Shown: one piece after another, positions 1-64,000 of the stretch
How positions within the stretch are numbered: the first letter of the stretch is position 1
Layout: each line of letters begins with the position of its first letter
Source: Heteronotia binoei
Taxonomy: Eukaryota
DNA: 64,000 bases
Direction of reading: 5' to 3'
Assembly (NCBI RefSeq): GCF_032191835.1
Contig: NC_083223.1
Coordinates: 255,688,001 to 255,752,000 of the forward strand
The notes under the pieces: model-generated
Told to the model about the DNA's origin: nothing
Seen by the model: the letters and a program-made list of their open reading frames with translations, nothing else
The model's database searches: none
Position numbers and translations under genes: made by a program

Positions 1-526
1 CTGGCTGAAAGTGGCTGACCCCTTGCCAACACATTTTGTAGCAATGGAAACTTCCAAGCAGTCTTCAAAAGTCAGTTCCAGGTAGCCAGTGGTACAGTAG
101 CTCAAACTGGAGGTTACAGTAGCCTGGACCAAGGAAGCAGAATTTAGATAAGAATCTGGAAAACTGAGAAAACCATACATTTTTATTGCCCCTCAACACA
201 AACTTTGGGGAGCTGGGGTGGAAACAGAATAAAGAATCATCTGGGACTTTAATGGGAATCCAAAATGCAAACAAAGCTGTGCTCAGCACTCCCGAAAGGG
301 GCCGTAAACCCAGCGCTGAATGAGACCCCGGCCACATTCTGAGCATTCGAAAGGAGAGGGATAACCTTGTTAAGACTCCTATAGCAAAATAAAACAGAAA
401 TTTATTCTAAAGGGCAGAAATGGAAGGAAAATATAAGAGACACACATCTTAGCAAAGAGTAGAGACTCTAACCCATAAATCAGGCTGAGACCATAGGGCC
501 ATCCTGTCATTGCTTCATTCTTTTGC

Positions 527-815
527 GAAGGAGGAGGAGGAGGAGATTGGATTTATACCCCACCCTTCACTAGCCAAAGGAGTCTCGAAGTGGCTTACAA
601 TCTCCTTTCCCTTCTCGTCCCCACAACAGACACCCTATGAGGTAGGTGGGACTGAGAGAGCTCTCCCAGAACTGCCCTTGAGCAGAACAGCCCTGAGAGA
701 ATTTGCGGCTGACCCAAGGTCACATCAGCAGGCGTATGTGGAGGAGGAGGGAGGAATCAAACCCGGTTCTCCCAGATAAGAGTCCACGCACTTAACCATT
801 ACACCAAACTGGCTT
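527..815 (-). mobile_element. Squam3-like SINE (variant body, (CTC)n tail)
   Basis: Reverse complement begins GCCAGTTTGGTGTAATGGTTAAG; same architecture as the copies inside the Gypsy. Confidence 0.9.
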
Positions 816-1691
816 TCCATGCAACTACTGGACTGCAGCACTAACATCCTGTTGAAAAAGAAGGAAGCAGCCTTTATTTGTGAACCGAAGAAGACCATCA
901 GGGATGAAAGAGAAGGTCGGCAAGGAGGAGAAGGACAGCGTGGCAGGGGAACTCCTTGGCTAATCAGGACACCTATCCCTCCTGGGGCCTGTGCAATTCC
1001 CCCCCCCACACACACACACACCAGACGGGCAGCAAAGCAGCCTTTTGTGTACATGGCAGAATCTGTTGCTGGCTCTTAAACAGCAGCTGAAAATGCAAAA
1101 CAAAAATTAGGACAGCTGGTGATCAGCTGCAGCCACTCACTCACAAGGAACTCATTCTGCACAGACACAAATGCAATGGTTTAAAACAAAAAATAAAAAT
1201 AAAAAGGCAGATATGCTGCTCATGGGCCTGTCTAGTGCTCATGGCAAGACAAGGTTCTGCAGACCCACCCCCCCCATGCCTGCAAATAACCCAGAAGCCA
1301 ACGTAGCCTTAGGTCAGGACTCTCTTGGTATATGCTTCTGTGCCTGTGTGTATGCTGCAATTCCACACCAACTGGGCTTGCTCTAGAGGCTTTGGCACTG
1401 CGTAGGGTCAACTGCCCCCACAGTACCCCCATCTTCACCCTGCATGGAACATTCCAGAAGGTCTAAAGCTGCAGGAAAAAGCTTTTTTTTTTTCATGCAC
1501 AAAGCTCCAGCTTTAGTCTCCAGTTAATGCGTTTCAGACAGTCTTTGTCTGAAGTACTAGAGATCCAATGCCAGTCGGGAAGGAACCAAGGCTCAACAGC
1601 AGAGCAAACACATGCAGATTGGTCCAGGTTGGCATCTGCAACCAAAGGATCTCATAAGAGCCCTGCTACGTCAGACCAGTGGTCCATCTAG

Positions 1692-2215
1692 TCATAAGGA
1701 CATAAGAAGAGGCTGCTGGATCAAACCAGGGGTCCATCTAGTCCAGCGTCCTGTCTCACACAGTGGCCAAGCAGTTCCTCTGGATGACCAACAACAACAA
1801 CAGGGCAGAGAGGCCGAGGCTTTCCCCTGATGTTGCCTGCTGGTTCTGAGATTCAGTGGAGGTTCCATTCTGAGATTCAGTGGAGGTTCCACTCAGTGGA
1901 GGTTCCACTCATTCACCATGGCTAGTAACCATTGACAGACCACTCCTCCATGAATCTATCAAACCCCTTTTTAAAGCTGTTTATTTCCTGTGGCAGCAAA
2001 TTCCACATTTTAATCACTCTCTGTGTAAACTAATGTGTTCTTCTGTCTGTCCTGAAACTACTGCCCGTCAGCTTCATTGGATGCCCTTGAGTTCTACTAT
2101 TTTGGGAGAAAAATTTATCTGTCAAGTCTCTCTACCCCATGCATAATTTTATATACTTCTATCATGTCCCCCCTTAGCCATCTCTTTTCTAACCTGAAAA
2201 GTCCCAAACTCTTTC
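1692..2215 (-). mobile_element. CR1 LINE 3' fragment (ORF2 end plus 3' UTR)
   Basis: Reverse strand encodes LFRLEKRWLRGDMIEVYKIMHG, followed by a UTR ending in a (TTCTTATG)-like tail. Extra UTR pieces at ~1650-1690 and 2255-2420. Confidence 0.85.
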
Positions 2216-3384
2216 CTCAGAGGGAAAATGATCCAGCCCCCTATTCATCGTGGTTGCCATCCAGCATCCTGTCTCCCAGAGTAGCCAACCAGTTCCTCTG
2301 GAAGGCCAGTAACAAAGCGTAGAGGCTGAGGCCTTCCCCTGATATTGTCTCCTGGCTCTGGAATTCAGAGGTCTGCCTTTGGTCACCATGGCTACTGGCC
2401 ACTGACAGACCTATCTTTCCACCACTAATCATTCCCTTTTAAGGCAGGGCTAAGAAGGCCCTGTACTCAGGAAAGCTGCTGCCACTAAACAGTATCAGAC
2501 TGTCAACACACAGGAGAATTTTCAGCTTCAGTGCCTCACCTCTTCTAGCACAGGAGGGGCCCACTGCTCCAAATCCCAGAGCAGGAACCACGCATAAGCA
2601 CAGAAAAACATAACCCTGGGTACAGAATCTTGCAGACACACCTCCATCAATTTCATCACCCCCACCGCTTGCCGCCCCCTCACAAAATCATATGTCTCCT
2701 CGGTTCACAAAAAAAAAAAGTCCCAAACCAACCTTCTCTCGATGCATCTGTTTCCCCCTCGGCAAACCTCCCAACCCCATTTGCTCAAATGAAACGCAAG
2801 CCCATGTTCAAAGAAGAAGAAAAAAAAAAAGTGTCAAGAGGAAGACAACCGCAAAGGAATCCTGGTACGCAGCTTCGTTAAAATACTCGTAAATAACAAG
2901 GTGGGCCACGGCGAAGGTTTACTTCCTGCTTGCTTGCACAGAAAGTCTCAAGTTGTTTTTTGTGGCAGTGATGCAAAGCGACTGAGCAAAATCAAAGGGG
3001 GGGGGTGTTTCTCAGCAGATCAACTGCTTTGGCTCCATTGGGCAGGGTCTTCCGCCATCTCAGAACGACCTTTCATCAACTTTCTACAGGCCCCCCAGCA
3101 GAATTACACCTTTCTAAGCCCGCTGATTTTGGAGTGTCAGCTCTGCTTAGGATTGCGCGGTTAAAGATGCTTTCATGAAGACCACAGCACCAGCAGCACA
3201 ATCAGGATAGAACCCAGATCCAGGGTTACATCTTGCCTATTGAAGACGCACGGATTAGCAAATGGCATGCATCCACGCATGTGGGTTTACTAGTTGTTTC
3301 CTCCTTACACACGCAGAAACTATTTAAAACAAACTCCTATCAGTTTATACTTTGGAGGGAAAAAAACTATTTCAAACATAACAT

Positions 3385-3565
3385 GTTCGGAACACCCCAT
3401 TAGGCTAGCCTGATCTCATCAGGTTTTGGAAGCAAAGCAGCAAGGACGTTCAGGGTTGCTAAACAGAGGCAGCCTATGGCAAACCACTTCTGAAGCCTCT
3501 TGCCTTGAAAACCCACTGGGATCGCCATGAACCAGCCGTGACTTGAAGGCACTTTCTACCACCGC
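3385..3565 (+). mobile_element. 5S-derived SINE with RTE-like tail
   Basis: GCCTGATCTCATCAGGTTTTGGAAGCAAAGCAG head; ATGGCAAACCAC...TTGCCTTGAAAACCC...GACTTGAAGGCAC tail. Confidence 0.65.
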
Positions 3566-3689
3566 CACAATTCTCATGCCAATGAGATCACTGCTCTAAA
3601 AACTTCACACACACACACACTCTACACAATATCCTTGGCTCTTCTCTGCCTTCTGCATACTTGTACTCATTTACTCTGGAAGAGCTGTG

Positions 3690-3910
3690 TTTATTTGTTT
3701 AGATATTTAAAACTGCTTTTCTCCTCAGCAGTGACCCAACACACTTTATGACTTCATTCCCCCTCGTCCGTTTTACCACCACGACAACCACCCTGTAGGG
3801 CAGATCAGGTTGAAAGGGAGTGATTGGTTCAAGGTCACCTGCAGAGTGAGGATTTGAACCTGGTACTCCCAGGTTCTAGTCTGACAGTCTAACCCGCTAC
3901 AGCACAGCGA
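3690..3910 (-). mobile_element. Older MIR/Squam3-related SINE
   Basis: Reverse-strand CORE motif (ACAACCACCCTGTAGG...CAAGGTCAC...GGATTTGAACC). Similar decayed copies near 26880-27010, 37780-37930 and 55940-56150. Confidence 0.65.
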
Positions 3911-5826
3911 AGAATACCACAGCACGCAGTCGACAAAAAGAGATCTGTCCAACAAACATTTACGCCGCAATAAATGTATTAGTCTTTGAAGCTGTACAAG
4001 ATGTTTGGGTTGGTTTTTAGGAGAATAGACTCAGGACAGACAAAAGAACTTCTTTGTACAATTCTCAAGTAACGTACGAAATTCGTTGCCACAACAACAA
4101 GTGATAGCCACAAGTTTAGATGGCATTAAAGGGGACTAGATAAAATCATAAAAATGGAGGGGGGGGATAAATGGAACCTCTGTGTTTAGAGGCAGTACAC
4201 CTTAGAGTGCCAAATGCCAAGTGGAAAATATACAAGGGGGACTGTCACTTGTTTTGTTTGAGGACTTTCCAGAAGCCTCTGCTGGAAACAGGGCAACAGA
4301 TCAGACAGACAACTGGTCTGGATCTAGCAAGGCAAGATCCAGGCCAGGGATGAGAACCCAGATGTGATCCCAAAAGTTTACAAAATTCTCAGAAATCTTT
4401 CCTCAAGGAGTTCCCCCCTGATCTAACAACCGTCTCAGAATAGCACAAGCAGGAAAACAAGCCCTACCCCCACCAACACGCCTCCAGAATCTATTTTGGG
4501 AATTCCAAAAAAAACCCGGAATGAGTATTAATATCAACAGGAAAACAGTACAATAAAGAAAGTGTGGCCAATGGCAGCCTGAGATCCCTGGTTTCATTCC
4601 AAGGTCCCCCCCCCCCCCCCGCTCAGATCTAATCTGGGGAGCTGGGCCAGGCCGTTTGGGTACCGGTTCCAAAAAGCCATAACACCATCCGTTTCTTTAA
4701 AAAGAAACAAGCCCTCCGCAGTTGTTGGGTTACGTTCAAGCAGCGCCTGTCCTTTAGAAGGCGGAGGAAAGGGGGGGGGGGAGATGAAGAAGAGTTGCTA
4801 ATTTTAACTCTCCGGTGGAAAGAGTGAAACTGTACTTACGGGAGACAGGATGGCTGTGTCCTTTTCCACGTATACACAAGACCCTGGATGTCAGAAAGGA
4901 AACTGGGAGTGCGAGAGGTAGGAGGGAGAGGAGAAAGACTTCTGTGCCCCCTCCCCACACCTCCCCCGTTTCCTCTCACCGCCTGAACAAATGTCCCTAA
5001 AATGTCACAGGCAGTGACGGCCCCTGAGGATCACGACAGCCTCACTCCCCCACTACACTCCTCCCCCCATTCCCCCACGAATATATCCCTGTTCACCGTC
5101 CAGCCGATCCGTTCTTTTGCCCAAACACCATCCTGGGATGACAAGCAGAAACCCTCGGCCTGGCTAAAGGGCAGGAACAGATGCAAAACTCACCGGGCAG
5201 GGGAGGGGGGTGTTAAGCCAGTGCAGTGGCGGGCGTGAGGGGGGTGGAGAAGGGCCGGGTGGCTGCTTAGAAGCAGCTGCCCGAGGAGCCAGCCAGCCGC
5301 CTGGGCTCACTTCCTTTGTGGCCAAAAGAAGCTGTGGCCATTGCTGGAAAGAGGGGGGGGAGGGTGTGTATGGGCAAAGAGGGGGGGCGAGGAATCCGGC
5401 CGCCCCCCCTGCTCTGGCAGGACAGACACCAAAGTGATCTTGACATTTCAGACTGGAAAATCCTTTGGCATGGGTCCCCTTGGGGCTGAGTCTTGCTGAG
5501 CACTTTGTACTCTGACGCACAAACCCCGAGCTTCGGGCACTGCTGCTCCATGCCACAAAAACACTGGGATTCCGTAGGTTGCGTAAAATCGTGCAAATGG
5601 GTCTCTCGCGTTTTGGTGTAACTCAGTTTGAAACTTTTTAACTTGACTTTCCAGTATCGATCCAAACATGGGGAGAGGCAAGGAAGTTACCCGGTCTGTA
5701 ACTGCTGAAAATCTTATTCAAACTATCCCCTTGAGGGAGGCGGTTGTCCACAGACTTCAAGCAGGTCTCCCCCAGGTATTTTGAAGCTACAGCTCTAAGG
5801 CATAGAAACTTGAGTTGGGTTTCAAG

Positions 5827-6015
5827 TAATACTCCTTCTAAACTGTGGAGTCTTGTGAACAAAAAATCTACTTTGTAAGCTACTGGCATTTAAGTTGTGA
5901 GCTAGTGGATAAATTACGTTTGCTCTGGGGCCATTTTTCCTGAGCTAAGACAAAAATGTGTGAGCTGGAGGCTAAAAAACTGTGAGTTACCTCACACTAA
6001 CTAGAGGGAACATTG
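5827..6015. mobile_element. hAT MITE, same family as the outer element at 25785
   Basis: Perfect TSD GTTTCAAG; right TIR CTAGAGGGAACATTG. Inverted copy at 12703-12896. Confidence 0.88.
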
Positions 6016-6223
6016 GTTTCAAGTGATAGTAAAGATTCTCAGAAAGATGAGTTCTACTCCCCATTACTGTATATCCTTCAGTTTTCCTGGGGCACAAAGG
6101 AGAGAGATACACACACATAACACCCACTAAGGTTGCTAGCTGTGGGATGGGAAATTCCTGGAGATCTGGGGGTGCAGCTTGGGGGGGTCATTTGAGGAGG
6201 GGAGGAACCTCAGTGAACCTCAA

Positions 6224-6653
6224 TGTCAGGTGATGGAGACTCAAAGACTGTATTCATTTGAGACAATGTAATACTTTTATTGGAAACTCATAGCTTGAAA
6301 CAGAAATTGAGACTAATACCTTGGCAGGGGTGTTTCTGGGTCTTATGGAATCTACATCAAAGCAACTTCTAAGCAAAGACATTATTCTCAAAACAACAGG
6401 GAGTGAAGGTGCAAACTTTCACACGAGAGCCTCTGCTTATCTCCTAGCCTCTGGGAAGATGCTGGCCAGAGGCGGTATCTATTAACGGTCCCATTCCTTT
6501 GCTCCCGTCACAACCTAAACAAAGTTAACACTTCAAATGTTTCCTTTGATATGCATGGTAACTACAATCTCACAAAGGCTAGGGGTTAGTATAGAAAAGT
6601 CCATTTGGTTAGTATTTTATAATTTCAGTACGATAGAGTTACAGAGCCTGACA
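6224..6653 (-). repeat. 3' LTR of the chromovirus (430 bp)
   Basis: TG...CA termini with a 7-bp terminal inverted repeat; directly preceded on the element strand by the PPT. Confidence 0.97.
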
Positions 6654-6668
6654 TACTGCCCCCCCTAA
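6654..6668 (-). promoter_or_regulatory. Polypurine tract (plus-strand primer)
   Basis: Element strand reads TTAGGGGGGGCAGTA immediately before the 3' LTR TGT, just after the pol stop codon. Confidence 0.85.
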
Positions 6669-6670
6669 GC

Positions 6671-6847
6671 TCATGCTCGGGGTTTGTCTGGGTGCAGTAG
6701 GTAAAATCTTTTTAAAAGAAGAGGTGCCCTTAGATCAGTTGACTTAACCCACTCGTCGCAAGAGGGGGGGAAGTATTTCCATCGGACTAGGAAATGCAAT
6801 GTTCCCCGCTTGAGCTTCGCATCCAATATCTCTTGCACTTCATGATG
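6671..6847 (-). pseudogene. pol C-terminal chromodomain
   Basis: HEVQEILDAKLKRGTLHFLVRWKYFPPSCDEWVKSTDLRAPLLLKRF fits the chromo fold pattern (EV..I....LV.W..F....W). Confidence 0.9.
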
Positions 6848-6849
6848 AC

Positions 6850-7960
6850 TCTGACCCCTCATTTGAATAGGGGTGGGCGTCATAGGGCATGGATGCCAAT
6901 AAGTAGCTCCAGGATCTTTTTTCAGAAGACTGCAATGGAAAACAGGGTGAATTTTACTAAAAAAAATTGGTAATTCTAATTCAACAGTCACTGTATTTAT
7001 TATTCTTTTTATTTTGAATGGTCCCAAATACTTGTAGGCTAGCTTCCTGGATGACTGTGGTAGAGGCAGATTCTTGGTTGAGAGGAATACAGTATCTCCC
7101 ACCTTGAAGTCCCACTCGGGCGAGTGTTTTTTTGTCGAAATGTGCCTTGTAATCCTTTTTGGCTGCTTCTAGATTCTCTTGAATTAATTCCCACCCTTTG
7201 GCCAGTGATTCCCACCATTGCTGACACGATGTGGGGGAACCGGTGGTGTTAGTCACTGGTAGATTAGGAAAAGGCTTCCCTTCATATCCATTCACAATTT
7301 GGAAAGGGGTGGTCTTTGTTGAACTATGTAGGCTATTGTTGTAGCCATATTCTGCAAACGGTAATAGTTCCACCCAATTGTCTTGTTGATAGTTAATAAA
7401 ACACCTTAGGTATTGCTCGAGAAGAGAGTTCACATGTTCTGTCTGTCCGTCCGTTTGCGGGTGGTAGGCAGAACTCAGTCCCTGCTCGATCTCTGTCAAT
7501 TTTCAAAACTCCCGCCAGAAGTTGGCAACAAACTGCGGGCCGCGGTCACTAATGACCTTGTCTGGGAACGAGTTTAGTTTCACAATGTGTTGGAAGAACA
7601 GCCTCACTAGTTTTTTAGCTGTAGGGAGTTGTTTGCACGGTATGAAGTGGGCTTGTTTTGAAAACGAGTCCACCACCACTAGAATCACTGTCCATCCCTG
7701 TGATGCTGGTAGTTCGACTATAAAGTCCATAGATACCACTGACCATGGCCGTCCTGCTGTGGGGGTCGGGCGGAGTAAACCTGGGGTTTTCCCTCCCCTC
7801 CTTTTGGCCATTATGCAGGTGGGGCATGATGTTACAAATTCTGAAATATCCTTTTTCATTTGTGGCCACCAGAACTGTCAGCTCACTCGGTGGAGCATTT
7901 TCACGTAGCCAAAATGCCCGGCCAATTTGCTGCTATGACAGTGCTGCAGTACTTCCTGGC
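6850..7960 (-). pseudogene. pol: integrase (HHCC, DDE core, GPY/F), with stops and a frameshift
   Basis: HSSKLAGH...CPTC; VSMDFI, VISDRGPQF, YHPQTDGQTEHVN; KYLGPFKI, IHPVFHCSLLK. In-frame stops at ~7878 and 7503. Confidence 0.95.
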
Positions 7961-8070
7961 GGAGGCTTTTGGGAATGTATAGTTTCCCTTCCCGATACTA
8001 AAATCATCCTTCTCCCTTCACCAGCCCTTCCAGCCGCTCCTCCCCTTCTTTCTCTGTTTCTATGATTAAT

Positions 8071-8812
8071 TCATTCCTCCCCCCCCCATGGTTTGGGTTT
8101 CCCGGTCTTTTTCCCTGACCGAGTGGTCACGCCCCCAGCAACGTTAGAAGGCGGGATGAGTGAACCTATGGTCTCCTCCTGCTGGCTCTCGTGTTGTGGT
8201 AGCCGAGAGAGGGCGTCAGCTAAAAAGTTCTTTGAGTCCAGTATGCGTCGTAACGATAAATCAAATTTGGCGAAAAACCCCGCCCACCTAATCTGTTTGG
8301 CGGTTAATTTTCGGCGCGCTTTGAGCGCTTCTAGGTTTTTGTGATCTGTCCATATTTCAAATGGTACTCTGGCTCCTTCCAGCCAGGACTGCCAGATTTT
8401 TAGGGCGAATGTCACTGCGAATGCTTCTTTGTCCCAAACTGACCAATTATGTTGTTCATTGGAAAATTTTTTGGTTATATAGGCGCATGGTCTTAATCTG
8501 CCCTCTGAGTCTTTTTGCATCAATATTGCTCCGACGGCTACATTGGAAGCGTCACATTGCACCATGAAGGGTTTCAGTTCATTGGGGTGCGCTAAGATTG
8601 GTTCACTAGTGAACAGTTGTTTTAACTTTTCAAATGCTTTCTGGCACTTGGGGGACCATGCTAGTTTCACGCTTGGTTTTTTCGCCTCTGGTCCCCGCCC
8701 CTTAGTTTTTAACAAGTCTGTTAGTGGCAACATCACTTTACTAAATCCCTCTATGAACCCCCGGTAAAAATTTGCGAATCCGAGGAAAGATTGTAGCTGT
8801 CTACGTGTTCTC
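8071..8812 (-). pseudogene. pol: RT connection and RNase H
   Basis: RQLQSFLGFANFYRGFI...; VQCDASNVAVGAILMQ, WDKEAFAV, WTDHKNL, NFLADALSR. Confidence 0.95.
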
Positions 8813-8817
8813 TACGT

Positions 8818-9100
8818 GAGAGCCAGTTTGGTGTAGTGGTTAAGTGTGTGGACTCTTATCTGGGAGAACCGGGTTTGATTCCCCACTCCTCCACTTGCAC
8901 CTGCTGGAATGGCCTTGGGTCAGCCATAGCTCTGGCAGAAGTTGTCCTTGAAAGGGCAGCTGCTGGGAGAGCCCTCTCAGCCCCACCCACCTCACAGGGT
9001 GTTTGTTGTGGGGGAGGAAGGTAAAGGAGATTGTGAGCCGCTCTGAGACTCTTCGGAGTGGAGGGCGGGATATAAATCCAATATCTTCTTCTTCTTCTTC
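8818..9100 (+). mobile_element. Young tRNA-derived CORE SINE (Squam3-like) inserted in pol
   Basis: Box A TGGTGTAGTGG, box B GGTTTGATTCC, MIR-core-like CCACCTCACAGGGTG, L2-like end GAGGGCGGGATATAAAT, (CTT)n tail. Splits the pol codons E-P-P-R/T-R-R-Q. Confidence 0.92.
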
Positions 9101-9700
9101 TTCTCGGGGGTTCCCAATCTAGTACTGCTTGTATTTTCACCGGGTCCATGGCTAAGCCTTTTCCCGACACTCTGAACCCCAAGTAGTCTAGCTCTTTTTG
9201 ATGAAATTCACACTTTGACAACTTAGCATAAAGTTTGTGCTCGAGTAGGGTGTTGAGCACTTTCCTCACCAACTGGGTATGTGGGAGGGTAGATCCTTTG
9301 AGTAGATAATGATGTCATCCAGGTACACCACCACCCCTTTGTACAGGTACTTCCTCAGTACTTCATTAATAAAGTTCATAAACACTCCCAGGGCTCCCTG
9401 TAGTCCAAATGGCATTACTAGGTACTCGAATTGTCCAAGGGGGTGTTGAATGCCGTCTTCCATTCGTCCCCTTCCTTAATTCTGACTCTGAAGTAAGCGT
9501 CCCTCAGGTCTAATTTTGTAAAAATGCACCCCTCTGATACTGTGCTTAATAAGTCTTTGATTAGGGGGATGGGATAAGCTGGTCGGATGAACCCCCTGTT
9601 TAAGTTTTTGTCCAAGAATTTTCTCAGCTCCGCTTTCTCTGCCCATCCCATCGAGTACAGTTTTGCTTTGGGTAGTTCTTGCCACGGGATGAGTTCAATA
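9101..9700 (-). pseudogene. pol: reverse transcriptase, with frameshifts and an internal deletion
   Basis: FTKLDLRDAYFRVRIKEGDEWKTAF, FEYLVMPFGL, VVYLDDIIIYS (YLDD at 9325-9314), KLSKCEF...YLGF spread across three frames. Confidence 0.95.
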
Positions 9701-10272
9701 GCACAGTCTGTACTTCTGTGGGGGGGGGGAGTTCATCTGCTTCCTTCTCGCTAAACACTTTACATAAGTCTCGGTATTCTTTCGGGATGGACTGTACCTC
9801 TTCTATGGCTAAGCATAGTCTCTCATTCTGAGGGGGAGGCGAGGGGCCCCATTCTACTGACCAGTGGTGATGGATGCACTTTTTGCTGTCAAAGTCTATA
9901 GTTTGCTCTGCCCACTGGATGTTTGGTTGATGTCTCGCCAGCCACCCTACCCCCACTGCTACGTCGAAGGATGAGGAAGGGGCAATTACAAACACTTCCA
10001 TGTCCCAGTGTTCTTTGCTTCCTACCGGGAAGAACTGGGTTTCTTCTATGCATGGTTCGCCCTTCATTACTGTCCCGTCCATCTGTTCAAATTGCAACGG
10101 ATGGGGTAGGGGTGTCCTGGCTAACCCTAGTGCTTTGACTAGTCTTGGGGTGATGATATTCTCTAGTACACCCGGAGTCGATTAGCGCTTGGGTGTGCAT
10201 AAAACGCTTGGAATTTGGATTTAACAACGTTAAAGGGACTAAGAATAGTGCTCCCGATATTCTCACCTGCAA
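9700..10272 (-). pseudogene. pol: aspartic protease region, frameshifted
   Basis: ALIDSGC motif (DSG at 10179-10171), then in another frame ...SFDVAVGVGWLARHQPNIQW, typical of Ty3/Gypsy retropepsins. Confidence 0.9.
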
Positions 10273-10325
10273 GTGGCGCCAACCTGCCTTTCAGCACCGC
10301 TTAGGGCAGGTCGTGCTCGTTTCCC
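10271..10325 (-). promoter_or_regulatory. -1 programmed ribosomal frameshift signal (G GGA AAC plus stem/pseudoknot)
   Basis: GGGAAAC at 10325-10319 is in the gag zero frame (S-G-N-E-H-D-L-P-stop). A 7-bp stem ACCTGCC/GGCAGGT starts 7 nt downstream, and its loop can partly pair with GGCGCCACTT further downstream. Confidence 0.75.
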
Positions 10326-12016
10326 GACAGCTCGGCTTCCTTCTCCAACTTGTTCCCCCTGGTAAAATCCTCATCAAGCACCGCCGATAGTGCGGTGCTG
10401 CCCCAACTGGGCTCCTTCGGTCTCCCCAGGGTCTTCTTTGCCTTGGGACCTGTTGTCTTCGGTGCAGGGGGGGAGGCTTGAGGTTTCTCCAGGCATTCCC
10501 TGACCAGGTGCCCCGGGTCGCCAAATCAATAGCATCTGCAGGTGGCAGACCCTTTTGCGGAGCTGCTCAGCGTTGTTGGTTTTTTGGACTCAGTCTTTGC
10601 CCCTGACCGAGCCTCACGCCCCCCTCTCACTGTCGCTGCAGGGCCACCCTATCCATATTGGTTTCCACTTCGCCTGCCAGTTGCACCCACCCCACCAGCG
10701 TGTTTGGTCGTGCCTGGTGGAGGGCCCGATCCAGGAGGGTGGATTTGAGACCGCTCTGGTAGGCCTCGATCTTCATCACTTCGTTCCATCCCCTCACCCG
10801 GGCGCAGTGGGTCTGGAATTCCGCCGTGTACTCTCTCACCGAGCAGGTTCCTTGCTTCAGGTCTTTCAGCGCGTTGAGAGCCCGAGCCTCTCGGAGGGGG
10901 TCCTTGTATTGGCGCAGCATGGCTTGTAGAAAGGCATGCACACTTCCCAGCTCCGGGCTTCTTGATTCATACAAACTCACGTACCATCTTCGGACTGCTC
11001 CCGTGAGTTTCGATCCCAAATAATCCATCCGGTTCGGTTCGTCCGGGAAACTGGCCCCCCAGTAGTGCATGTAGCTTGTGGCCTCTACTTCTTCTGGGTC
11101 CCTGTCGAACTTGAGGTCCAGCTCACGGGGTTTCCCTGGTTCTCGAAGTGCGGGACCTCCGGGAGGGGGTGCCGGTGGCGCTGGGGCTCCTCCGCCTCCG
11201 CCAGGATTCAAAGATTGCAGCGGCGCGGGTGTCCCCAATCCTCGGGGTTGCCGGCGTTCCATCTCCCATAGTGCCTGCAGGCGGTCGATCTGCCTCCCCA
11301 CCTCCCAGGCAACTGCCTGGGTGTTGCTCTGGATCTCGCTTCGGAGGTCCCTCGCCAGCCCTTTCATCTGGGTTTTCACCTTCCCAAAGATTTTCTCTTC
11401 TAGGCGGGCCGCTTCATCTTCTTTCCCCAGAGCCCCGGCTCCTTCGTCCTCGTCCTCCAAGTCGGGTAGGCGCACGCGGGATGCATCGACCTCTTCTCCC
11501 GGCTCTCCTGTCTCGGGCTTGGTGAGGAGGGTCTCATGTCGGGCTGGGGCTTCGTCCATCAAGGTGGTGGATGTCCTCAGCTTCCACTGCTGTGGGCTGA
11601 TGAATAGGGTTTGGGTGTAGGACGGGGATTCGATTCCCATAGCTCGCCTATGTCCAAGGACGTGCCCCGGAAGAGTCTTCTGTTCCCCTGGAGGTTCTCC
11701 GTTATCCGGAACTTTTTCAGGAGAGCCAGTTTGGTGTAGTGGTTAAGTGTGCGGACTCTTATCTGGGAGAACCGGGTTTGATTCCCCACTCCTCCACTTG
11801 CACCTGCTAGCATGGTCTTGGGTCAGCCATAGCTCTGGCAGAAGTTGTCCTTGAAAGGGCAGCTGCTGTGAGAGCCCTCTCCAGCCCCACCCACCTCACA
11901 GGGTGTTTGTTGTGGGGGAGGAAGGTAAAGGAGATTGTGAGCCGCTCTGAGACTCTTCGGAGTGGAGGGCGGGATATAAATCCAATATCTTCTTCATCTT
12001 CTTCTTCTTCTGCCAT
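10301..12016 (-). pseudogene. gag (PEG10/RTL-like capsid plus degenerate CCHC zinc knuckle), disrupted
   Basis: Reconstructed start M-A-E (ATG at 12016) joins K-V-P-D-N-G after removing the SINE, in frame with the 337-aa ORF 10627-11640 (KFDRDP...SKLTGAVRRW...LKQGTCSVREYTAEF). One frameshift near 10630. Knuckle C-Y-*-F-G-D-P-G-H-L-V-R-E-C at 10534-10493. Stop TAA at 10303-10301. Confidence 0.9.
11721..12010 (+). mobile_element. Young Squam3-like SINE inserted after gag codon 3
   Basis: About 6 differences from the 8818-9100 copy (~98% identical, manual count); (CTT)n tail. Confidence 0.92.
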
Positions 12017-12060
12017 TCGACTTCAAAGTAGCCAGTTCAGATAAACCCCTTTTAAAAGAT

Positions 12061-12074
12061 GATTAGTCTAAAAA
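12061..12074 (-). promoter_or_regulatory. Non-tRNA primer-binding site (self-priming type)
   Basis: Element strand TTTTTAGACTAATC follows the 5' LTR and lacks the TGG start of a tRNA PBS; 10 of 11 nt are complementary to LTR sequence ATTAGTCTCAA (12167-12157). Confidence 0.75.
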
Positions 12075-12503
12075 TGTCAGGCGATGGAGACTCAAGACTG
12101 TATTCATTTGAGACAATGTAATACTTTTATTGGAAACTCATAGCTTGAAACAGAAATTGAGACTAATACCTTGGCAGGGGTGTTTCTGGGTTTTATGGAA
12201 TCTACATCAAAGCAACTTCTAAACAAAGACATTATTCTCAAGACAACAGGGAGTGAAGGTGCAAACTTTCACACGAGAGCCTCTGCTTATCTCCTAGCCT
12301 CTGGGAAGATGCTGGCCAGCAGCGGTATCTATTAACGGTCACATTCCTTTGCTCCCTTCACAACCTAAACAAAGTTAACATTTCAAACGTTTCCTTTGAT
12401 ATGCATGGCAACTACTATCTCACAAAGGCTAGGGGTTAGTATAGAAAAGTCCATTTGGTTAGTATTTTATAATTTCAGTACGATAGAGTTACAGAGCCTG
12501 ACA
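12075..12503 (-). repeat. 5' LTR of the chromovirus (429 bp)
   Basis: Direct repeat of 6224-6653; manual comparison gives 12 substitutions and 1 indel. On the minus strand: TATA-like CATAAAA (12197-12191) and AATAAA (12131-12126). Confidence 0.97.
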
Positions 12504-13468
12504 CTCATGCTGTTGAGTCCACCTTCCAGAGCCATTTTCTCCAGGGGAATTGAACTCTATGGTCTGGAAATGAGTCGTAATTCCAGGATATCTCCAGGTC
12601 CCACCTGGAGGTTGGCAACCCCAATCCCTCTGACTTCCCACAGAGGAAGTAGGGATGTCCTTCTGACACTGCTCAAGATTTTTCACCCTCTCCCACACCC
12701 TTCAGTGTTCCCTCCAAGCTGAGTTAGTGTGAACTAGCTCACAGATTTTTAGTCTCCAGCTCACACATTTTTGTCTTAGCTCAGGAAGGATGAAGTCAGA
12801 GCACACTAATTTATGCAGTAGCTCACAACTTTAATGCCAGTAGCTCACAAAGTAGAATTTTTGCTCACAAGACTCTGCAGCTTAGAGGGGACATTGACCC
12901 CCCTTATGCTTACTCTATACAAATGACTTGGTAAGAAGCTCATCTCTGAGCCATGAGGCTGCTGCTGTCTGCTTCTGTGGGTTTGAGGTATATTTTTGAC
13001 AACCCACGTGCGCTACAAATATGTTGGAAATACTTCTCAGCAGCTGCAGCGTGTGAAATAGCAGTCTGGGCGCTGCAGCATGTGCACACGCATGCGTTGG
13101 CAAAAATGTGTGCTAGAGAGACAAGATGCATCCATCTGTCTCAGAGATTTGTCTTCGAGCATCCCTTGGGAGGGAAGTAAACCCTGAAGAATGCTAACAA
13201 CTTAACATTAACAAAGTCTTAATAAGATGTCCCCCAAAGGCAAAGACAAGGACGGTGATTTACATGGAACGGAGACCAGAAAAACAGAGCCTGTTGCTGG
13301 CAAACAGGGACAGAAGGGAATGTGTGCACCAATCAAGTACAAAAAGTACATGTGCATCTTTTTCTATCACGTTATAATACAGGGCTACAAACCAGGCGTG
13401 TCTGTCTACCATGTGTTTGGATACATCTATCCAACGGCAAGAAGTGAAAATTAAACGATGGACTAGAT

Positions 13469-14070
13469 CAGTGATGTCAAACTCATTTATTATGAAGGCC
13501 GGATCTGACATAAATGAGACCTTGTCAGGCCAGGCCATGTCGGGCTGGGCCATATGTGTACTTATTTAAGATAAGGTGGCAGAGATATAAACTTTTTAAA
13601 GGGCACAGACAAACACAATTAAAGGTTTTTGTTTTTTTAAAATCTGTAAAATAAAACATGCTTAAAACATTAGAACTCATTGGTCTTAAAGGTTCTTTCT
13701 TTGTATTTCTCCCATGGGATCCAGGGAACTGGGCAAAGGAAGCTCTGGCTCTTTCCTTCCCTCCCTAGGGGACAAGGAGGGGGAGGAGCCTCAGCCAATA
13801 GAGGAAAACAGGCTTGGCTCAGTAGCTCTGCTTTGCAACTGAGAGAGCCTGGCAAAACAAGCTCTGTCTCTCCCCCCGCTTCCTCCCCAAGGGAAGAGCC
13901 TCAGCCAATGGAGAAAACAGAGGTGTGAGGGACCTGGCGAAACAAGCTGTGATGCAGAATGAAGTAAGAGAGAGGGAGAAGGAAGCAGATGACAGCCAGT
14001 TGCTCAGGGGCCTGATAGGAGCCCTCTGGGAGCCTGATTCAGCCCCCGGGCCACATATTTGACACACCTG
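13469..14070 (+). mobile_element. Non-autonomous hAT (Charlie/Buster-type) element
   Basis: Imperfect TIR CAGTGATGTCAAA / TTTGACACACCTG; perfect 8-bp TSD GACTAGAT. Confidence 0.9.
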
Positions 14071-15524
14071 GACTAGATGGTTCATTAGTGTGATCAAGCA
14101 GGGCACCTCTTATCGGCATAAGTATTTCTATATTACTTTTGGTGTACAAAGCCCTTCAAACATTATTGTGCAGCAATCCTTACACCAGCAACACTGTACA
14201 GTAGGCTGGTATTATTAACCCCATGTGCTCTGAAGCATCATATCCAACCCCTGGGCATTCTATTCTGCCCTTTTCTTCTGCAGTTTCACCACAAATCATC
14301 TATACAAGTCTTAGCTTATGAAAATACCCATAAGACCTGGAAACGTCCCCTTTCACATCCCCACCCATATTTTAAATGAAAGCTTGGTCCTATGTGCACA
14401 ATGCCACATCCTGTGTTTTTCCAGCATTTCCAGTGAATCCCAGCACACAAAGTCCTGAAAGCATTCGGCCTCGTTCACAAACGCCCATTTGGGAAAATAA
14501 CAGCCCAGAAAGGAAGTGAGCATTCTGCCGCTGTCAAGGAAGCAGGATGGAGACCACAACTCTGACCCACAATCTCTCTCCAGGAAGCTCCATTAGATGT
14601 GGGCAGACTGAACAAGCCACCTACGTCTTCCTTTAGAGGGCATCGGCCCAGGAATACAAGGTGCACATCTGCATCGATCACGGGATGCCTGCACAGGTCT
14701 TGAACGGAGTGCGAGAACAAAAGCCGAAGCATTCCTACTAGATGTGGTGCTACTGGACCTCTGGTCCCAGTGCAAGGTCAGTTAATACATTCAGGCAGGG
14801 CTTTTTTTGTAGCAGGAACTTCTTTGCATATTAGGCCACACATCCCTGATGTAGCCAATCCTCCAGGAGCTTACAGGGCTCTTCTTACAGGGCCTCCTGT
14901 AAGCTCCAGGAGGATTGGCTACATCAGGGGGATGTGGCCTAATATGCAAAGGAGTTCCAGCTACAAAAAAAGCCCTAGACCACAGCTTCCTTCTGTGAGT
15001 CTCTGGGGTCTTTCGCCAAGCAGGGCATGCATGCTATTTCTTAATATATCCTTTCTGCCACAATATTATCACACTTTCTTTCTTTGGTATTTTTGCCTTT
15101 TTATGAGTGTGCACGTGAGTGTATATACAGTGAAGTCATGGCAACCTCTGGTGACTGACCCCTACTGGTGGCCTGGAGGATATTCAGGGAGGTGGCTGAA
15201 TAAAACCTATCCCCATCTGCCGTCTGCTGGTATTCAGGGCTATTTTGGGAGGAAAAGCCCAGCAGGAACTTATTTGCATACTAGGCCACACCATGCCACC
15301 ATTGTTTCATACAGGGCTTTTTTGTAGAAAAAGCCAGCAGGAACTCATCTGCATATTAGGCCACACCCCCTGACACTAAGCCAGCCGGTACTGCATTCCT
15401 GTGCATTCCTGCTCAAAAAAACCCCCAAACCCTGCTGGTATTCCTTTGGAGGTCTCGCATCCAAGGTAGCCCAAAACGTTAATCCTGGAGATGCCCCTCC
15501 CCAAGAAGCAGAGTATAAGTGGGG

Positions 15525-16018
15525 GAACATAAGAGAAGCCATGTTGGATCAGGCCAATGGCCCATCCAGTCCAACACTCTCTGCCACACAGTGGCCAGAA
15601 AAACCAGGCACCATCAGGAGATCCATCAGAGGGGCCAGGACACTATAAGTCCTCCCACTATGCCCCCCTCCAAGCACCAAGAATACAGAGCACAACTGAC
15701 CCAGACAGAGAGCTCCAACAATACGCTATGGCTAATAGCCACTGATGGACCTCTGCTCCATATTCCCATTCCCCTCTTGAAGCTGGCTATGCTTGTAGCC
15801 ACTGTCAACTTCTGTGGCAGTGAATTCCGTGTCTTAATCACCCTTTGGGTAAAGAAGTATTTTCTTTTATCAGTTCTAACCCGACCGCTCAGCGATTTCA
15901 ACGAATGTCCACAAGTTCTCGTATTGTGAGAAAGGGAGAAAAATACTTCTTTCTTTACCTTCTCTATCCCATGCATAATCTTGTAAACCTCAATCATGTC
16001 ACCCCTCAGTCGACTTCA
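15525..16018 (-). mobile_element. CR1 LINE 3' fragment
   Basis: MIEVYKIMHGIEKVKKEVFFSLSHNTRTCGH...KRKYFFTQRVI; UTR also present at 43370-43548. Confidence 0.9.
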
Positions 16019-17850
16019 TGGATGGAAAAAAATATCTAGCTTTTAAATCAATCATTGCTTATATCCCACACTTCTTCAGAGACCTTCTCCTTTTATTTAA
16101 TTAAATTACCTTGTTGGGTTTTGTTTTGTTTTTTAAAAAAACACACTGTTCTTCTAAGGAGTTCAAGGCTGTATACTTCTAGAAAACAAACATTTTTCCC
16201 CTGACTCCACTTCACAAAAATCAGGACAACGGCTACTCTGGTAATTGTTGAAAAATGTGCTTTATATGATGCTGTCTTATTTTCTCTCCCCTCCGCCCCC
16301 CCCCCCTTCAAATCTCACATCAAAACCCACTGTTCCCATTAAGCTTTTTGCACAACTCCCAAACAACAAAGCCAACTGGACAAAACCCATCATCTTCCCT
16401 CTGCCCGTTCCCCTCCCAGTTCTGCTCTTGTCCCTGTTTGTATTTCAAGATTGTAACCCCCCTCTTGCAGCCATCCATGTACTAATCAGGGCTGACCATG
16501 CTTAGCTTCTAAGTAAGGTCACCAGTTCCCAGGTGGTACCTGGGGATCTCCTGCTATGAGGGGTGGAATTCTAGCAGGAGCTCCTTTGCATATTAGGCCA
16601 CACACTCTGATGTAGCCAATCCTCCAAGAGCTTACAAAAAAGAGCCTTGTAAGCTCTTGAAAGATTGGCTACATCAGGGGTGTGTGGCCTAATATGCAAA
16701 GGAGCTCCTACTAGAATTCCACCCCTGCCTGCTATTCCAATTGATCTGCAGACTACACAAGACCAGTTCCCCTGAAGAAAACAGCTGCTTTGGAGGGTGA
16801 ACTCTACGGCATTATTTCCTGCAGAGGCACTTCCCTTCCACAAACCCCGCCCTCCCCAGGTGCCACCCCCCAAAAATCTCTAGGTATTTTCCAGTCCAGA
16901 GCTAGTAACCCTTCTTCCGACAACATTAGGCTAGCCTAGACCATTCAGGTAATGGAGAAATATGTAAGTGATACAATCACTAACTGCAGAGTGACAAATC
17001 TTTACTGTTGTATGTGTGAGAAAGACGAGGGGGATCTGGGTACCAATCCCCACTCGGCCAAGAAGTTCCTTGGGCAAACTTAGGCCTCTCTCTCTCACTC
17101 AGTGCTTTGGCCCTTTTCTCCTACAAAGTCAGGATCAAATTAACTGCACTGTTGAATAAGCCAATTTGTCCTTCAAATCTAAATACTTTTCACATTGCAC
17201 CTATTTAAGAAATTACTGCAACCCCCCATTTCTCCGAAATTAACTCAAATGCCCATACTTCTAGTGCAGGAGCCAATTTTTTTAAAAAAAAAATATTATC
17301 TTTCCTTGTATTGATTTTTTGAGCGGCAGAATGTACATTACACAAAACCAAGAACCTTTATTAAATTAAAAAGCGGGAGGAAGAACAGCCTTCCTAGTGT
17401 TTCACACACCACAATATCATTACAGGCAGCAATGACCTGAACACTTTACAGTAAGAGCAATGAAACATGGATATCAATTATGAGGCAAAGAATACATAGA
17501 CATGAAGCTCTCCTGTTTACGCCTCTAAAATTCTCCCTTTGCTTGCTTTTATTTCTCATTACTGCTGTGAACATCTGCCTTAATTTTTCACGTGAAAGAC
17601 AAACTATAAACGAAATAAAGAAAGAACTAAGCATACTTTTAAGTTGATCTCAAGCAAGCAAGATTGCGCCAGGAGGAGCTCTTTTTGGATTCATGTCTTG
17701 GATTTATTTATGATTTGGATTGATATATATGTGCATAAATATGCACATGCAGTATGTAAAATTATGAGGTTGCTGAATGGCACTTTTTTTCTTGTATGAA
17801 TCACATTTTGTAAATATATTTTTCACAGAGTGGTTTTGATTTATTTACAA

Positions 17851-18205
17851 GATCTAGGGCTTTCTCGGTGGCAGCACCAGAACTCTGGAACACCCTCCCA
17901 GAAGCTATAAGGGCCCTGCGGGATTTGTCAGCGTTCCGCAGGGCCTGTAAGACCGAACTGTTTAAACAGGCTTTTGTGGTTGATTGAAAATGGGCTGCCA
18001 CCGGACATCCCACAGAATGCTGGCGAGCATAGGCAGAAGTCAATACCGCCTAGATTGGACTGAGACAGCGCTAATAGTTTTAAATTGATAAGTAAATTAT
18101 GGTTTTATATGTTTTATTGAATTGATTGTTTTTATGATGTTCTGAGTCCGCTTGCGGAGAGGGCGGGATATAAATGCAAAGTAATAAATAAATAAATAAA
18201 TAAAA
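17851..18205 (+). mobile_element. L2 LINE 3' fragment
   Basis: RAFSVAAPELWNTLPEAIRALRDLSAFRRACKTELF; ends GAGGGCGGGATATAAAT plus (TAAA)n. Confidence 0.88.
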
Positions 18206-19869
18206 TTTATTTAAGAGGGAACATTGGCCAGGACAGTATTTTGTTGTAGAACCAAGCTTGAGTCCAGTGGTGACTTCAAGACCAACTAAGTTTTATTCTG
18301 GGTGTAAGCTTTTTGAAGAAGTGTGCATGCACATGACAGCTTATATCCAGAATTAAATGTTGTTGGTCATAAAGGTACCCCTGGACTCAGACTTCATTCT
18401 GCAGCTTCAGATCAATACAGCTACCACCCAAAAGCAGTTTGTTGTGTTCTCCACCCCCATCCCCTTCCAGCTTATTCCGTTCAAGACAGCATTGGACAGC
18501 AATGGCAAAGGATAGAACATGGGTGTCAAACTCATTTGTTATGAGGGCCAGATCTGACATAAATGAGACCTTCTTGGGCTACCTTCCAACCTGACTCCAC
18601 TGTGTGTATCTTCATCTAGCTCTGCAAACATATCCCATCTCCACTATACTATACTATACTCCACTACACTATAATCTGGCTTTGCACACAAACATGCATG
18701 TGATAGGCATGGACGCTGGAAGCCTGGGGAAATTTAATTTTCCCAAAACTTAACCATGTGTATGCCCTGTCCCCTGACAGCCTCTCACCTTTCTATGACC
18801 TAAGAAAATATCTCTCCATAGCCTCTTATCTCAATAGGCATGAAGGGGGGGGGGGGGGGGTGGAGACAACAATTTCTCTCTTTTCTGTTTTATCATAATC
18901 AAGACTTGAAAACTTTGACAGGGCTGACAACTTCATTTTGTTGGTTTTGCTCCTCTGCCATTCAGAAGGCTCAAAGGCTGTGTTCATCCTCTGCCTGTGA
19001 AATGCAAATAGCAAGCTCTTGCAGTCTCAGATCAGAGTCAACATATGAGGAAACTGGATTAACCTTCCAGCACTACTCTTTTATTTATTTACTAAATTAG
19101 CAATGCCGCCTTTCTGCGCTATCAGCGCCACCAAGGCAACTAACAGTTAAAGCATCATAAAAACACTTAAAACTGGGGGGGGGGGGGGTTGTAGCAGGAA
19201 CTCCTTGGCTTATTAGGCCACACCCCCTGATGTAGCCAATCCTCCAAGAGCTTACAGGGCTCTTCTTACAGGGCCTACTGTAAGTTCTTGGAGGATTGGC
19301 TACATCAGGGGTATGTGGCCTAATATGCAAAAGAGTTCCTGCTTCAAAAAAAGCCCTGTAACAAGACACACACATTAATAGTGCATACATCAGCAATTAA
19401 AACACAGGAAGGAGGGATCATTGAGGGGATGCCAGATAAAACACAAAAAAATCTTCACCCACTGGCAAAAGCCACAAACAAAAGGAGAGCGATATCCCTG
19501 GGGAGAGGGTGCCAAAGATTGGGTGCCATGCCTAAGAAGCCCTCTCAGTTAAGAGTTGCCAACTTCCAGGTAGTACCTGGAGATCTCCTGCTATTATAAT
19601 TTATCTTCAGTCAATCCTGGTGAAAATGGCTGCTTTGAAGGGTAGACTTGTACTCTGCTAAGGTCCCTCCCCTCCCCAAACCCCACCCTCCCCAAGCTCC
19701 ACACCCAAAATACCCCAGTATTTCTCAACCCAGAGCTAGCAGCCCTGCCCTCTCTCAGTTTCTCATTTATCCAATTGCACATTGTGAGGGAACCTGAAGC
19801 AGGATTGTGGAAGATGACCTTAATAGTCAGGTAGGTTTGTAGAGGAGAATATGGTCTGTCAGCTACGCT

Positions 19870-20110
19870 GGTTCCAAGCTACACTGGGTTCTAAAGGTCA
19901 ACACTGGCACTTTGAATTGGGTTGGGAAAGAAACTGGAAGCCAGTGTAGATGGACCTGGACCATCAAGACTAGAGTGATACGATCCCTGTGACCCACTCG
20001 AGTCAACATCCTGACGGCAGCATTCTGCATTAATTGACGTTTCAGAGCACTTTTCAAGGGCAGCCCCAAATAGTTTGAATGGCAGCAATCTATTCTAGAT
20101 GTTACCAGGG
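19870..20110 (-). mobile_element. L2 ORF2 internal fragment
   Basis: VHALVTSRIDCCHS...QLMQNAAVRML...HLHWLPV. Another decayed L2 3' end lies at ~40815-41125(-). Confidence 0.8.
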
Positions 20111-20960
20111 CATGCACCCTTCTGATCAGGAAAGACTGCAGCTGGCTAACCAATCAATGCCAGTAAACAGCAGCAACTCAAGGTGGAACAGCACAGGCGC
20201 ACGGCTCCCCTGCAGCCGCTTTCACCGGTATCTCCCTTGTCATGGAGGCAAGGGGGGGAGGGGCATTCCAGCGCCCTCCCGGGGCTCACACCGGCACACT
20301 TACCAGGGCCACGCCCCAGGCAGCCACCTGGTTTGCCTAATCCAAGTGCCAGCCCTGCTGATAAAAGCCACTCCTTACTGCAGCTGCCACCTGCTTGTCC
20401 AGCAGCTGGACCACTGGATTGGCAGTAGGCCCATATCCAGAAGTGCCCCCAAGTTATGGACCTGTTCCTTCAAGGCGAATGCACTTTAATTCCTGAGTCA
20501 TGCCTTCCATTCACCAGTAGCACTTCCATCTTGTTGGAATTGAGCTTCAAATTTATTAGCCCACATCTGCCGCAGAACTGTCTTCAACTTTGAAAGGATG
20601 AGGGGAGAACACAGAGATTAACCAAACCCTGAAGGGAGGAAGGGATATGTATTTACGACTGGGGGAATGACACTGGAGGATGATTTGCACATACCCCTCC
20701 CATGCATGAGACACCCCCAATCTGAATCAGCAGCTCCCACAGCTGCTATTTAATAGCTTTAAAATGCTCTAGAGATCAACCAGGGTGTCTTCCGGCATTT
20801 TATCTGGTTTGATTCCCAAGAGTATCTCTATAGGGTAGCACCTTCCCTCCAGCTAAAAAAAGAAACAGAAGTCACCTGCCTCTCTTGCTGGGACCTGAGA
20901 CTGCACATCCATCATTCCTATAGAGTTAAGGATTATTCCAATGTCCATTAAAATCAACAA

Positions 20961-21394
20961 NNNNNNNNNNNNNNNNNNNNNNNNNNNNNNNNNNNNNNNN
21001 NNNNNNNNNNNNNNNNNNNNNNNNNNNNNNNNNNNNNNNNNNNNNNNNNNNNNNNNNNNNNNNNNNNNNNNNNNNNNNNNNNNNNNNNNNNNNNNNNNNN
21101 NNNNNNNNNNNNNNNNNNNNNNNNNNNNNNNNNNNNNNNNNNNNNNNNNNNNNNNNNNNNNNNNNNNNNNNNNNNNNNNNNNNNNNNNNNNNNNNNNNNN
21201 NNNNNNNNNNNNNNNNNNNNNNNNNNNNNNNNNNNNNNNNNNNNNNNNNNNNNNNNNNNNNNNNNNNNNNNNNNNNNNNNNNNNNNNNNNNNNNNNNNNN
21301 NNNNNNNNNNNNNNNNNNNNNNNNNNNNNNNNNNNNNNNNNNNNNNNNNNNNNNNNNNNNNNNNNNNNNNNNNNNNNNNNNNNNNNNNNNNNNN
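20961..21394. other. Assembly gap (N)
   Basis: Run of N. Confidence 0.99.
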
Positions 21395-24300
21395 TGTATG
21401 CTGGGTCACTGCATCTTCGGCACTCTTTATAAGGTGATTGGTACACAGCTGCTATCAGTTGAACTAGGAAAAAGAAGAAAGGGAAAATAAGACTGATAAT
21501 AATCCCAGCTAGAAACACGCTCTGGTAACCCCTAATGTTTCCATGCAGATGCCCTAGATTATCCTGGTTCATCCTGCAAAGAGGGAGTTAACTTTTATCC
21601 TCAAAGTAATTTAGACAAGAGTTTGACTGGGGGGAAACGCTTAAGAACTGCGGTAGAGCACCTGCTTTGCCAGCCAAAGGTCTCAGGTTCAGTTCCTGGG
21701 AACTTCAGTTAAAGAATCTTGAGTAGTAGAAGCGAGATCTTTCTCTTCTAGAGACCCATGAGAGCTGCTGCCAGTCAGAAAAGATGGCAGGACCAAGCCA
21801 AATAATCTGGAGGTCCAACTTCAAAAGGAAGCTTCCTATGTTCATGCAAGCATAGATCTGACAGGTTGGAATTCACCAACGTATACCCCGCTGGCTAAAA
21901 TGGAAACCTTCATCTCAAGGGAGGGGATCAAGTATGTTGGAGTGATCCTACTTTGCATAGATTACAGCTATTGCTTTCAGCAGAACCCCCCCCACCCCCG
22001 CCATCACCTAGTGGGGTAGTCTAAAAACATATCCAACAAATGCACACTCTAATTCACACATGTAAAAAGGTTCCAAGTCTTCCTTCATACTGGATCAAAA
22101 CCAGATCCACCCAGTACAGCATTCTTTCAATAATCCCACCACTAAGGTGTCTGCTGAGAAACTAGCCAGCGATCCACGGGCAGCCTGCAGTCCAATTCAT
22201 GACAACCCTAGGATGGATGACATAAACTATTGCATCCTGCCTTACTCTACATGATGAGCACAAAGGGAAGTTCCTGGGCCTTTTTTGTAGCAGGAACTCC
22301 TTTGCATATTAAGTCACATCCCCCTGATGCAGCCAGTCCTCCGAGAGTTTACAGTAGGCCCTGTAATAACCTGTAAACTCTTGGAAGATTGGCTATATCA
22401 GGGGTGTGTGACCTAATATGCAAAGGAGTTCCTGCTACAAAAAAAAGCCCCAGGGAGTTCTAAACCAGAGTACAAAAGAAATCAATGACACACCCATGCA
22501 GAGTCCATCTGATAGGCAGTCAATACTCAAGCATCGAGCAACATCTGAATGCAGACTGTAAAGCTGCATGTGTACAAGCACGGCTTGTGGCCGAGCTCCC
22601 TCCTTGCACAAAGGATCCCAATTAGAAACATGTTCCCATTCCCCATAATGTTTGCACGCATGTGCACCACACCATCCTGAGAAGGACAGTATATACATGT
22701 TTTTTGAGGGGCGGCAAAATTAAAAAAAGATGCCCCCTTGTGGGCCCATAAAATAGAATGGACTCCATACCCGATTTGGTGCCCCCCCTCCAGCAGCGCC
22801 CAGGGCAAGTGCCCCTCTGCTCCCCCCTAGATCCAGCCCTGATCCTGAGCTTGTTCCCCACCTTCGAAACCAAGCAGAGTTCTAAACCTGGATGAAAGCT
22901 CAGTCTACAACCCCATCTTGGTGGAAGGAAGATGCAATTTCATCCGCTAGTCTCAGGCAGACTCGGGTCTTTCCCAACCTCCTGTTAACTCAAGATATAC
23001 ATGACTGAACCCAGGACCCCCGGGTACGCAATGCATGCATCTCAGCCACTTAGCCACAATCTGTCAACATGCCCTGGGGCCACAAAAAGCTCATTCCACT
23101 ATAAATCTACATAGCCCTTTGAGATGGCGCAAGGCCCTCAGTTGCTTTTTTGTGGGATTGCCAGTTCCTTGGTTGAAGCGGCCCTCCATGGATTTTGCAA
23201 CTGCACCAGCATGCGTACACACACACACACATCAAAGCAACCAACAAATTTCTCCAGCGTCAGTCCTTGAAGTGTTAGGGCTCCCTTCCCACAGATGCTT
23301 TAGCTGCAGTTTCCCCGGTTTCTGAAGCAAGCAAGTAATCTGCTTAACTCTAATTGATAAGGCAGGGGAAGGTGAAGTGACAACTCTAATCCGACTTGTC
23401 AAGTAGAAGGTGACAGAGAATTAACCCCACATGGCCTTGTGCGTGTGTGTGTGTGTATATGTGCGGTTTTGCTGGTTTATAGTCCAAATCCTGCATGAAG
23501 TTCAATAATTTTCAAAATAAATTTTACGCAGTTCATAATAGTGATCCCCTGAAGTTGGGGGGAGGGGAGGGAGAAAAAGCAAGAAATCTGCAAATCCCCC
23601 ATTGCAACAGCCAATCCATAAACATGCCCCTTGCCAACCACTCCAACCTCCTTCACACCACCTCACACTTGGTACAACTCAGGTTAACCAAGGCCACGCT
23701 AGGCCAGCTGTTCCCTTCCCAGTGGGGGCAGGAGAAGGCTGGTGCTGACCAAGTGGAAGCCGATTAACACCCTTATCTCTGCAGACAGCCAATTAAAATG
23801 GCAGGTTACACCCCCAACACCCACCCCTTTTCCTGCCAGAACACTGTCTGATTCCAGTTTTGTTCAGACTGGCACAGGGAAGTTGCCAACCTCCAGGTAG
23901 GGACTGGAGATCCCTCCAGGTTACAGTTTCTCTCCAGACAACTTCCCTCCAGAGAAAATGGCGGCTTTGCAAAGTGGAACCTATGGCATTATACCTTGCT
24001 GAGGTCCCTCTCCAATCCCCAAACTCCAGCTCCACTCCCAAATCTTCAGGGATTTCCCAGAGTTGGGAATCCTTCAGACACAAGAAGAATAATTCTGCCT
24101 TCATTTTCTGGTATATACTGTCTAGGTTCCAAAGGGCTACAAAGGTTTATGCAAGAGGCTTGCAAAAGCCCATGGGATTTTTAAAGCAACTAAATTTCCC
24201 TCTCCGCCCTCTTCAGTCCCCAAATCACAAACTACACTTGAAAAACTTCTGGCTTCAAAATAGCAGTCTGATACATAAATGTATTGCATATGGGGGGTAG

Positions 24301-24753
24301 GGGAGAGAATGAGCATAAAACCTTCCGGACTTCACAAAACTAATTCTGTAATCCTGTAATCCTGTAATTCTGTAAGTTTGTTCAGAAAAAATACATGCCA
24401 CCCCCCCCCCGCAGAGATATGCTAGAGGAGTTTCACAAAAACAGAACACAACAAAATTATTTTAAAAACCAGCATTAAAACATTAAAATTAATATCCCAT
24501 TCACAGCTATTAAAAACAGCCAGAGGATAAAAACAGCACCAAACATTTCACTACCAAAAAATGTCTCTTTGTGCCAAAAGAAAGTGTGTGTTTCCCATCA
24601 TATCTTCCTGCTGTTTTACAACTTTGAAAACAAAACCGGACCAGCTACTGCAGAATAAAATGAGACTGTAAGAGCCCTGCTGGATCAGGCCAGTGGTCCA
24701 CCTAGTGAGTCGAACTTCCTGTCTCACTCAATGGACAATCAGTTCCTCTGGAG

Positions 24754-25115
24754 CAGGGGTGTCAAACATGCGGCCCAGGGCTCGAATTAGGCCCCCAAAG
24801 GGCTCCTCTCAGGCCCCCGAGCAACTGGCCCTTGGCTGCTTCCTTCTCCCTCTCTCTTGCTTCCTTCTGCATCACAGCTTGCTTTGCCAGGCTTGCTCAA
24901 TTGCACAGGAGCTACAGAGCAAAGTCTCCATTTTCTCCATTGGCTGAGGCTCCTCTCTTGGGCAGGAAGGGGAGAGAGAGAGTTTGCTTTGCCAGGCTCT
25001 CTCAATTGCACAGCAGAACTACTGAGTCAAGTCTCTCTTCCTTATGTTGGCTGAGGCTTCTCTCCCTCCTGGTCTCCTGGGGAAGGAAGGAAAGAGCCAG
25101 AGCTTCCTTTACAAG

Positions 25116-25157
<42 letters not shown>

Positions 25158-25382
25158 CCCAAGGGAAAAATACAAAGAAAGCACCTTTAAGACAAACAAC
25201 TGCTAATGTTTTAAGTTTAAAAAAACTTTAGTCATACTGGTGTCCTTTAAAAAGCTTACATCTCTGCTACTTAATCTTAAATAGGTACACACATGGCCCA
25301 CCCCGACACAGCCCGGCCTGGCCTGACAAGGTCTCATTTATGTCAGATCCGACCCTCATAACAAATGAGTTTGACACCCCTG
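24754..25382 (-). mobile_element. Same hAT family as 13469-14070, in the opposite orientation, inserted in a CR1 UTR
   Basis: TIR CAGGGGTGTCAAAC / GTTTGACACCCCTG; internal sequence is the reverse complement of 13469-14070 plus a (GA)n expansion. Confidence 0.88.
25118..25153. repeat. (GA)n microsatellite
   Basis: Uninterrupted GA run inside the hAT element. Confidence 0.95.
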
Positions 25383-25784
25383 GCATAGAGGGGCCTGGGC
25401 CTTTCTCTGATGTTGCCTCCTGGCTCTGGGACTCAGAGACTTAATGGGTGGAGATCAACTTTTAGCAGTGTGTAACGGGGCCCTCTGACATTGATCTGCT
25501 ATGGGGGCATTACCAGGATGTCCATCTTTATCCGACTTTAAGAAGAAACCTCAGGGGATGGCCTTTGTCTCTATGCCTTGGCGATTTTTACCCTCTAGGC
25601 TAGACACAGTGTAAAACACCATGCTGCACAAGATGGGCCACTGGGCTGGTCCTACAGGGCTCTTCTGATGATCATTACTAAAAGATCAAATGGCATGGAG
25701 ATTTGAACCCGCATCTAACATTCCCTCTATTATTCTAACATTGACTTCAACTTTAAATTTGCATGCAGCCAGCCAGGTCAGAAG

Positions 25785-26301
25785 CAATGCTCCCCCTAAA
25801 CCAGGGGTAGTCAAACTGTAGCTTGGGAGCCACATGCGGCTTTCACACATATTGTGTGTCTCCTGATGCCCCTACCACCCCCATCAGCCAGCTTGGAGAA
25901 GCCATTTGTCTCTTTAAATCACTTCTCCAAGCCAAGCCAGCTGGTGGCTTGGAGAATCATTTAAAGTTAAAGTTGCTTTCTTTCCACCTCTACCTCCCCC
26001 TTCCCCATTTATTTCCTCCCTTCCTCAAACATCTGACGTCCATGTCTTGCTGCAGCTCTCAAACATCTGACTTGATTTTATTTGGCTCTTACATTAAGTA
26101 AGTTTGGCCACCCTTGCTCTAAACTGTGGAGTCTTGTGAGCAAAAATTCTACTTTGTGAGCTAATGGCATTAAAGCTGTGAGCTACCTTGTAAATTAGTC
26201 TGCTCTAGAGCCATTTTTCCCGAGGTAAGCCAAAAATGTGTGAGCTGGAGGCTAAAAAACTGTGAGCTAGCCCACACTAACTCAGCTTAGAGGGAACATT
26301 G
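25785..26301. mobile_element. hAT MITE (CAATG/CAGTG-TTCCCTCTAAGCTG family) with another hAT nested in its left TIR
   Basis: Outer TSD GTCAGAAG is perfect; inner element 25802-26116 has TSD CCCTAAAC/CTCTAAAC. Confidence 0.9.
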
Positions 26302-27143
26302 GTCAGAAGAGATGGAGAAAGAGAAGGGGTGGGATGTGCAATGAAAAGGGGATGCAGCAAACTTCGTTGTGTTGCAACAGTGTTCAGGCCTGGCCTGACT
26401 GAGCAAGCCATCTGAAGAGCAGGTCCAGGCAGCAACTGACTGTTAGAACCACCAGTTTCGCTCTCACTGATCAACTTCCTTATTGCAGCGGGAGAGAGAG
26501 AAGTGAAACCAACAGATGGAGGGATGCTGGAAGGCCAAGAGGTGATGATGGTTGGGGGGACGGGAATAATCAACATTTGGGGGTGGCCGCAAAGCAACAG
26601 CGGTCAGGGCCTCTATTCACAGCTTGAAGCAGCAGCGTTTCAGGCTGCACAAGCCCAAATTCCCTGTTCGAGGCAGCTGTCAAAAAAGGAATAGGAGTGC
26701 CCCCATCACCACCGCAGTTCCTTTGCTTAGCATCTGGTCACTCCACTGACATCAAGCGGAAGGCGTGGGAGGTCAGAGGACTTCACAGGAAGCCTTCAAA
26801 CAAGCAGGTCAAAAGTCACAATGCACCACAACATTTTCAATACCACTGCTTTGCATTTGAAACATTTTAAAAACATGGTGCATGCATTTTCTTTCTGTAA
26901 CCCATAGAACAACCCTGTAAAAGAAGCCAGGATTATCATTTCTGTATATCAGACAGTAAACATCTTACCTACAGTGACCTAGCAAGTTCATGACAGAGTC
27001 AAGATTCAAATGAATTACTTCCCAATCAGAGATGCCAGCCTCCAGGTGGGACCTGGAGATCTCCTGGAATTACAGCTCCATCTCCAGACTACAGAGATCA
27101 GTTCTTGTGGGGGAAATGAATGTTTTTGGAGGGTGGACTCCAT

Positions 27144-27260
27144 CAGAGCCGGTGCCAGGCTTCCTGCAGCCCTCTTGGGAGGGCCCCAGGAGCAGCCACT
27201 GCCCTCCCTGCACCAGTGAAAGGTCCCACCTAAGGTTGCTTAATGGGCGCTCCAGCCCTA
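27144..27260. mobile_element. Small hAT-like insertion inside a Blackjack-like MITE
   Basis: Ends CAGAGCCGG / CCAGCCCTA; TSD GACTCCAT/AACTCTAT (6/8). Confidence 0.6.
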
Positions 27261-27469
27261 AACTCTATGGTATTTTAGCCCACTAAGGTACCTGTCCTCC
27301 ACAGGCTCTATCCCAAATCTCGAGGAGTTTCTCGACCTGGATCTGGCAATTCTCCCCCCACCCCAAATCCCTTGCCAGAGGCCAAGGGGGCCCTGACAAC
27401 CCTATTCAAGACGAGCAGCTGAATTAGTCTACAGCTGCAGAATAAAACAGGAGACTGGAATCTATTTTC

Positions 27470-27875
27470 CAGTAGGTAGCCCTGTTGGTCTAAAACAGCA
27501 CAATGTCTGAGTCCAATGGCACCTTTAAGGCCAACAAAGTTTTATTTGGATATAAGCTTTTTCTTCAGAGGGGTGCATGCACATGAAAGCTGATACCCAG
27601 ACTAAAATGCTGTTGGTCTTAAAAGTGCCACTGGATTCAGACTTACCATTGGAAACAACTTAACAAAATTTACCTCAGCATAAGCATTCATGAGTCAGAG
27701 CTCACTTCATCAGATGCATGGGAGTAGAAATCCATCTGGCTAATTTATACACATACGGGGTCTCGTTTTGAACCAGCCTCTGTGTAACATGCCCAACACA
27801 CACACACACACACACATTTTTGTTAGTGTATATCAACTCACAAAAGCTTAAAAACTGGAATGAATTTTGTTAGTT
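27470..27875. mobile_element. Penelope-like element terminal fragments (inverted arms)
   Basis: GGTAGCCCTGTTGGTC...GTCCAATGGCACCTTTAAG...AAGCTTT...ACTTCATCAGATGC motifs in inverted arrangement. Related copies at ~18235-18432, 39735-39915, 43245-43315 and 51213-51430. Confidence 0.6.
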
Positions 27876-30800
27876 TTCAGCACTTCTGTTTTATTTCCAG
27901 CTCATAGCTCAACCTCTTACACCAGTTCTTTATGCAAGTACAGAATGGTCCTTTTTTTGTTTAGTTTTTTTTCTGCATACATTTAAAAATCCTCTTCTGC
28001 TTACCACAGGGAGAGATAACCTATCCAGACACTTGAATCTCACCCCTCCGTATACGAGAAATCCCATTTAGTTGTGCTTCTCAGGTCGCTGCTCAAATAC
28101 ATCCAAACTTCTCTCAACCATAAGGGCAAGAAACTTTTTTTTTTTTTTAAAGGGTCAGGATTTTGCTAGGCAGCAGAATTTTGTACCGAGACACATTCTG
28201 AACTTTTTCAGCACTTCATGGCATAGGTACGGACCTGCCTACAATCCTTCAGGCCCACAGTCATTTACCCCAACTAAGAGTTGGGTCACTTTATGCATAA
28301 TAAAACTGAGTGGTGCATCACCTGTGGCCTGGAACGTGAGAGAGGAAAAGACAGCAATTCTGAATCATGCACAGCATCATTTGTGTGCTCCACAGAGCCA
28401 TAATTGAGCAATTACATGATTTTTGCACACTGAGATAATTTGGGGAACAGTCCATAAGTGAGTCCTAGAAGAACCCAGGCTCTCCTGGGATGCGTACCAC
28501 TTCTGGCCCCAGGTTAAGTCCAAAAAGTGTCCCATACCCTAGTTGGGAAATTCCTGGAGATTTGTGCATGGCACCTAGGGAGGGACTTTGGTGGGGTACA
28601 AAGCGATATAGTCCACCCTCTACATCAGTCCTTTTCTCCAAGGGAAAAAGGGTTGTCAGCCTCCAGCTGGTAGCTGGAGATTCCTCCAGAATTACGACTG
28701 ATTTCCAGACAGCAGAGCTCGGCTCCCCTGGAGAAAAAGGCTGCTTTGGAGGGTGGATGCTATGGCACTATACCCCACTGAGCTCTCTCCTCTTCCCAAA
28801 CCTCACCCTCCTCAGGCTCCTCCTCCAAAATCTCCAGATATTTCCACAGCCCAGCAGGCAACCCTAAATGATCTCCTTAGTGTGCAGATTAGCTGTAATT
28901 CTGGGAGATCTCCACACCCCACCTGGAGTCTGGCAATTGTACCATATGCACACAAAAATCCATCCACATCTGGAAACATAAGAAGCCATCCTTTCTGTCC
29001 AGGATTTGAATCAGGAACCTCAAGGGCAAGGCTGAGCCTGTGACTTAACCCAGTGATCTATCTAGACTGCGCACCCTACACACTGGAAAAGAGAGCAGGA
29101 ATGCAGCATCTACATCTGTGATTGGCCAGCACTGTGAAACGTTTGGATTGGTCCGGCTTGGTATACAGCCTAAGATTCTTGCCTAGTAAGCTGAGCTGAG
29201 CAGTCCCTTCCATCTACTTGTTCCTTAAAACCCAGCCCCCATCCCCCACTCTGGCCACCGCACAAATGAACAGAGACCCATCCCAAGTCCACATCTGGAT
29301 AACCCAGACAGGGTCCAACAGTGTCAGAAGCAACGAGGCAGCCCTGGCTCATTCGCAGGCCTCGCTCATGCCCCACTCAGCGTTACCCTCCAAATTCTTG
29401 GCTAAAAATTCTGACCTACTTACTGGCAATATTGCAAAGGCATGAATGATTTAGGAGCCTCTGGCTAATCGCATGCCAAGGTAGGCTGCAGTGTTATATA
29501 ATACAGTAGTTATCCTCCATGCAACGGCACCTACAGGGAAGAGGAGAGCACGCGCAGCAGTTAACGGGTCTGTTTGCTGGTCCACAGCCGCTCGGTTTAC
29601 AGATGGCCAGTTCCCATGTTGGCGAAAGGTCACACACACGCAAAACAGCAGGCTAATTTGGAGTATTCCCAAAAGGTCTGAAGGCACCTGAAGGAAACCT
29701 CCTTTCTCTGCTTATTTTGTCAGGTTAAAAAAGCCTGAAAGCAGCTGGGGTCCCAGGTACTGACAGGGTAACAGCCCTGTAAATCAAAACAACATATGAA
29801 GATAGACCACATTCTGAAAAGCAGAGGGTCTTTTCATGCGGCAATTTTCCAGGTTAGGGTGCTGATCCACTACGGTTTTTCTCCAAGTTTCCTCACATCC
29901 TCATTTTTTCCATTTGCCATTTTTTTGTGTGTGTGTTTTCCTGGTCATTTTGCTGTGGGTTTTTTTTTTCAAACTACCTCCGAGTTGAGAAAACAGGGGA
30001 GGGAAAATGACAATAAACCACAGGAGGGCAACAAACAAGGAGAGAACAACTTCTGCAGGTAGGCAAACAAGTCACAGCAAAACATCTATGTGAAGAGACC
30101 CAAATGTGTGGATTTTGCAAGCTCTAGAAAAGAGAACAAGTTAACTTGCATGATTTCTCCTTTGTGCTAAGCCATGGGGGGGGGGGGGACACAAAGAACT
30201 ATGCAATTCCCCCACATACACACACCTTATCTATTGGGAGTTTTACTCATCCCTGCTCTACCTTCAGAGATTTCACCCAACATTGTTTATATACTTTGAA
30301 ACCTCCTCTCACACCCATGAGGACTAGAAACCTGCTCTCGTTTCTATTAAAGCGGAAACTCTATGGTGGGTGAATTGTTTTGTGTTTCTGTAGGAAGTTT
30401 TTCTTGATTGCCATGACCATTGGCTGAGCAAACCCACCCTGGAAACGAAACCCAACAGATTCAGGCAAAACTAACTTGACAATCCTATTGGGGCAGGAAA
30501 CACCTGGTCTTCAGGACATCCTCCCCTCCCTTTTTGCTTTCAAAGTGGGAGAGCTGGCAGGTGAGAGTATCAAGCCAGTGTTTTAAGGCCAGGTGTTAAG
30601 ACTACTGATGTGCAAAATATCCAGCGGGGGTACTGGTGTGGAACCAATAGCAACAGCCAGGCAGGTCCAGCTGAGCACAAGCCAGATCCTTTTCCAGAGA
30701 CGGTCAAAGAGAACTAGGGAAGAGGAGAGCGAGGCTAAATATCCTATTCACACACACAGACACACACCTGCCTTTCTCATGAGTCAGCAGCTCCTTAGCC

Positions 30801-31577
30801 TACACTGAAACTTCCACGAGGCCGCCTCACGCCCCACGCCTCCCACGCAAAACACATCGCTTTCAAGTTGACTGACAGCGCAGCCTGTCATGCTCCCCAT
30901 GGAAACCAAACACACACGCTCTCATTTGTCTGCCCCCCCTCCCCCACACTTTAAAAATAATAATAATAATAAGTCTGTGGCAGTAACTCTCTTGGTTCTG
31001 ACAACACACAGTGGCAAGTTATAAGTCACCCTCCCAGCGAGTAATTAAGCCACAGTGAATCAAGCAAGAGGCTTCTAACCTTCCGGGTGGGGCACACACA
31101 GCTGAAACATGGCCAAAGGGGACCACCCAAGTCGGCTTATTCATCTCCTCACGTGCCCAGCGCCGAGGTCATTTCAGCTACTGGGGTTTTTTTTCTTTTA
31201 AAAGAGGGGAGGGGGGAGCGAAAGATTTCAAAGCCTAGGCCCAAAGGCACTCCAACGGGTGAGGCAGCTGCATGGTGTGTGGCACTCCTGGGGAAGGGAG
31301 CCGATGCCTCAAAAATGAGCCGGGCCTGTTTGATTCACCTCACGGCTCCCCAACCAACTCTATAATCATCACTGCGCCATGCATCAAAGCACACTTGCCA
31401 CAACTGCTGACCATTACCGGGTATAAACACAGCAGTGAAGAAGTGGGTGGGGTGGAGGGGCAGACATATGAGCTCTTTTCCCAGCACCACAGCACTTTCC
31501 CCCACTTGTCACCAAAGGTACCCTTGGATTTCATGCTACGTTTGAGCCGGCAAATGTTCCTAATTCTGTAGGGACTG

Positions 31578-31857
31578 TCGTGTTTGGTATAATGGTTAAG
31601 TGTGTGGACTCTTATCTGGGAGAACTGGGTTTGATTCCTCACTCCTCCACTTGTAGCTGCTGGAATGGCCTTGGATCAGCCACAGCTATCACAGAGCTTG
31701 TCCTTGAAAGGGCAGCTTCTGAGAGAGCTCTCTCAGTCCCACCTACCTCACAGGGTGTCTGTTGTGGGGAGGAAGATAAAGGAGATTGTGAGCCACTCTG
31801 AGACTCTGAGTGGAGGGCAGAATACAAATCCAATGTCGTCTTATTCTTATTCCTCCT
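31578..31857 (+). mobile_element. Squam3-like SINE
   Basis: Head, core and tail homologous to 8818-9100, more diverged. Confidence 0.9.
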
Positions 31858-32667
31858 GTTCCACATAAATCTTTGAACTTTTGAGGAAACTGGGAAGAGG
31901 GGGCTTATAAAAACCACACTCACATTCATGAGCACCCCCAAGAATTATTTGGGTTTCAGCTTCTTGGTGCAAGCCTTAATCATCTTGATTCCAGTGCAAG
32001 ACACAAAATGCCAAAGCCCTGGCTAGTGGCTGAGTAGTATACCTTTTACAGCGACAGTCATCATGTGATTAAGTTATTAAGCTTTTTTAAAAGGAAGGTG
32101 TTGTGATCAGTTTCCCCTACATACCTAACTGCTTCAGGAAGCCAAGTGCAGACCTAACTATTACAAAGTAAATAAATGCAGCAGGTACTGACTAGGCCTC
32201 AGGGTCTGACCTGTATTCAAAGTTTTTAGCCCCCTCTTTGGGGTCCCCAGAGGCAAGAATAACCCCTCACCATAAGGAACCAGAATGAAGCAGGCTTGGT
32301 AGTTCTGCTGTTTGCTCCAAGGCCCCAGACACCATTAAGAATGTGTAATGGTTACAACTTCAGACAATGAGCTGGGATTACCAACTTCAAGGAGGGATTA
32401 CAATTGATCTTCAGATTATGAAGCCCAGGTCTCCTGCAGAAAGTGGCTGCTGCAAAGGCTGGACTCTACGGCATCACATCTCTATTGAGCTCCCTCACCT
32501 CCCCAAATTCCACCCTCCCCAGGCCAGACATCTCTCCCAAATCGCAAGGAATTTCCCAAGGCAGACCTGGAAACTCTACTGTGAGCTGGGAAACCCAAGG
32601 TCAAATCCCCGTCCAGCCTTGAAACATACAGGAGGATCTTATGGGCTACTGGCTCTCTCTCTTTCAG

Positions 32668-33272
32668 TCTAACAGGCTGCCAGTTACATACCGGGTCCGA
32701 TACAAAGTGCTGGTTATTACCTTTAAAGCCCTATATGGCCGGGGACCTGCCAACCTGAGGGACCGTCTCTCCCCATATGAGCCCCAAAGAGCACTGAGGT
32801 CAGCTGGGAAGAATATGCTGACTATCCCTCGGCCAAAGGAGGCAAAATTACAGAGTACACGGGCACGGGCCTTCTCTGTTATAGCCCCGTGCCTTTGGAA
32901 TCAACTTCCGGAGGAAGTACGGGCCCTGCGGAATTTGGACCAATTCCGCAGGGCCTGTAAGACCATTCTTTTCAAGCAGGCTTTTGTAGACGTTGATAGG
33001 TTGGCTATTTAATCCACCAACGATTTATCTAGTGACCCCTGCCATAATATAAGTGTACAGAATAACATCAGGAAGATCACCGCCGTTTAAACTATGGAAC
33101 GACCCAGACAGTTGGAACTGGTTTTTAGATCGTTGTTTTAAATTAATGTATAATTTAAATGTTGTTTTAAATCACCTTATATTGTATATTGTATAATTTT
33201 ATTGAACTGTTGTTAGCCGCCCTGAGCCTGCCTAGGCGGGGAGGGCGGGATATAAATAAAATTTATTATTAT
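32668..33272 (+). mobile_element. L2 LINE 3' fragment
   Basis: RLPVTYRVRYKVLVITFKALYG...RAFSVIAPCLWNQLP...FRRACKTILF; 3' end GCCGCCCTGAG...GAGGGCGGGATATAAAT. Confidence 0.9.
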
Positions 33273-34854
33273 TACTAATCTACCTCACAGGGTTATTGGA
33301 AGAATGAAACAGAAGAGGACAGAACCATGAATGTTACTTTGAGCTAGGGATGCCAGCCTCCAGGTGAGACCTAGGGATCTCCCAGAATTACAGCTCATCT
33401 GAGATCAATTCCCCTGAAGAGATGCTTTGAAGGGCGAACCCTATGGCCTTGCACCCCACTGCGGTCCCTGTCTTCCCCAGGTTCCATCCCCAAACCTCCA
33501 GGAGTTTTCCAGCCTGGATCCGGCAACCCTACCCCATCATCCCTGACAGGTGGCTGAGGGAACTGACAACCTTATCTCGAGCTTAATTGAGGAAGGGTAG
33601 GACAAAAATGTGAGTGACAAACAAACCATCTCCTGATTTCCCAGATACCACCCTATAGCAACCTGGTTCCACTCTCTCTTTCACATGGTTAGGAGTGGAC
33701 TTCAAGAGTTCTAGCAATCTGACATTCAATAGGTAGATAACAGCCTCTAGCAATCAGGCAGCAGAGAACAGAGTCAGGACTCAAAATATCATTCTTCTTT
33801 ACCCTTAAATGTTCAGATCACCCTAGAGAACAAACAGATGAACCAGCAGAGCCGGTAAAAATAATGTGTGAATCTGCAACGACAAGGACAGACACAAGAC
33901 CAATGTAGCCATAAAGGACTGACTCTTCATATTCACATTTCTTGGGGGGAGAGCAGAGAAACATTGAGTGCTTTAGATGTGCTTTGGTGCTAAAGCCCTA
34001 ACTTGGGCATAGCGGAAGGGAGGCATTACAACCCACGCCGTTTATTCTGGTCTCTTCTCTTGCTGCCTTGTTATATTTATCCCCACTTCCTCAACTTCTA
34101 AGGCCTGCGGGGGGGGGGGGGAATAATTAATTTCCCCCAGATTCCTGTTGACATCATTCTTGCAATAAGGCTTGCCTCATTCAGGCCAGCAGCGGAGCAT
34201 CTGCTTTGCATACACAAGATCCCAGATTCAACCCCCAACATCTCTGGTTAAAAGGAATTCGTGCTTGCGATGGGGCAAGAGAAGACTTTTGCCAGAAACC
34301 TTGGAATGCCACTGACAGTCAAAGGAGGCACTATGGGGTTAGACAGGCCAATGGTCTGACTCAGTATAAGCCTCAGTCTTGGGATCATATGTTCATGTGG
34401 TACGCTGGAGGACAGAATACTATGATAGGCCTCTAATTTCATTTTTTTTAAAAAAGAAGAGGAGAACAAGACAATCAATGAGGCACCCAAAAATTCAGTT
34501 CAAGTCTAATTTTTTTGTGTGACTCGTTGATTCAGGACCAGCTTTTCATACAACCTGTTACCACTTCTTACAAATCATGGCAGGCAGTTACAGATTTTAG
34601 GGTACCCAGACAAGATGCCTAAAGAGGCCTCCCATTTACCCTCCTTGTGTAAAGAACCAGACCCCATTTCTCACCCCCAACCTAAGAAACTGAGGAATTT
34701 CCCCTAGTCGCTATGGTGAAAACCACAGAGAGGCAGCCTAGAGAGTCGCTTGGCAGTTACATCACATCTTCCCCGAACTTCATCATCCCCAAAGACTCCC
34801 AGCATTTGCTGGGGCAGTGCTGGGAATGCCACCTCTAAACCAGACTGAACTGAC

Positions 34855-35250
34855 AATGTGTGCATAAAGTGCCATCAAGTCGTAATTAATTTATTGCAAA
34901 CCCATAGGGTCAGGACTTTTTTTTTAGCAGGAACTCCTTTGCATATTAGGCCACATACCACTGACGTAACCAATCCTTCAAGAGCTTGCAGGGCTCTTAT
35001 TACAGGGCCTACTGTAAGCTCCTGGAAGATCGACTACATCATGGGTATGTGGTCTAACACGCAAAGGAGTTCCTGCTACAAAAAAAAAGCCCTGCATAGG
35101 GTTTTCAAGGCAAGGGACTTTCAGAGATGGTTAGCCATTGCCTTCCCCTAAATAGCAAGCCTGGGGTTCTTTGGTGGTTTCCCACTCAAATACTAACCAG
35201 GACCAACCAATCGCGCTTCGCTTCTGAGATTGGGCTAGACTGGGCCACCT
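34855..35250 (-). mobile_element. 5S-derived SINE interrupted by a palindromic MITE
   Basis: Reverse strand ATCTCAGAAGCGAAG...CCTGGTTAGTATTTGAGTGGGAAACC plus GGAAGGCAATGGCTAACC; MITE at 34911-35094. Confidence 0.7.
34911..35094. mobile_element. Fully palindromic (foldback) hAT MITE, ~180 bp
   Basis: The arms GCAGGAACTCCTTTGCATATTAGGCCACAC...GCCAATCC are reverse complements; perfect TSD CATAGGGT. Other copies at 14796-14977, 16558-16727 (TSD CCTGCTAT), ~19190-19358, ~22275-22452 and 49666-49835; partial copies at 15240-15435. Confidence 0.9.
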
Positions 35251-35499
35251 AGGTCCAGGCTATGCAAACATACCACACACTTATTTCCATGATGCTTATG
35301 CCAAACACTCAGAACTGTTCACACTTCCATGAGTAGCACAGCAAGTAGATTAGGGATTGTTCTGGATACCAGATTTACAGCTGCTCTTCTCATAGTGAGA
35401 CTGAGAAATGACCAGATCATGAGGTCACAACACATCTGGTTAGTTCAAAAGAATCAATGCTTGGGGGGGGGGGGGAATCAGCCCCTCTTTGGCCTTCAC

Positions 35500-36185
35500 A
35501 GAATAGAATCATAGAGTTGGAAGGGACCTCCAGGGTCATCTAGTCCAACCCCCTACACCAGGGGTGGCCAACGGTAGCTCTCCAGATGTTTTTTGCCTAC
35601 AACTCCCATCAGCCGCAGTCAGCATGCCCTACACAATGCAGGAAATTCACAAATACCTCCCCCCACACACATATATCCTGCAGTGACCCCTGCTCCATGC
35701 CCAGAAAAACATCCAGGATCCCATGCCAAACCCACCTCGAAAAAAATTGCTGACTGACCCCAAAGTGGCAATCAGCATTTCCCTGGGTGTGTAAGAAACG
35801 GCCACGAGAACTAAGTACTGATGTAACCCTTCCTGCCCTCCTCCTCATGATCTGCCTAATTCACAGAATCAGCATTGCTGTCAGATGGCCATCTAGTCTA
35901 TGTTTGAAAACCTCCAAAGAAGAAGAACCCACCACCTCCCAAGGAAGCCTCTTTCACTGAAGAACCACTCTTAACTGCCAGGAAGTTCTTCCTAATGTTC
36001 AGCTGGAAACTCTTTTGATTTAATTTCAGCCCATTCATTCTGGTCTGACCTTCTGGGGCAACAGAAAACAATTCTGCACCATCCTCTATATGACAATCCT
36101 TCAAGTACTTCAACATGACAATCGTATCACCTCTCAGTCATCTCTTCTCCAGGCTAAACATACCCAGCTCCTTCAAACTTTCCTT
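35500..36185 (-). mobile_element. CR1 LINE 3' fragment ((ATTCTATG)-type tail)
   Basis: LKYLKDCHIEDGAELFSVAPEGQTRMNGLKL...IRKNFL; terminal GGTTGGACTAGATGACCCTGGAGGTCCCTTCCAACTCTATGATTCT. Confidence 0.9.
35559..35626. mobile_element. Half of a URR1-like palindromic hAT MITE
   Basis: Left TIR CAGGGGTGGCCAAC plus CTACAACTCCCATCAGCC; no right arm, yet perfect flanking CCCTACAC repeats. Confidence 0.7.
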
Positions 36186-37074
36186 GTAGGACTAGGTCTC
36201 CTGAGTCACTATTTACCTAGCCTCCCTAGCCCTCTTCCAACCAACCATATGTGACCTCTTCTGTCCTTGAGACCACTCAAGAGGTTCTCCCTGCCTAGTC
36301 TTTTCTTTCTTTCCTGCTCACATCTGCACCTTCTGTCAAGCTGACATGATTAACCCTCTTCCCTCCACTGTGTCTCGGACTACAAAAGCCTATCACTTGC
36401 CCATAGCATTCAAACCATACCCACCAGAGCCAAGCCACCGCCTACTTACACAGCCCCAAAATGGCTCCCAATACTTGGTGTTATGATCTGAGTTTGCTTG
36501 AATATGAGGGTTTTTTGGGGGGACGGAGGGAGGGAGAGAAGGAGACAGACAGACAGACAGAAACTGCAAGGAACTAACCATGGCTCAGTAAAGGCATATC
36601 ACTCGAACCACGGTTGCTATGTTAACCAGAGTTTAGACTCTAACCACTGTTTGAGTTTCCAGTCATCTGCCATGGCTTTCAGACTGTTCACCAGATTCCC
36701 TTTCTCAGCCTCTCAGAACTCAGACTCACAAATTCATTCCTGTCTCCATGGTGCAGCAGCCTCCGCAGGCCAAGCAACAGCCATAATTATGATCCAGCAG
36801 TTCAAACATGATAGTAAACCACAGTTATCACCGGCGAGGGTATGCAAAAACCCATTTCAAGCCACAGTTTCTAATTCCAATTTGCCAGCACACTGCAAAC
36901 AGATGAGGCATTTAACCCATTCAGCTTCATTTACCTGGAAGGGGGTCTCCTATGATGTGAACTCATCCCATGAGAAAGTGAGACAAGCTACACACTCTCT
37001 GTGAAGACGAGATGCATAGTGGAAGGCCTGTGTGCAAGAATTCCTTGAGGATATGCCTCCAGTCACTGGGTGCA

Positions 37075-37255
37075 GCCATAGCGATGGAGCTTCTGCTTTG
37101 CATGCAGAAAGTCCCAAGTTCAATCCTTGGCATCTCCAGTTTAAAAAGATCAAGTAAAGAGTGATGTGAAAGGTCTCCATCTGAGACCCTGGAGAGCTGC
37201 TGCCAGTCAGACAACACTGATCTTGACAGACCAATGGTCAGGCTCAGTAAAGGGG
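37075..37255 (+). mobile_element. tRNA(Ala)-like SINE with CR1-like tail (Squam2/Anolis SINE2-like)
   Basis: GAGCTTCTGCTTTGCATGCAGAAAGTCCCAAGTTCAATCCTTGGCATCTCCA resembles the tRNA-Ala 3' half; ends GACCAATGGTC. Related copies at ~21645-21845(+), 34180-34375(+), 41375-41490(+), 44680-44815(-) and 61385-61536(+). Confidence 0.65.
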
Positions 37256-37332
37256 AGTGGCACGTGTTCACTGAAAACCTATTCTGCTTCTGCACAGTCA
37301 TATCACAGGTTGCTTTCCCTACCTATCTAGCA

Positions 37333-37743
37333 CAGGGGTCCCCAACCTATTCATGCCTTTGGGCAGCTTTTGAATTCTGACACAGACTGGTGGGCACAGC
37401 CACAAAATGGCTGCTGCAGGAGGTGGCACCAACCAAAAAATGGCTGCAGCAGGAAGTGGAGCTACAGACACAGGCGAAGCCCAACTGCAGGGGAGAAGAG
37501 GGGTAAAAAAAATACACTGGGAAAGAAGAGTGTGAGAAAACAAACATACATTGTGATGGCAGCTCCCTTGAGACAGTGCTATTTTTAATCTGCATAGCCA
37601 ATTGAATCTTCACAGCCAATCAGAAGCCCCTCTGGGCAAGAGCCCTATTAGCCCCCAACCACTTTCTAAAAACACTTTGTGGGCACTACGGAAAGTTTTG
37701 GCGGGCTCTATGACAACCACGGACATCAGGTTGGGGATCCTTG
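37333..37743. mobile_element. Non-autonomous hAT (Charlie-type)
   Basis: TIR CAGGGGTCCCCAACCT / AGGTTGGGGATCCTTG; TSD ATCTAGCA/GTCTAGTA. Confidence 0.85.
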
Positions 37744-37941
37744 GTCTAGTACATTTCTCCCTCCTCCTCTAGGGAGTTCAGGGCAGCGCACCTGGCTTTC
37801 CCTTTCACTTGTTTTATTTTCAAAATAATCCTGTGAGTTAGGTTCGGCTGAGAGTCACACACAGCTGGGTCCAAGATCACCCAGAAAGTTTTCATGGCAG
37901 AGTGTGGATCTGAACCCAGGTACTCCCTGGTTATTCTAGAA

Positions 37942-38208
37942 CAGAGTGGCCAGACTGGCTCTTTCACACATATTGTGTGGCTTTCGAAGCCCCCATCGGC
38001 CAGCTTGGAGAAGGCATCTGTCTCTTTAAATAACTTCTCCAAGTCAAACCAGTTGGCGTCTTAGAGAATGCATTTCAAGTTGAAGTTGTTTTCTTTCCAC
38101 CTCCACCTCCCTCCCCCATCTATTTTCCTCTCTCCCTTCCTTACAGCTCTCAAAAAATTGACGTTTATTCTGTGTGGCTCTTACATTAAGCGGGTTTGGC
38201 CACCCCTG
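37942..38208. mobile_element. hAT MITE (CAGGGGTGGCCAAAC family)
   Basis: Perfect TSD TTCTAGAA. Family members at 25802-26116, 44098-44668 (TSD GTCTACTC) and 61038-61266 (TSD CTCTAAGT). Confidence 0.9.
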
Positions 38209-39039
38209 TTCTAGAATGTGACGGAGCATCAGAAGATGATGTGTGTGTGCCCAGTGCAGACCTCTGCAGTGAGGCAGAGGCATATTTGATGTGAATCATA
38301 CGGCTTCAAGCCGTTTCTCGTGCCCTGCTTGGCCTCCGCACTCCTGAGCTTCAATGACAGGGTGATGCCTTTCCAAATGAGACTTTTTTCCCACATCCTT
38401 CTTCTTCTTTTCCTATATTTAACCTTGGCTCCCTGCCATCGTATACTCTACAGTCCTGGAAAAGGGGTCAGAACTTTCTGCAGGCATGCACCAATCTGAG
38501 GAATGCAGCAAAACTTTCTCAGCCAGAGGCTGGGGAGGGGGAGGGAAAACGAGACCAGACAGACTGTGGAGGTTTTCCAAGATAAGCGTGGAGAAAGTAG
38601 GGGCTGGTTACTCAGCCCACCTGGTTGGGGAAACAAACGTACATTCCCTTCTCTCCTTTATTTTGGCTGTGTGGGTTAGAGATATGAACCTGCAAATTAA
38701 GCTGCCTTGTACCAAGTCAGACTGTGCCCACCGCAACTGGCAGATACAAAAATACCTAAGAACTCTTTTGTTGGATCAGACCAGGGGTCCACCCAGTCCT
38801 GCATTCTGCCTTACAGAGCAGCCAACCAGTTTGCCCTGGAGGGCCAACACAGAGGGCAGAGAGGCCAAGGCCTGCCCCTGCAGTTGCCAACTAGCTCTGG
38901 TATTAACTGTCTCTGAATGGAGAGGTTCCCCCAGCCAGAGTCTCAGGCCAAGAATGGCCCTCTGCTGCTGAGATCTCCGAGACTGACCCAAGCAAATGTG
39001 TTCTACCACTGAGCCCCCACCCTTCCCTGTATCTTTTGT

Positions 39040-39210
39040 ATGGCCCTGACCTGGATAGCTCAGGCTAGCCCAATCTTGTCAGATCTTGGAATCTAAGCAG
39101 GGTTGATCTTGGCTAGTATTGGGAAGGGCGACTTCCAAGGAATACCAAGGTCATGACACAAAGGCAAGCAATAGCAAACCACTGCTGAAACATCTCTTGT
39201 CTTAAAGACA
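39040..39210 (+). mobile_element. 5S rRNA-derived SINE with RTE/BovB-like tail (5S-Sauria-like)
   Basis: GCCCAATCTTGTCAGATCTTGGAATCTAAGCAGGGTTGATCTTGGCTAGTATTGGGAAGGGCGAC aligns by eye to the vertebrate 5S internal control region; followed by GCAATAGCAAACCAC. Confidence 0.75.
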
Positions 39211-42200
39211 AGTCTAGCTTCCCACCTACTGGTACATAACATTAAAAGACACACAACTTCTGGCTGCCAGACCAACTTAGGATCTCCCAGCTATTCTACA
39301 CACAATGTCATATGATAATGAATTGCCTTTTGCATGTACACAAGGGACACCAAGTTGCCCATCACTACCCTTTCTGGCCACTTAGAAAGTGGGTAGGGCT
39401 TTTACCCAGTGAGGCTTCTGGCGGCCATAGGAGATTTTTATTAGCTGGGCAGATTTTTTTTAAATGCCACTTTGGCAGTAGCTGCCCCTACAGCACAAGG
39501 ATCTTCTCTGTATCACTGAAGCAGCAGCCATTTTGTGGCTCCACCCACCACACTATGTGAGAGTTTCAAAGGCTAAAAAAAGTTAGGGACACCCAAAGTA
39601 CACCTAGGAACACAGTATGTAAGGAAAGACCCTAAATCTACGTTGAAACAATGGACTGGTATGCCCTGAAAACAGATCCACAGAAAAGTTATCAAAGTTA
39701 AAATTACTGACACGATTATAATGGAATACAGTGAGAGCCAAGTGGCACCTTTTAAGATCCACAAAGTTTTATTCAAGATATGAGCTTTCATGTGCAAGCA
39801 CACTTCTTGCACACGAAAGCTCATACCTTAATAAAACTTTGTGGATCTTAAAAGGTGCCACTGGACTCTTAACTTTATTCTGCTGCTTCAGACAAACATG
39901 GCTACCCACCTGGATCTACCAACTATAATGGTAATTTATGTCACAATGATTAGTGAGGGGTGGGGACAGGTAATCTCCTTTCCTTTTTACAAAAGTTACC
40001 CAGCCTGGTCACCCAGACTCTATAGCTGCTCACTACTGGCGAGCAAGCAATAGCTTTCATAAACCTGAGAGCAGCGTTACTCACTTCCCAAACTACAGAT
40101 GTCGGTCTGTAACTGAAAAGGCTCAATCTGTAACACACATCTGTACTATCTGAATGATGGGGGAGGGGGAGGCAGGAGGAGCTCCTTTGAAAACCATCTG
40201 ATTAAAGAGCATCATACAGCTAAGATAAGAGAATCTCTTTCCTGCCTGGCACCACTTCTCAGATTTTCGTCCAAAGTGTCTGAATTTAGACCAGCTTGAG
40301 CGACACTGCTGTGGTGGATTACAGCTACTGTGAAGCGCCTTTTATGTATGCAAGGAAAAGGGTTACAAGGGCTCTTGAAGGAACAGAGATGCTGAATCAG
40401 AAGCCTCCTGTGTATCTTTGTACAATTAAAAGCTCCATGTGTGAAATTGGAAAGCTGCATCCCTCGAGTAACTCAATCCAGCCACCAGATCGGCATCACA
40501 CAAGGGAACGGTGTTCTTCGTCACCTCCTCCATTTATATCAAACCTGGCACAGTACTCGCCTCCCTGGATAAAGCCTGGAATCGTCTAATACAATTATTA
40601 TTCATTATAATAATCATAAAACAGGGCTCCAAGCAAGCAGTATTTCCTGAATAGATAGCGAACAGAAGAAGCAGAGGTTTAGAGGGAGGATTCAGGAACC
40701 TAAATCCCTGCCAGAATGCAGATTTAGAATGCAATCAATGATCCTTCTTTCTCTCTTTCCCTGCCTCAGCTTCTTGTCTGTAAACTAGAACATACTAATT
40801 ACTTATTTAACAACATTTACATCCAGCCTTTCTGCCCTCACAAGGTCCACCAAAGCAACTAACAAATTAAAACATATTTTTTAAAATTACATTTTAACAT
40901 TATTTGAACCACACACACCCCAAAATCATTTTTTAAAAAATTAAAAAGAGCACTAAAATAAATACAAAGACATAAAAACAACAACTGAACATTGGTCAGG
41001 AAGCAGAGATTCACTGGAGGAATGTCAAACAAAAGAGAAGTATTCACCCAGTAGCAAAAGACAGGAACCAAAGGGGACAGACAAATATCCCTGGGGAGAG
41101 AGTTCCAGAGCTTTGGCACGACACCAAATGATATTAAAAGAGTCATGAAAGAGCCTAAAGCTCATTGTACAATTGCAGCTGTTACAGAGAGATCATCAAC
41201 TATTCATTTATTTCTTTCATTGGGTAAGGAGGTAATGCAGATTACTTTTGCAAACCTAAGATGATTTCATTTCCCATTTTTGTTTTAGAGCGCAGCTTGT
41301 CTCACTCACTTGAGCCACCTGATTTGTTTTATTGAAACCAACTGGTTCAAACCAACTGGCTGTTTGCAGGGGCAGCAAAGCACACAGTTTGTAAGCAAAA
41401 GGTCCCAGGTTCAAGCTTAATGTCTCCAGTTATGCCATCTCTAGGATACCACCTCCAGTAAAAGACCCATTTCTACCTGAGGCCCTGGAGAAAAACGGCC
41501 AGACTAACAAAAATTCACTGTGCAGGTTCTGAGTTTAATCCTACTATCTAGGGCATTTTCCACATGGGGACAGGCATGTGTCATTTCTCCACTGCTGCTG
41601 CAGCCATAAGAGCAGCCCAGCAGAAATGGAACTTCCACATGGCAGGTTTCCCTATCAATTCCCTGCCTCAGTCTCCCAGAAACAACTACCCTCACACACA
41701 TATCCCACTAGGTAACTAGGGCTTTTCCTGTTTGCTTTTATGGAATGTTTTTATATTGATATACTCTTTTATGGAAAGTTTTTATATTGCTATACTGTTA
41801 TAACAATCTGTTTAATCAATCCCTTGAATTACCAGTTTTCATTCTTAAAATAGTTAAGTCTCTAGCCACTTTTGTTGCGGAGATAAAAACCTTTCCTCTT
41901 AAATCTCCACAATAAAAGGAACTAGAGATTCACTATTTTAAGAATGAAAGCTGGTAATTCATATAACTTGTTCCACAGGTCATTATACTGCTCCATCAAT
42001 GTAAGGAGATTCAGTTGCTGATTTTTAAAAAGCCCCCCAAGTGGCAGGGAGAGGAAAATGGCTACTATGTGTGGAGGACTGGGAAAAACCGAATTTTCCT
42101 GCTTGCATGGCAGGCTTTGCCATCATCTTTCCCAAAACTGGGAAACCCTGCAATATGCACAGATACCAAGAAAAAAATCCCAGCAGCTGAACCCGAGGCA

Positions 42201-44097
42201 AATAACCCAGGCGGAAACAGCACACATTTCCACCCCAATTTTCCTCCAAGGTAACCTTTGCGTCAAACTTTATGTCAGAATTGAGATTTGATGCCAGGTT
42301 ACCCAGATACTAGTTCAAAACTCTAGCCACTAAACCACGATGGCCCTGGAGGAAGTAAACTAATACTCCCATCTCATTACATCTTTGTCAGACAAATGGA
42401 CCGTCGAGACCTGCACCTTTTCTGTTTCCACACTTAACAGCTGCAATCAGAAGCAAAGTGACACTGTAATCCCAAACATGAAATGCCAGATTTTTTTGAG
42501 AAGCAAACCCTCAGTAGGATCCGTTTCTTTCTCTGGAAATATCAAAGCCTTTTCTGGATTAGAGTTGGCAAACCTGTCAAACTTTGACCACAACCAAAGC
42601 CAAGAATTAATTATGCTGCCATTCAGTGGCGAGATCAGGAGCAGGAGCTTTTTAATTCCATGCCACCCCCAGGCCTGCAGCAGCTGTGGGGGGCATCACA
42701 AAGCTTTTACAGTTGGCTTCCTTCTACAGCTGCAAACATCCAATACAAGGAGCCCAGCAGAGGTATCCTGAACAGCGTGACACTTTCTCCGCCCAGTGTG
42801 TTTAGGTGCTGCAGCTCTGTTTCAGATTGCATCATTGGTCTGCTAAGCACAACTGTATTTAAAAAAAATTTTTTTGACATCACTGCTGTTACTTTGTTGG
42901 ATTCCTGCTAATAGTCTCTCTCCTCACCCCCCTCTTTCATACTGTGTAACTGTAGGCTGACCCTGGAGTTCTAGGATAAAAGCCAAGAAGGAGAATCATC
43001 CAGTGTATCATTTGCATTGATTGAAACCTTACCTAACATTGTTAAAAGTCATGATAATTCATTACAGTATTTTTTAAAAGTTAATTTCATTGGGTTGGAG
43101 AGATCCATTTCGCTAATGGCAGTGTTTTTTGCCCTGGCAACGAGAAGCCGTCCCTTGACATCAATGCCTCATATTGGTTACAGGGTCAGTCTAAAACTCC
43201 CCAAGTTCAAATCCCAGCTATGCCATGGAAATTCACCGGGAACTTTGACACTCAAAAGCTTATTATACCCCCAAAGTCAAACTGGTCTCTAAGGTGATAC
43301 TGGACTCAAATCTAGCTGGGTGGGTGAGCCTTGGATTAAGCTCTTTCCCTCAGCCTAACCTACCTCACATAAGAATATAAGAGAAGCCATGTTGGATCAG
43401 GCCAATGGCCCATCCAGTCCAACACTCTGTGTCACACAGTGGCCAAAAAAACCAGGTGCCATCAGGAGATCCACCAGTGGGGCCAGGACACTAGAAGTCC
43501 TCCCACTGTTCCGCGTCCCCCCCCCCCCCACAGCAAGGTACAGAGCATCACAGGGTTGTTGTTAGGATAAAATAGAGGAGGGAAGAAAGCTGGAAGCTGG
43601 TCCCCACTGGGGGAAAAGGTAGGATATTAAATAACTAAACGAACAACAAGGATCCACACGCTACAACATCACATTTCACTAACAGTTCACTAATTTTTTT
43701 TGCAGTCTATATCAGTCCCAAAACTGTTGGTTATTAAAGCTTTTAAAAAATGACTGTGGTTCTAAATAAAGCATTTTCAAAGTTCTTGACCCATCAAATA
43801 CCCAACCTTATGGAATATCTCCCCATTTCTCTCAGATTTAGATTCTGGAAAGAGCCTTTATACCCACAGAAATCACCTAATGCTGACTCTTGCTCCCTGA
43901 AAGTCACCCCTAGATAATGAACTTACAGGAAGATGCTAATGAAGGATTAGCCAGACACCAAGTAAAATGATTAACAGTTCAAACACTTTTGATACAGTGG
44001 GTCAGACCAGAAATCTGAAAGCACCAGAAGACACAAACACAAAGCTCCCTTACACTGAATCAGCGCTTGGGTCCACCAAGGTCAGTATTGTCTACTC

Positions 44098-44668
44098 CAG
44101 GGGTGGCCAGACTTGCTTAACAACAGAATAAAGGTCAGATGTTTGAGAGCCGCAAGACATGAACATNNNNNNNNNNNNNNNNNNNNNNNNNNNNNNNNNN
44201 NNNNNNNNNNNNNNNNNNNNNNNNNNNNNNNNNNNNNNNNNNNNNNNNNNNNNNNNNNNNNNNNNNNNNNNNNNNNNNNNNNNNNNNNNNNNNNNNNNNN
44301 NNNNNNNNNNNNNNNNNNNNNNNNNNNNNNNNNNNNNNNNNNNNNNNNNNNNNNNNNNNNNNNNNNNNNNNNNNNNNNNNNNNNNNNNNNNNNNNNNNNN
44401 NNNNNNNNNNNNNNNNNNNNNNNNNNNNNNNNNNNNNNNNNNNNNNNNNNNNNNNNNNNNNNNNNNNNNNNGAGCAAGAGATGGAAAGAAAGCAACTTTA
44501 CTTTTAAATACATTCTCCAAGCCATTGGCTGGCTTGGCTCAGAGAAATTATTTAAAGAGACAAATGTCTTCTCCAAGCTGGCCAGTGGGGCAGTGAGGTC
44601 TTCAACAGCCACACAATATGTGTGAAAGAGCAACATGTGGCTTCTGAGCCACAGTTTGGCTACCCCTG
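44098..44668. mobile_element. hAT MITE spanning an assembly gap
   Basis: Perfect TSD GTCTACTC; N run 44167-44471 sits inside the purine-rich middle. Confidence 0.85.
44167..44471. other. Assembly gap (N)
   Basis: Run of N. Confidence 0.99.
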
Positions 44669-46461
44669 GTCTACTCAGACTGACAGCAGATCCCCAGGGT
44701 CTCAGCTAAAGGTCTTTCCCATCACATACTACCTGGTTCCTTTTTAACTGGAGATGCCAGGGATTGAACCAGGGTCCTTCTGCATTCAAAGCAAAGGCTC
44801 TTCCCCTGAGCCAGAGCCCCTCATAGACAACGGCCCAGTATGGCTCCCATGACCAAAAGCCTTCTCTTCAGCTTTGAAAGATAGCTCTGGTGAGGGGTAA
44901 CCACTGGAAGGCCAAGCTGCAGTTTCAAGATTCCTCAGCCATGGATTCTGGAGGTGGCCCTTGGCAACACATTCGATGTTCACCCTCAGCTCAGCCATCT
45001 GCAATTCGGAGATAATTACTAGTCTACTTTACAAGGCTGTTGTATTACAACACAGATCATGGATCTGGAGCGCTTTCAACACAGTATGCCACTCTGTACG
45101 TATGGAGTATAATATTATTCAGATGCAGTACCAGTTACAACCCTACAGTCGCCAAGCATTTGGTCCATATCATAAGGCAAAAATCAAAAAAGAAAAGATG
45201 CAAATTTTATGGTGAAACATGTAACAGTGTGGGGAAGCTGTAAGCCATCAGGCTGCACGGAATTCTTTGTTCTGAAGAGTCCCCAACCTTTGTAAGCCTG
45301 TGGCCACCATTGTGATTCAGACACAGAGTGGTGGACGCAGCCACAAAATGGCTTCTACAGGAAGTGGAGCTGGTCATACAGTGACTGCTGCAGTTTACTC
45401 TCAGTTACACAGTGAAGATCCTTGTGCTGTGGTGCTAGCTGCTGCCAAAGAGCTACATTTTAAAAAAAGCTGCCCAGCCCATGAAATGTCTAATGGCCAG
45501 TCAGAAGCTCTGCCAGGCAAAAGCTGCAACTGGCTCTGCCCACTTTCAAAAAAACAATGAGTGGATGCCAGGAAAAGTTCTGGCAGGCACTATGGCACTC
45601 ATGGGCACCACATTAGGGACTCCTGGCTTACACAGCTGCACACCAAGGGAGAAAAAAAATACAATGTTGGGCAGAACTAGTAGCTCCTCCACCTCAATAC
45701 TGGGGCCAGATCAGAGCTACAACCTCGTGCCAAGGGACATACAACTGCTCGGTCTCTGAAGCAAACAGTTTACTGAGTAACATGCAAAGGGCTATTTGGA
45801 GAATCGGGATGTCTTTACAAGCTCTTCTTCAGTAGTCAAAATTCCTCACTTACATCCACTCTCAAATTCCCATAACAACTCAACAGGACAGAATTTTAGA
45901 GTAGAATGAATTGCCTAGCAGATGCAGCTGTGAAGCCCTGTTTCCAATAACCACCAGCTAAATGGCTCAAGGAAGATCACAAGTAAGGCCAGTCAGCAGC
46001 AATCTGCAATATTAGCCTCCAGAAATCAAAGATACACTGCCTCTAATCATGGATGCTTGTCATAGCAAACATCCAGCGACAAGCCTCAGCCATTTTTACA
46101 TTCTAACTAAGCTAGCAGCATCTTGTAGGGGTGAATTCTCCAATTTCATCCTGTGTAAGTACAGCTTAAACCCGCCACTCCAATCAAGAACAGGCAAGGG
46201 GTTCCCCATGTACACCTATTACATCATTCCTAAAACTGCACTCCCTTACCACATGTTTTCTACCCCACCCTTTTAGGTTGTCATTTCTGAACTGGAAAAC
46301 CCCAAAACACTAGTCCTTGTTACTGAGACAGTTTTGCCAAAACAGTATACAACATGTCACACGGGACTGCCCCACAGATGTATAGAACTTTGTCCTGATG
46401 TCTGTAGATTTGCTTTATTTTCACTCTCTTTGATAAAAGTAGTACTCAAATAATGGGGGAG

Positions 46462-47040
46462 TAGGATTGCCAACTCTGGGCTGGTAGAAATTTCTGGAGA
46501 TTTGGGGGTGGATCCAAGGGAGGATCAGGTGTGGGGAGGAGTATAACTCAGTGGAGGATAGGGTTGCCAAGTCCCTCCCCCACTGCAGCGGAGGACTTGC
46601 TCCTCGTGCGCGGCATAATGACGTCACCCAGAAGTGACGTTATCATGCCGGGGATATTGCACCGGAAGTGCTCTAGAACTCACACTAAAGACTCTATGAT
46701 ATCATAGAGTTTTACCACGATTCCTAGAGCGTCACACCAGAAACACTCTTAGGATTTCACAGTAAAACTCTATGGTACCATAGAGTATTAAGTACAAGTT
46801 CTAGAACATCCCTGGCATTATGTCACTTCTGGGTGATGTCATCGTGCCAGGGATGGCGCGTGCCAATGGGGCTCTGCAGGGGCAGGGATCCCCCCAGTGA
46901 CACTTGGCAGCCCTAGTAGGGTATAATGTCACAGAGTCCACCTTCCAAAGCAGCCATTTTCTCTAGGGGACTTGGTCTATCATCTGGAGATGAGATATCA
47001 TTCCAAGAGATCTCTAGGCCCACCTGGAGGTTGGTAACCA
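46462..47040 (-). mobile_element. TAGGGTTGCCA-TIR MITE (hAT Blackjack-like) with a nested foldback element
   Basis: Perfect TSD TGGGGGAG. The ~220-bp family recurs at ~6128-6223+12504-12623, 16515-16915, 19553-19745, 23878-24070, 27030-27400, 28530-28940, 32370-32600, 33345-33574, 51950-52160, 54390-55070, 57548-57700, 58070-58270 and 61940-62150. Confidence 0.8.
46559..46915. mobile_element. Quasi-palindromic Blackjack-like element
   Basis: TIR TAGGGTTGCCAAGT / ACTTGGCAGCCCTA; degenerate TSD GTGGAGGA/GTAGGGTA; two internal 20-bp palindromes. Confidence 0.8.
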
Positions 47041-47844
47041 TGGGGGAGGCACCCTTCATTAATTATGTCCAAGCCCCACTCCTAATTGCTTTCTAAAAGT
47101 CATAGCAGGGGGGTGTCATAAAGAAGGCAAGAGGCCGTATAATTCAAAGCACAGGTAGACCAGTTTGACCAGGTCCCTATCTTGGCTATTAAACTGCATA
47201 CATTTCCTACCGTTTTAAAAAAGAGACCCAGGTGTCTCACCCAAAGCAGAAATAGGTTGTTCAGAACCTCTAACTCCCACAAGCCCTTCAAAACACACAT
47301 CCACACCCTTCCAGCCTACACTGCTGTAAAACTAACAGGTGCAACCAAAACGGAGGAGGGAGACAAAGTTGGAAGCATCTGCCTTTAAGAACAAATCCAG
47401 CGAAGACGCCTGGAGACCGTCCAGCTGTTTACCCGGTGACGCAAATGGGTGTAGAAATAATTATCTCGGCTGTTGTTGTCTTATTTTTTTTACACAGGCA
47501 TCTCCCCCCCTTTTTTTTATCAAATCAAGATCCAGAACAGCCTGTTCCTCCTTCACTCCCACCAACCCCACAACAAAAACAGAAATAAAAGCCCGAGATA
47601 GCCAGATGCAAAAATACAAATTGCTAGGAATTTAAGATTCTAATCTCATCAGTCAAGAGGCATTAAAGACCAAAAGCAATATCAGCTTTGGAGGATGGAT
47701 TCCTAGAAGAGAAATTTAGCATTCTGAGGCTACTGGAAAACTCCATAACTCTTCAAATCATCAGACGACAGCCATAAGCCTCAACATTTATATTGTGCTT
47801 CCTGTCCTCACAATGATTCACATATTATCACAGTACAAAAGAAC

Positions 47845-48365
47845 ATTAGAATCACAGAGCTGGTAGGGGCCATACAGGTCCTCTCGTTCAACCCTCGGCT
47901 CAATGCAGGATCGGCATAAACTCTATGCTAGAGCATCTCTGAGAAGTGTTTGTCCAGTCTCTGCTAAAAGACTGCCAATGAAGAGGAGCTTAACACCTCC
48001 CTAGGGAGCTGATTCCACTGTTGAACAATTCTTACTATAAAAAAGTTTTTTCCTAATACTCATCCGGTACCTTCCAGCTCCTAATGCAGACCCATTATTG
48101 CAAGTCCTCTCCTCTGCTGCCAACAGGAACAGCTCCCTGCCCTTTTCTAAGTGACAGCCCTTCAAATACTTCAAAAGAGTAATCTTGTCCCCCTCAGCCT
48201 CCTCTTCTCCAGACTGAACATTCCCAAGTCCCTCAGCCTTTCCTTGTAGGGCTTGGCCTCCAGGCCCCTGAGCAACCCTGTTGCTCTCCTCTGCACCCAC
48301 TCTATTCTGTCCACATCCTTCTTAAGGCCTCCAGAACTGCACACAATACTCCAGGTGTGACCTGA
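47845..48365 (-). mobile_element. CR1 LINE 3' fragment
   Basis: [45 protein letters not shown] and KYLKGCHLEKGRELF. An adjacent CR1 UTR piece lies at 48372-48680; others at 24667-25445 (split by a hAT), 38757-38970 and 53255-53460. Confidence 0.9.
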
Positions 48366-50340
48366 CCAATAAATTAAGAAGAGCCCTGCTGGATCAGACC
48401 AGTGATCCATCTAGTCCAACCTCATGTCTTACTAAGTGGCCTCAAACAGTTCCTTTGGAGTGTCAACAACAAGGCACAGAGGCTGAGGCCTTTCCCTGAT
48501 ATTGCCTCCTGGCCCTGGGATTCAGAGTCTGACTGCCTCAGAACAAGATGGTTCTCCTCAGCCACCATGACTAGTAGCTACTGATAGATCTGTCCTCCAT
48601 AAATCTATTACAATCCCATGAATCTATTACAAATTGACTGGCAGTGAATTCCACTTTTTAATCACTCTCTGCATAAAGTAACCCATACAACAACTTGTAA
48701 ATTAGGCCAGTACATCCTCATCCTCACAGTGCGAACAGGAACACGAATGGAGGGGGAAATCCCTTGCTTAAAGCCACCCAGTGAATTTGCAGCCCCTCAG
48801 AAAACAGGTCTCACAATGCGATCATAAGCAGAGTTATACCCTTCCAGGTCCAATGGAGTCAATGGGTTTAGAAGGCCGTATCCCTGTTTAGGACTGCTCT
48901 GTCATTTACTCTGCTATTCCACTTGCAGATGACACTGGAACTACCCCCACTCTCAATTAGAAACCACTATGTTACAGCAGACTGCGGTCTTCAAGTGTGG
49001 AGAAATCAGCAACATGACTTCTTATCACCACAGAGACAGAGAAACGCTATTCTCTCTCAGCTTACACCAGCAGCTAATAGCCTCCAAGATTTCACAGCCA
49101 AAATTAGGAACAAGCTTCTAACACCTCGATTTTCATACCAACAATCACACCCTGCCACTCTTACACATTGCTGAACGTTCTACTCCACCTGCTATGAGCT
49201 TTACTGAGCCACGGTTGTGTTCTGCCAATTTAAAAGCTGAGGGAATTATGGTTAATGATATGATATACATTGGGGAGGGAATTGCTCTACATGATGTCAT
49301 CAACCGTTCGCCACCACAGGGTGTGAAATGGCTCCGTGCTTGTGCATATATGTTGACAAGGCTGCACACTAAAGAAAAGATACCTCCATTCCCCACTCTG
49401 AAACGTCACTTCTAGACACCATAGGGAAGAAACGGGATGATTTATTTTAGAGGGTTTTCCCGAGTGAACAACTACTGTTTTCCGACAGATGTTTTCCACA
49501 CTGTTGAGAAAGACTGGACTATCTTTTGGTGCAGAATTTTCCTTTTTTATTATAAAAAGACTGCCAATGAAGGGGGGCTATCAACATTTTGTATTGCAAT
49601 GCGTTTATGGCTGTTAGCGCAATCTGCCTTTAATAAAGACAGGCAAGATGGGATATAATTTTTAACAGGGCTTTTTTTGGGAAGTAGGAACTCCTTTGCA
49701 TATTAGGCCATATAATCTGATGCAGCCAATCCTCCAAGAACTTAAAGTAGGCCCTGTACTAAGCCCTGTGATTGACTACACCAGGGGTGTGTGGCCTAAT
49801 ATGGAAAGGAGTTCCTGCTAAAATAAAAAGCCCTGATTTAAAAAAAAAACTATTTAAAAATTACTCATTAAAGGTTAACACATTAACAAAAACGTTCAAA
49901 GGAATCATACAAAAATATAGAGGAAAAATAGGGAGATTAATGTAAATTAACAGAAACTAAGAAATAGAGTCTGTCTGGTAAACAGGGAAAAATTATGTGC
50001 CACCTAAGACATGTAATGCATAATTCTGATGTGTTGGACATTGGGTCTCAGGAAGAAAGGTTTCAGGAACCGCAGTCCAGGCTGAGGGCCATGGTTCAGG
50101 TAGAGTATCTGCACCTATTCAGAATGTTCCAGGTGCAATCTCAGCATTGGCAGATCATGTGGAAGGCCTCATCCTGAACTCTGGAAGGCTACCGCTTGTT
50201 AGAACAGACAATACTAGCCTTGATGGGCCAAGGTCTGGCTGAGTATAACACAGCTTCATGTGTTCTATGGCCTCCTGAGATTTGGCATTCCCCACACTTA
50301 CCAGCTAGGAGAGGAAGGATATAGATGGGGGTCACAGCAA

Positions 50341-50428
50341 ACTATAAGGATAGGATATAGCTGAAAAAACCTGAACCATAGTGAACTATAAGGATAGGGT
50401 GTAGCTGACAAGACCTGAACCTTAGTGT
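50341..50428. repeat. 44-bp tandem duplication
   Basis: ACTATAAGGATAGG...CCTGAACC(A/T)TAGTG units start at 50341 and 50385. Confidence 0.9.
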
Positions 50429-52206
50429 CCAAAAAGTATCAAGGTGTGGCCCTCAATCTTCTCCTTCTAGGAACAATTTCCCAATACTAGGCTAAATTGC
50501 CACTTCATAAATACATTTATCCAGAGATATGTGTACACATACACAACCCACTCCAAATCAGATTTCACCATCACATCTGAGCTACCAGCAATTTGATGCA
50601 CCTCACCAATGAGTGAACCAGCTGGAAGAAGTTGCTTTCCAATGCATTAGAGTAATCTAAGCCATCTCTGAGAAATACCACCATGAAGAAACTCTCCTTG
50701 AAGGTCCTCTGCAGATTTGCCAGGGAAGATTCCTCCCAATACACACAAAATGTTTTTGAAGTAAAATCAAGCACTTTCCCTGAGAATGTCCCAGCTTCCT
50801 GAAATCCTTCCCGTTTACCTCAGGATTCCTCAGCCAGCAGCCATACTATATCAATAACACTGCCAGGTCTCAAGATTTTGTCTTTGAGACTCTAGTTTCC
50901 AGGATCATTCTCCAAGCTTCAGTGCAGCCCCCATACTTGATGGCTTCTTATTAGGCTAATTCTTCACACCCGCAGGTGATATTTAGTGCATATGTAAAAT
51001 GCATTTCAGCTCTTTGTGCCAGATCGTTGCCTCCCATTTGCAATTTACATTTAGTGAGAAGTTGATTTACACTTTTTAAAAAAAAAAGGTTTTATTTTTG
51101 GCAGAAAAAATGAATAAACCAGATCTTCAAGGCCGAATCACTGTAACTACACACATTCATGTGATACAGTTCCTAGTTGTCCGTGTAGAAGTACTAAATT
51201 TAATACTTTCAGATGGGTAGCCGTGTTGGTCTTAAAAGTGCCACTGGACTCAAGCTTTGTTCTATCGCTTCAGACCAACATGGCTGCCTACCTGGATCGA
51301 TTTTCATGGAAGGCACCATATTAAGCCTCATGGAATGGAATTCCATCAACCTGACAAAGACACTTGCACAGGTACAGGCTGATATTTACTTTCTTGGTCT
51401 TGAAGGTGCCACTGGACTCAAACTTTGTTCTAAAATTAATACTGCTATTCAATGTAGATTTACTAACCAGTTTAGGAAATTCTTGGAGATTTAAAGTTGG
51501 TGCAGGGAGCTCACCAGGGATGTGATGCCGTTTCCATTTAGAGCCATTTATCAATGCTTGAAGACCAACAGGTTGTAAGCATACAAAAGGATGTGATGCC
51601 ATAAAGTCTGCCCTCTGTGCCATTTCCTCCAGGGAAGCTTTCTGTAGTCTGGAAATTAGTTGTAATTTCAGGGGATTGGCAACCTTAATTCAAAGTGACA
51701 CCACCAGGTTTAGTGCCATGACATCACCAAGCCCTATTCCCAGATGTCTCAGGGATAATTGGAATATATATTAGCTATCATGTGTAATAACCAATAGACG
51801 TATCATCCATCTAAGCTCACTACATACTGTGGCAGTGAATCCTACACATTCATGATGTGTCACATCAAGTACACTCTTTTGTCTGTTCTGAATATACAGG
51901 GGAGGTTAATGATAAGACTATCTGCATGCAAAAAAGACATTCTGCCACAAGGGTGCCCAACTCCAGGCTGTGGAGTTCCTAGAGATATGGGGCAGAGCCT
52001 GGTGAAAGTGGAGTTTGCGGAGGGGAGGGCCCTCAGCAGAGTATAATGCCACAGAATCCACCCTTCAAAGCAGCCATTTTCTCTGGGGTAACAATCTCTT
52101 TGGTCTCGTGATCAGTTGTAATTCCAGATCTCCAGGCCCCACCTGGAGTTTGGCAACCTATAGTCTCTCAACTTCACTGGCTTCCCACAAGCTCCAGGAT
52201 CATAGG

Positions 52207-53240
52207 TAGGATTGCCAATCCCCAGGTCCCAGTGGTGTGTCCCCCAGTTTTGCAGGCTCCGCCCCACCACCAGCCAGCCACCATGCGCCTTTAAACCTCA
52301 CCAGGCTTAAAAGACACTTACAACTGTTTGTGTTTTGGAGTGTGTGTGCGCCTTTAAAACTCAGGAGGAGGAAAACAGGGTGTGAGGTGAGCAGGCAGAG
52401 CCACCAGTATGTGAAACTGTGAGAAAGGCAGAGAGCAGAGTCCCTCTGTTTTGCATTCGCTTCAGAAGTAACTTCTATAGTAAAATGGATAGGAAAGAGT
52501 TAGCTAGAACCCAATTTTGGAATGGAGGAAAACTGCACTCCCTAGGCTGCTCCTCCTTTCCTTTTCCTGTCTGAAGAAGCTGGTTTAAATACAGCAGATT
52601 GTTATATTCAGCAAGTCCTGTGAGTAAATTGCCCCTGTGAAATCACGGAAGTGTGGGCTTACAAACTCTGTTTATTTTGGCTGCTTTGTGAGTGTGTGTG
52701 CATGTGTGTCCCTTTAAAAAAAGCTATGCTTGGAAATGCTCCAAAGCTTGACAAGGGGACTTGTGGGGGTATGACAAATTTCACTTTCATTTAGTGGAAG
52801 TGCTGCTGCCAGGATAGGCAAAAAAAAATGAGAAATGAAGACTGTATTCAGGGAAACTTCATTGCTGTGTTTTTATTTTACGCCAGTTTGGTGTAGTGGT
52901 AAAGTGTGCGGAATCTTATCTGGGAGTACCGGGTTTGATTCCCCGCTCCTCCACTTGCACCTCCTAGCATGGCTTTGGGTCAGCCATAGCTCTGGCAGAG
53001 GTTGTCCTTGAAAGGGCAGGTGCTGTGAGAGCCCTCTCAGCCCCACCCACCTCACAGGGTGTCTGTTGTGGGGGAGGAAGGTAAAGGAGATTGTGAGCCG
53101 CTCAGAGACTCTTCAGAGTGGAGGGCAGGATATAAATCCAATATCATCTTCTATATTCTTATTTATTTAGGGAATGGGGAAGTCTCCTGATTCTATCCCA
53201 AAGTCTCCAGATATTTCCTGAGTCGGACCTGGCAATCCTA
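52207..53240. mobile_element. Longer Blackjack-like non-autonomous hAT
   Basis: Perfect 11-bp TIR TAGGATTGCCA / TGGCAATCCTA; TSD ATCATAGG/ATCGTAGG; contains a SINE. Confidence 0.85.
52882..53165 (+). mobile_element. Squam3-like SINE nested in a hAT element
   Basis: Highly similar to 8818-9100; lies inside the element at 52207-53240. Confidence 0.9.
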
Positions 53241-56159
53241 ATCGTAGGGAAAGGAGAAAATATTCTCACTATCCACTTTCTCCATATCATGCATAACTTT
53301 AAATAAACTTCTTATCATGTCTTCCTCCTCAATGTCATGTTCCTAAACTGAAAAGCCTCCAACCTTTTAGCTTGTCACTGAAGGGAAGAGGCTGCAACCA
53401 TTATTTCGGTTGCCTTTTTTTGTACCTTTCTCAGTTCTGCAATAATAATTTTTGAGATACACACAAACATTGGTCACCTATTTCTATACCTCCTAAGAGA
53501 ATGCACTTGAAGTTATTCCCCTGCTCTATCAGAAGCCTGTCCTGTTCCTAGCTCTTCACCACAAGATCCCACCCATGAATCCCTTCATTCCATTTCAGCC
53601 TTTCAAAGCATTAGGTCACACAGGGAGAAAGAGCTGGCCAACCCAGTTAGGGTTGCTATTTTAACCTTTTTTTAAAAAACCAAAACATGAAGACTCATCG
53701 CTTCTCTCAAAGCCTATAAATGCATGTTTGTGCTTCACTTGTCCTAAATTTGGGCAGGAGCAATAATAAAACCTCTTGGTTACTAGAGGAATGGCTTGGT
53801 TGCCATGACAACCCATTAGGCCTCATCTGAAACCAGGGTTTTGCACTGCCTTGGGCAGGCTAGCAGGTGACCTTGAGAAGTTTTAAGTTTTTCCCAAGAA
53901 TCCTGCTAAAAATTTGGCTCAACATGTCATCCAAGAGATAACTGGTCTTTTTTCTTTTCTTTTTTTTTTTAGGGGGGGGACACAAACAACTATGAGTTAA
54001 TACAGCTCGATGCATCAATTTCAAGATGAAAAGAGAAAACACTGTTTTTTTCTGCTTCTTGAAAGTCTTCTGACTAACAGGAGGGGAAGGAGAGAGAATC
54101 ATGATCTTAAAAGGAGCTTGAGAAAAACAGCAAAACAGAAAAATAAGTCAGATTTATGAGCACCACTTGAAGTAAAATGTCAGGACTCTTGAAGCCTCTA
54201 TCACAGAGGACAGAAGACAGGATTTAATGGACCGCAAGCCAATTTCTGGTAGACTACTCAGTGTTTGCTAGTTGTTGGGGTTCTGGACTAGGTGGACCTT
54301 CATCTGATTCTGCAAGGCAACTTTTATGTTCTTGAACAAGTTAGCATCAGGATAACTGAGTAAACGCATTTGAAATACCCCTATTATAGAGTGGCCAACT
54401 TCCAGGTGGCATCTGGAGAACTCCGGCATCAGGCCTTGTTTTGGGCAGGAGCTCATAGGAGTGGAGCTCTGGAACCTCTAAACTCTATTGTGCTCCTTCT
54501 TTCTTACCCCACCCCCCCAAAAATACTTGCTTCTGTATTCCATTGTTCAAACCCCCTGTGAGAATTTTGCTGAACTCTAAGATCTGACAAACTTTCTAAT
54601 ACCCCCCCCCCCAAAAAAAAAAATTGGGAAAATAACCAAAACATATAAAGCAGACAGATGGAAATCATCATGCCACTGTGACCACATTGGAGAAAGTAAT
54701 TTAAAAGTATGATGCGAGTCAGGTTTTATTATGATAATTCTAATTCAAGAAGCATTTTAAGGTAGATGCTGAGCTGATATAATTTAGTCCACCTTCTGGT
54801 GATGTCAGGGGTGTGTGGAATATGCAAATGAGTTATGCTAATGAGCTCCCGCACCTCTTTTTCTATGAAATGACCCCTGCCTGCTATTATAATTGATCTC
54901 CACGTGACCAAGATCTGTTCCCCTTGAGAAAATGGTTGCTTTGCAAAGTGGAGTCTATGACACTAAACCTCACTGAAGTCTCTCCGCTTCCCAAACCTCA
55001 CCTTCCCCAACCTTGACCCCCAAATCTCCAATTTTATCCATGAATTTCTTAACAAATAATTGGCAACTCTATGCTATGATCATATCAAAGATAATTATCC
55101 TTTCTGCTGTATTTGTTTACTCTAGCCTTCTGCTGATGTTAAAGTCAAGAGGGTGATGCTGTTTGGTTAAAGGAAAGTGTAATTCTGCCCTACCACATGT
55201 CAACAACAGTTCATAATATACTTCAGTACCAGTAGGCTGTGCATTGCACAGCACATAGGTGATGATGCACACATATTTACACGCAGGTGCTCAAGTCAGA
55301 AGATGCATTCAGAATGAACTTCTACAGACCCTGAAAAGAGAACTGAATTCTGAAATCCAGTGACACCAGCAACTAGTAATAGTTTTAACAAGGCATTTCT
55401 ATAGACAAATAATACCCTATGACCGCTGTGACAATGATTTACCAGAGCCAAGTACCAAAAAATAGGGGCTGTCCCTGGTAAATAGAGATTGTTGGACTGC
55501 ACAAGATTAATTAAGCCACAATTTTATCCAGGTGTGCAGCTGCCAGAGACTGAAACACCCAACTTGGGGGAGGAGGGGCAGGAATCAGCAGAATTGTTCT
55601 TGCTGATAGTGCTCATGCATAAGCTACCTGAGTTACAAGCATTCTGGGTTCTAATTTCTGATATCCCAACCCTTTTGGTCTATTTTGTTCAGATTTCCCA
55701 CTATGCTTTTTCACAACTAAATGTGGTTGGTGTTGTGCACTTTCAATTAGATGCCTAATCAAACGCACATCCCTGTTTGTAAACCCCTGGCTAGATTGTG
55801 CATTGGTTAGCACACCGAGCTGCCAACAACATTGGTTTCCCAATAGAAAATAAATCAGATTGAATCAGACAGAAGGTGGCCTCAGGATAACCATCTGAAT
55901 GACAACATCCGCATCGGAAATCAAACTCGCCAGATTACTGTCAGCATCGCTAGCTGGCATAGTGGTTAACAGCACAATAGACATTCAAATCTCAGTTCAG
56001 CCATGTGGTCATTGGGTGATATTTGGAAAGCTATTTTCTCTTAGCTCACATTTTTAACGTGGATAACTAATGGTAACCTGCCCTTACAGGGTTGCTGTGA
56101 AATTTGCATATGAGAAGCACATCACGAGAATCCACTTTATACTGAGAAGAAGGTATCAT

Positions 56160-56292
56160 TGAGCCGCAACAGTTTCATGGTGATCTCTTTTCATAGGGTT
56201 TTCAATACAAAAAGACAGAGGCGGTTTGCCATTGCCTTCCTCTGCATAGCAATCCATGTCTTCCTTGCTGATCTCCCATCCAAATACTGACT
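56160..56292 (-). mobile_element. 5S-derived SINE fragment
   Basis: Reverse strand CAGTATTTGGATGGGAGATC plus GAGGAAGGCAATGGCAAACCGCCTCTG. Confidence 0.65.
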
Positions 56293-58804
56293 GTGGGCAG
56301 CCTTCAAAAGCCAGGGACAAACTGGACAAATCAGGCTGCGATATTGGCGAAGACCACTGGTTTATGAAGGTCAGTATTGCCTACTCTGACTGGCAGCAGA
56401 TCTCCAAGGTCTCAGGCAGAGGTCCTTCACGTCATCTGTTATTTGATCCTTTTAACTGGAGAGCCAGGAACCGAACATAGAATTTTCTTCATGCTAATAA
56501 ATCATCCATCACTGCTCCCCAGCATCTCCATAGGTATTTACAGCTTCAACAGTACTTCCTAAATATCGCCATTACTATTGCTCCGTGAAGTGTTCTAATC
56601 CAATACTAAACACTCAGTCACAAGAGATTAGCAACATTTCCATAAAATGGAAATCTACTGGAGAGGTTAGATTGTTCTGCTGTTTCCTGAAAGGGGGGGA
56701 GGGGAAGAAACCCATCACAAAAACAATAACAATAACATTAATTTTAAAAATTCCCTCCCATTTTATTTCCTCAGGGACCAAATATAAACACAAGTGAAGT
56801 TAGAGGGAATCAAATCAACAGAGTTGGGTGCTTGCCATCCACAACAGCAGCTCTGGGGGCGTGGAGCAAAAAAGTATTTATTTTGGGGAACTGCGCCATC
56901 CACAAAACAGAGAGGCAACTTAGAACGATCTTTAAAAACTGCAAGAAAGACTTCAAACCCAGGCTTTTAGTGAGAAACAAGTCCTACCTGCTTTCCATTT
57001 ATCCTAACCAATAAGCGCAGATTGGGCAGAATACTGCCTGCACATTTTGCCTCTTACCTCTGGACTGGTATTCATTCTTTTGTTAGATAAAAGCTGGTGC
57101 TCTAGGGCAGCTATTGATCCAAATAAGAGGTGTGCACAGAATCCAAACAGGAAACATTATTCCCCTACAATGGGAAATGCCTAATTTACAAAAGCCCCTA
57201 TTGACTTGTTAGGGGAATGGCAACTATGCAGAGGGTAAAAAAGACTCCCGGGCTTGAACTTCAAACTTCACCATCCAAACCTGAGATTTTGCCTTGTGAG
57301 GTTCTCAGGAAAGCACACACTTGGACCTTGGAACCCTTTCTGTTTCTGAACAAACAGAAGCCCTCCTGTGAGAGGCAGATAGTATGAAACTGCCCCCATG
57401 GATTTAAGCCCATCTCAAGGTGTTAATCCTTCTCCTGAAGACCACAAGGAGGAAGCCTTGCTGGCCCTGATCTGGCAGAACGGCAGCACACAAATCTTGA
57501 AAATAAATAAAATAAACCTTACACCCCAAGACAGCACTTTTGTATGTAAGGTTGCCAACCCCCAGGTGGGGCCTCCTAGAATTACAGCTGATTTCCAGGC
57601 CAGAGACCAGTTCCCCTGCAGGAAATGCAGCTTCAGAGGGCAGGTGGTATGGAATCACATCCCTGCAGAGTTCCTTCCCCTCTCTAAACACCATGGCCAA
57701 ATTTCCAAGATTTCCGTTGTCAGAACCAACTATGGCCTATTTGCACAGCCATCCAATGAGCTCTGGAAGATGAGCAATGATCCTAACCTGGATTTTCCCA
57801 CACCTCAATACAACATTCCAGCCAGTTCACTTGCCATCACTCTAGCACAGAGGTAGCCTGTGTGCTTGTGCCAATAGTTGCACACCAGACCACTTTCCTT
57901 GGCACTTCAGAACACGTCTCCACCCAAGCAATCAACTCAGTTGAACAAAGGTGTTGGCGGCACTGTGGGGACAGCGGTGCAGGAGAAAGCAACAATCATG
58001 GTTTAGGCCTGTCATTCCCCCACCTCCAGACCTGTACACCCATCAGTCAAGATGAAACCTGAGTAGGAAATGCCAGGCTACGGGTGGGACCTGGGGATCC
58101 CCCAAGATTACATCTTATCTCCAGATGACAGAGATCAAATCCCCTGGGGAAAATGGATGCTTTGGAGGGTGGGTTCTATGGCCTTGTACCCCACTGAGGT
58201 CCCTGTGTCCCCCTCAGGCTCCACCTCCAAATCTCCAGGAGGCTCCAAACATGGCTCTGGCAACGCTAATCCCAAGACACTGGCCACACTGGGGCCTGGC
58301 TTTCTTCAAATGTGTCTGGCTAAGTACTGCCCTTGTCTCCCGCCTATCATTTTCTTTGTCAGCACACTGACCCTCTTTACAGAAGCAGCTGCATTTGTTT
58401 TGGCACTTGGGTTAAAAAGGTTGCTTGCCTCTGCACTATCCCCTCAAAAGAGGGAGAAAAGAAAGCTTACTGAGAAGAGAAGGGGAAAAAACTACGCCAG
58501 AGCACATGGACATAGGTGATGGATGCAGGATAATGACATCTGCATACATTTAATTTAATAACCCCTGACTGTAATCCTCCTCAAGGAGCAGAGTCAAACT
58601 GGGGCTGGCCCTTTCATGAGGCAAACCAAGGCCTGGGAGTTGAGCATATTCAGATGGCAAAAGTGTTCAAATTATTTTGTGCCTCAGCCTTTCTAATGTC
58701 TTTGGCAGGTTCTGAGGAGATTTAAAAAGAAAAACTTGAGAGAAAACCCACTTCTGATTGTAATACCTTCCCCAAAGGATACTGAAGGAAAAAGGATTTA
58801 TTAT

Positions 58805-59110
58805 TTTGGTATGGTGGTTAAGTGTGCCGTAGTTGGTGTAGCTGTAGTTGGTGTAGCTGTTAAGTGTGTGGACTCTCTGGGAGAACTGAGTTGGACTCCT
58901 CACTCCTCCATTTGCCGCTGCTGAAATGGCCTTGAGTTAGCCATAGCTCTCACAAGAGTTGTCCTTGAAAGGGCAGATTCTGGGAGAGCTCTCTCAGCCC
59001 CACCTACCTCACAGGCTGTCTGTTATGCGGGAAGAAGATAAAGGAGATTGTAAGCCACTCTGAGACTCTGATTCAGAGAGAAGGGTGGTATATAAACCGA
59101 CGGTCTTTTA
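58805..59110 (+). mobile_element. Squam3-like SINE with duplicated head segment
   Basis: Body homologous to the other copies; 15-bp tandem GTAGTTGGTGTAGCT x2 at 58829-58858. Confidence 0.88.
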
Positions 59111-61037
59111 TTTTTATATGTGTGTGTGTGTGTGTCTATCTGTTTGTGTAAAAAAACCCTGGCTTGTGAAATGATACTATTTTCATAACTTTTGCTAAGT
59201 ACCATGTGAAGAATTGGCGGCCCATTCTTCCCTCTTCACACTTTTACTGCCAGATGACCCAATAATAATAAAAAAATCCTACGATTTGTCTGAATATTTT
59301 TTTTAAAAGAGTTGCCATGGGAACTGTAAGGATGCTAAGTAATCAGCCTCTGAAATTCTAGCACTGAAGATGATGGAAAGGGGAAAGACAGTAACTAGAG
59401 AGGGGGGTGGGAGTGGAAATCAGATAATTTTACTTAAATTACCAACATCTCAAAAAGGAAGGAAACAGCTATTGCAATTTCTAAAAGACAGATAGTGCTG
59501 GGGGGGGGGGGGCGGAGAGGAGAGGGATACATTCTGCTGCTTTCATTTCCCAACATGTCTGTAAAGAAAAGCCGTTTTTCCGCATCTCTGAAGCAAGCAA
59601 AGTTGTCTATGGTTGGGCAACCAGCAGCCTAGATTCCATTGGGATTCTAATTCTAGCTCCCAACAGCCACTGGAGGGGTGACCTTACCCAAGGTCATTCA
59701 CTGCTTCCTCCAAGCCTCAGTTTACAAGCTCAGAAGGTGTACCTGTCACCATGGCCCTAACCTTCCCTCCCTCTTCAACAGCTCCAAGGCCTGTGACTAC
59801 AACACTTACATAAGTCAGTGAGTGCTCCCTATTATTGATTATATTCTCCTTAAAGGGTGCCTGCCAGCTCACTCTGAAAGACACCAAGGTCAAGCCAGGG
59901 TAGCCATACAACCCCAAAGCACTTCAGACTAAGCAAAGCTCGCCAGCTCTTGAAAGAGGTCAACCTTCTCCCAGAGCAATCTGTATCCTAAGGCAGGGTG
60001 CGTGGCTCCAGCAGCAGGAACACTGTCAGTTCCTTAGAGTCTGCCAGATTGGCAGAGTGGGAAAAACTGGCTCTCCCACACCCAAAATGTCCAGATCTGG
60101 GGCCGACAAATGCCCAGCACCAGAGTGTGCTAGAAGAGTTCCCACACAGTGCCGGAAAAGCTTCTGAAATCAGACACACACCTCTCCCTTTCTCTCTCCT
60201 CAGAAATGCATTCCCGAGAGAACTGTTTGCAAGCAATAAGAAATAAGTTCGTTAACTAATTAAAGGCTCCAGAAACCCCAAAGCACCCATCGCAAAAGTA
60301 GGCCTCTCACAATTCAGTCTCTTTAGCCACGATGATCACGTCAATTGTTTCTGCTAACAGAAAAGCAAAAGGATTACCTTCCCACTTGTGGTGTCTTATG
60401 ACCCACTGTTCTAACTCTACCAATAAGGAAGCGTGCCCAGTTCAGGGACTCACGCAGAAACACACAGGAGGCTGCCACTGCCTCCCTGAATGATTTACCA
60501 TTTGGGCCAGACCTCCTTCCAATCAGTCTTCAAAGGCAGATGTGCAACTGAATGATCTAATCACTCCAGATGAATAGAGAAAGATGAAGGAATTTGCTTC
60601 TGAAAGATAGAAGGCTGAGAGTTACATTCCTTCATGAGCCCAAATAATGGAACTCACTTCCTCCACATTCACACACAGAGCTCACACAGAAATCCACAGA
60701 ATGGTCTGAAGGCAGGCAATTATTACCCTTGTGTACTCCAAGTACCGTATGCTCTCAATTTCAATCCCAAAACAAACACGTATTAACTGAAGGTTGGGGG
60801 ACACCACCACTTTTCCTGCTCATGCATAGCCTTATCCCAGCACAGGAGGGTAATTTTAAAATACCCCCGAAGATACTTCCTTAATCACTCTGTGAGTCCA
60901 AAAATAAATTTAGAACATTCCAATCCCTCACACACAGACGGTCCACCCCATTCTACAGAACTGTGTGACAGCTACCTGCTTGCAACCAGTAACAACAATA
61001 CATTGACATTTATGTAATTCCACAGAATGCTCTAAGT

Positions 61038-61266
61038 CAGAGGTGGCCAAACCGTGGCTCGGGAGCCCCCGTTGCCCGGCTTGGAGAAGCCATTTCTCTC
61101 TTTAAACCCCTTATCCAAGACAAGGCAACCATCAGCTTGGAAAATTCATTTAAAGTTGCCTTCTTTCCACCTCTCCCTCCCTCATCTTCCTTCCTTCCTT
61201 GCAGCTCTCTAATATCTTATGTTTATTCTATGTGGCTCTTATGTTAAGCAAGTTTGGAAACCCCTG
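61038..61266. mobile_element. hAT MITE
   Basis: TIR CAGAGGTGGCCAAAC / GTTTGGAAACCCCTG; perfect TSD CTCTAAGT. Confidence 0.9.
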
Positions 61267-61537
61267 CTCTAAGTCCTTCATGAGCATTATCTTGTTTCTG
61301 TCCATACAACAATCCTGCAAAGCAAGACAGTGTCCTTACCCCTCCAAGGAGAGCTGGGTGTGTGTGTGTGCGTGTATGGGTTATTGCTAAAGCATCTGCT
61401 ATGCATGCAGAAGGTCCCAGGTTCAACCCCAGCATCTACAGTGGAAAGGATCACGTAGCAGGTGATGTGAAAGACTTCTGCCTGAGACCTTGGGGAGCTG
61501 TGTCAGTCCGATTAGACAATACTGACCTTGATGGACC

Positions 61538-61818
61538 AAGAAGAAAATGTTATTGGATTTATATCCCACCCTTCACTCTGAATCTCTCAGTCCAAGAGCG
61601 GCTCACATTCTCCTTTATCTTCCTCCCCCACAACAAACACCCTGTGAGTTAGGTGGGGCTGAGAGAGCTCTCACAGAAGCTGCCCTTTTCAAGGACAAGC
61701 TCTGCGACAGCCATCGCTGACCCAAGGCCATTCCAACAGCTGCAAGTGGAGGAGTGGGGAATCAAACCCGGTTCTCCCAGATAAGAGTATGTGCACTTAA
61801 CCACTACATCAAACTGGC
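61538..61818 (-). mobile_element. Squam3-like SINE
   Basis: Reverse complement of the family consensus; truncates an adjacent tRNA-Ala-type SINE. Confidence 0.9.
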
Positions 61819-63562
61819 CTGCATAAGGCTTACCCTTACCTGTATCTCCCTATTCAACAGCCTGTCAACAGTAGCTCTGCTGTGTACCCCATGGTCATCA
61901 GACGTTTGGTGGGGATAGTGCCTTCGCAACAATGCCCCAGCAAGGATTACCAACCTCCAGGTAGGTCCTGGAAATCTCCTGAAATCATGACTGATCTCCA
62001 AACTACAGAGATCAGTTCCCCTGAAGAAAACAGCTGCTTTGAAAGGTGGACTCCATAGGATTATACCCTGCTGAGGTCTCTCCCCTCCCCAAGGCACAGG
62101 CTCCACCCATAAATCTCCATGAATATCCCAACCTGGACTGGGCAACCTTACACAAAGCTTGTGGAACTCCTTGCCCCAGGAGGTTCAACTGGTTCCCTTC
62201 TTGCTAGCCTATAGGTGCCAGGTCCAGACACGGCTATGTCAGTATGCTTGTCTTTTCAGTTTACATTTAATTTTATAAAAGAATAAAATAAAACAAAGGG
62301 GCACTCAGTAAGAAGAGGGGGTATTCAAACCAAGGTGCTTCCTGATTCATGGTTCAGTCTCTCAGCCACCACATTAAGCCAAGCCAATCTAATCCTCTCC
62401 CTCTTCTGAAACTGAATAAAGACTGCCCAGTGTGTCACACCTACACTGAGTGACTCAGCAACGGCAGTGCTTTATGGACCAAAAGTTAGTAGCTCTTTCC
62501 CTCCCCCTTGTCCTTCCTATAAGCTCATGTGGCATCTGCTTTTCCCAACGTTTTGAGGGTGCCAGATTCATCCCACTATGGCATGCAGATATCTCCGTTT
62601 GTGCCTTTTGAAATTCTCCATGATACATTAATACAAATACATTTTTAAAAAGGGAAACATTTCAAACCCAGGTGCCCCAAATCAAATTTGAACCAGAATA
62701 CGGATTGCTGCGGATTGATTTACGTCTGTGATCGACCCAGCAAACGAAATAAAAGTTGATTCTTCTTTTTTAAATAAAAATGGAAAGGGCAAGCGTCCAG
62801 CAGGGAAGAAGAGGTCACGGTTCTCACAGATGAGGCTGAACCCACTGGTAGCCTGGTGCCAATTCCACCATCTCCCTCCCCCCGCCTGGGAATTTTCAGA
62901 GGGCCTCAGCTGGTAATGTAAATTAGTGACTTAATGCATCAAAATTTCCAGTCAACCTGGGTTCTGTGAGAAGCCGTTTTTATGGATATGATATGCAGAG
63001 CCTCATGAGAGAACCTTCTTATGCATGCAAGTCATAGACTCCCAGCCAGCAAAACATGCCAAACACCACAGCCTTACAATCCCAAAAAAACTGCCAGCCC
63101 AGCAAGAATCAGCACCGAAGTTGAAATTTACAGAAAGCAGCTTGCTGCAGTCGATAGGCCATTTCTCAGATCACCACACTAACCCCATTGCTTCTGCATC
63201 TTCAGAGCTGGCCCTGCTCAGAGCACCACCTTTGCCATCGGAGGTTCAGGTGATTGTGGGCCACATGGACCAGAGGCTGATTGCTTGGTATGCATGCCAA
63301 AGTCCCAGGTTCAATCCCCAGCCTCCCTGGTGGTGGTGGTTGTTTTGGGGGGACGGGGGTAAGAATCAAAACTAGCACCTGATGAGAAACTCATTTTTCT
63401 GCCTTTTGGGAAAATAGAAAATACAAGGCTGGATGAAATATAAAAACACAGAACTCGAAGGCACCCCAAGGGTCACCAATCTGCTACACAACGCAAGAAT
63501 CTTCCCTTCCCTCCACTATAATTAGAAAAAGGTTAAAAACCTTGCTCTACACCAAGTAGCTG

Positions 63563-63846
63563 GAGAGCCTCATGGCACAAAGTGGTAAGCTGCAGTACTG
63601 CAGTCCAAGCTCTGCTCACTACCTGAGTTCGATCCTGGAAGAAACAAGGTTCAGGTAGCCGGCTCAAGGTTGACTCAGCCTTTCATCCTTCCAAGGTCGG
63701 TAAAATGAGCACCCAGCTTGCTGGGGGGAAAGTGTAGATGAGTGGGGAAAGCAATGGCAAAACCACCCCGTAAAAAGTCTGCTGTGAAAACATCATGAAA
63801 GTTACATCACCCCAAGGGATGCACAGGGGACTACCTTTACCTTTAT
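63563..63846 (+). mobile_element. Sauria SINE (Squam1)
   Basis: tRNA-like head (GAGTTCGATCC), diagnostic GGTTGACTCAGCCTTTCATCCTTCCAAGGTCGGTAAAATGAG, RTE/BovB-like GCAATGGCAAAACCACC, and an (ACCTTT)n tail. Confidence 0.88.
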
Positions 63847-64000
63847 ACCAAGCAGAAGGTTAAAAGCCTCCAGGATCCTTGGGCCAATTTGGTCTCAAGG
63901 AAAATTCCTTCCTGATCCCACAGTGGCAACTGGCATTACCCTGGGCATATAAGAAAGGGCTACAAGAGCTGAGCCCTAGCTCATCCCTTCCTGCCCTCCC

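What the first reader, a model, noticed from the sequence alone, without database searches (positions are those of the whole stretch)
12061..12197. tRNA-independent, self-priming architecture readable in the chromovirus 5' LTR
The sequence after the 5' LTR (element strand TTTTTAGACTAATC) is not a tRNA-type PBS. It is complementary at 10 of 11 positions to ATTAGTCTCAA inside the LTR (12167-12157). That 11-mer begins exactly 30 nt downstream of the start of a TATA-like CATAAAA (12197) and upstream of AATAAA, so it is where the transcript should start. Established: fission-yeast Tf1 primes reverse transcription from the first 11 nt of its own RNA after cleavage, and this has been proposed for vertebrate Tf1/sushi elements. 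Inference: this lizard family self-primes. The single C:T mismatch is shared by both LTRs, so it is either a PBS decay mutation or a tolerated feature.
Basis: partly seen in the sequence, partly recalled or inferred. Interest (0 to 1): 0.7.

Follow-up and report, generated by a model that had tools for sequence, protein, structure and literature searches.

The report
Self-priming chromovirus retrotransposon, covarying primer
This decayed jumping gene has no tRNA docking site; in related copies the 11 bases after its left repeat pair with 11 bases inside that repeat and change together with them, so the group likely starts copying itself with the front end of its own RNA, a trick shown in yeast Tf1 and already proposed for vertebrate relatives.

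Summary
The 10/11 match is real but weak alone (8 of 300 shuffles reach it). Other copies settle it. In 15 of 20 own-family copies the match is 11/11, 3 have one G-U pair, and 2 (this one included) have a private mismatch. Sister subfamilies carry four other PBS sequences, each matched by its own LTR: 98% of 253 cells pair and 5 of 11 pairs change on both sides. A distant family (about 39% identity) has a 10-bp version behind a canonical TATATA. Two corrections: the mismatch is likely decay (predicted pairing probability 0.05 versus 0.90-0.96), and CATAAAA is private to this LTR (1 of 20), although an A/T core at -28 to -26 is kept (24 of 24). The RNA start was not mapped. This is the Tf1/sushi mechanism, already proposed in print for vertebrates; the scan found similar layouts in other genomes. 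One small extra lead: a conserved C just after the PBS could be a footprint of the primer's cap.

The parts
12075..12503 (-). 5' LTR, 429 nt, TG...CA
   Evidence: 417 of 429 identical to the 3' LTR
12191..12197 (-). TATA-like element at -30 to -24; this spelling is private to this LTR, the A/T core is conserved
   Evidence: 1 of 20 copies; -28 to -26 are A/T in 24 of 24
12157..12167 (-). Predicted self-primer: predicted first 11 nt of the RNA (start of R)
   Evidence: pyrimidine at -1 and A at +1 in 24 of 24; start not mapped by RNA
12126..12131 (-). AATAAA poly(A) signal
   Evidence: an A[AT]TAAA lies 36-43 nt behind the start of the paired stretch in 13 of 13 sister elements with a called LTR pair
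12087..12139 (-). Predicted R-U5 stem (12139-12130 with 12095-12087), partly covering the poly(A) signal
   Evidence: 82.6% of 230 cells paired, 4 of 10 pairs change on both sides; helix was picked from the same alignment and is absent from the RNAalifold structure
12073..12074 (-). 2-nt spacer between LTR end and PBS
   Evidence: the duplex starts at the third base after the LTR end in 29 of 29 elements with a called LTR end
12062..12072 (-). PBS complementary to the LTR 11-mer; private mismatch at 12070 in this copy
12061..12061 (-). Conserved C right after the PBS, with no genomic partner at -1 (candidate cap footprint)
   Evidence: 20 of 20 own-family copies; 20 of 23 alignment rows; 21 of 21 family-B junctions
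11725..11995 (.). SINE-like repeat inserted just behind the gag ATG (12016-12014)
   Evidence: (family D1)
10627..11742 (-). gag remnant (Retrotrans_gag, Ty3_capsid)
9105..10100 (-). PR-RT remnant, in several frames
8822..9092 (.). Second SINE-like insertion, between the RT and RNase H pieces
8071..8811 (-). RNase H remnant
   Evidence: nearest solved relatives are Ty3 RT/Gag-Pol chains
6671..7985 (-). Integrase remnant with SH3_Tf2-1 and chromodomain
6654..6666 (-). Polypurine tract before the 3' LTR
6224..6653 (-). 3' LTR, 430 nt; the 5-nt flanks of the element match at 4 of 5 positions (decayed target-site duplication)

Best explanation
The locus is a broken chromodomain-bearing Ty3/gypsy retrotransposon whose PBS pairs with an 11-mer in its own LTR, and the lineage likely primes reverse transcription with the first 11 nt of its own RNA. 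Shown here: the anatomy, the lack of a tRNA-type PBS in this family, the fixed geometry (2-nt spacer, then 11 bp; partner 91-104 nt before the LTR end), and two-sided covariation. Inferred from promoter anatomy: transcription starts at 12167. Inferred from Tf1: the RNA 5' end folds onto the PBS, RNase H cuts after base 11, and the freed 3' end primes minus-strand DNA through U5. Also inferred: copying of the primer into the new PBS, together with selection, keeps the two sites matched. This copy is likely dead, and its mismatch likely arose at or after insertion.
For: Own family: 15 of 20 junctions are 11/11, 3 have one G-U, 2 have one mismatch (only 40 of 768 candidates were scored, best first). 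LTR ends called without regard to pairing: 29 of 60 fetched elements gave a usable LTR pair and end. Of these, 11 of 13 sister elements have 11 bp and 15 of 16 family-B elements have 10 bp, all starting at base 3 after the LTR. Alignment of 23 rows: 98.0% of 253 cells paired, 5 of 11 pairs changed on both sides, 0 of 500 shuffles reach the covariation score, slid registers give at most 51%. RNAalifold finds this helix alone. PBS types follow the clades of a tree built on U3 only, so at least 4 separate two-sided events are needed. Predicted pairing probability is 0.90-0.96 in 23 fully matched copies. Pyrimidine at -1, A at +1 and A/T at -28 to -26 in 24 of 24; TATATA at -31 in family B. Tf1 mechanism: PMC7175516 (passage). 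Vertebrate Tf1/sushi proposal: PMC6317226, PMC4600332 and bioRxiv 2022.12.06.519325 (passages).
Against: No RNA start was seen at the predicted base: reads come from a relative, lie on both strands and often run off the LTR ends into unlike flanks. The third duplex of the Tf1 'pretzel' has no support: the best LTR-leader helix does not covary (257 of 500 shuffles reach it), and LTR-leader duplex energy beat 95% of shuffles in only 2 of 23 copies. Alignment rows were admitted with at most 2 mismatches, which inflates the paired percentage; one search is the blind count. 31 of 60 fetched elements gave no usable LTR pair or end. Cleavage and priming cannot be shown from sequence.
Confidence: 0.88

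Rival explanations
1. [quoted passage not shown]
For: The 11-mer is in both LTRs, so covariation alone cannot name the source. The start is unmapped.
Against: The duplex's outer edge sits exactly on a pyrimidine-purine start with an A/T core 26-28 nt upstream in 24 of 24 elements and behind TATATA in family B, which fits a 5' end and needs no second cut. Departures in 16 re-fetched copies were not shared between a copy's two LTRs where both were found, so they give no footprint for this route. Pairing in trans between two 5' ends is not excluded.
Confidence: 0.07
2. A host tRNA or tRNA fragment primes, and the LTR-PBS helix is a regulatory or packaging structure.
For: Two sister PBS types contain TGG at bases 4-6 after the LTR. 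A true host tRNA set was not obtained: the search returned tRNA-like tandem repeats.
Against: The window family, two other sister types and family B have no TGG there. Six PBS types would each need a different tRNA while each matches its own LTR. The longest complement in 101 tRNA-like sequences is 6 nt (unrepresentative set).
Confidence: 0.03
3. Chance complementarity in an A/T-rich LTR.
For: For this copy alone 8 of 300 shuffles do as well.
Against: Same register and position in 29 of 29 blind cases, and two-sided changes at 5 of 11 pairs.
Confidence: 0.01

Closest known systems
Tf1/Tf2 (Schizosaccharomyces pombe), Tj1, Tosmo1-3
   Same: Chromodomain integrase with a Tf2-type SH3 domain; 11-nt LTR sequence complementary to the PBS; no tRNA PBS (PMC7175516, PMC4600332, bioRxiv 2022.12.06.519325; passages).
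   Different: A 2-nt spacer precedes the PBS here, whereas a passage in PMC11042837 suggests the Tf1 PBS follows the LTR directly (my reading). The LTR-leader duplex of the pretzel was not supported here. Family B Gag has a CCHC motif and pol in the -1 frame, unlike fission-yeast elements.
[quoted passage not shown] 2001
   Same: Vertebrate-sized host genome, chromovirus domain order, predicted self-primer. The group is named in PMC6317226 (passages). Butler 2001 was seen only as a citation.
   Different: No named member was compared here. Whether two-sided covariation across subfamilies within one genome is already in print was not found in the listings of searches; Butler 2001 and the Levin papers could not be read.
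Plant and fungal Tcn1-type chromoviruses
   Same: Predicted self-priming without a tRNA PBS (PMC6317226, passages). Metagenome relatives show a similar layout, many with a 2-nt spacer.
   Different: Different hosts; the RNase H stretch is only about 31-44% identical to the metagenome relatives.

Membership tests
Chromovirus (Ty3/gypsy) | LTRs TG...CA, order gag-PR-RT-RH-IN | tested here: met
Chromovirus (Ty3/gypsy) | Chromodomain at the integrase C-terminus | tested here: met
   PF00385 E 2.8e-07 and PF24626 E 1.4e-16
Tf1/sushi group | No tRNA-complementary PBS | tested here: inconclusive
   No TGG in the window family, which excludes a mature tRNA 3' end; internal tRNA fragments were checked only against an unrepresentative set
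Tf1/sushi group | PBS complementary to about 11 nt in the 5' LTR | tested here: met
Tf1/sushi group | That 11-mer is the 5' end of the RNA | tested here: inconclusive
   Promoter anatomy fits; RNA reads show no start
Tf1/sushi group | Three-duplex 'pretzel' structure | tested here: inconclusive
   Central duplex strong; R-U5 stem moderate; LTR-leader duplex unsupported
Tf1/sushi group | RNase H cleavage after base 11 and priming from the product | not testable with these tools
   needs biochemistry
Tf1/sushi group | RT-IN phylogeny inside the clade with named members | not tested
An RNase H tree joins the window clade to family B among unnamed metagenome relatives, with a long-branch warning
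tRNA-primed Ty3/gypsy | PBS starting with TGG within a few bases of the LTR end | tested here: not met
   0 of 20 own-family junctions

The most novel reading that the evidence does not exclude
The primer's 5' cap is part of the mechanism. The base right after the PBS is C in both lineages of this genome, while the LTR base at -1 is a pyrimidine and cannot pair with it. That C would sit opposite the cap G, either pairing with it or matching a C that RT adds when it copies the capped primer before the second strand transfer. Counts: 20 of 20 own-family copies, 20 of 23 alignment rows and 21 of 21 family-B junctions; 8 of 12 distinct-looking metagenome families picked by eye. The next base is also C in 16 of 23 rows, and shared descent is not excluded.
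Probability: 0.3. Interest if true: 0.55.

Novelty: new member of a known kind. Interest (0 to 1): 0.3.

Why it matters
Self-priming has been shown by experiment in yeast Tf1; the papers read here call it 'implicated' or 'described' for vertebrates. This genome holds thousands of candidate chromovirus matches and at least six matched primer/PBS types, which is strong comparative support. It also gives exact predicted start sites and a predicted 10-11-nt capped RNA to look for. It does not change the known picture.

Tried and rejected
RNA mapping of the start: 4 runs (at most 3 samples, 2 studies; 5-15% divergent reads) laid on the window LTR gave no start or end pile-up. On a family-B 5' LTR the only pile-up was 8 molecules at 6136, not at the predicted 6267; depth is higher over R-U5 than over part of U3, but that stretch is repetitive and reads run off both LTR ends. 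Inconclusive. Host tRNA set: the Rfam search returned tRNA-like arrays of about 137-nt period, not a usable set. Pretzel third duplex: unsupported. R-U5 self-folding reached z <= -2 in 6 of 20 window-clade copies and was weaker than shuffles in 3 of 3 family-B copies. 'Tolerated mismatch': rejected. More families: PF00385 and PF16297 searches appear to return mostly family B again; 5 of 11 DUF4939 loci showed the family-B junction and 6 showed none; 2 of 20 loci showed the own-family junction in the gag-anchored scan. Metagenome scan: 51 of 80 loci had enough upstream DNA; 25 hits from 6332 CA sites against 13 from 5987 in a reversed control, so up to half may be chance. Rows left out of alignment A1: L086 (deletion), family B (not alignable), most near-identical own-family copies, and L072, whose hit was an unrelated hairpin. 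Four primary Tf1 papers or reviews were not held. No paper on a cap footprint at the PBS appeared in the listings of searches; that is not proof of absence. Supplements were not opened; bioRxiv ones are closed, and Figure 4D of 2022.12.06.519325 could show the base after each PBS.

Full report
The element. The finding lies at the 5' end of a minus-strand LTR retrotransposon spanning 12503-6224. The LTRs are 429 and 430 nt and 417 of 429 positions match. Pfam finds gag, RT, RNase H, integrase, a Tf2-type SH3 domain and a chromodomain in that order, so it is a chromovirus. The reading frames are in pieces and two SINE-like repeats interrupt it.

The observation. All coordinates hold. After the LTR's CA there are 2 nt, then 11 nt (12072-12062) that complement 12167-12157 at 10 positions. 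For this copy alone that is only mildly unusual: 8 of 300 LTR shuffles do as well.

Own family. A DNA search scored the best 40 of 768 candidates and gave 30 loci, of which 20 are 5' LTR junctions and 10 are 3' or solo LTRs. Of the 20, 15 pair at 11 of 11, 3 have one G-U pair and 2 have one mismatch, the window copy among them. No other copy has the window's mismatch. With the RNA assumed to begin at the 11-mer, the predicted pairing probability is 0.05 for the window copy and 0.90-0.96 for 23 fully matched copies. In 16 re-fetched copies no departure was shared by both LTRs where both were found. The mismatch is best read as decay. CATAAAA is also private: 1 of 20, and the window's 3' LTR has CATAAGA.

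Covariation. I fetched 60 further elements: 20 from a Pfam SH3 search (family B, about 39% identical in the integrase tail) and 40 sisters at 78-86%. LTR pairs were called without regard to pairing; 39 gave a pair and 29 of these a canonical end. In all 29 the best complement starts at the third base after the LTR. It is 11 bp in 11 of 13 sisters and 10 bp in 15 of 16 family-B copies. The LTR-side sequences differ (ATTAGTCTCAA, ATCAGTCTCAA, ATCAAACTCAA, ATCAGTTCCAA, ATCACTTCCAA; GTGGAAGCAA in family B), and each is matched by its own PBS. In an alignment of 23 window-clade rows 98.0% of 253 cells pair, 5 of 11 pairs have two-sided changes, none of 500 shuffles reaches the covariation score, and slid registers fall to 14-51%. 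Rows were admitted with at most 2 mismatches, so one search is the unbiased count. RNAalifold and a blind column scan both put this helix first. A tree on U3 alone groups the PBS types by clade, which needs at least four separate two-sided events.

Where the RNA starts. In 24 of 24 window-clade elements the 11-mer begins with A after a pyrimidine, and positions -28 to -26 are A or T. Family B has TATATA at -31. This fits a polymerase II start at the first paired base (established promoter anatomy, recalled). Public RNA reads did not test it: they come from a relative, show no pile-up at the predicted base, and often run off the LTR ends.

Other structure. Tf1 needs three duplexes (bioRxiv 2022.12.06.519325, passages). 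An R-U5 stem has moderate support here (82.6% paired, 4 of 10 pairs two-sided), but I picked it from the same alignment. The best LTR-leader helix does not covary.

Mechanism. In Tf1 the first 11 bases pair with the PBS and RNase H cuts between bases 11 and 12 to make the primer (PMC7175516, passage). About half of Tf1 cDNA keeps a copied PBS at its 3' end, and the RT adds untemplated bases (PMC11042837, passages). Tf2 regulates mobility by choosing its start site (PMC5341516, passages). I infer the same route here. Copying of the primer into the new PBS would help explain the tight covariation. The constant 2-nt spacer suggests that integrase trims two bases (inference).

Rivals. A tRNA primer is unlikely: the window family has no TGG, and six PBS types each match their own LTR. 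Two sister types do contain TGG, and no true host tRNA set was obtained. A primer from the 3' R copy or a second RNA is not excluded by covariation, but the promoter geometry favours the 5' end.

What is known. Self-primers are described for Tf1/sushi elements of yeast and vertebrates (PMC6317226, passages) and 'implicated' from fungi to vertebrates (PMC4600332, passages). Butler et al. 2001 was seen only as a citation. PMC3601003, PMC2864245 and PMC7472051 (passages) added nothing specific. The scan has unchecked notes of similar layouts in other genomes. This is a new member of a known kind; formal placement with named members was not tested.

A small lead. The base after the duplex is C in 20 of 20 own-family copies, 20 of 23 alignment rows and 21 of 21 family-B junctions, where the next base varies. 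The LTR base at -1 is a pyrimidine, so it has no genomic partner. Among metagenome relatives, 8 of 12 distinct-looking families that I picked by eye also have C, 4 do not, and that scan has a high chance rate (25 hits against 13 in the control). It may mark the primer's cap G. The next column is also C in 16 of 23 rows, and lineages are not independent, so I give it 0.3.

Verdict. Real, well supported by covariation, mechanism inferred from Tf1 (0.88), already proposed for this group. Interest 0.3.

Noticed in passing
L061-L080 and hit lists: A second, young chromovirus family (family B) has many long open pol frames, LTR pairs up to 100% identical, a 228-237 nt R-U5 with internal repeats and no A[AT]TAAA in the LTR; its poly(A) signal is unexplained.
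   Followed up: partly
L031-L060, e.g. L042 130-1981: Tandem arrays of tRNA-like units with a period of about 137 nt and anticodons such as GGT and GGG on several chromosomes; they look like a SINE-derived satellite and crowd out real tRNA genes in the search.
   Followed up: no
window 11725-11995 and 8822-9092: Two copies of one SINE-like repeat sit inside the element, one directly behind the gag start codon; three more copies lie elsewhere in the window (D1).
   Followed up: partly
window 12139-12087 (minus strand): The predicted R-U5 stem pairs the first bases of AATAAA and might hide the 5' poly(A) signal.
   Followed up: partly
L106: Two 5'-type LTR-PBS junctions in one 9.9-kb stretch with a 1484-nt near-identical repeat: a tandem element.
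   Followed up: no
window 6666-6654 and L061-L120: A fixed 4-5 nt stretch separates the G-run of the polypurine tract from the 3' LTR in both lineages.
   Followed up: no
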